A DNA stretch of 64,000 bases from Lophium mytilinum (taxonomy: Eukaryota): assembly GCA_010093605.1 (NCBI GenBank), contig MU004183.1, positions 1,674,001 through 1,738,000 of the forward strand. Reading direction: 5' to 3'. The notes under the pieces were generated by a model. The model searched no databases, was not told the DNA's origin, and was given only the letters and a program-made list of their open reading frames with translations. Below, piece by piece: positions 1-64,000 of this stretch. A program made the translations under genes and the position numbers. The number at the start of each line of letters is the position of its first letter. Positions within the stretch are counted from its first letter, which is position 1.

Positions 1-1
1 C

Positions 2-175
2 GAGAAATGGATCGTCAACCTGATCCGCGACACCCGCGTCGATGCAAAGATCGACTACCAAGCCGGCACCGTCGTCATGAACCACCCGCCCCAGTCCGTC
101 TACCAGCAAGTGATAGAGCGCACCAAGGGCGGCTTCTTCCGGACCCAAGTCCTCAGCGCCGCTGTTGCGAAATGA
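2..175 (+). CDS. int6: Eukaryotic translation initiation factor 3 subunit E, C-terminal fragment (gene starts before the window)
   Basis: Frame from nt 2, absent from the ORF track, reads [57 protein letters not shown], the end of the eIF3e PCI domain. TGA at 173-175. Confidence 0.93.
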
Positions 176-3100
176 AAATGAATATCCTTTCATCTTGCTT
201 TCACTCTTGGTTTCTCGGGCATGTTTTTTCCTCGGCTTTGGGACGGCTCGCTGTGCTGTGACTCTTGCTTGCAGGGAGCAGAGCGGCGTAATGGTCCTTT
301 TCACGCTTTGCTTGGGTTAGGGCTGGGTCTGCATGCATTGCGCGGGTGGATTGAAACCGTGTGTGTGCTTTGGAGGGCGGGGGAGCTGGGGGGCTGGGCT
401 GGGCGAGAAAGAGAAAAGTGGGCAACACATGCTCACCTGAAGAGTATGAATGGACGATGAATGGCGGGAACGAATGGCTGATGAACATGGCCCTCAAGGG
501 CCAGTCTCAAAAAGATGCCAAGCCTATGAGGGGGGCTCGGAGCTGGCAAAAAGCCTCCCTATCTAGAACTAGCAAATGAGGAAAGTAGATCTCGTATCTC
601 TCCATAGCCGTACTATGAATCAACCGCGAACGTGATCCGCATTGCAGGTGGGGTGAACCACTGTTAGGTAGGTAGAGAAAATGAAGGAGGTGACGCCAAC
701 CGGCTTCCCCGTTCTCGTGGCCCCCGCCCATCGCCTCATTCCTGTCTGCCGCAGATCTGACGCTTTGAGCATCGGTTCCGATGGCATGCTGTTGTCACCT
801 AACCCTCTCCCTGTGGCCGCGTTCCATCTGAAGGGCTTGTGCCTCTCGGCGCGCAAGCCGGGCGATCAGATTGGCGATGTCGAAGATGAGATCGGCTGGG
901 TATCCTGGAAGCGGCTTGCTCTTTCCGCTTCCGCGCGAGATGCGGCGGACAGGTTCGAGGGCGTGCTATGCGGACTTCGGGAGTTTGGGGCAGGGGGTGA
1001 GGAAGAGCCGGACGGTTGGGGCGCGCGCAGGTGAATGCGGGAAACGGGTAGGTGCTCCGTATGGGGTTCGATGATATATGGGTTGGTAGTTGGAAGGGAT
1101 TGGGGGATGCGCGTGGGGAACTGGGGTTCGCGGCGGCGGGTGGCGGGTGTTGTGTAAGGGATGCAGGGAGTTGTGGTCTGGGATACGGAGAGTGGGTTGA
1201 TGGAGTTCTTGTTGTTGGCATGGGGATAGGATCATTGGGTGAGAGTTTGAAGGGTGGAAGCGTGATCACCCGACGGGTTTTAGGATCTGATTGATAGGTC
1301 TGCGTACCTCAATTGGGCTTGATCGATAGTTGGGAGACGGAGTTCGATCCGCAGAGTGCGGGGCTTTGGGGGATCAAGGCTCATGTTTCACAGCAGTGCA
1401 AGCAAGAGACGCGTACCATACTGAAGATCGCAGCAAGACGAGGCGACTTCGTGGTGAGTGAGTCTTGTTGATCACTGCAGACGCCTGCCTGGTGCAAACC
1501 TTTGCTACACCATGCGGACCCTTCCGACTGCCGAACACAGATTGGCCTCTAGAATATGGGGAAGCACTTGCCTTCGAGACATCACGCGTGTTGCGGTGTC
1601 TTTTTGTTGCCACGACGGACAATCATGCCACTTTAAAGCCGACATTCACGACAGCACTGGGCTATGGTCACGACGCCTGAGCGGTCAAAGATCTTTTGCT
1701 TTGTGTTGAACACGTGGCTTGGTGCTTCCAGGTTGTTCACGTCGAGGGGGTGGCTTGCGGCAGGTAGCCGTGGGGACTGGTACCTGTGTACTTGGTACGA
1801 CGATGTGCGACGAGATGGCTGCCGGGATACCGAGTCTCTGGATAACGAAGGCCTGCGACGTTGAGTGGAGATTGTTCATGCAATGCGATAGTGTAAAGGT
1901 GATCCTCGCACCCGCATAGCCTGAGAGTCCTTTGTATGAGCATCCTATAATTGCTGCGAGCACGGTTGAAAAGGATTTAGAAGAAGCTTGATTGGAATAT
2001 GATAGAAAATGCGAAGTGGTCATATACGGTGTGCACTGCACGCGCAGAGCTGTAGCATTGAAAATTGTACTTGACGAAATATGAGGCATACAGAAGGAGA
2101 ACTCTCATTGGTACTAATAAACACGGTCTCGGGTTACTGTGAAATGGCAGAAATGATGCGCGGTTTGGATTATATTCCTCGGAATGATGATTGATACTAG
2201 GCAACCTTTACGTCCCAACAAAGGCAGGTAACGAGTTCAGCGAATGACGCAACACTGTCCCTACAGTCAGAAATCTGGATGAAGCAAGACACGGCGCTCA
2301 CGAGTGATTGGGAGACGGGGCATGGTCGCAGGTGGGGTTGTGGGTGTTCGAGAGCTAGCCAAGAAACACAAGAGAGGAGACCTCCGTGGCGTTCTCCGGG
2401 CGGATCTCCTACCTGGCCGCATAGCGCGATAAGCGGATAGATGCTAGCTTGGATCTAGAGGGCTGCGGGTAGCAACATCAGGAAGGAAGTTAAGAGCAAA
2501 TCGCACAAAGCGGAGCCCTCGCCGGACGTACTTTGCGGCGTGAATAATGGATCGGAGATCCCTCCGTCGCGCGATGGCCCGGCAGCCGGCGTTCCTCGCT
2601 CACTAGAGCTCTAAAACTCCCCACCGAATTAGATTGCTAGACGCGGTCGGAGTCCAATACGGGGTATTCGGGAGCCTTGCGTGCAACCTTTTAGCTTGAC
2701 GAAACCCCCACAGAGATTGTCTGATGTGTTTGGCGATTACAGCATGGCCGTTGCGTCGGCGCAGTCTGTGGTCTGAGTCGGCACCTGTTGGATGCGTAAC
2801 TGCACGGAGAAGAGGCGATCTGTGGATCCCGTTGACAGCTGGACAGCGCAAGTCGGAAGGCTGCACCGTTGTGACGCATTTGCAAGTACGCCTTCACACA
2901 CAGCTCGGAGGGCTAATCCAAGGCAGAAGAAGCTGTATCGCGGCAGGCCGTGACAGGGTGGTGCGTTGTTTCTGAAGCACATCGGAAGAAAGAGTGGAGA
3001 GATCGAAGATCAGCCGATAAGCTTCTCTCGCTTATCTACTTAGCGCCGATACGGCCCGTGCACCAACACCGATGGTGAATGGTGGGTTTCTCGGAGGCCT

Positions 3101-4634
3101 GAGAGGGGCTTTTCTAGAAGATCAGCACAAAACCGGCACGGCCTGGGCTGCTGCGATTTCAAATAGCCTCGAGTGCACTGCCAGTTCACAAGTTCGGCCG
3201 TTTGGAGCTTCTTCATCCCCGAGAACTCTGAGCTCACCTCTGCGTCACCTGGACCAGTGCTACCTGTTGCGATTCTTTGACTGCGGCTGGCGGCCCGCAA
3301 TGCGTTCTTATTACCAAGCAGTGCAGCCCTTGCCGCTGGACGCATGCAGAGCCGAAGAAGCTCGCAATGCGAATGCGAAGTGGCGGCGATGCCAGGGTGG
3401 TGCAGCCCAAGGAGCACGGCAAATCTGCGAGTTTGCTGCGTGTCTGTTGCCCGCCGGCTGTTGGTGGGGGGTTTCATGCAGCTTTCAAGGCTTTCACGAT
3501 GGACACGACAACTGCGGTGCGCCCCCTTGTTCCGGGCAGGCCAGTGGCTCTTCGTCGCCGTGAACACGGCTGCGAGGGCTTTCAATCAGCGCTGGCAATC
3601 CCCCACCGACACTGCTGTCACACCTGCACTTGGCTTCCTGCACCTTTGGCGGCCAAACCGGCATCTCGAGAGCACCGGGCGCCTCGTTAATCGGTTTCGC
3701 GGGTGCCACAGAGATGTTAGCGGGGTGGCCCTGGATGTGCGAACCAACGAGGGCTCCCGCTTCGCCCCAAATGTCTCTGCCCGACCCAGGATGCTGGAGC
3801 GCGGCCAAGGAGCGTGGGAGCATGCTCGCCCTCACGGCCACGATTTCCTTGCACACATGGGGCCGCACGAACGGTGCCGATGCGCGCAGACGACGGCGCT
3901 GCTTAGGGCGCCGTGGCTCCTCTAGGCCCGAGACGATGCCCGCGCGAGCCCATAGGATGGCTGTGATGCTGCCGCGCGAGGCCGCCGAGAAGTCCTTCTT
4001 ATCTAATAACTGCCTCTGTCCGCCGCAGTTGACTCCGCTGCCCTCTAACCTCTCTTCTCCTGTCCCGGCACTTCCCTCGCTCTCCACCTCGAAAACCTTG
4101 GAAGCTCAGGTGGAGCTTGGAACACCAGCAGCAGCTCCCGCAACAAAGCACTCGTTCTCTGCCTCTCCACCCACGGCTTCCGTCATCTCGACGTCGCGCT
4201 CACGCTAGGCGCTCCAGAGCTCCCGAGCTTTGCAGCCACTCTCGACCGTGCGCGGGGTTGTTCCCGTCGTTCCTGTTGTTCCTCTCCACAGCCGCACTTT
4301 GGTTGTCCCAGCGCCCGCCGATCGAAGCACCCTTGCAAAGCCATCGCATTCATCTCGCCCAGGGCCTCGCCATCGACTTTCGCACTTTCCCACCAGCGTC
4401 ACCCCTGCCTGCCCGCGGCTAGCATCGATTGCCGTCCCCGCTAAACTCTAGCTGCCTCTACTTCTGCTGCTCTGTTCCTCGGCCATTGCTCCGGCCATCT
4501 TCTTCCTTCATCACACTTCTATCGTTGTCCCAATTCATCCTATCGCATCGTTTATCTGCCCCAAAAAGCTCGGTATCGATTACAGTACGACAGCCATCGC
4601 TGCCCCCTTGTAGCAGCAACAACACCTCTTCAAG

Positions 4635-6071
4635 ATGCCGCCCGTACGCACCAATTCCATTCCTGCCACCATCAAGCCGGTGAAGACGGAACGCACGCAC
4701 GAGGAGAACCAGGAGAGGTATGACCGCGTCTGAGACCATTACCTATATGCACTCAGACTGACATTGCTGTGCAGAGCTTATATTGCAGCTTCAAGACGCA
4801 GTGACCGAAGCCTCGAAGCACGCATCGAGTCTGCCCGGAGAGCATCCGACATCCACAAGAAAAGAACCGGACGCGGTCTTCGCGTTACCGAGAAAGATGT
4901 AATGAACGAGGAAATGTACGAAGAGGAGGACGATAACCTCCCGGCACAGTACCGTCGTTTGACTGCTCATCTCCAAACGCACTCCCTCGACTTCAACAGA
5001 CGCCTACAAGCCTATATTCAGTCCCATGCCGGAACGAGGAACGCATTGGCTACTCCTAACGGAGCGTCCTTTGGAGATGCCTTCCCTATGCAGTTCCCAA
5101 ATGCCACTCAGATCAATTACCAGATGATGCAGCCCATCGCCCCGCCCCAAGTCCTGCCGCCCCAGATGTACCATCAACAGCAGCAGCAGCAACCACAGAA
5201 CTATCGACACGCGCCGTACCCCATGTCACCCTCGAACACGTCGTTTCGTCCCAGTCCTCACCATCGGTCCGCGTCAATTGCTACTACTCAGGAAGCTAGC
5301 TTTCAATCTCACTACCAGCCAACTAGTGGGCCTGAGACTCCTCGCCCAGACGAGCTTCGCCGCAACTCTATGCCTCCCCAAGTATTTTCCCCAGGAACAG
5401 AGACGGATGACCAAACCCGGCCAAACCCTTCGCGGGCCACGACGAACATTCATAATTTGAAACTATCATCCACACCAGCCTTTAATCCATCTCAGGATGT
5501 CTCGACCCCGTCGTACGCCAACACTCAGCAAAAGTCACACATGCACGGCTCGCAGCAAATGCCCCACATGGGCGGAATGGCCCCAGGATTCAACCCAGCA
5601 TCGCAGCACGTCAATATGAACCCTTTTGAGCCTTTCTCAATGGCCCTTCCCACAGAGTCTCAACAATTTCTCGGTACTGGCTTCGGCATGGACCCATACA
5701 GTGCTATGCTTATGAATACAAGCCAGCACATGAGTCAACCGTTCTACAGTTACAACCCGAACCCGTCTTCCAAGTCATCGCCATCCGCTGCAGGCAACGT
5801 CGGTATGAATCAAACCTTGGCGCCATCTTATAATGACTCGTCGCAAACCCCAACTGCGAACGATCCTTATACATCCACCGTCGTCAAGAATGAGGTAGTC
5901 GATACACCATTCGATGCCAACTACGGATTCGGCTTCGATGGCAACTTTAGTGGAAATCAATCCGCAGAGATGACCCGGGTCAGCAGTGCTCAAGGCAGCA
6001 CAGGTGCAGTAACACCTAGCGAATGGAATAGCTTCATCGAACAGAGTGCCTGGGAAACCCCTTCGCAGTAG
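4635..6071 (+). CDS. Conserved fungal hypothetical protein with a basic/helical N-terminal domain and a Q/P/S/N-rich tail (possible transcriptional regulator)
   Basis: Exon 1 4635-4717 (MPPVRT...KTERTHEENQE). Intron 4718-4774 (GTATGA..CTGAC..CAG). Exon 2 joins the 435-aa ORF to give ERTHEENQERAYIAASRRSDRSLEARIESARRAS..., followed by a polyQ run and low-complexity tail. Confidence 0.85.
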
Positions 6072-8971
6072 TGCTGCTCACTCTTATCAAAAGCACTTGC
6101 CACATCCATGTCATCTTCCCGATTACACGAATAATACCGATCATCAAGTCAACAACAGTACTATTACACTACCCTGTTGACACCTACACGCCACTGTCTG
6201 CAGTCCGTAACAAATAGTGAAAGACTTCCCTTAGATGTGAGATGGTCGCGCCGGACTACCTGAAGCAGCGTCAGACGAGAGTTAATAGACCTGCGTCCCG
6301 CATTGTATCACCTGGGCTAGTGATGCCCTTCTCATCACGTTTCGCGCTCCTTGTTCCCGTCTAGCTTGGTTATAGTTCATCTGCTGTTGAATTTGACACA
6401 CATCGTGGACGGGTCTGGAGACTGGGTTCTTTTTGTTGATACCCTCTGGGAGCTCGGACTACGGCCATTGGAGCCACCGATCTACTCGTTTTATCTCGCG
6501 CTTCATATTTTCGTTCATTTACTTTTGTATCTGTTATTAGGGCCTTTGAGATCCCGTAGCGAGTTCTCAGGATATGGATTTTGGCCCTGGCTCGCGTTCA
6601 CGACAGCAACGATGGAGTTTTGGGAGGCTGCTATTAGGAGTTGGGCAACAAAACGCAAGGGTTCCATTCGGTTCATTTTCATTCGTTAATTTCCTTCGAA
6701 CACGAGTTGCGTATGTTCGAAGCCAACCGGAGTCTTCGAATCTTCACTCTTAGCGAGCGGTCTGGTTGATCTCTGTGAAATCTATATTGTATAATGGAAT
6801 AAACAAAACAAGCCATAATTTTGCATTCTAATGTGATGTCTCCTGATATGATGCAAGGGATTCACCACCATCGCCCTCATGCGCTCAACGTCGTTCAAGC
6901 GCGGGGATCAGGTCACGTGGGACACGGAGGATCAACTTGCCCTCAAGACTCAAGACCTTCGGCACACTTGAACAATGGAATTTGTCATAATTGCAGTACG
7001 CAGTACGTCTGACCATGGCTCCAGGAATAACCTATGGGGAATTAGTATTCCACAACACCCAACGGCTTTCTTGTGCAACGACGAAGCTCTCAAACGACAC
7101 ATTGTCCCCACAAAAGACGCGTACAATGCTGGCTGGTAGGGGTCTAATGGCATACAGCTGGTCAGAGGTCGACGCGAGGGAGTCTCATAGTCGACCTCGT
7201 GGAGTCTATCTCTCACCTAATCTCTGTGATAAGACGATGATATTCGCTCGGCTACCTCACACGTTTCATCAACCTTCACAGTACCAACAACTCGACATCA
7301 CCGAAGAACCATCAAAGGTGCCAGGGCCTTGGCAAAACATCCGCTCCCGTGTTCTCATGAGCCCTTCCTTACTGAGTCGACCCCGCAAGCAACATATTAG
7401 CCTGCATGTGCGCTCGTCACGGGCGTCACGGCTCAACCGTTACCCTACGCCTAGCGACAGTTACCTCCCGTCGGCTGTTGGCGGGAGGCCCGAGGCATGT
7501 CCTGTGCTTCTTTCCGTTGCCATCTGGTGTATTTGAGTAGATAGCAGGGACTTTGGCGGGCGCTGCCACTGGCACTCCTCCCTCGAAGCATCGCGGCGGA
7601 ACACGGCCTCATCTCAGGGGCTCTCTGTACCTGCATATCTTCCATGCATATGCCATTCTCAATCTGATGATTTCTCGGCAGGGTCTGTGCCACAGCGAAA
7701 GCTTGCATGACAACACGGCAGCTATCCTCGATCAAACAGCGACCCGCGGTTGCACTTAGGGAACTCGCAGGACTCGACATCGGTCGGCTATCTGCAGCAG
7801 CAATGTGATGCCAACCGTCACCGTGCAGTACGGACAAACGTACTGATTCTGAATAGAGGAGTCAATCCCGTCCGCGTTGCGGTCACATTGCAATTGCGAG
7901 TCGGACGATTCCTGCGCCTCCCGGTCCCGGACTAAGTCGAGCTCCATTGTTACTCCAACATCTCTATTTCCGTCCATGGCTGAACCTGATATCAGTGGCT
8001 TTCCCACGTGCAGCCAACAGCTGGATGCGGCGTGGCAGCCCCTCAAGCCTGCTTCCGAGCCTGCAATTACGCATGCCGGCGTCGGTCAAAGATGTCAGTG
8101 CAGCTCTCCCGTCCTGCTTCTGCAATCTTGTCACACTGCGGCTTCGGGACCTGTCCAGGATGGCCGTGGTAACTGCACCTCCTTACCAACTTGATCAGCG
8201 TGGTATTGCTTACAACAGTAACGTGATCTTGTCTCTGTGGTCGTAGAATCGTGCCTCGAAGTCTTGATATGGGCACACTTGGTATCTCGGTCTCAATAGC
8301 AATTTTCCCGGTTCCTTAATGCTGCTCTCATTCAGCTCAGCTCATCAGCAGAGATTTCAGGCTCATGATTGGCGCATGTCGTGCGACTTCGGTAACGGAC
8401 GCCCACCTCATCGCGCTATTGGCACCCAACTTTCGATTCCGAGGCTCTCTTCACCGTGTTACACTATTTGCACTTTTAGCTTATGCGGAGCTTACTCTTA
8501 CTTCGCCCTGCCATTTCTTGTCGCGGTGTCAAATGCTTCGTCTCAAATCCTACGTCAACTCTTCATAGAAGCTGACCAGACTTGCATGCATGCAAGAATG
8601 CATGCCAAGTTCACTAGAAACATAACTACTCGATGTTTTTTCCTCAATTGACACAGCACCTAGATGTGGCCGCTGGGATGACAAGGACCAGGCATGTACA
8701 GCATACTGCCGCCCTACAGAGGCACAGGGTCCACCTCCACTGCGGGTCCTATGCATCGGGACGCGGATATGTAGCGGAAGAACGGACGGCTGTGGACGAG
8801 CCTTGTTTATCCAGTTTGTCATGAGCTCCCCTATATAACGCAGTCCTCACAGGTGACCTGAATTGATCTCTATCTCTACCGCTCTGCTGGCGAATACTGT
8901 CGTTTTTATCATCTTTGACCTTCGTTTCCAGTTACTGTTCCATCCAGGAAGCTTCTTTTCTTCCTTTCACG

Positions 8972-11733
8972 ATGAAGACTTTCACTTTGCTCTCTGCAGC
9001 AGCTTTACTGTCACTATGCTCTGCCAATGTTGTGCCCGGTAAGTTGGTCTGCATGCTGTCGAAGTCGTGTCGAAGCCAACATCGTTCATGTCTCATCGTG
9101 ATATATGAAGAACTCCCTCATATTCCATGCGCTTCCTCAATAACAACACTCTTTTCTAGTTTCTTTCCCTAAAGGTTGCCCTTTTCTACAAGCTGACACC
9201 TGTTTTGAGTAGTGCATCACCCACGATATATTTCCGAGAGATGTGCCAATGAAACTCATCCGCCATATCCAACGTATGGAAACTCAGAGGCGTCGAGTAC
9301 TGTGGGACCTACCGGCATCTCTACTTCAACTCCTTCTGGCTATGCACCCTCGTCTTCTATCTTTGGGACCGGCAGTAGTAGCCATGACAACTCTAATGGG
9401 ACCGCCTCATTCTCGACGTTTGCTCCAACTGGCGCCTCGTCATCTAGCGGGACTGCTCAATCTTCGTACGTTGTGCCTACGTTCTCGCCCTCGAAGAACT
9501 CTACCACGCATCGGTCCACGTTTACAGATAGAACGACGATCCATGTGACCTCTATCCGCAACCATACCGTAACTGTGCCGGTTTTCCCATCCTCGACTGG
9601 CGTCTTACCAACAGGCGGTATCATTAGTAGCTCCTCCTCCTCGCCGCCGTACCCGATATCGAACTCGACTCTTTCCACCGTTGGGCCGACTGGCACCGGC
9701 CCAACGATTCCAGTACCGACAGGAGTTTCCACCTCGAGTTATTTCGTGTCACACTCGAACAGCTCTGTCGCCGGCACCTCAACATCATCGGGTTACACAT
9801 CTCAATCATCCATCTTTGGTGGGACAGGCAGCTCCTCAAAGCCGACGGGAACTGGAGTCACTGCCTCGTCAACGGGAACCTTGCCGTCGTTCTCGAGCTA
9901 CTTCTGGCCCAATTCCACCACTAGTGCGATTGGCCCTACTGGAAGCTCCATCTATAGCACAGGGGCTTCAGGGTCTATCTCTTCGAGTTCTATCGACACG
10001 ACATGTCTCACTGCTGGACCGTCCTCAGCTACTTCATCGCCTAATATCACGTCTCCAAGCGTCATCGTACCAGCAAATTCTACTTTGATAGGAACCTCTA
10101 CTGTTTATTCTACTTCGATTCCGTTGACCACAGGAATATCATCATTTGCGTCAGGAAGCTCCAGTAACTCGGTGAGCTCACAGCTGTCCACGCCCACTCC
10201 CCCTTTCGCAAATAGTTCCACATCGATCTTCAGTGGAACATCAGGTACCGGAACGGGCTCTCTTAGCCTTTCCACAAACTATCCGACAACCACTAGTGCC
10301 CTCTTCGGCACTGGATCGACTTCTTCAGAGGCGTCAACATCAATCCCAAGCGGGCCAGTGTATGGTAGTTCATCGTCGCTGTCATCCTCTGAGTCAAGTA
10401 TCGTGTCCAGCTCATCGTCCTCTCTTTTGAACGCTTCGACTACCTTAGAAGCTTCGAGTTCGAGTATATTTATCCCGTCTTTTACCTCTACCGTATTGAG
10501 CTGGAGCAGCCTAAGCAGTCGGAACGCCACAACCACGTATGCCACGGGAGCTACGGGTAGCTCATCATTCACGACGACACAGGCATCCTCTTCGTCTACC
10601 AGCGGCTATACCATACCTGTATCAACTGCCACTGAATCTACAGGCTCGACTTCGACGTTGCTGTCGTCTACCCCGGTGCTTTCTACTTCCGAATCTACCA
10701 TTGCGATTTCATCTACGCCAGTCCCTTCGAATAGCAGTGTTGTAATCACCGTCACGTCGGAGTCCACCGTTGTCTCATTTATAACGGTCACGCCGTCGAG
10801 CTCAGGCTATTCTGTACCATCGCTAAGCAGTATTTCTTCATCGGCCTTCTCCTCGTTGGCCGTCTCGTACACTTCGGCCACGGAGGCTACGGGCACCACG
10901 AGCAGCTCTATCTCCGGCGCAAGCTCGAAACCCTCAAGTTCGGGATATCCTGTTCCTTCGTCTAGCAGTACATTATCATCGGCAGTCGTCTCGATCACTT
11001 CGGCCACGGAAGCTACGGGTACCACGAGCAGCTCTCTCTCCGTCTCAAGTTCGACGCCTTCAAGCTCAGAATATCCTGTTTCGTCGTCTAGCGGTACATC
11101 TTCATCGGCAATCTCGTCATCGACGGTCTCGCCCTCCACGACCGCCGAAGCCACGGGCTCCACCAGCAGCTCTCTAGTGACTCCTTCTTCAACAGACTCC
11201 TCGTCTTCAAGCGTTGCAACTTCGAGCTCGGGCTATCCTGTACCCTCACTAAGCAGTAAAGTTCCATCAACTCCCTCGTCCTCAGAGGCCTCAGTTACCT
11301 CAGCTACAGAAGCCACAGGCTCCGCGAGCAGCAGCTCTCTGGGTCCCAGTTCATCCACCTCAGCAACACCCGTCTCTTCCTCCGCAATCGTCTCCACTTC
11401 AACTTCCCTCAACGTACCACCCCACAGCATTGCTTCGCTTTCCACGGCCTCCTCATCCTCTCTTCCTGCCCACTCCACCCCATCATCCGCAACTCCAAGC
11501 ATCGCCCATACCACCAGCTCGACAGGAGGAGGATACGGACCCCCGCCAACGACGTTCGCAACCCATTTCAGCGCGTCTAGCATCCACACTCCCTCTTCGT
11601 CATCCTGGGCACACCCTCTGCCAACTCACGGCTACGGCTGGCCTGCGTGGATGAAGGTACGTCTCCCTACTCCTAACAGCAATCACGAAGCATATTACTG
11701 ATACTAATGCAATCATAGTCTGGAGGCTGGTGA
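8972..11733 (+). CDS. Secreted Ser/Thr-rich mucin-like protein
   Basis: Signal peptide MKTFTLLSAAALLSLCSA in exon 8972-9038. Intron 9039-9212, then the ~815-codon S/T-rich exon. Intron 11657-11718, then a last exon SGGW*. TATA-like CTATATAA near 8830. Confidence 0.88.
10795..11345 (+). repeat. Degenerate in-frame coding repeats (SSSGYPVPS...TSATEATGTTSSS) in the mucin-like gene
   Basis: About 4 recurrences of the GYPVP/EYPVS and TEATG motifs in the translation; ACTTCGGCCACGGA(G/A)GCTACGGG recurs at the DNA level. Confidence 0.75.
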
Positions 11734-12913
11734 AGCGTCGCCGCCATATAGCCACACTGTCTCACATGATCTGGTGTGGAGTTTGAATCACTGATGCCTG
11801 GACTTCTAATTTCTTTCTTCGGTTTCCCTTCTCGTCTTTCTTTTACACACTTTTCGTAGCACGCTGAGCTCTGTCGAGTACGGTGGAAGGGGAGGAGCTT
11901 GGTAGGTAGTTTGATAGATGAGTTAGTTTTCAGGTTGGGACTCGGGCGAAGTGGAGGGAAGGCAAAAGGGGAAGGGAAAGGTGTCTCTGAAATATCTAGG
12001 TACTATAATGGGGGTTTTCTGACCGTGTTTGTTTTCGGTGAGACTAGTGACGCGGTGTGGTGAGTGATGAAGAGTTCGTCGTCCTACGAATCGGACCTTA
12101 CTCCATGGGATTTTGTTTCTTCCTGACACTGTTGGGAGACCGCTAACATGGTCTGAAAGCGCAGCGCTGAGCTCTATAATGCTGCGCTGACGATCGGACC
12201 TTGAGGTTATGCAGTGTCGACGCTGTAGAGAGTGCCCCAGTAGTATTTAAGGATCTTGATTTCATTGGTAGTGATGTGCTGTTCGTTTCTGACTACACTT
12301 TTCCGACTACGAAGTTCTCGCGGAGTGCCTCTGCTGTTGGCATGTCTTCGGTGCTGTCAAGCTCCTAACGTTTACTCTAGAGTCGTTGGATTTTCGGCCC
12401 CTGCCTGGGTCTGATTTCGCGCATGTGTTCGGATGTCACGTGCATGGGGAGCGGAAGTGGGCTATCGAATCGAGGCAGCATCAGAGGGGCTGCGATGCAT
12501 TAACGATAGCCAGTCCGTGCGATTCAGAGTCAACTCCAACATGGAACGGCTGCTTGATAGAGATCGAACAATGGTGTGTGGAGACTTGGGATGCCCCGTA
12601 GACGATGAATAGGAGCTATTTCGCAAATCACAGCATCTAGATCTAGTGTACTGGTGAGATGTATACCCAGAATCGGCTCCAATATCTGCACCCTAAGCCA
12701 GTCCAGTTCCACATTCTCGTAATCGTGCCTCAGAAGCGACTGCAACCCCAAAACGCATCACGACAGCATGACTCGCACAGACAGCAATATTGTGGCACTG
12801 ATATCCGATTGTGCTATCTCATCTCCTCGATATACCCCTCCCACAACGCAGGGCACATGACCCTTCTCCGCCATCGCCCACCCAATCCATCCCATCCTTG
12901 CGAGCTATCCCAT

Positions 12914-13398
12914 CTAAGCCGCAATGGTAACCTCAACCTCGACACCAGCCTCGATGTTGATAATGATCTGCTTGACCACCTCGGTCGGCGCGTTGAGGTC
13001 GATGAGGCGCTTGTGCACGCGCATCTCGTACGTGTCCCAGGTCTTGGAGCCTTCACCGCAGGGCGTCTTGCGGGTCGTGACCTTGAGCTTCTTGGTCGGC
13101 AGGCGGACGGGGCCCTTGACGCGGAGGTCCTTGGTCTTGGCGCGGTCGATCAGCTCCTGGCAGACCTTCTCGAGCGACTTGACGTCTGTGGGTGGGTGGT
13201 GTTAGAAATGTGTTCGTGGGGCAGTGGAGCGGGAGAGGGGTGGCGCACTCTTGGAGGTCAAGGTGATGCGGATCTTGTGGACCTTGGGGCCTTCGCCGAA
13301 GTCTGGAGATGAGGCGTTAGTTTTGCGATTGCGATTGCGAATCTGGGAGGGAGTGAGGTGGAGGACGCACCCTTGTCGCCTTTTCCGTAGCTGGCCAT
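12914..13398 (-). CDS. RPS20: 40S ribosomal protein S20 (uS10), 3 exons
   Basis: Spliced translation [91 protein letters not shown]...EVEVTIAA*. Two GTGCG..CTAAC..CAG introns and strong codon bias. Not captured by the ORF track. Confidence 0.97.
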
Positions 13399-13751
13399 GA
13401 TGATAGATGGAGGGTATAGGGTTGGTGGGGTTGTAGAGTGTGGAGAGCGTGAATTCCAGTCAAGACTCGGACGTAAGTCGCTGTTACGTGATGACCGGTA
13501 CCGTGGGAAATTTAGCTGGCGGTTGAGGTTGGAGATATCGCGGGCTCCAATATTTTGGAGTTGTGGGCTTCAAAAATCTTGGCGGCGCTAAATCTGATTG
13601 GGCGCTAGCTTCTATAGAGAGTCATCCACACAACCTTCGACTTGATGTCTTACCTCATAGGCAAACTATCAAGAAACAAACCCATCCGAAATTGCTCCAA
13701 TTCTGTCCACATTTCATAGTCTATCACTCCTCTTCTTCTCCTGTGCTGAGA

Positions 13752-15837
13752 ATGGCGCCTCCGCCTATAGCTCCTTTTCCTCCCGCGACCCTCCGTCATG
13801 AGCTCGTTCCTGAGGAATGGCAAGCGTGCCTGGACGCCTGGATATCTCTCACACAAATTCATCTCCGATTGTCAGACAGCGAATTTATCAAGACTGCTTC
13901 AGATGAAGACCCTCTGGCTTCTTTCCTCACCACGTACTTCCATGAAGTGTCTCATGCTTCAGCCAACGATTCCAGCCTTCAAGGACCGAAGGTCGCCTCG
14001 TTGAGGAAGTTATGTTTCCTCCTCACCCACAGGATACTTTCTGAAAACTCTATACCTCCTTCTCTTCTTGCTTGGCCATTCCTAACGGATATATGTCACG
14101 TGTTCCCGCGAAGTAAGGGTCTACGCCAAATCCTCCAGAGCGTTTGGAAGCGAAAAGGAGAAGAACTGGGATCCGAGCTGCAGAAAATAAAGAACTCTAT
14201 GACTGTAGCCCTAGATTCATCTAGCCCCGAGGCAGCGGAGGACGATGTTGAGCGGCTCTGCCACCTGCTGCATGTCTTACCAGACGCCGGAGACCTCTTC
14301 ATTACGGGGGCGGACTTTCCAGATTCATTGAGCACAGCGTACAGTAAAGCTTCACGAGGCCTGCAGTCGAAACTGGTTTTAGTGGCATATCTCTCACTTT
14401 TGGGCACATTAAAGAGTTCCAAGATGAATTACTCCCTCCTTACTGACCATCTATACGCCCTGAAGATCAGGGCTGAACAGGACCAGAAGACTGGCAAGAA
14501 GCTTCTTCTGGCTGATCTGGTTACCAATACGCCCCTTCTGGTTCAAATTCAAGACACATTACCAACCAAAGGTTCCAGAGCGAAAAACATTGCTGCCTCT
14601 CTCAGCGTGTTTCGGCAGTCCAGTCTTGCAAGACCAAAGAATCTGGTGCGAAGAAAGATTGATAAGGGTAAGGCCCGCGCGGATGATCACGACGTGTATG
14701 GCGACCGTTCATTTGGGGCAATCCACGTGCATCGCATGAGCCTTGTCAGTCAGATCCAGGACCTGTTCCCTGAACTTGGCGCCGGCTTTGTGGTGAAATT
14801 ACTGGACGAATACAAGGACGATGTGGAGCAAGTAACGGCACATTTACTGGAGGATTCGCTCCCTGACTACCTCAATGAGGCAGACAGGACCGCACAACTG
14901 TACGTTGTTCTGACACAAGCAGCGGCTCTTTGGCAACTACATGCAATAAGCTTGCGACCCAAAGAGCCCTCTGCTTCAAAGACCTTCATTAATAAGCTGA
15001 CATTATTGCAGGAGTAATGACTGCCCACCGAGGGAAGCTCACTTCACACCTGGTTCAACCCCTCCACCTCTATCTGAACGCCGCAACATATTCGACAATG
15101 ATGAGTTCGACAAGTTGGCAGTTGACGCATCTCGTCTACACATTGGCCGCAAGAACGAGAAGCTTACCACAGACGCCATTCTCTCCGATCGCAGGACCGC
15201 ACCGAATAAGGCTGCCATCCTATCTGCCCTCGCCGCTTTCGACTCCGACGACGATGAGAGGGATGACACCTATGACGCCGAAGACGTTGGCGGTACTGTT
15301 GATACGACGATGCCAGGCAACGAGGCTGATGTGAACGAGGATGCACTCTTCAAGGCATACACAGCTAATCCTAGCGTCTTTGGCCGCGACGCGGATACAA
15401 GACGAAGCAAGGCACGAGCTGCCCTGAAGAGCGAGACAGGAATGACGGATGAGTCAATCGAGGGCTGGTCTATTATGATCGGACGGGATCCGCGGCGTCT
15501 TCGGAGGTTGGAGATAAAGTTCTCCAATTTCTCTGGCCAGCAGCGTGAGCTAGCCTCGACAGCATACAGAGGCAGCCCCGCCGACTCCGGAACTGAGGGC
15601 GAGAATACTGTAGATGGTGGTAGAGGAGGGAGAGGAGGTTTCCCAGGGAGAGGACGCGGTCGAGGCCGTGGCCGTGGCGGGCGAGGAGGCGGAGGAGCAG
15701 GTGTAGCGGGCGCTTCAGACGACAAGAATACGCAGGCCGCGCGGCAGTATAAGGAGGCGAGCAAAGGATCTCGTGCGAATCATAATCGGCGCGACCAGCG
15801 AGCGAAGAAGATGGCGAGAGGTGGGTTTCCTGGGTAG
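13752..15837 (+). CDS. CUE3: CUE-domain protein, ASCC2/Cue3 (Rqt3) homologue, ribosome quality control trigger complex subunit
   Basis: CUE motif VSQIQDLFPELGAGFVVKLLDEYKDDVEQVTAHLLE. Intron 14900-15011 joins in frame to ERRNIFDNDEFD, DDERDDTYD, VFGRDADTRRSKARAALKSETGMTDESIEGW, an RGG box and the C-terminal RANHNRRDQRAKKMARG typical of ASCC2/Cue3. Confidence 0.88.
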
Positions 15838-18010
15838 ACTTAATGATCGGATGATGTCTCTAGAAGGCATTCACGAATTATACCCAGTATTCCAGAGTCA
15901 GCGTATTCTCTTCCTACCAATGTGCAGTCTCAGGAGAGTATTCTTCGGAGACCAATCGCCGCTTGGAGTACTTCGATAAACTCGTTGATGTATGAGTAGA
16001 ATATGTTACTCCAAATCACGCAGACTGGACTCAGAGTTCACACGTCCTCCTGTCAAAACCTTTTCAACACCCCTCCCATCCCTGTCACCGACATTCCCCC
16101 TACACCCGTACACGTGATCCCCTCTCTATCTCTCCGAACTTTTCCAACCATAAACCGCTCTCAGAGGCTCTCAACCACGGAGATATACCCCCAAAGAACC
16201 ATCACATGCCCCTTCCTCCCCTCCCCGGTCCGAGCATCAATACAGCGCACACCAGGCAACACACCGTCCGTCGATAACAACATATACCCATCGGCACACG
16301 CCTCTTGCCGCGTCGCGGCATCGGCCCTGATAGGGCTGGCCCTCCCCCCGGAAACCCTTCCGTGCCGCAACACCCCCCTCCCAGGGGCCCTCCCCTGCCA
16401 GATCAACCTCTCGACTTCTGAAATGCACAACCACTCGCGCACGCATAGCCCGGTCGCCGGCAATAACACGATTCACGGATAGCAGCTCGTAGCAGACCCC
16501 CCACCGCACCTCTCACGCGTTCAAAGAAGATGTAAAAAGAGAAGGGGGGGGTTTTTATGGAACGGGCCCTTGTTCGTGCAGGGTGTGAGCAGATATATTC
16601 GCTCCGTATTGCCGCTTTGAGCAATGCTTCGAGAATAGCGCGCGGTTGTTGCTGGGGTGTGAAGCGAGGGGAGGGCGGCGGGGGTAAGCGGGCCCCACTT
16701 ATGCGAGTTGTCAGAGCCGAGAACGTTGTGGAAGAGGCTACCGGGGGTAGTTTTTGAGGTGCAGAATGCAGATGCAGACGCAGAGTGATGGCAGTGGGTT
16801 GGTGCGGTGGGTTTGGGTAGGGGTATGGGGGTGATGGTGGGGCTGGTTGGGCTGGTTTATTGGGTTGTGACTCGTGAGTAGTATTTGAGAAACCGTAGCG
16901 ATGTGTGAGTTTGGGGCGGGATGATGGAGTTATGGAGGAGATTTCGTTCAGGCTTTGGGGATATAGGACCTCGTGGAGTGTTCGTGAAATGATATCTACG
17001 AACCCCTGTCTATCTCGAAGGCTATTCGATTTCATAATGGGACTATACATTGAGATGGAACTATGACTTGGATCGGCACTGCCTAGCTGTGTACACAGCA
17101 CACAGCCTATCTATCAGAACCCATATACCCGAATAGCAGCGAAGAAGAGAAACAAATACACATAGCCTTCCGTAAAAGGTTTAAACCCGGTCATAATACA
17201 ACACCAGTCTACTGAACCACAAGCCCCAACGACCCTCGTAAACCCTATAGTGAACGCTGAATGCTACCACCAACACACCTCACCGCTCAGTCCACTCGCA
17301 CTAGCCCTCTTCTATATAGCTTACATCCGCAGCAACCCATTCTGGCCCCCAGAGCATACAAGTGTCTCACCACTCTAACGAGTGACGACACACCCAGCTC
17401 AGCGCAAGGCGGACGCTGGACGCTGACGCCGTCTGCATCCGTGTTTACCTCCTTCCGGATTCCGGATCCTTCAGGCTCTGCGATAGAGCACGGGGGTGAC
17501 ACGTGACGAGATCGGCGATGTGATCAGTGTAGGCGCGGAGACGGACGCGGTGCCGCCGAAGACGAGGGGCCAGGGAGCGCCGGGCGGGTGATGCCGGGGA
17601 CACGCTCTTCGCTCTGGAGGCTCGAGTCGTAGTTAGGAAGAGAAGAGGAAGCAGGAAAGCGTGGGATATAGTTATTTACTCTTCAAACTTGCGAGAGCTT
17701 CGTGTCTGCTAATACAAATATCGATAATCATGTACTGTAAACGCTAGACGAAGTGAACCGAAACGAGATATCCTCCATATGTGTGTATACCCATGCGCCT
17801 GCCCTATGATAATGCCCGCTTGATGGAAGAAAGAAAAAGACGCCACTGATGCTTCATCTACCAGCGAATCGAATGGAATTCATCATCTTCGGTTGAAACG
17901 AATAGCAAACTTGATGAGATCCTGAGAGAAGAACGGTGGGGAAGCTTGTGCAAATTCTCGCACCTGTCGAAAATCCACAAAGTCTCCTCGTTGGTCATCA
18001 CCCTGAACCG

Positions 18011-19167
18011 TTACAACTGTGAAAGCTGGTTCAGAGCCCACGTTAGCGAGCCTCTTGCATCTAGCTCACCGCTGGCGTAGTTCGGGCGGTAATGGTGCTC
18101 CACAACCGCTAGGAGAGACCGGTATACTGTGTATCTATAATTTAGGTTAGCAAGTTTCCATGAAGGCTACAACATCCACTTCCACAAAGCGAAATACAAA
18201 GTTTAAAAACAAGGCAATCAACTCACAAAAGCTGTCGTATCCTCGCCTTCCCCACACGACTCGGACACTCGCCATAACCCTCTAAAAGCGCCTCACTCGC
18301 ATCTACAAAGACAGCCGCGAGCATCGGATCGCCCCACACGGCGTTCGAAAACCCCACCACCCCGGACACTTGCTTCGTGCGCTCGTCGATCAAGACATTC
18401 TCAGGGATGCCCACATCGAGCGGCACGAGACGCGCTTCCGTGACCTCGTCCAGCAGCCTCCCGTGCCGCGCCATGTTCTGGCGGATGCTGTCGTACGGCA
18501 CGCTGACGAGCATGTCCTCGGCGTCGCGGAGAGCGGACTCGAGCAGAGAGAGGAAGGCTTGCCGCCATGAAGTGCTGCCCGTGCCGGTGAAGACGCGGTG
18601 AGCGAGGCCGAAGCTGTCGGCAGCGAAGGAGGTGACGGAGCGGACGTAGGCGCCTATCGCACGATCGACGGTGCGGCGTTCGCTGGCGGTGAGACGCGAC
18701 GACAGGTCTGAAAGGCGCGTACCGGGGATGCAATGGAGGAGGAGATGCGGAGAGCCTAGGGCGCGGCCCCATGAGTCGTGGTTGATGCATTGGGGGGTCT
18801 GGAGCTGGGTGTTGCTGCTGAGGGCGTCGAGGACCTTGGCTTCGCCTTCTAGAGTGCGCTGCTCGTGGCGGAGGAGGCGAGTATTGAAGGGGGGAGGGCA
18901 CTTTAGGATCAAGGAGCTGCCGTCGGTGATTCTCAGGAGGTAGACTTGATGGAGACGGCTTGGCATGCGCTCAATCTGGAGAATAGAGAGTCGCTGGGAG
19001 CGGAAAACGGAGCGAACGAGCTTTTGGATGTTGGGAAAGTCTGGAGATTGATTTGCACTAGATAAAGGAGTTCTGGAACGTGCAGAGTTTCCATAGCGTC
19101 CATGGCTCATGGTGACAACGGGGTAAGGAGAGACATCGAGCGGAGGGATATGCATCTTGAGGGACAT
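18011..19167 (-). CDS. Aminoglycoside phosphotransferase (APH)/choline-kinase-like fold protein, probably catalytically degenerate
   Basis: Motifs LILKCPP..RLLRHE, SFG..H, SWRQAF..LLESALRDAED and NVLID..VSGVVGFSNAVWGDP. Intron 18135-18226 adds a last exon YTVYRSLLAVVEHHYRP..LNQLSQL*. Confidence 0.8.
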
Positions 19168-20400
19168 GCAGAGAGACAGACAGAGAGCATCAGAGAAACG
19201 AATTCGGAATGCAAGCTTAACAGAGAGAATATTATCTTACGGTCCCAGGATGTTCAGGATGGAGGGCAGGGGGATGCAGATATCGCGGTCTCCAGGGTCT
19301 GGGGGTTAGCAGTTATTGCGGGCCTAGGGGTTAGTAGTTATTGCGGGCCTGGGGGCTCTGATTAGCAGCACGCAGTGAAGGAGATTTCGCAGAGGCACGC
19401 GGCGCAGGAGTAGGCGAGCGTTCGCTGGCAGTCGGAGCAAGGCCGGGCGGTCTGTAGCGAGATCTGTAGCGAAAAATGGCAGCTCTGGCAGCGGCAATGC
19501 TGCCTCTTGGGCACTGATGGCTGCCGCCAGGGCTGACGGGCATTCTCCAGGCGTGGCCGGGCATGGCGAGCGCATCATTCTCCAGCGCCACACCGTCAGA
19601 TGTCGCGACTCTGGGGGCGCCAGGGCGGTGAGCACGGGCACAGCTTCGTACCAAGTCTGCAGCAAAATTCAAATCACGGGCGTGGCGGTTGGTGCGGAGA
19701 GCGGGCATGAGGACTGAGTGGTGGTGGTTAGGGAGGGAGGCGGCGTCGTCAACGCGTCTCGTCTACTATCGCCCCAAAAGCCCTAGCGCATGTCGCGGCT
19801 GGCGGCTGTGATTGGCGGTGCTGCGAGAGGCAGAAGTTGGGCTTGTCTGCTCGCTTTCTGGAACGCGTCCAGGGCATCCACAGCGACGGGAAGGCCTCCA
19901 GGCTTCCCGCGACTGTTAAGGCGAACGTCGCGGATGGCACACCACGATGACACCTCGCGGCCCTAAGACCCTGCCGAGCCCTGAAGCCCACGCGCCGAAT
20001 GCTGCCGATGGGCAATGTGGGCGTTTCCCATGCCGGCGTTCTCCTCCTGGTCCTGATCTCCGCAAGGGGCCCGACATGGGCGAGCGAGCGGCCAGCAGTC
20101 CCCTCAACACCACGCCCGCATCGTCACCAGCCCCGAAGCCCCCCCTGGCGAGCCAGTCCGCTGGAGACGAGCTGGTGGGACCGCGCCATCACTGTCACGC
20201 CGCTGCTCCGGACCTGTGCACCCACATCCATCGAGTCTGTGCAACGTGCTGGACGTCTGAGCGTCGTCGGAGTATTTATATCTCGACTCCCTACATCCAT
20301 CTATCGAAATTTGCCCTCGACCAATGCCATGTCTCTGTGCACCTCGCGGCCAACGTCAGCACTCGAGGGGTTGGGGCCTGCTCGTCTCGGACATGGCTGC

Positions 20401-21654
20401 TCATTCAGACTGCTTCTTGGCCGTGGGCTCGTATATCTCTGCGATATTGTATCGCTTGAGCTGCTCGTAATCGCTACCGACGACGCTCATTCCGCACACA
20501 TTCTGCAACTTCGTGAGCCTGCGTCTGTCTGTGGCACCGACTTGACCCGGCCCACGCCCAAGCCGCGTCAGTGTGCATGTGAGAGTGAGCTTACCTGATA
20601 CACCTCGACCAGAACCGTCACGTCCGGGCTGGTCAGGTCGACCGGATGACCTGGCCCCACCGCCTCTGCCACCCGCTTGATGAGCACCAGCCGATCCGTC
20701 TTGTTGTTGCGCAGAGTCGGCCGAATCGCGAACTGATAGACGCCCAGTCAGCGCAATCAGCGTTTTAGCCATGTCCTGAGCCCACATGACATGACCCCAC
20801 ATCCTCCCGCAAAAATGGACGCTTTCCCACTCACCTTTTTCGCTCCAGTGCCCGGCGTGTGGAAATGTGGCTTGAGAACTTCTGCAGCCATCTCGTCAAT
20901 GCCCTTGTCCGTCGCCTTGCCCATGACCGTCATTGGAGTCAGTCGCTTAATGAACCGACTCTGCTTTTGCCCCGCGCTATTTGCAGCATCTTTGCAGATG
21001 GCATGGACGAATGAGACGGGCTCGATAGGCGGACGTGTTTTGAAAAAGACAACTACCCATTCAGTCAGTTGACGCCCACATCGGAACACGGCTAGGCAGA
21101 ACGCACGACATTCCGTCTCGATTTTGATTTGCGTAAACAGCGGCTCCTCTGTTGGTTTTCGGATCGCTTCAAGCTCTTGCTGGATCTCAGCTTCGATGTC
21201 CGCCTCGCCGTCCTCGGCATCGCCGCTCTCAGCTGCTGCTGCATCGTGGCTGGCTCCGTAGAGCTTCGTTGCGTACTAGATCGCGTCAGTGCTGTCCGCA
21301 AACGTGCTGAAAAGTGCCGCTACAGGGTCGATCCAAGTACCTCTTCGAACAAATCTCGACACTCTGCTGCGCATTTGCTTTGCTTCTTCATGTCACAAGT
21401 GATCCAAATGCCTACGTCGCCGGCCTCGATGCCTCGACTCGCCATCCCCTCCTTCCGTGGCGTACGCCATTGCTTCTTGTCCTGGATGGGTGTTTAGCGG
21501 GCAGAACACAAAAGCTGCAAATCGAGGAGCTGTCGAGGCCAAGCCTAAGCCATGGCTTTCACCATCGGAAGAAACGTACTCTAACTCTCTTGTTTTGAGC
21601 TGATTTCTCCGAGTCTGGAGCCGCCTTTCGTTTCTTTGACGAGCTGTCGGCCAT
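20401..21654 (-). CDS. TAN1: THUMP-domain RNA-binding protein (Tan1/THUMPD1-like), multi-exon
   Basis: Spliced segments GIWITCDMKKQSKCAAEC, VVFFKTRPPIEPVSFVHAIC, SRFIKRLTPMT, FAIRPTLRNN..VDLTSPDVTVLVEVYQ and NVCGMSVVGSDYEQLKRYNIAEI, joined by canonical introns. Confidence 0.85.
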
Positions 21655-21999
21655 GGCGCAATGGTGTGTTTCTTTGACGAGCAGTCGTCCGTGGTGGGGT
21701 CGGTTGCAAGAAGTTTGGTGGACCTGTCGATCACACGATACTTTCCTACGCTAGACAACCTGCCAAGACACAAAGGTTACCCAGGTGAGCAAGAACTGTC
21801 GTGAGCTTGGAACCTTGAAATGATTGGAAGTGAGGCGTTGAGCAGGGCAGAGTGGAATTCAAGTCTTGGCGGGTTTCGGATCTGTGTCTTGGCAATTTGA
21901 AAAAAGCCAGCCAACACACACAAACAAAATTCGTCTCTAGTGAAAGAGAATTTCTTCTTCGAAGCCCCAGACAAGCTGAGAGGTTCAATGAAAAAATGG

Positions 22000-22238
22000 T
22001 TTCGCGTCGGCCCGAGGCAGTGCAATACGAGCGACACTGTGCTCCTGAACATAGGCAAGCCCAGCGGCCCAGGAGCGGTTTCCAAAGACTGGATTAATCT
22101 TGAGAGATCCCGTAGGATCGTTTCAGAGATTAAACTGAAAAGAACAGATACTACACTTGATCTAAGCCAAAAGGCACTGTAAACACTGTTAGCAAAAGCG
22201 CGAAACTTTGGGGGGAGGGGTCAATTTACAAGAGAGCT
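22000..22238 (-). ncRNA. U2: U2 spliceosomal snRNA gene containing a 53-nt spliceosomal intron (22177-22229)
   Basis: Minus strand reads AGCTCTCTT[GTAAAT...GCTAAC AGTGTTTACAG]TGCCTTTTGGCTTAGATCAAGTGTAGTATCTGTTCTTTTCAGTTTAATCTCTGAAA. It shows the branch-recognition sequence GTAGTA, stem IIa, stem IIb (GATCC-TACG-GGATC), the IIc complement AGATTAA, stem III, and stem IV with a TATTGCAC loop. The ends are approximate. Confidence 0.96.
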
Positions 22239-22925
22239 AACGAGGAAGGAGGGACGGGGGACTGGCGAGCTGAAGTACTCCGAATTTTCTGGCGTCTTGG
22301 CGCTGACTCATCAGCGCTAGGCGGTTTAACAGGCCTTATTTTAATCGACCTAGCTGGTGCTTACTCATCGACGCTAGTGGTATTAATCAACTCCCCACGC
22401 TCCCTTGTACATATTGATCGAATTTCGCAGGCACTGTAAGAACGCGTTTGAGTCTTCAATAGGCCGAGCCCTAGTCTTCCTAGGTAATCCTTGTGTATGT
22501 TGGTACATAGGTGGCAGACTGTATCTTAGTAGTTTTTAAAACTATAAACGCCAAATACTCGTTGCTAGGCAGCAATATTGAATTCAGTACCATAAGTGAA
22601 TTTATTTACATCTACGAGCATGCACCACGGAGCGTTGCCTTGATTGCTTGAATTTAGGCTCTGAAAGCGAGTCCCTAAGCCAAACGCCCATCGCCCGCCC
22701 ATTGAAGGCCTCCAAACCTGGTAATGTAACCTTGGAAGGGCCTCCCTACGCAGACGCACTCTATGAGGAGTCTAAAACTCTTTTTTGACCAATTCCAGGT
22801 TGAAAGGATCCAGGGAAATGAGGAAGAAGTTCAAATCAAACCACCACCATTCCTTGATTCGAAGGCTTGCCCGCCGTGATAGAGAACTCTTTGTGTTGAA
22901 GGTCTTCACCCAGCCCCATCGATAC

Positions 22926-24298
22926 TCAGTTCAACAATCGCATCGTCATCTCAACCCTAAGAAGGAACCATTAGCAATCAGAGTTATCAAGCAAATTCAT
23001 GGCTTAGTCCGCCTCCATCTCGTTCACCTGGCTGGGTTCTCAAGAGACGGGAGAGGTGGCACTTACACAGCAAATGTCCCCGCGCTAACAGGCATAGCCC
23101 TCAGCAGCGTAGGCCCGATTCCTTTCCAGAAACCCCTCATCCCCTCCTGCGCCCACGTCTGCCCAAAGCAATCCCGCATGCTCTTGAACTTCTGCCGAGC
23201 CCCGAAGCCGTCACTCTGCATCTTGCTCTTAACAACATCGAACGGGTAACTCGCGATCCAAAGCATCTCTCCGGCTAGACCACCATAAAGCGCGACCTTC
23301 GGTGTGCTGATCTCTTCACGCTTGATGGAGTTCCGCTTCGCATCCGCGTTCATCAGGTACTCGAAAGTCAGGAACCAGAAGCCATAGGCCTGCGCTTCAC
23401 GAATGATAGTGACGGCTTCACCGCGGTAGAGACCACGCAGGACACCCTCGTGTGCGGAGAGCTTGCGGACGCAGTCGAGAGGGCCGCTGTAGAGACGCGC
23501 GGCTCCGTGGGGTTGGGTTTGTAGGCGGATACGCACGTGTTCTATCGGTCCAGAGATGACGGAGTTAGCGACACCGGCAAAGGCGCCGGCAGCGTAGTAC
23601 TGGCCGTACGAGAGCGTAGGTGAAGTGAGGGGCGAGGAAGATGCATTGCGGGATTCGAACGCACGACGGGCCCAGTGGAAAGCGCCGAATTGGACGGAGA
23701 CCTTTTCTCGGCGTTAGAGTGTGACGGAATGTTTGAGGGTATGTTTCAATGGTTTTGACAGCCTGGATGGGCATCGCAAGATTGGATTCCGTGAGGACTG
23801 CACTAAAAGGGCAGCTATAATATAGAAGAGTACTTACGCAAGCACCAATACCTAGTAGAGGGGTTAAAGTTCCCTTATAGAATGCTAAAGGACCCTCGCT
23901 CTTGTAGATCTTGCTAGCACAGTCAAAGGCACCAGAGTACTGTGTTGTGGTTTGCAGTCGAACTTTGATGATGTCTTCAATCGAGATTGGTCAGTTGCAA
24001 ACAGTCATTCAGCGATCTCCCGGGGCATGGGTGATTTTGTGACATACCAAAAGGTTGACCTATAATTGGTAGTTAGTGTCAGTAACAGAGTTCGAAGATG
24101 ACGAAATAGACTGATGTAAGAGAAACATATCGCGGAAAATGAAGCGAGACTGAATTGAAGGCACCCTTGTACGGAAGTCACGAGAATGATCATCTCACCT
24201 AGTAAGACCTGCGCAACACCTCCAGCAGCACCGGAACCCAAGTCCTTGAATGTCCGAGCGAGGCCCCCACCCTCAAGCTCGGCCTCTGCAGCAGCCAT
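22926..24298 (-). CDS. Mitochondrial carrier family protein (YMC1/YMC2, carnitine/amino-acid carrier-like)
   Basis: Three PxD/ExxK/R motifs (QPFDIIKVRLQ, GPIEHVRIRLQ, YPFDVVKSKMQ) plus FYKGTLTPLLG and GFWKGIGPTLLRAMP. Includes a 12-nt micro-exon at 24048-24059 and a last exon VEMTMRLLN*. Confidence 0.93.
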
Positions 24299-24878
24299 TG
24301 CGCTCAATGGGAAATGGTAATCCCTCAAGCTAGTAATTGGCTGGCTCTGTCTATATTATCGAATCGTCAACATATGTGGTCTGACTTGGGGGTGAGTGCA
24401 TGGACAAAGGTCTTCCATTTTTCTTTGGCTGACGTGCTTGATGCCAAGGCTCTACTTAGTAATCAACCACGTGAATGGATCTTGGGGCAGAAACGCAGAG
24501 ACGAACCGACGATGAGCAAGTGCTTCAAGATTATAGCTGTTCTTATTATAGATATGAATTAAGGTAATACTTTTAGAAGAGAAAACGGTCGGATCCAGAC
24601 AGTACAATATATACAATGCTTCCATATCACATCCAAGACACCCAGCTCCGCCCGCTTCCTCATCCCCGAAGATACTCGTACATAAGAAAGCCCAGGTAGA
24701 GGGCGTGTGGAGGTATAGAATCCAGCCTCAGTGACCCAGCGTCGCCGACGTTGTCCTCCTCAAGATACTCGTACACAATATGGTCCAGATAGAAGATATC
24801 TGCTCGTATGAAACAAAGCAATGCGTCTCTATGATATATCGCAATCTTACAGCTCCTGCTCTTCCTCTTCACTAGCAT

Positions 24879-25944
24879 TTACCAGCATTTTAGCTTCTTC
24901 CAGAAGCTGTTCTTCGGTCCGCCAGGTCTGAAAGTGTTCCCTGGCATCTGACTATCCGTTATTTGCTTCTCGGAGAGAGGAGGTAGAGGTTCTGTGCGGG
25001 CAGCAGCGCTCGGGGCGCCACCCGTGGCCTGGAGCCGTCTGGCTTCGACGACTCGGCGTACGAGAACTGCAGCCACAGGACGTCAGTACTTGGTATTGCG
25101 AGGACATCAGGAAGCGGGAGTCTCTCGCATGAACAAACATTGGCAGAGTGGTACGTACGCGCGAAGGTTTCCTCAATGTTGACCATCTCCCTAGCACTCG
25201 TCTCCATGAAGCCGCACCCCCTCTTCCGTGCCCACTCCAGGCCCTGAGGACTTCGGATCTGCCTCGCGCCCTGCAAATCGCATTTGTTTCCCGCCACGAT
25301 CTTGACAGGCGGCACCCGGCCCTCATCCAGCCGCTGCTCGGTCTCCATCTCTATCATGTCCATAAAGTAGTCCAGCGCATCGAGCGAGTTCGCGTTCGTG
25401 ATGTCATACACCAGTAGGAAGGCATCGCTGCGCAAGTTGGACGCTGCCCAGAGGCCCCGGTATTCCTCCTGTCCGGCCGTGTCGGTGAGCATGAGCATGT
25501 ACGTCTGGCCATCTATCGTTCGGGTGACGGAGTATGAGTCCTCTGTAGCATGGCGCACATCAGTCAGCGTTCGGTGCTTCCAATTGAAAATTTGCCCAGG
25601 CACACTCAAGCGAGTGCTGTTTTGAGGCTTCTCGGAGAGTTGTTGCGAGTGGAGTGGGGGCAACCGCGTGGTCGGAGAGGGCACGCAAGGGGCGGGTTTG
25701 TACCTATCGTCGGGTCGTATCTGTCGCAAACGTCAGAAGAAACACCAGAAGCGGGCAATTGCCATGGCATCGCGGGGGCCTACTCGTGGGTCCATTGACT
25801 CCGTACCAGACGCAGCGTGATTGATGATTTGCCTTGACTCGGTCAGCACTCAATTGCCCATCCACCGATCGTCCCTGGCCGAGGATACGCACCGCATCCT
25901 CCGTCACCGCACACTGTGATGGTGATCCGATTGTTGTCGTCCAT
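24879..25944 (-). CDS. Ras-family small GTPase (fungal Ras-like subgroup)
   Basis: G1 GDGGCGKS split by an intron; switch I YDPTIED carried on a 17-nt micro-exon; G3 DTAGQEEY; G4 NKCD; G5 ETSAR. The C-terminus is FWKKLKCW. Confidence 0.93.
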
Positions 25945-26897
25945 GCTGTGGGCGCTCGTCACTCGTCGTTCGGTGCGCTCTTCGGTGTAGGCTTGGGTTT
26001 TGTCCGCCGGCGGGGTGTTTGTGTCTTGTTGTCGTGGTCGCGAAGAGGAACGGGCGTAGAGAGTCGTCGCAGTCACAAGGGCGATCAGGTGCTTGCCAGC
26101 TTAGCCAGCGTAGGACAGGGCCGGGCAGCAGCAGAAATTAGAAGCCGCTATCCCTGCGGTGCCCCCTTGATTCTCTCCTGGACAATGCACACCTGCTGCG
26201 CACGGTGCATCTATCACGCCCTTATGCACGATGATGCACCCTACCCGCAAGGGATAAATGGAGCCCTCCGCACCCCAATCGCCGCCCGGAGCTGTTTGCA
26301 CGGCTGCAACACCACTTGTCTCATCGCAACCCGAGGCGGGGGTCCGCGTGGACAGATGCTGCGCAAGGCGCACGAAACGGCTTGAAAAGTATATGTCGAG
26401 ACCCAAGTCACACACACTTTGGCCGTCAAGGCCCACTTGGACGAAGCTTTGCCGGGCTACGGTAGCAGTGCAAATCACCAGGGAACGGCTTTGGTATCAT
26501 CAACCTCGTCAATTTCATCATATTTGTACAATACAGTCACTCAACCAACTGCGCCCACCGGGAGCCGTTCCGGCCGCTTCTGACATCTATTCCATGGTAT
26601 CATCGAATACGCGTGCAAGCTCCTAAGAGACTCGACAAAATGTGTGGGGTGCCGGAGTGCCCCTCGACCCAAACGGTCCATCCGATCCAAATACCGCCTT
26701 CAGGCCGAATCGCCCTGTCTGTACCTGCTTCCTCCACCAGGTACTGTAGCTCGAATTGGTCGCCAAATAACGTAACAGCATCTAGGGTAATAAGCAAGCG
26801 AATGTCTAGCCAATCTGACGGGGTATCGAGGAAGGCAGGCCGTGATGCAGCCAGCATGGCTTAACTCTCAAAGAACACTGCGTGTAGGAAATCGTGC

Positions 26898-29800
26898 TTA
26901 ATCCGGCTCGTGGCCCTCATCAATTTTAGCAGGCACGCCGCCCGAGAACCCGTCTGATGCTCCAATTTCCATACGCGCCACTTTGGCTGCATGGCTTTCC
27001 GCGCTTGCTTGCTGTGCCAGAGTTGTCGCTGTCGGTTTCGTAGACGGGTCTGAAGCGGCTGACTGCGCTGGGAGGTTTGGGAGAAGAGGTTTGCTTAGTC
27101 GAGGCGCACCCGCCGCTTTGCTTGCGGAATCGCTTTTTTGGGAATGCTGAGAAGACGTCCTGGGTGATACTCGACCATTCTATACAGTACATGATCAATA
27201 AGTGCCGCATGAAACCATATGGACTAACATAGTTGACGGCCGGGAGGGATACGGGGGAGAATTAGTGGTGCGACTCACTTGTTTAGCCCATCGTAAACCA
27301 CAAGAATTACAAAGATCTCTGTTCCCCGAGGGCCCCCTTCGCCACTCTGGAGTGACTCGAGTGTGACAGTTGGCGCAGTCTTTCTGCAGCTGACCGGCGC
27401 CCTTTCTCCTCTTTCGTTTCTTCTTTGCTGCCAATAAGCTCTGCACCTCTTCCGCCAGGAGACGATTTCGCTTTTCCATCTGGCGTAGCTCGAATTGCCA
27501 GCTGGTGCTTCTCGTTGTCTTGAGCTCATCAAACACATTCTCTTCCGAAGCTAGCGAATAGTCCTGATGACCGAGTTGCAAACCCTTCTCGCCGCCAAAA
27601 GTGGCAGCCGAGGCGTCAGTTGTGACAAACTGACTACCCGAAACTCCAGTCTGCGGTGTGCTGCTACCTGTAGCCACCATCTGGCCTGATCCGATGGCAC
27701 TCGATGCATCACCTGACGCGTTTGAAACGGAGCCTTCCCCAGAATTGCGCTCTCTAGGATATAGACTGGGACGTGGAGTGCTTTGAGTACTATTCCCGCT
27801 ACGCGAATATTTCAGTAGCCTCGTTTGTGCAACGAGAAAGGTCGGTTTCTGACCCTCTATGGCATCGCCCGGATACAGAGTGGTAAATGCCTGGAGCACC
27901 TGTCCCCTCTTGTTCATCATCTCGTGTTTTACTTCGCCCTTCCTGCCTGTGCGAGTAAGCTCGAGTATGCGCCCGAACTCTGCTTTTGAGTCCTGTCGCA
28001 TAAGAGCCTGTATACTAGTGCCGACTAGATCCTCGGGCTGTCGGTCTAAAAGCTGACGAACATTGGAAGAGACGAATAAAAACATCCCCGACGTGGACAT
28101 TTTGGTCCACAACTCGTTGTCGCCGATACCTCCTGAGGACCGGATGTCGCTCTTAGTGAGTGTGTATACCGGCCGTTCGCGCCCGACGAGTATAATGCAC
28201 TTGCGGCCTTTACCCTGCTCTGTATGGAGCGAGCCATGACCTTCAAACCACATGTATCCGTTCCTCTTTCGGAGTATTCTAAAAACAACATTGACAGACG
28301 CTCCGCTGGATGTGTCTTTCAACTCTCTGGTGACAGGCACAATGTCACTAGGATGGCAAACAGACGACAAAGCGCTGCCATTCAGTTCGGTGGGATCGTA
28401 CTCCAATACCTTCTGACAGGAAGGTGACAGGTACAAGAATAGACCCTTCAGAGACAACACATACACGACGTCATCTGTATTCTCTAAGAGAACCTTATCC
28501 CATATCCTTCTCGTGAACTCGGAGTCTCCGGACGTGCTGAAAGTGCTCAAGGCGTTGGATACCTCATCTCGTGTCACGGTTTGTGTTGTGTCCAAGGAAG
28601 CGGAGTTATGGTCTGTAAAAACATAATCGGGAAGTCTTCCACCGCGTTGGTAGTTTACAGTATACGATCCATCTGTTTGCGGTCAGGATTGTAAAGGTGA
28701 AATTGGCTTCATAAACTGCATCGGCTTACCCGGGTTTTTGTTTGTCATTGAAGCTGGCTGCTCCACGAGATCAACCTGAAAACCAACATAGTACTTGATT
28801 TCGTCGCTTTCTGCCATAGTAATGGGAATCATGGTCAGCAGATTCATAAAAGGCTGCCCGCCTCTTCGGTAGTTGATCAGACTAATCTGCGCCTCTTTCC
28901 GCATATTGATCATGTTCTTGAGATAAAGAACGGAGTCATCGTCCACGTATTTCCGCTTTATGCCCGCTTCAACGTAGCCATCTGGTGACTGAAGAAACCG
29001 GCAATTCCTACCAAGGATCATGTGCTTGGTATAGCCAGTCAAACGCTCAAAATTGTCGGAACAGAAGACGATGGGTACGTCATCCTTTTGAGCGTCACAA
29101 ACCACGAATGCGCAAGAAAAATCCACATTTCCAATATTGATCTCCGGATTAGGCCTGGTAGCAACGCGAGTCTTGTCAAATATTAGGCTCTTCCTATAAT
29201 CTAGCGCACACTACAAAGGCATACGTACGAGGACCTCAAGCATATTGAAACCAGTCGAAGAATACGCGTTCTTATACTGAGCGTGCTCCACATGTGGGCG
29301 GCCACCCATCGTCGAAGGGAAGCCATCTGCTAGCAAGTCAGCCAGAGTCCCTCGCCTGTCATTAGGCTTCTAGGGAAAGTTCACCAGTGGGCGCCCTCCA
29401 AGGGAACTTTAACCCATTGTTAGGTGGTAGCGACTTCTCTAGGTGTCGAGAAGGTTCTGGTCGAAAGGATGAAACCGTTGGTATCTGGTTGGCAGAATTC
29501 CGAGCGGAGGACGGGTCACTTTCGGGTTGAGAGTTAGATCGGAAGCCTTGTTCTTGACTACCCGGTCGGGAGGGCATGGAGGATTGTACGTCGGGAGTTC
29601 CGTTGCCAGACTCTGGTCCGAAGTGGTCGTTGGTCTGTATGGTGCTGTTGGAGTTCTCCCGAGGAAGCCCCCGAGGCGTGGGACCAAAGTCTGGGCTTAC
29701 GGGAGAGGTCACCATGGGGGACGCAAATTGTGGTTGAGAGTACAGATTTATGTCGTTGTTCATCATGGGGTCATTTTCTAATGGGATGGCTAATCCAGGA

Positions 29801-30312
29801 CCAGGGCCATAACGGCTGTGGAGTTCAGAATCCATGGGACCAGCTGTATGCAGAGGCGAAGTATATGGCGATGCAGGTGGCGCCATGGTGGTAATCCATC
29901 CTTGTTGGTGAGAGAACTGAGTATTGAGGGCAAGATCACCACCCGATGGCCGTCTTGTTTGGGCATTGTTGCTCTGCTGAGGGTACGGCATACCATTTCG
30001 GACAATGCCGTCCATATTGGAGGTCGTAGGGCTTTCAAAGTTGTAGTTGTCGAGGACGCCGCCTTGCATGCCCTTGAAGTCCATCATGGACAAGCGCCTA
30101 TGGTCCTGGCCGTCCATGGACACATTATTGCTGTAATGAACGGGCATGCTCCTCCTCCGCAGCTCTTTTGCATTCTGGTTGACAATGTCGTCCAGGGACT
30201 GTCCCCCACCGAAGTCATACGGTATCACTTCCCCTTGGATGCCCGTCATGTCCATGTTTCCTCCGTTGGCGGTGCCATAGTGGCCGGGTGGGTAGGATGG
30301 ATAGCCGTTCAT
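26898..30312 (-). CDS. wc-1: White collar-1 blue-light photoreceptor (LOV + 2 PAS + GATA zinc finger)
   Basis: LOV signature GRNCRFLQ preceded by YSSTGFNMLEVL..VATRPNPEINIG, PAS domains, NLS KKKRKRRK, and GATA finger CANCHTRVTPEWRRGPSGNRDLCNSC. The last exon ends DEGHEPD* at 26898. Confidence 0.97.
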
Positions 30313-31199
30313 GGTGGGATCCCCGAAGTCTGCCGATTCCTAAGAGAGCTTTATGAGGACATGGACGCGCTGGGCCGCAGCAGAGACTCATCGGAGTGAG
30401 GACGAGGGGAGAGGCGGCGGTGTACGGGAAAGCATGCGGTGAGGATGGCGGCGCGGATTCGAGGATAGTTGGGGGGCAGCAGGAAATTGAGGAAATAGGG
30501 ACGTCTCGCACAGGGTCTACGATGGCAGCATGGTGCAGCAATGACAGCTGCAGACACGGGCGGGTTCGGTGTCGTCGTCTAGCGGGATAGCAAGCGACCC
30601 GCTGAGCGCCGCTTGGGGCAAATCAAGTGGAGATGACGTTCCTTCAGCGGTGAGCCTGCTTGTCGCGCGGCTGGAACATTGCCTTTGAAGATTGCAGCGC
30701 TGAGAATGCTCTCGGGGGTAGCATGTGTTGATACGACGTCTAGCAGTGCCCGTATGGTAGAGCCACGGCGGTGGTGACGACGTCGAGCTGCGAGAGACAC
30801 CAAGCCAGGGCCCAGTACACTGCGTGGCCCCTAAGCTGAAAGGACGCGACGTCCACGTGAGAGCGAGCATCAAGCCCTCGCTGTGGCTGTAAAATTATGG
30901 AGACGAAAGAGTCTTATTCTAAACCAGCGTCCTCATGATGATGGTCCAGCGTCCTCCCGATATCGACCGGTACCCTATCGACAACGGCCCCATAACAGCC
31001 TTGTTCTATCAAAGGTACAAAGATACGCTTCAGCTTTTCAGACTACATTTGTTGCGATGAGAGAAACAAGCTACTCTAGCTTATGATACAGAATAATAGC
31101 CCCCTGCACGCCGCGTCGCGAGACCGCCAGATGATATGCGCCTAGCCGAATATTCTTTGCAACATCCTCAACCACCTCCCTCCATCACTCTCCGCCGCG

Positions 31200-32566
31200 A
31201 TGATCCTACGGCACGTCGCCCTGCGGCACGGTATGTTGGTTCTAATTCTGCGTTGGCTCGCCATGCTATACATTGACTAACACGCCCCTCGCAGCCCGCA
31301 GAACCCTTACACCGCAGTCTCTGCGGCCCCTCAAGCGTTTCGTGTCGTCTGAGGTCGAATCCGCCGACGCCTCGGTGCAGAACAGCCTCGACGAGGTACA
31401 GGCGATCGCGGCCCACATCAACAGCCTCACCGCCGCCCAGGCTCCTCCCATTGACAACCTCACACCCTCCCCAGCCCAGCCAGCTGCAGTCTCGGCCGAA
31501 GCCGCCGAATCCTACCTGCTCTTCAAGCATCGGGGTACGTCTACTGCGACAAGACTCACTCTGGCACACCGCTAACCTATGCAGAGAGCCAGTTTGGGGC
31601 CGTCGGTTCCGTCGTTGCGCCCCATTACCAACCGCATACCCTCCTAAGCAACCCGCCCTCTCCGTCCGATGTCACTCTCGAGCTCCTCCTTGCATCTGAA
31701 GCCCATCAAGGCCATGCCACGGCTCTCTGGAACCCCGCCAATGCTCGTTACATACACGGTATCCGCCAGGGCACCCACATCATAGCCTTGGACCAGACTG
31801 CCGCCCATCTCCGACGGGCCGCCAAGATCGTGACGGAGGTTGCAAGGCGTGGTGGTCTAATCCTCTTTGTCGGGACGCGTGCCGGACAGGACCGCTGTGT
31901 TGTCAAGGCTGCACAGCTCGCACAAGGCTGCCACTTGTTCGAAAGATGGATCCCGGGCAGCATCACCAACGGACAGCAGATCTTAGGGAAGTGTCGCACC
32001 AAAGTAGTGAACGAGAAGGACGAGGAGGTGCCGGGCTTTGAAGACCAGCTTTACGATCGTTCCGTACTCAAGCCGGATCTAGTCGTGTGCTTGAACCCTA
32101 TGGAGAACTACGTACTTCTGCGCGAGTGTGGCGACCACTCCATACCGACAATCGGTGTCATCGACACGGACGCTGACCCCACGTGGGTCACCTATCCGAT
32201 ACCTGCAAATGACGATAGGTTAGTAATCCTCAATCTACTCGCATTCTCTGCCTTTGTCGCGTTCATCAATTCTAATATCAACGTAGTTTGCGATGCATAC
32301 AAGTCATTGGGGGCGTTCTAGGTCGCGCTGGCGAACAAGGCCAAAAGCTCCGTCAACAGGCAGCAGCACGCGGCATAGTAACATATCCTCCCGCATCCGA
32401 CCTGAAACCACCCGCACACACCTCATCCGTTGCTTCTCAACTAGAACAAACGATTGAGAAGCGTCGTCAAGAAGCGGCATTGATTGATAGAACGATGTCA
32501 GCAGAGGAACCCCAAGAAGTCGAGAATAAGGACGACCTAGAGGATTCAAGAGACGAGGAAAGGTGA
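31200..32566 (+). CDS. MRP4: Mitochondrial small-subunit ribosomal protein uS2m
   Basis: Basic presequence exon at 31200. Motifs VTLELLLASEAHQGHATALWNPAN..YIHG, GGLILFVGTR, ERWIPGSITN, PDLVVCLNP and PTIGVIDTDADPTWVTYPIPANDD. Three introns. Confidence 0.93.
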
Positions 32567-34336
32567 AGAGTCGGAGACTATGCACACCAGGCTGTTTCTC
32601 AACTATGAGGCCTCCCCATTCAGTGGTGTCTCGGCTCCTTCTATCGTAGCGTCTGTCGTTCTCAGTGTTCCTGCTTTCGAATTGTTTGGAGAGCTGAAGA
32701 GATGAGCTAGACGGAGTTTGCATGTGCGAGAACCCGAGGACATAGACTGTACTATACATCTGTAACATCATGATAGGAGCATGTCTAGAGGTCCCTACGA
32801 TCTAGTCGAGGAACGACACTATAGACATACGAATAGGTATACTCGGATTCTTGGATCCCAAAGCCGACCTTCAAAATATTACAATCGTCAATATATGTCG
32901 AGGTGCAGAAGCTGTACTGCAGCATCTAGTGCATGGTCCCTTCGTGTACCGTTTCAATGGACATCGATACATCGCGCGGGTAAGATGCAAACAGACCCCG
33001 TATAGGCGGATCCGATTGGCCCAAAGCAACCTCTGCAAGGGACACGCGCAGTTCTGTTACGCATAGACCGGGACTTGCGAACTCCAGCACTGCACCTGAG
33101 TCCGCACGCAGTGCTTCCATGCAGCCCGCCATACACAAACAGGACATCAGGAACGTTCATGGCATGACAAAAGGGCCCAAAAGCGACCCCGAAGTCGTTC
33201 GCATGTCACGCGACCTATTGCTCCCTCTCCCCTTCTCCACCACACCCTCCCCAACCCATCCAATCAACGCCTCAGCCTGCAACCCATCGCACCCCTCCTT
33301 CAGCCCCTAGCGGAAACGTCCCAAGGGTCCTTTGCCAGACCCTGATGCGCACATCCCTCGAACCACCACCCCGGAGCTCGGGGATGACTCCGGCGCGCTC
33401 GGGTACCTTGTCCATCACTTGCACGTGGGATGAAACCGGCCCGTCTCCGTAAACGGGGAGGGGGGGGGCTTGCACCCAAACAAACAAGAAACCTACGACT
33501 CTCGACCCAGCTATTCCCGTTGTACCGTCCATCAGTCAAGAGCTGGCGACTCGGCACGATATTTGGTCATGGCATCGTCAGCCGTGCGCGTTGTCGAAAA
33601 CGACGTCAGAAACGCGGAAACCGACGTCACGGATTGTGATAACGCGAGATCCCAGCGCACCGCGGCGAGGCGAGGCGCGCCGTGGGTAGTGGCCGCTGGT
33701 GGTGCGTGGTCATGAAGACGTGTGTTTGCGGGAGCGAGTGCGGGTTGCATGACGGAGGGCTATTTCGAGGTGGACTTCGGGGGGTAGTGATTGGGCGGGG
33801 AGCGTAGCGGGTTTCATTGGACGGAGAAGGATCCGTCTGCGCTCCACGCTTTTGTGAAGCTGAGGAGTGCGTTGGATGGGGAGGTGGCTTCAATAGGAGA
33901 TATGTCGGTGCGTCGCGTGGTGAGTGGGAGGCCTAGCTGGAAGCAGCTCCCCGGAGGTAGGTGCGGCAACGGGGTTTGAGGCTGGCGCGAGGAGCTTAGG
34001 GATGAGGAGTGGGGATAGCGCTGATATCAGGGAAGTCAGGTGAGGCGTACGCTGGAAGGTGGGCTTTTGGCAAACGCGCTGGAGAGGATCTATTGATTTG
34101 GTGGCTACCTAAATGGAGAACATTGGCGGATAATGTTCCGAGATGCTGAGGCTCTGTCACCCTCATGATACTCGGAAATATCTTCATTATATGAAGTCGA
34201 CAGATCTTAATTCAAGCTCTACTTTATGTTACTTGCATAGTAGCAGCAAGCCTGAGAGCAGCAAGCCTGAAAGCAAGTCTGCAAGTTCTTCGTGATTATG
34301 TTGCTCTAGACGCCTTGGCATTCAAGCCGTGAAGCC

Positions 34337-34992
34337 AGACGAAAGGAGTCCTATCACAAGACTTAGGAGCCAGCGGAGGCATCTCCTACTGTGCTCAACA
34401 CTTGAGCACCGCGAGACTACCATGCGGTACCCAAAGAGGTAATCATGCGGAGTGCAAATCCGCAAGTACTTGGCGATTATATTGCGCAAGATACCTGAGC
34501 AGCACGGCTGCAATGTCCGACGAAGAATAGTCCTATCACAAGAAATAGAAGTCAACGGAAGCATCTCCTACTGTGTTCAACACTTGAGTACTGCGGGACT
34601 ATCATGCAGCACTCAAAGAGGTAATTAAATTGTGTACAAACCCGCAAGTACTTGGCAAATATTGCGCGAGACACCATAGCAGCACGGCTGCGATGGCCGA
34701 CGAAAAGTAGTCCTATCACAAGAGATAGAAGTCAACGGAGGCATCTCCTACTGTCCTCAACACTTGAGCACTGCGAGATGGCCATGCAGCCGCCCTCAAA
34801 GAGGTAATCAAGCTGTGGACAAATCCACAAGTACTTGGCAAATATGTTGCGCAAGACATCATAACAGCACGGCTGCGATGGCCGACGAAAAATAGTCCTA
34901 TCACACGAGATAGAAGCCAGCGGAGGTATCTCCTACTGTCTTCAACACTTGAACACTGCAAGACGACCATGCAGCCCTCAAAGAGGTAATAG
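34337..34992. repeat. Degenerate tandem repeat, unit 180-185 bp, about 3.6 copies
   Basis: Anchor AGTCCTATCAC at 34347, 34529, 34709 and 34894. Shared blocks ATCTCCTACTGT, TCAACACTTGA, CAAAGAGGTAAT, CAAGTACTTGGC and CAGCACGGCTGC. Confidence 0.92.
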
Positions 34993-35343
34993 TGCTGACT
35001 CACCTTCACGACTGGAGGATTGGAAACAGGAGAAGCAATGGCTCCGGAAGCAACTCCTTCTGCACTCAACACCCAAGCATTGTCAAACATGGCTGCAGGA
35101 CTCGAATAGGTAATATGGAGCTCTATACGCCCGGCATCCTTGAAGAATTCGTTGTACAAATCATTAAATTCAGGTTTCGTTGAACGTGGGAAGTCTCTCC
35201 ATCTCGGAAAGACCGCCCGGGCCAATGAGAGGCGAGCATTTCCCACCTCATGTTTGCCGGGCGGAGGCTGCACCCGCACCGTTGGAGCCTCCTCATACGC
35301 GATCGCCTCTCATATAGGCTGTCTCCACACATGATTTCACTCT

Positions 35344-38232
35344 TCACTCCACATCTTCCTCCTCCTCGCCGTCATCTTCGCGAAGTGCGGCTTCTCTCAC
35401 CGCAGGACCTCCCGCCACCTGGCCCCTCGCCTCCTGCTTCCTCCACAGCTCCGCCAGAAAGCCTGCCTCGCTCGCCTCTTCAATGCTCTTGTCTTCCCTC
35501 ACCTTCAAGAATCTTGGAAACCGTAGACTGAGACCTCTTGCCTCGTCCACTAACCCGATCGCCGCTGTGTACGTCGGACTAAGCGTGATGTCCGCAAACG
35601 CGCACTCCCACACCTCTTGTGGTTCGAACCACACATCCGGATGGCCCGCATCGTAGTCAACGTAGCTGGGCTTGCCGCCGAGTGTGTTGCTGGTCTCCTC
35701 AGCATCTGGATCGTACTTGGCGCGGTTTGCGATGTAAAACTTGTCGGTGAAGCCGGAAATGCATTTCGTGACTGCTTCGAGGGAGCCAGTCTCGGCATTG
35801 CGTACCGCGAGCAGGATAGGCGACCACCATTTTGCCTTGCGACCTTGGCCGTACCAGCCGGCGATGGGGATTAGATCGACAGTGTCGGCTGATGTGTTGT
35901 AATCTTTCTTGACCTTAAGCCAGGAATCTAGGCGCTTGTCTGGCTCATAGGTTGCGAGGAGCGCCTTACGCCGTGTTGATGTTGCGGGGTCGTTATCGCT
36001 TGTGGGGTCTGCCTTTGACTTTTTGGATTTTCCACCTTTGCTGGATTTCTTTGGGACCGGTGGCGCCACAACCTGATCAGCTGTCTCGGCCTCGGTCTGC
36101 AGGTCTGGGTTGGGCAAATTGTCCAGGACTTTGACCATAATTCCCTCGCACTTGATGTCTGTAGCGCTTTTGAAGAACGCTTGCACGGTTTCCGCGTCCG
36201 CGCTGGTGGCATCCAGGTTTCGAACGTACGTGAAGTGATGTGGGATCTCGACGAAAAGGCTTCTTAGTAGCTCCCTTCTTTCTCTGAATGGCCGATTGAT
36301 GAGTTCCTCGCCGTTCAAGTACATGAGATCGAATGCAAAGAGACATACATCGATCTTCACGCTTCCGATGACGACGTCTTTTCTCGCGCGGTTAGCCAGA
36401 GTTTGGAATGTCCTGAGTTCTCCGGTCTCTCGATCGATGGCTACGACTTCGCCCTCCAAAATGAAGCTACTGACGCCCTCGCCCCTCAGCTTTGGCACGA
36501 GCGCGACCAAGTCGGGGTACTTGTCTGTCATTACTTCTAGATGCCGGGAGAAGATTGTGACTTTCCCCTTGTCATCGCAATGCACTTGGGCACGCTGACC
36601 ATCGTATTTGAACTCGCAGCTAAAGTCGCGTCCTTGTAGTTTTGTCAACATGTCGCCCAGGTCGCGGGTAATGCTACCGAGCATAGGTCGCAGCGGTATG
36701 TGCAACGCTAGACCGCATCGAACGACCAGCTCATCGCAGATACCGACTTCCAAAAGCGCCGGAATGAGGTCGTTGTAATTCGGATGTCGCGCAAAACACG
36801 CTTTTACGGTCTCTTCGTTCGTTGTGTAGATTTTAGCCAGCTCGTCCTTTTTGTGTCCTAGAAGGTATTCAACGGTATAGATTGAGAAATTAGTGCCTGG
36901 AGGTCTCGCGATTATGAAAGCGCGGGATAATGCAATTAGCATAGTAGTCTTGACGGCACCAATGCGAAGCTATCTAGTAGATTAGCTTATAACTTTGCTC
37001 ATCGAGAAATTGGTATCAAGCTAGGCATGAAATTGCATGGAATAGACTAGAAAAAGGTTCCTTTACGAAAACCCCATACAAGGATCTACAAATTTCGAGA
37101 GAAGTAGAAGTATCGATTGGACTTACATGCTGTACTAAGGTTCTTACAATGTATCTACTTTCTTCTGCACCCCTAGCGTCTTGTACAAGCCTCTCGACAA
37201 TCCGCTGTTTCATCTCCTGGCTGCCCTGTCCCTTGCTATTGGCAATCTTGACCAGTGATTCAAATACACTCTTGATGGTAAGCGGCTTTGGTTTACGCAG
37301 CGTAAAGGATTGCCGCTTCTTCGCCTCGTACGCCACGTCGCCTGCGTCACCATATTTGTTGTACAGCGTCTTTAGCCCAGCATTATCCAATCCGCACACC
37401 TTCTTCAACGCTTTCGAGATCGCAGAGCCACCGAGACCGAGCTCGAGGTCAATATAGGGAGGAGATATAGAGTTTGTCGCAAGCCAGACCTATTACTGGT
37501 GTTAGCTATGGATTCGTATTACAAAAGTAGAATACTGACAGCTGGAAGGAGGCTCTCCGGATCGCCTTCTATGAGCGTGCGCAGTAAGTTGACCAAAGTA
37601 TCAACAATCTTAATCCTACTTTGAGTACTGTTAACAAGAACGAAGCAACGCGTCAAAAGAGCGTAAGTCGCGTTTCCACCCTCTGATGCCCAGTGGCTGC
37701 TTAAGTCGGGTATGTATTTCTGAGGATCGAACTCGAAGGGGCTCTGGTCAAATGGGATATTGGCAGAGACGGTGTCTTCCGCTGCTGAGGCAGATTGGAG
37801 GCCGAGGGTGTGTTTGTTGGAAAATTGGCCGTCTCGCTGATCTTTAGGTAGCCCATCGAGGCTCGAGGTGCTTTCGTCAGCCGCTTTGGGCCGATCTATC
37901 GCTTCTTTTACTCCAGCTAGGTTTGATGCAGTGGCCCTAGCGTGGTGGGCAACTTCTAGCGTTTGTGGAGCATTCTGTATTTGGTCTTCTTCATTCCACT
38001 CTTCCTGGAGTTTTCTTGCAAGTTCCTCGTCCGTTAGCACGGCGTTGTCCCGCTCGTTCTGCACAGTAGGTTCAAGAAGGTTCGTATCCTCGGCTTCGAT
38101 TGTAGGTTGCGGTTTCTTTGGTCCATCTTTCGCGACTTCCTTCTGCCGAGCGAAGAAATAGTCCAAGCTGCGTACTGGTTGATTGGATCCGTTGTGGTCG
38201 TTCTTTTTGCGTCTCTTGGCAGGGCTGCTCAT
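35344..38232 (-). CDS. ATP-dependent DNA ligase, ligase I (Cdc9)-like family; probably the second fungal paralogue (Adl1-like)
   Basis: Motif I CEFKYDGQRAQVH, FILEGEVV, FAFDLMYLNGE, CEGIMVK, WLKVKKDY and LSLRFPRFLKVREDK, plus an N-terminal DNA-binding domain. Two introns near 37.0-37.1 kb and 37.5 kb. Confidence 0.93.
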
Positions 38233-38614
38233 GACGAAGCGACAAGCATCAATCAGGGGAAATGGTCAGTCGTTGCTCATGCTGTGTTGTTGGAAGTGCG
38301 ATTATGATTCTAGAGCTAGCCAGCCATGACGCGCACCACGCACGACCCTAGTGCAGATTATCTTAGCGTCGAAGCACCAGTGCACGTGATCTCTAATCTG
38401 TCTTCTCTATCTCTACTTCGCCAGTCTCTATCAGAGGAACGTTTCAGGTTTCAAGATTGCTTTTTCCGGAGGAGATATGATAAGATTGTGCGCGATGCAA
38501 AATCTAGGCTGATTAAAAGCTATGTCAAAACAAAGAGGGTATTATCTAGCCCAAGACGTAACCCAGTCCTGCTCTGACAGAGGAGACAGCCGATGGCCCG
38601 TTCCAGGCGTCACT

Positions 38615-40713
38615 TTAGACCTGCTTATCGCCCTTTTCCCCAACTTCGGAATAGGCAGCATCCACTGACCCCTTCCCACGAGAATACAAACGAAGGTTAC
38701 TAGGGTCATACTCTGGTGTTCCTTCAACCTCACCAGCCAGTTGTTCCAGAGTCTTACGCTTCGTCTCGGGTATCAGGAAAGTGGTGAAGATGCCCGCAAA
38801 CATGAAGGCAGCGTATATCTGCATGACATGGTTGAGCCACGGCGACGCGTTGTCCTTGGTCGCACCACGCGTTCGGAGAGGTCCAATCAGCACTTGCGCA
38901 ATGATAGATCCAACCTTTCCAGATGCTGCAGAGATGCCGTGAGAGCTGCTGCGGTAGCGTGTTGGAAAGCATTCGCCAGGCACGATGAAGGTTGTAGAGT
39001 TAGGACCTAGGTGATGTCAGATACGGCTATTCGTTACAGTGACTCGTTTGACTTACCGAAGTTGAAGAAGAATTGTGCAAGCACATACAAGGCAAGCAGG
39101 GCTTTGCCACTGAGAGAGTGATACGCAAAGCCAATAACGCAGAAAATGATGGTTAGGATGCCGAATCCCATGAGTTGGATGGGCTTACGACCAATGGTAT
39201 CAACAGTAGCAACAGTTACCCAATAGCCGGGGATCGCACCAGCGCAGGTGATGATCAAGTTGCCAACTGCTTGGTTGTAGAAGATCTCATACACATCGTT
39301 TCCTTTAGCATACTAAGGAATTCGGTCAGTGAACGTCTTCGGAGAATTACCATAACCACTTACTCCTATCTGTGTGAGAATGATTGAGTTATTAAGGCCT
39401 AGGCCGTAAAACGCAACGTCAAGCACTGGAGACGAGTTAGTGGCTACTCAGGGGAGAGAATATATGGGACACTGACAGAACCATGAGCCAGCCGTCCCAA
39501 GAAGGACCTTGCCGTACTTCCACTGAGAGTAGTGAGAGATGAAGTCCCTCCATGATGCTTGAGGAATCTCGAGTTGGTCGGCATCCTCCTGCTTCGCGCG
39601 CACGCGTGTAATCTCGTCGGGTGTGCCTTCAGGCTTTCCCGAGACGTAGGCCTTGATATCTGAGCCTCCCTTCATGATATCGCGGGACACGTCGAAGGTG
39701 TATCGAGGAGTTTCGGGGATCGTAAGTCGATAGTAGAGAGCTACACATCCAGGAACGGCACCAAATCCTACAACCACACGCCACATCTTGTCAACAGCAA
39801 GGCCGCATACACCATCGCAGTCGGCGACTGTCTTTGCGGTAATCAAGGAATCCTTGAAGCCAGAAGTGACAACAAGGGCGACCATAGCGGCGGCAAACTG
39901 GCCAATACCCTGCATAGCGAAGACCGATCCCATCATAGCGCCGCGCCATTTGGTGGTAGCAAACTCGGAGGTGATAATGCTTGACAGGGGGTAGTCACCG
40001 CCAATACCTACAGTACATTAGCAGACAGTTTGACATAAGGTAGAGTTCGCAGAGACTCACCAATTCCCATGAGCACACGCCAGAAAACAATGACGCCAAC
40101 GATAGAGCAGCCCGGAGAATGCGCAGAGAGAGCTTGAGCAAGCGTGGCGAAGATGATTAAGATAAGCTCGAGGCCATACATGCGCTTACGACCGACTATG
40201 TCTGCGAGGATACCGAATCCGACCTGCCCGACTACGGTGCCAGAGCTAGTTGAGACCTTGATGGCAGTGTCGGCGTTCGAGGGGATCTTTCCAGGATTGT
40301 GCTTTGCGTTCTGCCAGAAGACCACACCAAGCATACTAGTCACCATGTTGACTGCGAAGAGATCATAGGCCTACTAGGTCAGCTCGAGAAATCCAGGGTC
40401 GAGGGATCATCGCACATCTGTAAAGAACCCGATTCCAGCGACTACGATAGCGCGTATATGGTACCAACCGAATGGTGCCTTGTCGATCTCTGCGAGCGCA
40501 AGGCGTCTCCGTTCATTGGGGTCCGCGATGTGCGCCTGGAAATGATATTAGTACGCTTTGGAGCCAGCCAATGCCCTGTCAGGAGCTCCTCTTACATAGT
40601 CATTATGAAAATTGTGAAATGCCGCATTGCCTCCGGCAGTCCTGGTTATTGTTAAAACTGTCGGGTATCAGGCTGAAGGGTAAGAAGTCTTACTTGTGCA
40701 CGATTTGTGACAT
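38615..40713 (-). CDS. PHO84: High-affinity inorganic phosphate:H+ symporter (MFS)
   Basis: Spliced motifs [97 protein letters not shown] and IPETKRKTLE. Many short introns. Confidence 0.95.
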
Positions 40714-41267
40714 GGCGTCGAAGTGACGATGCCCTCAGGGATATGAGGAAGCTGAGAGGCACGTCAGACAGGGCGAAGGGTACGAGCTCGGGGAAAGAAG
40801 TGAAGGAGCGAGACACGGGAGAGTTATATCAGGAAGATAGGAACGCGTGAAGATGTATGGAGGGTGCTGCACGGTCTGATCGGCTCAGCCCGCCTGCAAG
40901 GAGGGTCTCGCTCGCTCCACCTGGCGGGCAGGTCCCGAGCCTGCAGGAGCCGTGGCGTCAAGCCCAATCACAATCCTGCTAGACGGCACGACGCTGTGAA
41001 AATGCATCAGTGAATGAAGGCGCAGACCCCGTTTCGAAGCCTGCGCCTTTCGCCATGCAGCCCGAGGGCCCCAGCGACCAGCCCGCCGCTTGCAGCTCGA
41101 GCACCGGTCCAGCAAGGCGGACAAGCTTGCCCCATACAGGGTTCCTGCGCCTCGGGCTGGTGTTCAAATATTCGAGAACGGTCGGTAGACATATGCCTAC
41201 CGTGATCGGGGGAGGGTGAATGTCAAATATATGGTTGAGGGCAGCCAATTAGATGTCGCGAATCATG

Positions 41268-42476
41268 CACGTTGTCAAAGGCGCCGTTTAAGGGGTCGAC
41301 TAAAACCCTTGCCGATTCCCGGGAAACGTGCCCCTGCTACCCGTGGCGGCGTGGGGGTATTGCGTATGGAAAGGTCAACAACAGGGTCTGACGAGCATCG
41401 TATCAAGCAGACCATGCCTACATCACTTCTAAAACGCCAAGCACATGTTATGCTGCCTCTACTACGAGATAGCAGGCCACTGAAGGTATCGCGCCGTACA
41501 CAGCAGCTCAGAAGCTTCGAGTAGTGTCTTGTTCCAAGACTCGGGTCGGCGATTGGGAGAAGCCTCTTGGAAGGACTCGAAGAACGTTTTGCGTGCGTTG
41601 CTGAGTGGAGCCTGTGGCGTTCAGTGACACCACAATTCCCAAGCACGACAAGGCGCGAATGAGCTCCCTGGTAGTCTTGGTTGACCAGCTCGAAGAGGAC
41701 GTGAAGCACCCCACTATCACCACTCGCTCTTCTCTAGCCGCCTCGTCCTTCTCTTCATGGTAACGAGGTGATACAAAGGCCGCACCATGTCTCCAGCAGA
41801 GAGAACCATAGGTGGTATAATCACCGAGTCTAGAATGCCGTGTCATTCGCCAATTTCCTACCTATCTTTGAGGTTTTGTTTTCTAGTCATCCTGGTTTCT
41901 GCTGATTCGCCTCCAGGATTTTTGTTTCAGGATAAATAAAGTGCATCGTCAAAAGTCTAGGCACAGTTGCTTGGCTGTTAGATGAGTAGAAGCTGTCAGC
42001 TTCAAATTCGGTGAAGACAATGAATATGAGAAGTTTGCTGCTGGGCGGCACATCCTATTTGATTGCAAAAGGAGGTGGGCGAGTTGATAAGGACAGACTG
42101 CTACATTTTGGCGGGTGAATTCTGTCACCTCCGGAGGTGTCCCAGTACGTGAAATGGTCGCGCAAAAGCAATGGTGTAGGTGATTCGATTCGCGAGCGCA
42201 GGATCCTAAACAATGATATCAATCTCTTTCGTTTCTAGATGCCCTCTCTACTAAAGAACATAAGATCCAGTGACTTGTTGTGTTCATAGTAATCGCTTAA
42301 GAGCCTCTTCTGACATGACCAAGCCTGCAGAGTGGCAGCCAACTTTAGGGCTTTTTGTAGTGGAAAATGATAGAGAAGCGACAACCCCGCATGTCTTCCT
42401 GCCCAAAGTTCTTACTTGTCACGAAGCATGAACACTTGACTTTTGGCTGGATGTGATTTTGTTGTCGCATCACGTG
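41268..42476. promoter_or_regulatory. Candidate Pho4/NUC-1/PalcA bHLH binding sites upstream of PHO84
   Basis: CACGTT at 41268-41273, AACGTG at 41325-41330 and CACGTG at 42471-42476. These hexamers also occur by chance. Confidence 0.45.
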
Positions 42477-43280
42477 ACAGTGCAAAAATTACCCGTATTG
42501 GAAGAAGCTGAGAACGGGCGATCAACTTGAACTAAACTTCAACCCTATACCTCACCTCCTATCCATAATAATATATTCAACCTCGAGGCCAAACAATGTC
42601 GTTGTTCAATAACGATTAACAGTTTTAGTGATAGCCCGACGAGAAAACAAGTTGCTGACAAGAACTCAAGACCCATGGCGGCCAAGATTTCCGCAAGTAT
42701 AGAAAATGATATCGAAGCACTCTGCACTGCGTGGCTCATAGGGCTGCGGCTGCAATATTTTCCGTATCACTGCTCAAAAATTCTTTGTTGTTTGTTGTTC
42801 GATTGGAGTCCGTCAGCAGTCAGAGTCGAGATAAGAGCTACATTCGGCCTTGCGTACCACGGTTCAGTCTTGTTATTGGCGCCTAGAAGCCCAAGGCCAC
42901 AACAACATCCCCACCTTTCTTAGTCAGCCAAAACCTCCCACCTCCCGTAAGTAAAAGTGTCCTCAGCCTCCTTTTCTCTTCTTCGGCGGCCTCGTCCGCA
43001 CCGCGGACGGGGTCGCCACCCGCCTCTACGCCGTAAGTTTACCATATTCTACTTCTTCTTCATCTCCAAAAAAACTCTCACTACTTTCCCTGCCCTCTGC
43101 ACCCTTTTCCTATCCAAAGCACTCGCTCGCACACACGCAAACTTCAATGTAAGTAACACCTCGTAGGTGTCCTAGTCTTCTTCCCTACGACCTATGCCCG
43201 CACTCTCCCTCCGCTTCTTTCCCTACGACCTATATCCGACCTCTCTCTTATTATTATTACTCCCCCGCCCTCTTCCCTAC

Positions 43281-43453
43281 GACCTAGACCCGATTTCTCT
43301 CCATACGCCCACGCTCGCTTTGAAGGTAAGTATANNNNNNNNNNNNNNNNNNNNNNNNNNNNNNNNNNNNNNNNNNNNNNNNNNNNNNNNNNNNNNNNNG
43401 ACCTAGACCCGATTTCTCTCCATACGCCCACGCTCGCTTTGAAGGTAAGTATA
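43281..43453. other. Assembly gap (N, 43335-43399) flanked by an identical 54-bp direct repeat
   Basis: GACCTAGACCCGATTTCTCTCCATACGCCCACGCTCGCTTTGAAGGTAAGTATA occurs at 43281-43334 and 43400-43453. The short motif CCCTACGACCTA recurs three times upstream. Confidence 0.9.
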
Positions 43454-44603
43454 CCCCCCCGTTCGCTAATTAGATAGTTGCACGGTCTTTTCTTTTTTCT
43501 CTTCCCGCCGTTCGTTTTCTAGATAGCTGCACGCTCTTTCGGCGGACATAAATACACTCTTTACCCCAAAATCGCTCCTCCACACTCGCTTCTTAGACGG
43601 TCACGTTCGTTCAAGGTTTGTTTCAAGGTTTGAGATACTTTCTTTGATTTTTCTCTACTCTTCGTTCGTTCCCCTACGCTCCTTTGCTATAGCTTCACGT
43701 TCGTTACCCCACGCTGGCTCAGCAAGCGCCAACATTCCTTACCCCACCCTCGTTCACTCTCTCTCTCTCGAAGTCACCCACGTTCTTTACCCCACGATCG
43801 CTATCTACGCTCGTTCTGCAAGTTGCCAACGCTCGCTACGCGGCAGTCTTTTCAAGGTATCGTTTTACACACATTCTTTTAAACAGGCTACTCTCGTTTT
43901 AGTTCTCGCGTTTGGCATGTACGCAAATGCTGGTAAGTTCAATTTTCCTCTTCTCACAAAAGAGCTCATACTCAAGTATGCAGTTCGTGATGAAGCTGGT
44001 CTTGCGAACTCGCAAAAATCCAGTGCGGGCTCTAGGATGGGAGACCCTACTATTGGCTTGATCACGGTCTTTACCACAGGTTTGCGGAGTTTACCGCTGT
44101 ACAGTCCTTTTCTTTCTCTACCCCCACACTCCTTTCCTTCACGCTCCCTCAATCCTGCCCACACTCCTTTTCTTTGCCCTCTACACTCGCTCAAAAGACA
44201 CTCCCCACGCTCGTTCGACAAGCCACATGTAGGTGATTGGTTGGTACGGGTGCAGGTGTCAGCAATGCCCTGCTGCTTGTCCGTGCGAGGAGGGAGGCTC
44301 TGGTTCCACCAGAGATGAACTCCGAGTGTAACGACTGCGAAACCTTTGTCCCATGCCCTAGGAACAGTCTGCTTCCCAGACCTCCCGCGAGGTCCCCGGG
44401 CCCCGTCTAGGCCGGGTGAGTAAAAATCTGGGCGGTGTGTAGATTCAGCCCCCCATTTCAGCTACCGATTACACCAGCCTACGGGTTTGGTTTTTGATAG
44501 CAGACTTCGAGCTTTTCAGGTAGAGCAACTTTTGCATACCTAGTACGTTTTTCCCCATTTTCTTTATTCCCGACACACATCAATCTCTTTTCTCCGTTCG
44601 AGT

Positions 44604-45493
44604 ATGCCGGCCACCAATCCCTTTGCGAAGGTGGTTGGGTGGTGGAGGCAGAGGCAAGAGAAGGCGAGGTTGGTGCAGTGGGCCTTGGAGGAGAAGGCCG
44701 CGGCTGCGAAGACCGAGGAGGTGGCGGAGTGGAGGAGGTGGGTGGACGCTAACCCGGATCGTTGGCTGAGCCTGCGGTGGGACACCGTCTCTCGAGCAGC
44801 GCTTGCGCGGCTCGACAGTGTGGGTAGGTTCGGGGATACCCGGCCGGTCTCGGATTCGGTAAGGCGTCGGGAGGAGACCCAGCGAGAGCGGGAAGAGCTC
44901 GCGCAGCGGTACGCGGACATGGTGAGGAGGGAGGAGGAGCAGACGGCGGAGCGCGCCAGGAGGGCGGCCGAGCTGGAGGAGGCGGTGAGGAGGAGGGAGC
45001 AGGAGGAGGCCCTGCGAGCGGCGGACGAGGTCGCTTGGGAGTACCGGGAGCTGGTGAGGAGCGGGGAGGAGGCCCTCTTGAGGGAGCTCGAAGCGGATGA
45101 GCACAAGTAAGTTTTCCACCAATCTAACAACCATTGACAGTAGCTAATACAACTACAGGGTTACGATCAGTCCGCCTGGTGGCCTTGAGGTTACGATCAG
45201 TTCGCCTGGTGGCCTTGCTTGGGAGTACCGCGAGCTGGTGAGGATCAGCGAGGAGGCCCTTTTGGAGAGCCTCAGCGCGGATGAGCCAAAGTAAGTTCTC
45301 CACCAAATGAGCAACCATTGACAGTAACTGATGCATCTACAGGGTTACAATCAGTTCGCCTGGTGGCCTTTCAGGGAGGTTAGAATCGGTTCGCCCGGTC
45401 GCCTTTGACAAGGGCTCGAGGACAGCTCACGTGAGAGAGGTGAGTGAGAGAGGTGAGCTCCCGGTGCGAATGAGTGAGGATAGTGAGTGGTGA
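44604..45493 (+). CDS. Orphan charged coiled-coil protein with two paralogous 52-nt introns
   Basis: 168-codon E/R-rich ORF. Removing introns 45107-45158 and 45291-45342 (both GTAAGT..CTRAT..CTACAG) keeps the frame open, with a 132-nt middle exon, to TGA at 45491-45493. Confidence 0.55.
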
Positions 45494-45566
45494 GTGCGAG
45501 GTGCGTGACCCTTTTCCTTTTCCTGTTTTCCCTTGGTTCGTGTTTTTCCTTTTGTTTGTTTTTCCT

Positions 45567-45568
<2 letters not shown>

Positions 45569-45611
<43 letters not shown>

Positions 45612-45790
45612 GTTGAGCAGGTGAGTGTCCCGTTTCTTATCCCCGTTTTTTCTTTGGTTCGGATATCTGGGGCGAGGGGAGGGGCGAGGGGAGGAGCTGG
45701 GGGAGGAGCTGGGGGCGGAGTTGGGTGGCGGTGGGGATATAGGTGTGGCTATGTGGTTGGATATGGGTGCGGATATGGGGTTGGATATAT
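45569..45790. repeat. (GA)n microsatellite followed by G-rich short tandem repeats
   Basis: About 20 GA units at 45569-45611, then GGGGCGAGGGGGA, GGAGCTGGGG and GGATATGGG iterations. Confidence 0.85.
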
Positions 45791-46097
45791 AGCACAGGCA
45801 CTCTTTTTCCCCCTCCTTATGAGGGGTTTTTTTAACGAGGCTTGTTTCATTTACAAGACTCTGCTATGCTTAGTGTGATGTGAGTTGTAATTCTAACACA
45901 GCTCAAGGCAGTTGATCCTGTCTCTGTAACTCCCATAAGAGCCTCCACGGCCCCTTCCACGTGTCCTTTTGCCTATCATATTCTACACTACGTCCCCATT
46001 GCGTCCCCCTCCGCGTGCACAGTCCTGTGCCTTCTATTTCGGATATCACAGATTCAGTCCGTTCGCGCGTCGCATTGCGCTCGTGTTGGCGCCGTTT

Positions 46098-46445
46098 GAA
46101 GTCCTCGAACGGACTCATAGATCTTATGAACAATGTAATGTTTCTCGCGCCTCAAATCAGAAGACCCATAGATAAAGGCTTTTGACAGCACTCTAGCGCT
46201 GTATGAAGTCCTCCAACGAGCCGAAAAACATCGGGCACGATGTAATGTTTCTCGCGCTATATGCTAGGGTGCATGTAAAATTTCATTTTTGACAGCACGA
46301 CACCACTGCTTGAAGTCCGCTGACGGGCCTAAATGATCCTGAACATGATGTAAGATTTCATAGACTGTATGTTGGATTGCATGTGAATGTTAGGTTTTAA
46401 CAGCACGATAGCGCCGTGTGAAGACCTTCAACAGGCCCCAAAACC
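46098..46445. repeat. Degenerate tandem repeat, unit ~107 bp, about 3.2 copies
   Basis: GAAG(T/A)CC at 46098, 46205, 46312 and 46420. Recurring ATGTAA(TG/GA)TTTC and TTT(G/A)ACAGCAC blocks. Confidence 0.8.
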
Positions 46446-46858
46446 CCCGGTTAGCGAGTGTAGAGCGATTTTGTCGCGTAGCTCAGCTACTTATCATTTG
46501 ATCGCGAAGCTTTTGAGTTTCTTCGTCCTCCTGTCAAGCCTTTCTAGAACTATTCTTTCAGCTAACGGGGAACTAGCGCTTCTTGATTTGGCTGGCTACG
46601 GCTTTACAGTCGCGCATGTTTGCTGCTAGTTTCTCTTCTGCTGCATTCCCTGGGCTGCGGCTGAGATCCAAGTTCCATGAAGCGACCGGGATCCGCACGA
46701 CATGTTGCTGTGCCGCAATGCACAGCTCCCCGCTGTGTCTGCCTAGCTCGGTCTCCATTGTGACTTCAAAATCTCGTCGTTTTTCCACCGAGCAACTCTT
46801 CTGCTGAGACTAATTTCTATCATTCATACTCTTGCCTACTATTGGCAAACTCTTACCT

Positions 46859-49777
46859 ATGGCAGACGCCCTAGCCGTCATTAGTGTTGTAGCGAGTATC
46901 GTCCAGCTCGTCGACTTTGGCAACAGAGTTTTGCTTCGCCTCAACGAGTTCCACACCAGTGCGGGCGAAGTTCCAAAAACATTTCAGCATATCAAAGCAG
47001 AATTGCCAGTGCTACTGGACACCCTTGAACAGACCAAAACTGGCATTCAGTCCGGCTCTGTAAGGGATGAAACTAAGAAGGCTCTTCTTCCCGCTATCAA
47101 TGGGTGTCGAGCGCAGATAGAATTACTTGATACTGTTATTGGGAAGATATTGCCACTGTCAAGTGACTCTTGGAGAGAGAAAAGCAGAAAAGCGGTTTCG
47201 AGTCTTCGCCAGGACGCGAAAGTTAGGAAGATAAGAAGCGATCTGCAGGGTTATATTCAGACTTTGACATTCTACCATGCCGCTGCCTCATCGGCGGTAC
47301 GACCTTTAATACGTAAGTCTAGAAATTGAAACATGCGATAGGGATAGGAAGTAGGTACGAGCCCTAATGCTCCTCAATTAGAAAATCCGTCATCTCCGTC
47401 CTCAACAGTCCCTTTTCGACGTGATCGAGACTTTGTGGATCGTGATATCCTCTCCGAGATACATCAGAAATGTTCCCAGCCAGCATCTCGAGTGGCACTA
47501 GTAGGGCTTGGAGGCGTAGGGTACGTTTCAAACTAGAAGAGCCTGAGGAGAGACCGAATTGACCATGCGAGTAGGAAGTCTCAACTTGCTATCGAGTACT
47601 CCTACCAAGTGCAAGAGAAATCACCGGATACCTGGGTCTTTTGGGTCCACGCAAGTAGTGGTGCCAGATTCGAAGAAGGCTATAGGAAAGTCGCTGAAAG
47701 AGTAAAGATCCCCGGCCGCGAAAAGCCAGAAGCCGATATACTACACCTCGTTAGCGACTGGCTTTGCGATGTAGCAAATGGCCATTGGGTCATGATAGTC
47801 GACAATGCCGACGACCCTAACGTATTTTACTATCAAGGTGATGGAAATGCGGATAAGGGCGGGAGTGGCGGGAGTGGCAGTTCAGCACCACAAACAAAGT
47901 CTATATCCGACTTTCTTCCTCAATCGCCTAATGGATCCACTCTCATCACTTCCCGGAACCGAGAACTAGCTTTCAAACTGACGGAAACTGCTTCGGACAT
48001 TATACAGGTCGACCCAATGGACCAAGATCATGCTCTGGCCCTTCTTCAAAAGAAACTCGGTAGTAGTTGCAATGGGGACGATGCGGTAAAGCTTCTAGAG
48101 ATGCTCGACTTTATGCCCCTTGCTATCACCCAGGCAGCTGCATATATCAACCAAAGGGCACCACGTATTACAGTCTCTAGGTATCTAGAAGATCTGAGCA
48201 GGGGTGACGAGGAAGGAGTAAGTCTACTAAAGAAGGATGTCGGAGACTCCCGCAGAGATGGTAGCTCATCAAACTCTATTATAGCCACTTGGCAGATGTC
48301 ATTCGAGCATATCCGCCAAATAAAACCTTCGGCTGCTAGGCTGCTGTCGCTCATGAGTCTCTTCGACCGGCAAGGCATCTCCGAATCACTGCTTGATCAC
48401 CACTACCAGGAAGGTGATGTCAAGGACGACTTCGAAGAAGATATACACACCTTGAGAAGTTATTCGTTAATCGGAACGAATATCGATGGCAACGTGTTTG
48501 AGATGCATCGGCTGGTCCAGTTCGCAACAAAGGCCTGGCTGGAGATGAACGACGAGCTAGAAAAGTGGAAGGAGCAGTATATTGAGGTGCTATATGAGGC
48601 TTTCCCGGTAGGGCGATACGAGAATTGGAAAACGTGTCTGGATTTGTTCCCACACGCCGAGAGTGTCCTTAGATATCGACCGACAAACGAGACCCGCCTA
48701 AACCAGTGGTGTTCGATCCTATTCAATGCTGCATGGTACGCTGATGACAGAGGAAATTACAAGTCCGCAGAGGAGATGAACCAGCGAGCGCTGAAAGGGC
48801 TCAAGAAAACGATAGGGTCAGAACATCCCTCTACGCTAGCCTGCATGGAAAATCTAGCGTTAGCGTACAGGAAGCAGGGGAGGTGGAAGAAAGCCGAAAA
48901 GCTAGAGGTGCAAGTGATGGAGATAAGCATTAGGGTGCTTGGGGAGGAAGACCCTTCCACGCTAACTAGCATCGCCAATCTTGCGTCAACATATTGGGAG
49001 CAAGGGCGGTGGAAGGAGGCCGCAGAGCTACAAGCAAAAGAGTTGCAGATATGCTCGAGGGTGCTTGGAGAGGAGCATCCTTCTACGCTAACTAGCATGG
49101 CCAATCTATCGTTAACCCTTTGGAATCAAGGGCGGCGGAAAGAGGCTGCAGAGCTACAAGCGAAAGAGTTTCAAATTTGCTCGAGAGTGCTCGGAGAGGA
49201 TCATCCTCTTACACTAACTAGCATGGCCAACCTTGCGTCAACATATTGGGATCAAGGGCGGTGGACAGAGGCTGAAGAGCTGCAAACAAAAGAGTTGCAG
49301 ATTTGCTCGAGGGTGCTTGGGGAAGATCATCCTTCCACGCTGACCAGCATGGCAAACTTTGCATCAACACTTTGGAGTCGAGGACGGTGGAAGGAGGCTG
49401 AAGAGCTGCAAGAAAAGGAGTTGCGAATTTGTTCAAGGGTGCTTGGGCAAGATCATCCTTCCACATTGATTAGCATGGCCAACCTAGCATCAACGTACAG
49501 GAAGCAAAAGCGATTACAAGAAGCCGAAGACCTACAGAAACAAGAGTTGGAGATGTGTTCTAGATTATTGGGCCAAGAGCACCCGGACACGCTGAAAAGC
49601 ATGCAAAATCTTGCTTACATTTTCAAAGACGAAGACCGTCATGATGAGGCTATAGGGTTGATGGATACATGTGTCCAGTTACGGAAGAAAGTATTAGGAG
49701 TAGAGCACCCGCATACAGTTTCTTCTCTTGAATTGCTGGACGAATGGCGCGTGGAGCAGACGTCTCCTAGATCGTAG
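46859..49777 (+). CDS. Fungal NLR-like STAND protein: SesA/HeLo-like N-terminal domain, NB-ARC, TPR repeats
   Basis: N-terminus MADALAVISVVASIVQLVDFG. Introns 47313-47381 and 47521-47574 reconstitute VPFRRDRDFVDR and the P-loop GLGGVGKSQLA. Walker B WVMIVDNADD, LITSR, LPLA-like MPLAITQAA and MHRLVQ follow, then about 7 LGEEHPSTLTSMANLA repeats. Confidence 0.92.
48805..49720 (+). repeat. 126-bp (42-aa) TPR tandem repeats with high internal similarity
   Basis: Repeated RVLGE(E/D)HPSTLTSMANLASTYW.QGRWKEA.ELQ.KELQICS units with near-identical DNA in the central copies. Confidence 0.9.
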
Positions 49778-50564
49778 ATTGACATTGTAACCTATGAACT
49801 ACATCAACTTATCTAGAGATAAGAATCGCACCGTTGAGAAGCGATCTATTCATATCGCGTCTGCGGGCAGAGCTCTGATTGCGGCAGCACCTGAAAGTAT
49901 GTCGGTCAGCCTTCTCACTTTAACATCTTGTTGTATTTCTTTACACTATATGTTCTCGCAACCAACATCCACAGCATGACTTCCGCAGTGATATCAAGTA
50001 AGCGGTTGAACTAGTGGGACTTCTTTCAGATCCCACTCGACGCCGGAAGAGTGACCTACTCTCGAAGTGACGCGTGCCTCACCGTGGACCACTACCGTGA
50101 CAACCGACAAGTCTGAGCACGCCGCACACTGGTACGCCACTGCTTGAAGTCCCCCGCATGGTTTCGAGGACTCAAGGGCGATGTCAAGCTTCAAACAGTG
50201 CAGATTAGACTGCCTCTTGACTAATTGCCTGCTCAGCAGCCAGGCTACCCCCAACAGTGGTGCCAGTGAGCAAATTGGAGATGAACGGGATTCAGTTTGT
50301 GTGCCCAGACTTATGGCCTAGTACTGTATACCAGGAAACATCGGACGATTGCATCGGCTAGTGGAAAGACTCATCATCAAGCGGACCTTTCAAGGCTTTA
50401 AAATAATCGTGATGACAGTTACGAACGGCTCAGAGGGTAGTTTCAGCAGAACAATGAGATGTAATTCAGACTCGACTAAAGACCTAGGTATCCGCATCCC
50501 AAAACCAACCTTCCAGCCCCGTATTTGAAACCAAAAGCCCAAACGGTGAACTGCAGTCCCACAC

Positions 50565-51402
50565 CTAATCGGAACCGGAACCGGACTCCTCTTCTTCCTC
50601 TTCTTCTCTTTCTTCCTCTATTTGCATCTGATTAGCACGTTTTCCTAAAAGTAAGTGGAAGACACATACCTTCACGCTCCCCCTCGCCGCCTTTCTCACC
50701 ACCACTACTCTTACTCTTACTCTTCGACTTCTTCGATTTCTTCGATAGGAAACCAGTAAGACCCTTGATCACCTTCTTCTGTATATCATCCTCTTTCTTC
50801 TCTTTCTTCTCCTCGCCCGGCGCTTTGACACCCTCGGCAGCTGGCACCGCAGCCGCTGCCGGTGGAGCGGCGTGTCCATCTATGCCTTTGGTCGCGTCGA
50901 CGGGCGCTCCGGCTGGTATATCCCACTGTGTACGGCCAGTTGCGGTCTCGACATAGAACCAGCGTTGGCTAGGTTGGTCCCACTGTGCGATCCAGCCAGC
51001 GGGTAGGGGAGGCGCGCCAGGGGTTGCCTGGGCGGCAGCTGGAGGAGCATAGGTGGCTGGGAGGGCAGGCTCGCTGGTAGCTGGGGGAGCGTATGCAGCG
51101 GGTTGGGCGGCTACTGGAGCTGCAATCTAGGTGTTAGCATGCCTCTAGACTTTGCTATCTTGAGCGGGCTTTTATTTGATTTTTGTAGCACCTATACACC
51201 ATAGAAAGCTGAGAAACAGTAAAAGGTAGATCAGAAGATCAGAAGATCAGAAGCAGAATCAAGAACTTGAATGACATAAAGAATTACCATGCTGCTCGAC
51301 TGGCTTCGCCTCAACCGGCTTCGCTTCCTCCTTCTTGGGCTTATCCTCTAGCGATGCCTTTAGCCCCTCGAACTCCTTGGTGAGTTTCTTAAAGAACGAC
51401 AT
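50565..51402 (-). CDS. Small WW-domain protein, 3 exons
   Basis: Exon 1 MSFFKKLTKEFEGLKASL... Exon 2 carries a P/A-rich linker and WW domain PPLPAGWIAQWDQPSQRWFYVETATGRTQWDIP, followed by a K/S-rich segment. An acidic last exon ends SGSGSD*. Confidence 0.85.
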
Positions 51403-52464
51403 TTTGAATAGACAATATAGAATATCAGAGCCTGAAACTTTACAAAATCGACAACGGGATGCAGCGGAAGATATAGAAAAGGGAGAAATTCAGCTTCTGC
51501 ATGATACAAGGCGGGGCAGCACGCCAGGCAGAAGAACAAGCACCTAGCCAAGCACAGCATCGGATGCTTCACCCCAATAGCTCTGTCTTGGCTCGCTTGG
51601 CCCTGCAGAGCGCACGCCTCGTTGGAGGAAATCGGCCGAGAAGTGTTTCCCAAGGGGCTAAATTTACACATTTTTGAGCGCCGGTGAGTCGCTGGTTGGG
51701 CACCCATATGCACGATTCCCTTCGAGGTTTGCCAAGCACCGCTGTGCCAGGCTGTGCGCTCCAATAGCGACAGGGTACGGCATGAAGAGTGGCCGGGCTG
51801 ATAGTTGGTGTAGACGGCCGATATCTTGGTGGCTGAAACGAAGCTGGCATGGACCCCGCTAGGTCAGGGACAATCACACCTGGTGTAGCGCTAAGCATCG
51901 TTAGCAAGCTGGGCGGTGTAGCTTAGACTGTGTTTCGGCAGGAACTGCTACGCAGATTTTGCGGTAGCCTTGAGCCTTGCAGACCTAGCGCCTCGGATGA
52001 ATGTATCCCAGGCTGAAGGGTCTTGGGGCGGGAAAAGATTAAAGTTAAGGGAACCATTGAGCACGGTCATGTGACGATCACGTGGACTGGACCCACTGCA
52101 CTATGGTCTTACTGTCGCTAATAAATGCAAGGATCTGATTGAGTTCATTCTTGTATCTCCACCGAGCCTGCCACCTCATTGCTATGTTTGCTTGTGTTTG
52201 GTACACACATAGCTTTTTATCTAGCTGATCTTGGTGCAGATCCAATGATTGGAAGAGGTATTCTAACGAAGCTGCAAACCCCCGACATGATCTACGAGGC
52301 TGACTGGGCTGTTGCGTTATCTCCACGGCCCAGCCTTAGACACGTCAGGCAAGCACTCGCAGAAGACTTTTTGGTTTGAAAAGTTTCATCATCATCCGTC
52401 CAAGCAATCATCTTCATACGCATCTCTTGATTTCTGCAGCTTTGAACTGCTCCGCCTCGCCGCA

Positions 52465-54406
52465 ATGCTATTAGACAGCCAAGTTGCGCGCGCCACAGTG
52501 CTCGCTGGCATCACTCTCGTAACATACTATGCCTGGACGTACATGCAGTCGCCGCTGCGTCGTATCCCCGGGCCTTTCCTGGCAATTTTTACTGACTTAT
52601 GGCGTCTTTCCAGCTGGTGGACCGGCCGTACCCATCTGGCTCAGATTGAACTACACCGGAAGCTCGGCCGCGCCGTGCGCCTGGGCCCAAACATGGTCAG
52701 CCTGAGTGACCCAACTCTGATTCCTACGGTATACTCTAGTACCAAACCGTGGCTCAAGGTGAGCACAGCAGAGATGGATGGCGTCTGACGGGTGGCTATC
52801 AGACCTCGGATGCGGACTATCACTGATAGCGTGTAGAGCGATATGTACTCCTCCAACGATATAGTTGTAAATGGTGTCAAGACGTCTAACATATTTGCCA
52901 CGACGGATCATGCCTGGCACACGAAAATGGTCAAGCCGATACGTAATATGGGTACGATGACAAAGACCCTTGCAAATTGTGAAGGAGCTGTAGACGAGAC
53001 CATCACGCTGCTTTGCTCACAGATGGACACGTTGGCCAAAGAAGGGGCTACGGTTCGGATGGAGAAGTGGTTGCTATATTGTATGTGATTGCGTAGTGCG
53101 CTTTAGGTTAGTTGAAGAGGGCTGACCCCGTGTAGTTGCATACGATTGCCTTCATAAGCTCACCTTTGACTTCCACCGCGGTTACCTAGAGACGGGAGAC
53201 GACGTTGGAAGTTTCATCAAGGACGCATATGGCGGATTGGTCTACTTTGGCCTGGTAATTCATCTCAGTTGACTGTGCTCAAGATCTAGTTCGTCAAGGC
53301 CTCTTCCATAATCACAACCTTCTCATGCCTTTCATCGCCCTTCACTCTTCATGTACACTTCCCCGCACGGAAGATGTAAGCTACAAAGAAGAAGGCTGAC
53401 CTCTCCAGTGTGTTAGTATGCCTGTTCTCCACCGCTTGCTTATCGGAAATCCTCTCCTAAAGCCCTTCCTCGGCAAGCCGCCCTTCCTCGGCAAGCCGCC
53501 CTTCCTCTGGGCATTCCAACAAGCCTACGCAGCCGTAGCAGCACGCAAAGCCCAGCACGAGGCCGCTGGCAGCCTTCCCGGCTCCTCCGACTTCCTCGAC
53601 CTCTTTCTCGCTGCTCGTTCTACCTACCCGGACATCGTCACAGGTGACGACGTGGTTGTGAATTACCTCTTTCTGAACTTAGTCGCCGGCTCCGACACGA
53701 CGGGAACCTCATTGGCCGTCATCTTGTACTACGTCTACCGTGATCCACGCATCTTAGCCAAGCTACGGGCCGAGCTCGTAGTAGCAGGCTACGATGGTAG
53801 CTCCATTCTGACGTACCGTGACGGCGCTCGTCTGCCCTACCTCAATGCTGTGGTGCAGGAGGGATTACGGTTTCACCCGCCTATAGGGCTTACCCTCGAG
53901 CGGGTGGTCCCCTCAAGGGGTTGGCAGATGCCAGACGGCGGTCCGATGCTCCCCAAAGGCACTAAAGTAGGGATGAATGCGTGGGTGAGCAACCGAGACG
54001 AGGTTGTGTTTGGGTCGGAGGACGTGGATGCGTTTGTGCCCGAGCGGTGGACGAAGAGAGCTGAAGAAAAGGAAGAGGACTGGAGTGAGAGGATTGCACA
54101 AATGAAGAATCTAATGCTGACTTTTGGGCATGGGAGTCGGGTTTGCACGGGGAAGAGCATCGCGATGCTGGAGCTGGTGAAAGTGGTGGGCACGTTTGTA
54201 GGAAGATATGATGTGAGTGATCTTGCTGTTTCATCGTGGGCCTCAGGTTGGGATAATGCTAACGCGATGGCTCGATTGGACAGCTTGAATTTCTTACTCC
54301 CGAGTGGAGGACCGAGAATATTTGGTTCGTATTTCCGTCGGGCTTTGATGTTAGAGTGACGCCGAGGGAGGGGGTGCGTGAGCTGGGTAGTCCCGACGAA
54401 CGATAA
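52465..54406 (+). CDS. Cytochrome P450 monooxygenase (pisatin-demethylase-like group)
   Basis: TM anchor and SPLRRIPGPFLA, VRLGPN, I-helix AGSDTT, EGLR, PERW and heme motif FGHGSRVCTG. Four introns. The last exon ends GSPDER*. Confidence 0.93.
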
Positions 54407-54990
54407 ACGGGTCTTGGACTCGCATATTGAGGATATGGAAATCTTGGGCTCCCTTGAGATTAGCCAGGTCGTCTACTTTATACTGGAAGTTTTAGCCGAA
54501 GTGTGGTATTACCCTGGGGAAGTTTATGCCCTTGAAGATTGTGTACCTTCGAAGCAAACGTACATGTTGTCGTCCCTACGTTGTATAACTACATTGTGAA
54601 GCAACAATTTTTCTGTTCAATAGCAGGTTTGGAAATTAGCGCCGCCTAGCGAAAATGTGTCTTCCTTTCTGATAGGATAATGGTCAGCAAGAAGAGCCTA
54701 CACCCAACATTAGGCGCTGATGCCTGATTAGTAAGTCGACACCCAATTCTTGGAACCGGTGCGGCTGAGTCCGCTGGCAAAGTGGGGAGTCGTGTCCACC
54801 TTACTTCTACTGTAGCCAGCGTATTTACTTAGCAGAAATAAGCGATATGAAAGCAAAGTAAAGGATCAAGTTCGACGAAGATTCTTCTTTCCTAGCTGTT
54901 CACGCTTCAAGCCCTCTTCGAAGCAAAAGACCTCCCGGGGTGGGATCCCGTCTTCGAACACAAAGCAAATACATCCAGATCTTCATTATA

Positions 54991-57292
54991 ATGGGGAAGG
55001 AGAAGGATAGATTCGTTGACCAGGGCTGGCCTCCACCTTCCAGTTCAAGTGTAATTCGCACTGCTTCACAACCTACACTGAGCTCGGCTTCCCGTTCAGT
55101 TGACGACTTTGTCTGGAATCTGCCAGGTCTCGACAAGTACCAATTCTACGCTGCAGGATTCCATATGAACAAATACCACAAGAGCCAGGGCATCGGGAAG
55201 CAAACAACACTCAAGCGGTGACGAATAAGACCATAAATAAGCTCCCGGCCAAGAAACTGGAAACAGAGGTTCTTGATTATCTCGCATTGCTCTTTGAGAA
55301 AGTCAAAGGAAACTTCCCTTCAGAACCTACACGTGACGCTCAACATGTCACCGCCACAGCAATGAGGAAGACCGGCAAGCTCTTCGAGATTCATATTGCA
55401 AATAACGATGGGGAGCAAGAAGGAGACCGGGACTTTAAACAAGACCTTGAGTTCTGGTTTGAGAAAAAAGGGCGCTTCGACGATGATGAATGGATGTAGA
55501 CTAGAATGAAAGAGTTCTGGTTCCAACGCCTCCATAATTATGCAAGACAAATCAACAGCAAATGAAACAAGATTTCCAAACTTGGACAGCAAGAAGCACA
55601 CAATGATTTGATCGAGTTGTACGAGAACAGCTTAGGACAGCTTGAGCCGTTTGACGAGCACCTCTTTGAGAAAGACTGGACGGAGGCGAAGTCAATTTGG
55701 TCGGACTCGGACCCGGAGGGCTCTGAGCTGCAACTTAGAGAAGCAGGCGAGACCGTCATTCCATTTAATATTGGGCGCCAGCCTTATGAGGTAGTCGATG
55801 CACAGCCTGTCCAAACTAACCTGGGAGACGGCGCTACTATCAAGAGCAAACAGGAGCTAGGAAAAGCTTTCCAAAAGCTCATCAAATTCATCCGATAATT
55901 GGGGACAACGGCAAAGGCCTTTCAGGCTTTCAGCACGTTCCGAAAAAATATGAGTGAAAGTGATGAGACCATAAAGCTAGAGTTCCTCAAGCGAACCCCA
56001 AATCTCGATTTCGATCAAGACGCGAGAGATAATATCCACAAAGTCTTAAGCGAGTGGACTGGAGCCAAAGGCAAATTAACCTTCTCAACGAGGAGAGCGG
56101 ACGTGGTAGATGCACTGTCGAGCAAGAAAACCTTCCACCGCTACTTTCATTGCGAACTTCAACTGCTAGACAAGTTTCTCGACGAAACCGACGTCTACGA
56201 CTACTTCGGTTGTAGCAAGTTATCATGTTTCGTCTGCTGGGGCGTCTTGAAAGGCACACGCTACAGGACAAGAGACACGCACGCAAAAGTGTACCATTCG
56301 TGCGCGTTCCCATTCACTCTATCCAAAGGGGAGAGTCGGTACCAACTCTTGCTGGCACTGAAAAAGGTGCAGGACTATATGACGGAGAGGGTGCTTCGTC
56401 AAGCATTAGACACGGATTACGCGTTTCCAGACAATGCCAGCCTAGCTGAGACGTTAGACGGACCTCAGGAATGGCAAGGGAAGAGTACGCGTCATTTTAC
56501 CGTACATGATTCGAAAAACGGGAGGGTTCACAAGATAGCGCGGACGCGCGCAATTCGGATACCTGTTGATGGGCACCCTGTGTCTGAACTGGTCAACTTC
56601 TACAAGAAAGGTATTAGAGCTGAAATCGCAGAACCCGTACCAGCGAAGAGGCCAGATTGGCCGATGCTAGCTTGGATAACGCAATGGTGGTGTGAGACTG
56701 CGAGATGTAAGAGCTTCCATCGAAAGCTGTTCTCAGAAGTCTTGGGGGGCTCTCAAAAGGAGATCATGATCCAAGGATACTTTCACATTCACGATGAGAT
56801 ACCAGCCATGAATAGCTGGTGTCGAGATCTGATTCGCGACTCGAAGGGCGACAAGATCGATCCTGGCAAGAACTTCTTGTGGAGAGGCGATCTGGTTGTG
56901 TACAGAACGATTGGGCGAGCCGGAAATACCTGGGACATTCCTAGCGATTTTGAGTATATCGACGAAGAGGACGACTTTTGGAAGTTCTCCAGCTAGTTCG
57001 TACTTCCATTCGTGACGTGGGTAGGTTATAGAATGTCTTCGCTTCCTGAATGTTTCGAGTTCACTAGGTCTGACCAGCGCTAGACTACACACACAATGCG
57101 GCGGTGATAGCCGAATACGACGAGATGCAGAGGTATTGGGATCGTTACGACGAGACGCAGAGGTATTGGGATCCGTTTCCTAACGTTCCCATCGATGAGG
57201 ATGATGATGGTGGTACGGTAATTATGAACCCATCCCCACCCCGCTACATTATTTCAGCTGGAACTGCGCATGCATCGAGGTGGAACAACTAG
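54991..57292 (+). pseudogene. OTT_1508-like (CDA-fold) deaminase gene, disrupted
   Basis: Zn motif HCELQLL..YFGCSKLSCFVC and upstream LDYLALLF. ORFs at 55218, 55608 and 55899 share one frame, separated by stops TAG 55497, TGA 55563 and TAA 55896, with a probable further TAG at 56994. An apparent frameshift lies near 55170. Confidence 0.75.
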
Positions 57293-57704
57293 ATTAGAAG
57301 TCGCATTAGATCTTAGAGGGAGTCTGAGGTAATGAAGGGGTTGGGTCGGAGGCAGTTGGGTTTGGAGTAATGGAGCGGCCTTTTTTAGGGTCTGGCGAGA
57401 CTTTGTAGTTAGTTCAACATTGACTGGATTGAAGGCCAGGAATAGTTTTAGAGCTTCAGATCACCCTCGAGGGAGAAGTTTTGGAACGCAGGGCCCATGT
57501 CGACAGGGCACCCAGAATTCTGCCAGTGAACTTTGACAGGTTGATTGCACGGATTGAGAAGTTGAAGGCTGGCTGATGGATGGCGAAGATTGTAAGGAAA
57601 GGGAGGAGGTACACTATGTTCACGTGATTCCTCGGATCAACATTTTGCCGACTCCAAAGCAACTTTTCCGCAAGCCATCACCTTCATCGTCTTATCTCCC
57701 CAAA

Positions 57705-59066
57705 ATGCGTCGAATATCTCTGTCGCAGCGGTCAATTGACTTACTATATACTTCATCCCGACTTCCCCAACATCAGCTTTCGTCTTCGCCATATCTCGCC
57801 TCCAACTTCCGCGCCATCCCCTTCTCTAAAGCGCGACACCCGTCTTCCCGCGTCGCCGCCCGCTTCTCGACGTCGACAAAACTACGACAGGAACCGATTT
57901 TCAAGCCTAAAAACCCGGAGAAAGCGAAAGCGTTTACCGACAAAATTCAGGCGAAGCTCTGGGGCGGGAAGGAGAATGTTCTGGGTCGCGAGGACCCATA
58001 CGACAGAAATTCACCGATGCGGATACCAGGCGAGGAACACACCCCTAGCGAGGTAGAGATCAGGGAAGGAAAGAGAGTGAAAGTGGAAGAGGTGTCTGAA
58101 AAATTTGTGGACGAGGCCACCGAGGAGTCGCAATCGTACGATGAGGACTACAACCCGGCCGAGCCTTACGAGGAAGCGAAAACCTGGCATGGACTTGAGA
58201 AAGTGGGTGGCAAGCGGTGGGCGGAGGAGTATCAAGATCAGAAGAGGGGGAGACAGCAGTTTACAAGAGGGTGAGGATGCCTTGCAGTGCTCATCCAGAC
58301 TAGGGTGCTAATGGTTTGAGTGCAGCTATCTACCCTCGACCAAGGTGACAGACCCGAAAGCGCTGGATGCAGCACTCCATAGGGCGCTTGCCGAAGTCTT
58401 TACCCTCCAGAAATTTGGCATGGATCTCGGCCTCACCTCTAAAAGATTCGGCAGTCAGAACGATTTAGGCTTCGTACAAAATGTCAGAGTCGGTCCTTCA
58501 AAAGACGAAAACAGCACTTTTGTGGAATTTTCGGAATCTACAGATGAGACAGAAGCAGTGCAAGCCTTGGAGGCAATTGCCACGAGCTCCTATTCGGCCG
58601 ACACCAAATCCTCGTTGGATTTCGAAACGGAGGAAGAAACCTCCATCCTTGAAACGACTACACCTTCTCAACGATGGAAAGATGGCTGGCAATCAATTTC
58701 CATTAGCGACCCAAACGTCAAGTTTGCTGTACGTTCCATATCCCTCTTTTTCCGTCCTATCTGTGTGACAACTAATACATTACTTAGGTCATAAAACGTT
58801 TAATGCAGCTGACTGGCCACCGTCTCTCCGACCCTATCATCCAAGACACGAATACCGTTGGCCAACTCCTAAGTCGAATCACAACACCCCCGAAGCCGAA
58901 GAAGCTTTTCGAAGCTATCAAACGCGACGGAAGACTTCAGACAGCATCGAACGTGAAGGTATCCGGACAACGCGTTACACCCATGGACAAGGAGCAAGAG
59001 GTTGGGAGGCGGAAGGTCATAGAGTATGCGCTACGCGAACGTGGCTTACTTGTCCCTGGGCTATGA
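57705..59066 (+). CDS. Mitochondrial large-subunit ribosomal protein mL50
   Basis: R/S-rich presequence, TWHGLEKVG, and spliced KFAVIKRLMQLTGHRLSDP..PKPKKLFE..NVKV..RVTPMDKEQEVGRRKVIEYALRERGL. Two introns. Confidence 0.85.
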
Positions 59067-59739
59067 TCGTTGTCTACATCGCCGCGGCGGTCGTGCCAGG
59101 CGTCAGTCATTGTCGGTGTCCAAAAAATGATGTTGCGGGTCACCAATGAAGGCGTAGAACTGAACCACTTGTTGTAACAGTACTGTATATCTGTAATATA
59201 GAGGGCAAGCACCGATGACCCGGGCACGCTCTGTGGACTGTACATGATTCAAATAAACATGAAAGCATGATTTTTGACTTGCTTCGACATGTGAAAATGG
59301 AGGCAGTAACCGCGGAGATATCTCCATGCCATCTTTTATGTGGAATTCTCGCCAGATGCGCTTACCTTGGTATACAATAACGCTCTAGAACCACTAGCGT
59401 CGCAGTAATTCATTGCGCCCGTTAGCCTTCCTCCCAAGCCTTGGATTTTCATGCTGCCTAGAATATCGGAAGTCTGTTGATTCTCTGGTGCCTTGGCTAA
59501 TATGCTTGCCAAAGGGTGCAGCACCTCCAGAGTAACCCCGCTTCCAAGGCTGAAGTTCCAAGGCTGAGGTTACAAGGTTGGTACTCTACGTATGGGGCTA
59601 TGATGGAAGCCTGAAAACTGATCTGTCTTCTTCACATACACCCCATCACAATTTCACATAAGCACGTTATCATCGAACTTCTCGTCTCGACATCTCATTT
59701 TCATTCTAATCTCTGCACCCAAGAGCTTCAACCAGAACC

Positions 59740-61417
59740 ATGGGGAGGCATTCCCCCAATTGGCAAGAAATTGGCGGAACGGTTCTTTGCATCTGTTGTC
59801 TGCCATTGATAGCGCCAGTGTATTGCTTCCTCAGCGTGACCCACCGCAAGCATGGAAAGAGGAGGGGCGGATTCCGGATGCCCCGTGCGAAGCCGTATAC
59901 TCAGCAAGATAAGGACGAATTGGATCGCAGAAAAGCGGAGAGAAACGCGCAGCCGACTTTACCGCTTGTAAGGCCTCGTGCGCTTAGCTTACCGCTCCTT
60001 CTGGAGGAGGCCAGCATTGGAGAAGAGTCAACAACCCCTGCGTCTCCTAGGTTCGAGGAGTCCCAGACGATCGCGGCCGATTACCAATGCGGCCGTAAAC
60101 GTCTTGAAGCGGAAAAAGAACGCCTTGGAGCTAGTATAAATAGGCTGTTAGCTATGCAGAATACTACCGACGATATCCATACCCTTGGAAGCTGGTCACA
60201 GGAGTTGCAAAGAACTACCGAAGCTTTGGTGGCTTCCCCGGTTACTAGCACATTGGAGGAAGTGGAAAATGATGTGAAGAGGATTAGAAGTGCTCTAATA
60301 AAGATGGAGGAAGAGAGGGCCGTGGGAGGCGGTGGTGAGATGGTACAGATCACCCATGAGCAGGCCGAGTTCTCGATACTATATACGTTGCCACTAGAGA
60401 TTCGGACGATGATCTGGGAATACGCAATCACAGGACACCATATCCATATTGCACGAAGACGTGGACGACTGGGCCACGCTGTTTGTCCGCACCCCGACGA
60501 TATTCTCGAGCGAGGAGCTAAAGAGCACTTGTGTATGGAACGGCGGGATGGTAATGATCATTGGTTGCCTACAAACTATCCGCCTCGTGCGAGCCCGGTG
60601 TCGTTGGTCAAGACTTGTCGGCAGATGTAAGAGCCCCGAGAATACTTGATGAGGAGTGCTGGATATTGACTACTTTTATAGATACTCAGAAACCATCGAT
60701 CTGCTTTACTCAGGCAACACATTCGCCTTTGCGGACCCGCTCGCGTTCGACTGGTTCCACACCTCCGTGCTTCCCTCACGAACACGACTCCTTCGCTCTA
60801 TCGAACTTCCATGGGATTACCAAGAGAATAGTAGCGGCAGTGATTCAAACATACCACCTATGTGGCGCACAGAGTCGCAATATAAAATGTGGGGGCACGT
60901 ATCCTATCACATCCAGCACCAACTTCGCCACCTGCGATTGCTCATATCAACGAGCTGGGCTTGGATCAGTTTTACTTCTCGGAGCTCACACCCCAGCATT
61001 AGACTGGTAGTTCCCCGCGCCAGACTCCAGACTGGCAATCCGATTCAGGTCGTCATGCCGTGGCATGGTTTCAGACTACCGACCGCGGAAGAGGCCGCCA
61101 GCCCACGGGACAGGGAAAGCCCGTTGGAGATCCATCGTGCTCTGAAAGCTAATCACTATCCCGCAGAGATTTTTGTGCCGTTCAATGCTAGGTGTCTGCA
61201 TTGTGGGGATGGCGCGCTTATAAAAGCAGGGACGCCTACAAAAGCAGAGAGATGTTTCTTCGATGTCGACGGGACAGACGAACGGTATGGGGGCTTCCAT
61301 GTACAACCAGACTTTTATCGAGTCCGGCATGGACCTTGTGGCGGGCTGATTGAATTTGAACTGGATCTGTTGAGTGCGACATGGCGGATTACTCATGGTG
61401 CGGAGAGGCTTGAGTAG
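59740..61417 (+). CDS. Fungal F-box-like/DUF7730-type protein of unknown function
   Basis: LYTLPLEIRTMIWEYAI..HIHI and, across an intron near 60627-60681, SLVKTCRQIYSETIDLLYSGNTFAF. Cys-rich N-terminus. Confidence 0.72.
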
Positions 61418-62162
61418 AGACGCCTGCCCCCTGGTGGCTGTCAAGGATGGTTCCTGAAGCTGGGTCGGTTTGAATTGGGAAGGATGTTATGGAGAGCAAG
61501 TTCTTACCTCTGCTATAAAAGGTCGATGGGCTTAGTGAACTATAGGAAATGTGTTTATATTCCTTGGCTGCTATGCTTTTCAGTCCATACTCTTCGGTGG
61601 ATCACTAGTTGGGATGTCTAGTCAGCGTGTGAATAGTAAGCACGCCCAGGGCAGAAGTGACGGAAAAAGTCTATAATCGAACCGCAGCATTCTAATCCAA
61701 AGTTACGCCGCGTGCCAGAAGAGAGGCACGGCGTACATTCACTCCGTGTACAAGTTACTACAAGACAGTTCAAGTAGAGCAGATGTCTTAGCTCGTGACC
61801 ATGTGAATCGAACTGGAACTGTTCTATACCTACGAATAATAGTCAATAATAGTAGTAATATATGGATGCTCGGTGACTCGATTGAGACTGTCGTCAGAAT
61901 TACTAGCGCGAGGTGACTTCAATCGTGCTCAAGCCTTAAACTATCTGACCTAACCACATTCCAGTACCGCTTCATGCGTCTTCAGTGTCATTAGATCTCC
62001 AGTATGATAGACAATCTGTTCAACCTCTAACCCCAGCCAAATCTTGTAAAATATGACTTTACATCTACAACACACCCAGCTCGCCCTCCAAACCCCCGAT
62101 ACAAAGATGTTTCTACAACGAAGATAAATCCACCCCTCTTCACCCTTTTCCATCTATAGCCC

Positions 62163-63544
62163 TCACGCCTTCTGATACCACTTTACCGAATTAATCAAGA
62201 AGTAAGCGTCGGTGAATGCCGTTGGGTTGTCCCTCACATACGCCTCACACGTCCCCACCTTCGTGCTAGCATAACACCCCGTCCAATCCTCTCCTCCCCA
62301 CGCCCCGTCCCCATAATTGCTCCCACAAAGATCAATATTAAACACCGTCGTCATCGACGCAAACGCAGTGCTCATATCACAGCTCGCCGGCTGCCAATCG
62401 AGAATCGCCGCACTCCACGTGCTTGGGTCCGGGTTTCCAGAGGTAATATCACTGGGGATGCTGTCCCTCGGGAACTGCCAGATGCGAATCCCGTCGCTCT
62501 CGACTTGTAAAGCCCACACGCCGCCCTTGTGGGAGTTGAAGGAGTCGCCAAAGGTGCCAGTGGGCCCGGTGATGTGGCAGCCGCCGTCGTCGAGGTTGCA
62601 GTCGAAGTTGGGCGAGGTGCCGAGTTCGGCGGCGTTGCGCACAGCCATGGTGCAGGCTGGGCCGGTGTACATGCTGATGTCGTCGTGGTCTTGGAGGGCG
62701 ACGCCCTCGACGATGTCGATTTCCGTGTAGGGGAGGTTGCCGTCGTTGTTGATGACCCAGCTGCCGGAAGGTTAACAAGACTTCTGACTAGTACTATTTT
62801 GCTGGTTTTTTGTGGATCAAGGATGAAGGAAGGGGGAGATAGGGGAGGAGATAGGACGTACAAGGCTGGCCAGATCCCACAAGCCCCTCCAGGCATGTGT
62901 TCGAAATCCCCGATTAGCAACCCATTGTTAAACGCGGTTTTGCTCTCTAGTCGCACACTGTCTCTCCCGCTGCTGGCGTCTTTCGAGGAAGTGTCCACGC
63001 CCAAATAAACTTGGTTGTTTTGGTACTTCGCTAGTCCGTCGCTTTTTGCAGTGGTCTCATCGACGTACTTGACGAAGCCTGAAGTAGGGTCGGTGTCGGT
63101 AAAGAATTTGAAGTTGTCGAAGAAATTCGTGGCGTCCCAGGAGGCGGCGATAGCGTAGCCTAAGGCGGACTCGGAGGAGATGGATTTGGAGGGGGTCGGC
63201 GCGGCAGCTGCGGCAGATGGCGAGGATGAAGAGGTGAATATGGACGATGAAGAGGTGTAGACGGATGGCGAGGGGGCGGATGGAGATGGGGCAGATACAG
63301 GTAGCACCGAGGTATATACAATGGGCGTGGATGTGGACGAAAGCGGTGCAGGGACAAATCCAGTTGGTGCAGAGTCGAACCCAGAGGATGCAGAACCAGT
63401 CGCATGCAGCGTAGATGTATTGGGAGTAGAGTAGCTAGGATGAACCCAATGGGGATGGGAGTGGTGGTGCTTGCGGGCCTGCGCAGGTACGAACGAGCCC
63501 AAAAGGAGGCCAGCAGTGGACGTAACAGTAATGATTGAACGCAT
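62163..63544 (-). CDS. Secreted GH16 endo-1,3(4)-beta-glucanase-like protein
   Basis: Signal peptide, His-rich and S/T/P linker, then FFDNFKFFTDTDPTSGFVKYVD, GRDSVRLES and HMPGGACGIWPAF. One intron, then catalytic EIDIVE, GGVWA and FNIDLCG. Confidence 0.92.
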
Positions 63545-64000
63545 GTTGGCAAAAAGAATGTAATGTCTCGTAGAGACTATAGTGTAGAAAAGAAGGTGGG
63601 TAGAAAATAAGATCCTACGAGGAGGTGAGGGTAAGGAAAGGAGAGTTACACAGAAGAAATAGGTCTGAGTATATACGTATGAGTATGCACGACTACCTAG
63701 ATCTACTTACGCAACGCCAGGGTCTCATTTGGGCCAACACAGTAAGCATGGCGTCTCGCCAATTGTCAATTGACCAATCTGTTCCTTCGTGGGGTTCTCT
63801 AAAGACCTTGGCAGCTGAGGCGATGGACCACCAACGTAGCATCTCCCCATTGCGCCGGAAGGATTCGACAGTAGTAAGGTGCAGGGAGGCGCCTATATCA
63901 CCCTGAGGTACGGAGGTACATCTTGAAGAGATTATGCACAGACAGCTGCGGACACGCCCAGGCCTTCTCTGGGAAACCCCAACAACCTCGTAGCCGCCGG

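What the first reader, a model, noticed from the sequence alone, without database searches (positions are those of the whole stretch)
22000..22238. U2 snRNA gene interrupted by a spliceosomal intron after a ~9-nt first exon
Seen: on the minus strand the U2 5' sequence AGCTCTCTT|TGCCTTTTGGCTTAGATC is split by 53 nt (22229-22177). These begin GTAAAT, contain the branch site GCTAAC and end TTTACAG. Removing them restores a contiguous fungal-type U2 5' end. The rest folds as a working U2: stem IIa loop TTAATCT is complementary to downstream AGATTAA (IIc), IIb has a UACG loop, and stems III and IV are present. Known: mRNA-type introns in snRNA genes are reported for U6 in several fungi and for U2 in the basidiomycete yeast Rhodotorula hasegawae, and are attributed to reverse splicing near the catalytic core. 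The U2 5' end forms stem I and U2/U6 helix II. Inference: this is a cap-proximal U2 intron in a filamentous ascomycete, a position I do not recall being described. The spliceosome would be needed to mature its own branch-point reader, which creates a possible feedback loop.
Basis: partly seen in the sequence, partly recalled or inferred. Interest (0 to 1): 0.85.

Follow-up and report, generated by a model that had tools for sequence, protein, structure and literature searches.

The report
Intron-split U2 spliceosomal RNA gene
This fungal gene for U2, the RNA that recognises intron branch points, is itself split by a small ordinary-looking intron nine bases after its start, and similar introns turn out to be common at many nearby positions in related environmental fungal U2 genes.

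Summary
On the minus strand Rfam finds a full U2 snRNA gene (RF00004, 127.4 bits). Its 5' end is split as described: a 9-nt exon 1 (22238-22230), a 53-nt GT...GCTAAC...CAG insert (22229-22177), then the U2 body (22176-21996).

A metagenome scan gave 120 U2 loci. In 40 copies the same 5' end is contiguous. In 22 further loci it is split by a GT...CTRAY...AG insert of 51-74 nt (one of 164 nt) at ten different positions, nt 5 to 18. Removing the insert restores the 29-nt consensus with 0-1 mismatch. L050 is split at the same position as the window. Three more loci carry introns after nt 51 or 54.

Other support:
- No shuffle reproduced the pattern (0 of 20000).
- In-script splicing raises the profile score by 12.2 bits and restores stem I.
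- TATA-like boxes sit upstream of exon 1, not inside the inserts.

Verdict: a real, probably functional, intron-bearing U2 gene. It belongs to a widespread class for which I found no publication. Splicing in vivo and U2 copy number remain untested.

The parts
22314..22320 (-). Upstream motif CTAGCGC, a candidate proximal promoter element of this type of U2 gene.
   Evidence: Read. TAGCG (either strand) lies 45-130 nt upstream of +1 in 14 of 21 intron-bearing and 16 of 33 intronless window-type loci. It is found in 2 of 35 TACCACTC-type loci, and the shuffled expectation is 0.143. Its function is inferred.
22283..22290 (-). A-rich, TATA-like box AGAAAATT, about 51-52 nt upstream of the exon 1 A.
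   Evidence: In intronless relatives strict TATA[AT]A lies 36-57 nt upstream of +1 (28 of 36). In intron-bearing relatives it lies 38-62 nt upstream of exon 1 (8 of 23 strict; 19 of 23 with a looser list I chose after seeing the data). This is a weak match and its role is inferred.
22230..22238 (-). Exon 1 of U2, 9 nt (AGCTCTCTT). The A at 22238 is the inferred transcription start and capped 5' end.
   Evidence: It is identical to nt 1-9 of the consensus 5' end that is contiguous in 40 related copies. The start site is inferred from homology and promoter spacing and was not mapped.
22177..22229 (-). Putative spliceosomal intron, 53 nt. The 5' splice site is GTAAAT (22229-22224). There is a C-rich tract CCCCTCCCCCC. 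The branch site is GCTAAC (22193-22188, A at 22189). The 3' splice site is CAG (22179-22177).
   Evidence: The signals match 25 of 25 related U2 introns for GT, CTRAY and AG. The branch-to-3' distance of 12 nt lies within their 9-19 nt range. The A at +5 is the only exception among the 25. Removal in vivo was not tested.
21996..22176 (-). Exon 2, the U2 body (181 nt, giving a mature RNA of about 190 nt). It holds the rest of stem I, the branch-point reader GTAGTA (22154-22149), stem-loops IIa and IIb, the IIc complement (22100-22094), the Sm site AGTCTTTGG (22090-22082) and stems III and IV.
   Evidence: Rfam alignment and the sequence. The 3' end is taken from the end of the Rfam model and was not mapped.
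21950..21995 (-). Conserved 3' flank (TTTTTTCATTGA...CTTGTCTGG..GCTTCGAAGAAGAAAT), probably the 3'-end formation signal.
   Evidence: Similar flanks are visible in L051, L100, L025 and L119. Its function is inferred. No statistics were run.
22334..22377 (-). Second, upstream copy of the promoter module (CTAGCGT...GATGAGTAAGC...ATTAAAATAAGG).
   Evidence: The pairwise alignment of 22380-22329 with 22323-22277 shows a shared TAGCG..GATGAGT.AGC.CCA core and an A-rich box. Its significance is unknown.

Best explanation
This is a functional Pol II-transcribed U2 snRNA gene of an ascomycete fungus. Its primary transcript probably starts at the A at 22238 on the minus strand. It carries a 9-nt first exon and then a 53-nt canonical GT-AG, CTAAC-branch spliceosomal intron (22229-22177). 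Splicing joins exon 1 to the body at 22176. This rebuilds the conserved U2 5' end, which forms the extended stem I and, by established knowledge of U2, later pairs with U6 (helix II).

Shown here: the gene anatomy, the exact restoration of the conserved sequence, the promoter spacing and the existence of many homologous cases.

Inferred: the transcription start, actual splicing, and that this copy supplies working U2.

The gene is one member of a widespread class. In window-type fungal U2 genes, introns sit at 10 or more positions within nt 5-18, and also after nt 51 and 54. Close relatives differ in intron presence and position. This points to repeated gain and loss (or sliding) rather than one fixed ancient intron.
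For: (1) The gene is U2. RF00004 scores 127.4 bits against a gathering score of 46, over the full model.

(2) The conserved 5' end is restored exactly. After removal of 22229-22177 the first 29 nt match the consensus with 0 mismatches, against 6 mismatches if read straight through.

(3) The pattern is not chance. No shuffle reproduced it (0 of 20000), and exon 1 + GT occurs once in the window.

(4) There are many parallels. Of 122 U2 copies in 120 metagenome loci, 8 had too little upstream DNA to classify. Of the rest, 40 have this 5' end contiguous. Another 22 (21 distinct) have it split by GT...AG inserts at nt 5, 6, 7, 8, 9, 10, 11, 13, 16 or 18, restoring the consensus with 0 mismatches (19 loci) or 1 mismatch (3 loci). 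L050 is split after nt 9, like the window, but by a different intron sequence.

(5) The splice signals are canonical. Across 25 distinct U2 introns, 25 have GT, 25 have CTRAY with the branch A 9-19 nt from the 3' end, and the 3' ends are CAG (17), TAG (5) or AAG (3). Lengths are 48-74 nt, plus one of 164 nt.

(6) Profile scores rise on splicing. Against an nhmmer profile of 21 intronless genes, the window scores 163.3 bits unspliced (profile positions 10-192) and 175.5 bits spliced in-script (positions 1-192). All 23 genes gain 7.0-21.9 bits. Rfam agrees: the median is 133.1 bits for 21 intron-bearing loci and 148.1 for 17 full-length intronless loci.

(7) Stem I is restored. Spliced nt 1-30 fold like intronless L025 (-7.7 kcal/mol). 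With the intron tail in place of exon 1, only a 3-bp hairpin forms (-4.4).

(8) The promoter geometry fits exon 1. TATA or A/T boxes lie 38-62 nt upstream of exon 1, the same spacing as in intronless genes (36-57 nt). None of the 23 introns contains TATA[AT]A.

(9) Presence and absence are clean between close relatives. L040 (intron after nt 8) and L032 (none) share a homologous promoter and 159 of 173 body positions, and differ by exactly the 53-nt insert.
Against: - There is no RNA evidence of any kind.
- The 5' splice site GTAAAT has A at +5. It is the only one of the 25 U2 introns without G there, so splicing could be inefficient.
- The Sm site reads AGTCTTTGG rather than the ATTTTTG seen in most rows. 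The nearest relatives L051 and L100 share this form (ACTCTTTGG), which argues for a lineage trait rather than decay.
- There is no strict TATA box upstream, only an A-rich box.
- No whole genome is held, so an intronless second U2 copy cannot be excluded.
- The taxonomy of the metagenome loci is unknown. 'Window-type' is my own label.
Confidence: 0.8

Rival explanations
1. The architecture is that of a real intron-bearing U2 gene, but this copy is silent, poorly spliced or a minor variant. Bulk U2 would come from another copy elsewhere in the genome.
For: - The 5' splice site has A at +5, unique among the 25 U2 introns.
- The Sm site is non-consensus.
- There is no strict TATA box.
- Fungal snRNAs tend to be multi-copy, as stated in passages of PMC5832005.
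- Two metagenome loci carry two U2-like copies each.
- The genome was not available to count copies.
Against: - The body is intact and scores 127.4 bits, within the 112-151 range of the other intron-bearing loci.
- The odd Sm site is shared with L051 and L100, which are 85.1% identical to the window, so it is conserved rather than decayed.
- Exon 1, the branch site and the 3' splice site are all perfect.
- The 3' flank is conserved with relatives.
Confidence: 0.13
2. There is no intron. U2 transcription starts inside or just after the 53-nt stretch, the RNA has a divergent 5' end, and the upstream AGCTCTCTT is a chance match or a relic.
For: Rfam can align the whole model without splicing, using the intron's last 11 nt as positions 1-11. 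U2 5' ends are not invariant across eukaryotes (general knowledge).
Against: - No shuffle gave such a match (0 of 20000).
- The same split architecture occurs in 22 other loci at ten positions, always restoring the consensus.
- None of the 23 inserts holds a TATA[AT]A box, whereas boxes sit at the normal spacing upstream of exon 1.
- Stem I is lost without exon 1.
- All 40 contiguous window-type copies keep the CTCTTTGCC-like 5' segment. This follows from how I defined the class, but no copy of comparable body sequence lacks it.
Confidence: 0.03
3. The insert is something other than a spliceosomal intron. It could be a small mobile insertion or a relic of promoter duplication that inactivates the gene or is removed by another route.
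For: - The 5'-proximal U2 inserts are unusually C-rich. Mean C is 0.40 against 0.255 in 22 regex-picked introns of the window, and C runs of 4 or more occur in 18 of 25 against 0 of 22.
- A similar C-rich tract lies between TATA and +1 in intronless genes.
- Insert length (51-66 nt) resembles the TATA-to-start distance.
- Some introns at different positions share more similarity than shuffles. Twelve of 189 cross-position pairs have z>3, and window versus L106 has z 5.1.
Against: - Every insert has GT, a CTRAY branch at the right distance and AG (25 of 25).
- The boundaries are exact to the nucleotide relative to the conserved mature sequence.
- I noticed no terminal repeats or target duplications when reading the sequences. 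No dedicated test was run.
- A spliceosomal intron explains all of these features. A promoter-duplication origin, if true, would concern how the intron arose, not how it is removed.
Confidence: 0.03

Closest known systems
mRNA-type intron in the U2 snRNA gene of the basidiomycete yeast Rhodotorula hasegawae (Takahashi et al. 1993, Mol Cell Biol 13:5613). I saw it only as a reference-list entry in PMC2396436 and PMC5855946. The paper itself is not held.
   Same: A GT-AG spliceosomal-type intron interrupts a conserved part of a U2 snRNA gene in a fungus. The spliceosome must process one of its own RNAs.
   Different: The lineage differs: an ascomycete-type gene against a basidiomycete. The position also differs. 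Here the intron follows nt 9, upstream of stem I. From recall only, the Rhodotorula intron lies just downstream of the branch-site recognition sequence, which would be closer to the nt 51 and 54 introns I saw in L119, L051 and L100. In my sample none of the 41 TACCACTC-type U2 copies had a 5' intron. That these copies are basidiomycete is my guess.
Introns in fungal U3 snoRNA genes (Canzler, Stadler and Hertel 2017, PMC5832005; passages read).
   Same: - U3 is a capped small structured RNA whose gene is split by a spliceosomal intron close to the 5' end; 133 of 138 U3 introns lie in the 5' half of the first stem-loop.
- Several distinct positions are used.
- Close species and even paralogs differ in intron presence.
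- The question of independent gain versus sliding is left open.
[quoted passage not shown]
   Different: It is a different RNA (U3 against U2). [quoted passage not shown]
mRNA-type introns in fungal U6 snRNA genes (Tani and Ohshima 1989, 1991; Canzler et al. 2016). I saw these only in reference lists. PMC4829304 is not held.
   Same: They are spliceosomal introns in a spliceosomal RNA gene, with multiple independent insertions proposed. The classical explanation is reverse splicing of an excised intron into an snRNA lying near the active site, followed by reverse transcription and recombination (recalled).
   Different: U6 is transcribed by Pol III and its introns cluster near catalytic residues (recalled). 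Here the gene is of Pol II type with a TATA-like box, and the introns cluster in the first 18 nt, in the segment that forms stem I and helix II.

Membership tests
U2 spliceosomal RNA (Rfam RF00004) | The covariance-model score is above the curated gathering score. | tested here: met
   127.4 bits against 46, E 1.6e-25, model 1-192.
U2 spliceosomal RNA (Rfam RF00004) | Branch-point recognition sequence GUAGUA in the conserved single-stranded region. | tested here: met
   GTAGTA at 22154-22149, inside a perfectly conserved block.
U2 spliceosomal RNA (Rfam RF00004) | Conserved 5' end forming the extended stem I. | tested here: met
   This is met only after removal of 22229-22177. Then there are 0 mismatches to the 29-nt consensus. 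The fold is the same as in intronless L025, at -7.7 against -4.4 kcal/mol. The profile alignment extends from position 10 back to position 1 and gains 12.2 bits.
U2 spliceosomal RNA (Rfam RF00004) | Sm-protein binding site (A-U-rich-G flanked by stems). | tested here: inconclusive
   The site reads AGTCTTTGG (22090-22082) instead of the ATTTTTG seen in most rows. The variant form recurs in the closest relatives L051 and L100 (ACTCTTTGG). Binding was not tested.
U2-type (GT-AG) spliceosomal intron | A 5' splice site beginning GT that fits the fungal GTRNGT-like consensus. | tested here: inconclusive
   GTAAAT has GT, but A at +5. The other 24 of 25 U2 introns have G at +5.
U2-type (GT-AG) spliceosomal intron | A CTRAY branch site a short distance upstream of a YAG 3' splice site. 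| tested here: met
   GCTAAC with its branch A 12 nt before the terminal CAG. The range in the 25 related introns is 9-19 nt.
U2-type (GT-AG) spliceosomal intron | Removal restores a sequence that is contiguous in intronless homologues. | tested here: met
   The 5' end is contiguous in 40 related copies, and the L040/L032 pair differs by exactly the insert.
U2-type (GT-AG) spliceosomal intron | Excision from the transcript in vivo (junction reads, lariat). | not testable with these tools
No listed run is on record as RNA.
snRNA-gene introns of the Rhodotorula hasegawae type | Same insertion position or homologous intron. | not tested
   The original papers are not held. From recall only, the position differs.

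The most novel reading that the evidence does not exclude
In this fungal lineage the first 18 nt of U2 snRNA, plus the stem-loop IIa region, are a hot spot of spliceosomal intron turnover. I found at least 12 distinct positions. Near-identical U2 bodies carry introns at different sites (nt 5, 7 and 16 in L048, L007 and L035) or none (L056 against L022; L032 against L040). Most 5'-proximal introns share an unusual C-rich tract.

If this is real and undescribed, U2 joins U6 and U3 as a small RNA that is 'often interrupted'. It gives a natural system for testing intron gain by reverse splicing into spliceosomal RNAs against intron sliding. It also means that in many fungi U2 production strictly depends on existing spliceosomes, with a possible regulatory or quality-control role for the C-rich intron element.
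Probability: 0.45. Interest if true: 0.78.

Novelty: new variant of a known kind. Interest (0 to 1): 0.66.

Why it matters
Spliceosomal introns inside spliceosomal RNA genes are classic evidence in the debate on how introns arise, notably for reverse splicing next to the catalytic core. U2 was represented there by a single basidiomycete yeast. A 2017 survey paper still named only U3 and U6 as small RNAs 'often interrupted' (PMC5832005).

If cap-proximal U2 introns are common, three things follow.
1. Standard covariance-model annotation mis-calls the U2 5' end in many fungal genomes. Rfam silently aligned intron sequence as nt 1-11 here.
2. Intron gain, loss or sliding can be studied at one very short, sequence-invariant target across many lineages.
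3. U2 biogenesis in these fungi needs pre-existing U2. This self-dependence can be tested for regulatory consequences.

A 5-to-18-nt first exon also probes how close to the cap a 5' splice site can work.

Tried and rejected
Things that failed or gave nothing:
- **RNA and read evidence.** The look-up of sequencing runs listed 11 runs. Nothing was laid and I did not resend.
- **Whole genome.** None is held, so U2 copy number and the U6 partner sequence could not be examined.
- **Rfam on a spliced sequence.** I used an nhmmer profile in the script box instead.
- **Earlier scan notes.** There was nothing for this genome or this sequence. The word search gave only unrelated U2 findings.
- **Papers.** PMC360287 and PMC4829304 are not held. 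The supplement of PMC2396436 could not be searched; its Figure 1 marks snRNAs 'known to have introns', which I could not see. PMC2377427 (A. fumigatus small RNAs, passages read) predicts U2 genes of about 276 nt and notes poor alignment, but in the passages shown it does not link introns to U2. PMC6679479 and bioRxiv 226894 were irrelevant.
- **Taxon.** The first Atlas query, on an 830-aa ORF, was uninformative.

Ideas considered and set aside:
- **The same position in L050 and the window means orthology.** The bodies are only 73.6% identical and the introns are not significantly alike (z 1.7), so this is unresolved.
- **A single ancient intron with sliding, against repeated gain.** The tree of 52 U2 bodies (177 columns, quick IQ-TREE) needs at least 13 presence/absence changes, at least 6 of them forced by well-supported branches. 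It is poorly resolved (25 of 47 inner branches open), so I do not decide between the two. That tree labelled L051, L100 and L119 as 'none' and built them with their body introns left in. This misplaces them and may affect the counts.
- **Origin of the intron by promoter duplication.** The C-rich tract and the matching length are suggestive, but this does not explain positions such as nt 11-18.

Full report
**1. The observation**

Read on the minus strand, the window shows a pyrimidine-rich tract and then AGCTCTCTT (22238-22230). A 53-nt stretch follows (22229-22177). It begins GTAAAT, contains GCTAAC (22193-22188) and ends TTTACAG. After it comes TGCCTTTTGGCTTAGATCAAGTGTAGTATCTGTTC... from 22176.

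Rfam's U2 model (RF00004) is the only family above threshold in the 64-kb window. It matches 22187-21996 on the minus strand at 127.4 bits (gathering score 46), E 1.6e-25, over the full model. The program does not see the split. It lays the last 11 nt of the insert on model positions 1-11 and flags a non-standard pair in stem I.

**2. What could not be done**

- No whole genome is held for this window.
- The run search found DNA holders of the locus, and no listed holder is on record as RNA.

So there is no transcript evidence here. Everything below is comparative or structural.

**3. Comparative test**

I scanned public metagenome contigs for a 28-nt invariant stretch of the U2 body. They hold 122 U2 copies, and 8 have too little upstream DNA to classify. 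The other 114 fall as follows:

| Class | Copies |
|---|---|
| 'Window-type': the window's 5' end AGCTCTCTTTGCC... (or near variants) contiguous with the body | 40 |
| A different 5' end (TACCACTCTGGCC), contiguous | 41 |
| Other | 11 |
| Window-type 5' end interrupted by a GT...AG insert | 22 loci (21 distinct; L102 = L117) |

Removing the insert restores the 29-nt consensus with 0 mismatches in 19 loci and 1 mismatch in 3 loci. The single mismatch is a loop variant that also occurs in contiguous copies. Read straight through, the same loci show 4-15 mismatches.

The inserts lie after these positions:

| After nt | Loci |
|---|---|
| 5 | 1 |
| 6 | 4 |
| 7 | 3 |
| 8 | 2 |
| 9 | 1 (L050), plus the window |
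| 10 | 1 |
| 11 | 6 |
| 13 | 1 |
| 16 | 1 |
| 18 | 2 |

Three copies with contiguous 5' ends carry a GT...CTRAC...AG insert further in. L119 has one after nt 51, and L051 and L100 have one after nt 54, in the IIa loop. My anchor pattern makes positions of about 19-45 invisible.

**4. Are these introns?**

Across the 25 distinct inserts, the window's included:
- 25 of 25 start GT.
- 24 of 25 have G at +5. The window's GTAAAT is the exception.
- 25 of 25 have a CTRAY box whose branch A lies 9-19 nt from the 3' end (12 nt in the window).
- The 3' ends are CAG (17), TAG (5) or AAG (3).
- Lengths are 48-74 nt, plus one of 164 nt.

For the window, none of 20000 shuffles of the upstream 240 nt produced any exact GT...AG solution. 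Exon 1 + GT occurs only once in the window.

I built an nhmmer profile from 21 intronless window-type genes. It aligns the unspliced window gene only from profile position 10 (163.3 bits). The version spliced in-script aligns from position 1 (175.5 bits). All 23 genes gain 7.0-21.9 bits on splicing. Rfam scores point the same way, with a median of 133.1 bits for 21 intron-bearing loci and 148.1 for 17 full-length intronless ones.

Spliced nt 1-30 fold into the same two-part stem I as intronless L025 (-7.7 kcal/mol). With the intron tail in place of exon 1, only a 3-bp hairpin remains (-4.4).

**5. Where does transcription start?**

In intronless window-type genes a strict TATA[AT]A box lies 36-57 nt upstream of the first A (28 of 36 copies). 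In intron-bearing genes it lies 38-62 nt upstream of exon 1 (8 of 23 strict). With a looser A/T-box list that I chose after seeing the data, the count is 19 of 23, and the window's GAAAATT sits at 51. None of the 23 inserts contains TATA[AT]A.

A TAGCG motif lies 45-130 nt upstream of +1 in 14 of 21 intron-bearing and 16 of 33 intronless window-type loci. It occurs in only 2 of 35 loci of the other type, and the shuffled expectation is 0.143. The window has it at 22320-22314 and again in a duplicated module further upstream.

The promoter is therefore positioned for exon 1, so the insert would be transcribed. The start site itself is inferred.

**6. Evolutionary pattern**

I built a quick IQ-TREE tree on 177 columns of the U2 body, downstream of the intron zone, from 52 rows of window-type genes with at least 170 nt of body.
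- The six nt-11 genes form one clade (support 99), and their introns are clearly homologous (z 5.8-9.3).
- Elsewhere close relatives differ. L007, L035 and L048 have introns after nt 7, 16 and 5. They form a tight clade (support 99), are 157-161 of 173-174 identical, and their contig names share one prefix.
- L022 (nt 13) is sister to intronless L056 (163 of 172 identical).
- L040 (nt 8) is sister to intronless L032 (159 of 173). Their promoters align, and they differ by exactly the 53-nt insert.
- Presence or absence needs at least 13 changes on the tree, with at least 6 forced by well-supported branches.
- The tree is weak, with 25 of 47 inner branches open. L051, L100 and L119 were labelled 'none' and built with their body introns left in, which misplaces them.

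With introns removed, the window's mature sequence is closest to L051 and L100 (85.1%) and L017 (85.0%), none of which has a 5' intron. It is only 73.6% identical to L050, the other nt-9 gene. So the shared position is not evidence of orthology. I cannot decide between repeated gain and loss on one hand and sliding of an older intron on the other.

**7. An unexplained feature**

The 5'-proximal U2 introns are C-rich between the 5' splice site and the branch.
- Mean C is 0.40, against 0.255 in 22 regex-picked candidate introns of the window.
- C runs of 4 or more occur in 18 of 25, against 0 of 22.
- Some introns at different positions share more similarity than shuffles. Twelve of 189 cross-position pairs have z>3, and the window against L106 has z 5.1.
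- A comparable C-rich tract lies between TATA and +1 in intronless genes.

The tract could mark common descent, a functional element, or an origin from promoter-proximal DNA. I leave this open.

**8. Caveats specific to the window's copy**

- The 5' splice site has A at +5.
- The Sm site reads AGTCTTTGG rather than the ATTTTTG of most rows. L051 and L100 have ACTCTTTGG, so this looks like a lineage trait.
- There is no strict TATA box.
- The copy number is unknown.

These keep alive the rival that this copy is weak or redundant.

**9. Host**

Neighbouring ORFs include a PAS + GATA zinc-finger protein, a TPR_10/TPR_12 repeat protein, an ATP-dependent DNA ligase and a mitochondrial carrier. The nearest Atlas clusters of the PAS-GATA protein are mostly Ascomycota (score 0.99). 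'Filamentous ascomycete' is a reasonable inference, not a result.

**10. Comparison with what is known**

The R. hasegawae U2, U1 and U5 introns and the U6 introns are known. I saw them only as references, because the originals are not held.

The nearest described pattern is fungal U3. [quoted passage not shown] That 2017 paper states that U3 and U6 were the only small structured RNAs known to be often interrupted.

Eight full-text searches found no report of U2 introns in ascomycetes. The library lacks most subscription journals, and one relevant supplement could not be read, so prior description cannot be excluded.

**11. Verdict**

- The thing is a new variant of a known kind: a spliceosomal intron in an snRNA gene, at new positions, in a new lineage and apparently common.
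- Confidence that it is a genuine spliced intron in a working gene is 0.8.
- Interest is 0.66. The score rests mainly on the breadth of the pattern, 22 of 62 window-type copies with a 5' intron and 25 of 62 with any intron, not on this single locus.

Noticed in passing
L051 and L100 (after U2 nt 54, in the stem-loop IIa loop); L119 (after nt 51): Three metagenome U2 genes with contiguous 5' ends carry GTGAGT/GTGAGG...TGCTRAC...YAG inserts of 48-53 nt inside the body, just downstream of the branch-point reader. L051 and L100 are among the window's closest relatives (85.1%).
   Followed up: partly
window 22220-22210, and the 5'-proximal introns of L007-L118: There is an unusual C-rich tract (such as CCCCTCCCCCC) 8-25 nt after the 5' splice site in most 5'-proximal U2 introns. 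C runs of 4 or more occur in 18 of 25, against 0 of 22 regex-picked window introns. A similar tract lies between TATA and +1 in intronless genes.
   Followed up: partly
window 22090-22082: The Sm site reads AGTCTTTGG, whereas most related loci have ATTTTTG. L051 and L100 have ACTCTTTGG, so this is probably a lineage-specific Sm-site variant.
   Followed up: partly
window 22380-22329 versus 22323-22277: The upstream module (TAGCG..GATGAGT.AGC.CCA plus an A-rich box) is tandemly duplicated ahead of the U2 gene.
   Followed up: partly
window 21995-21950; also the L051, L100, L025 and L119 3' flanks: A block TTTTTCAT...CTTGT.TG...GCTTGAAGAAGAA is conserved just after the U2 3' end. It is likely a 3'-end formation signal.
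   Followed up: no
L053 (minus-strand copy) and L084 (minus-strand copy): In two unrelated loci a normal U2 gene sits head-to-head with a second gene. The second gene shares the promoter-proximal region and the first 50 nt or so of U2, including GUAGUA. It then continues into a conserved GC hairpin (GGAGGACCTTCGGCCCTCC) with no evident Sm site. Rfam scores these copies at 59.8 and 65.5 bits. They may be a U2-derived chimeric small RNA.
   Followed up: no
L030 intron (164 nt, after nt 18): The one long U2 intron contains GGTCCATTCGC plus an A/T-rich box. This resembles the GGTCCGTGCGC + TATA promoter pair found upstream of the TACCACTC-type U2 genes. It may be an internal or relic promoter.
   Followed up: no
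L089: This U2 copy has a different 5' type and is preceded by ...CGCTAAC...TTAAG directly before GCCTTTTGG. It may be another 5' intron whose exon 1 I could not identify.
   Followed up: no
window 27195-28682 (-) and 47537-49777 (+): The neighbouring genes include a PAS + GATA zinc-finger (white-collar-like) protein and a TPR_10/TPR_12 repeat protein with DUF7779.
   Followed up: partly
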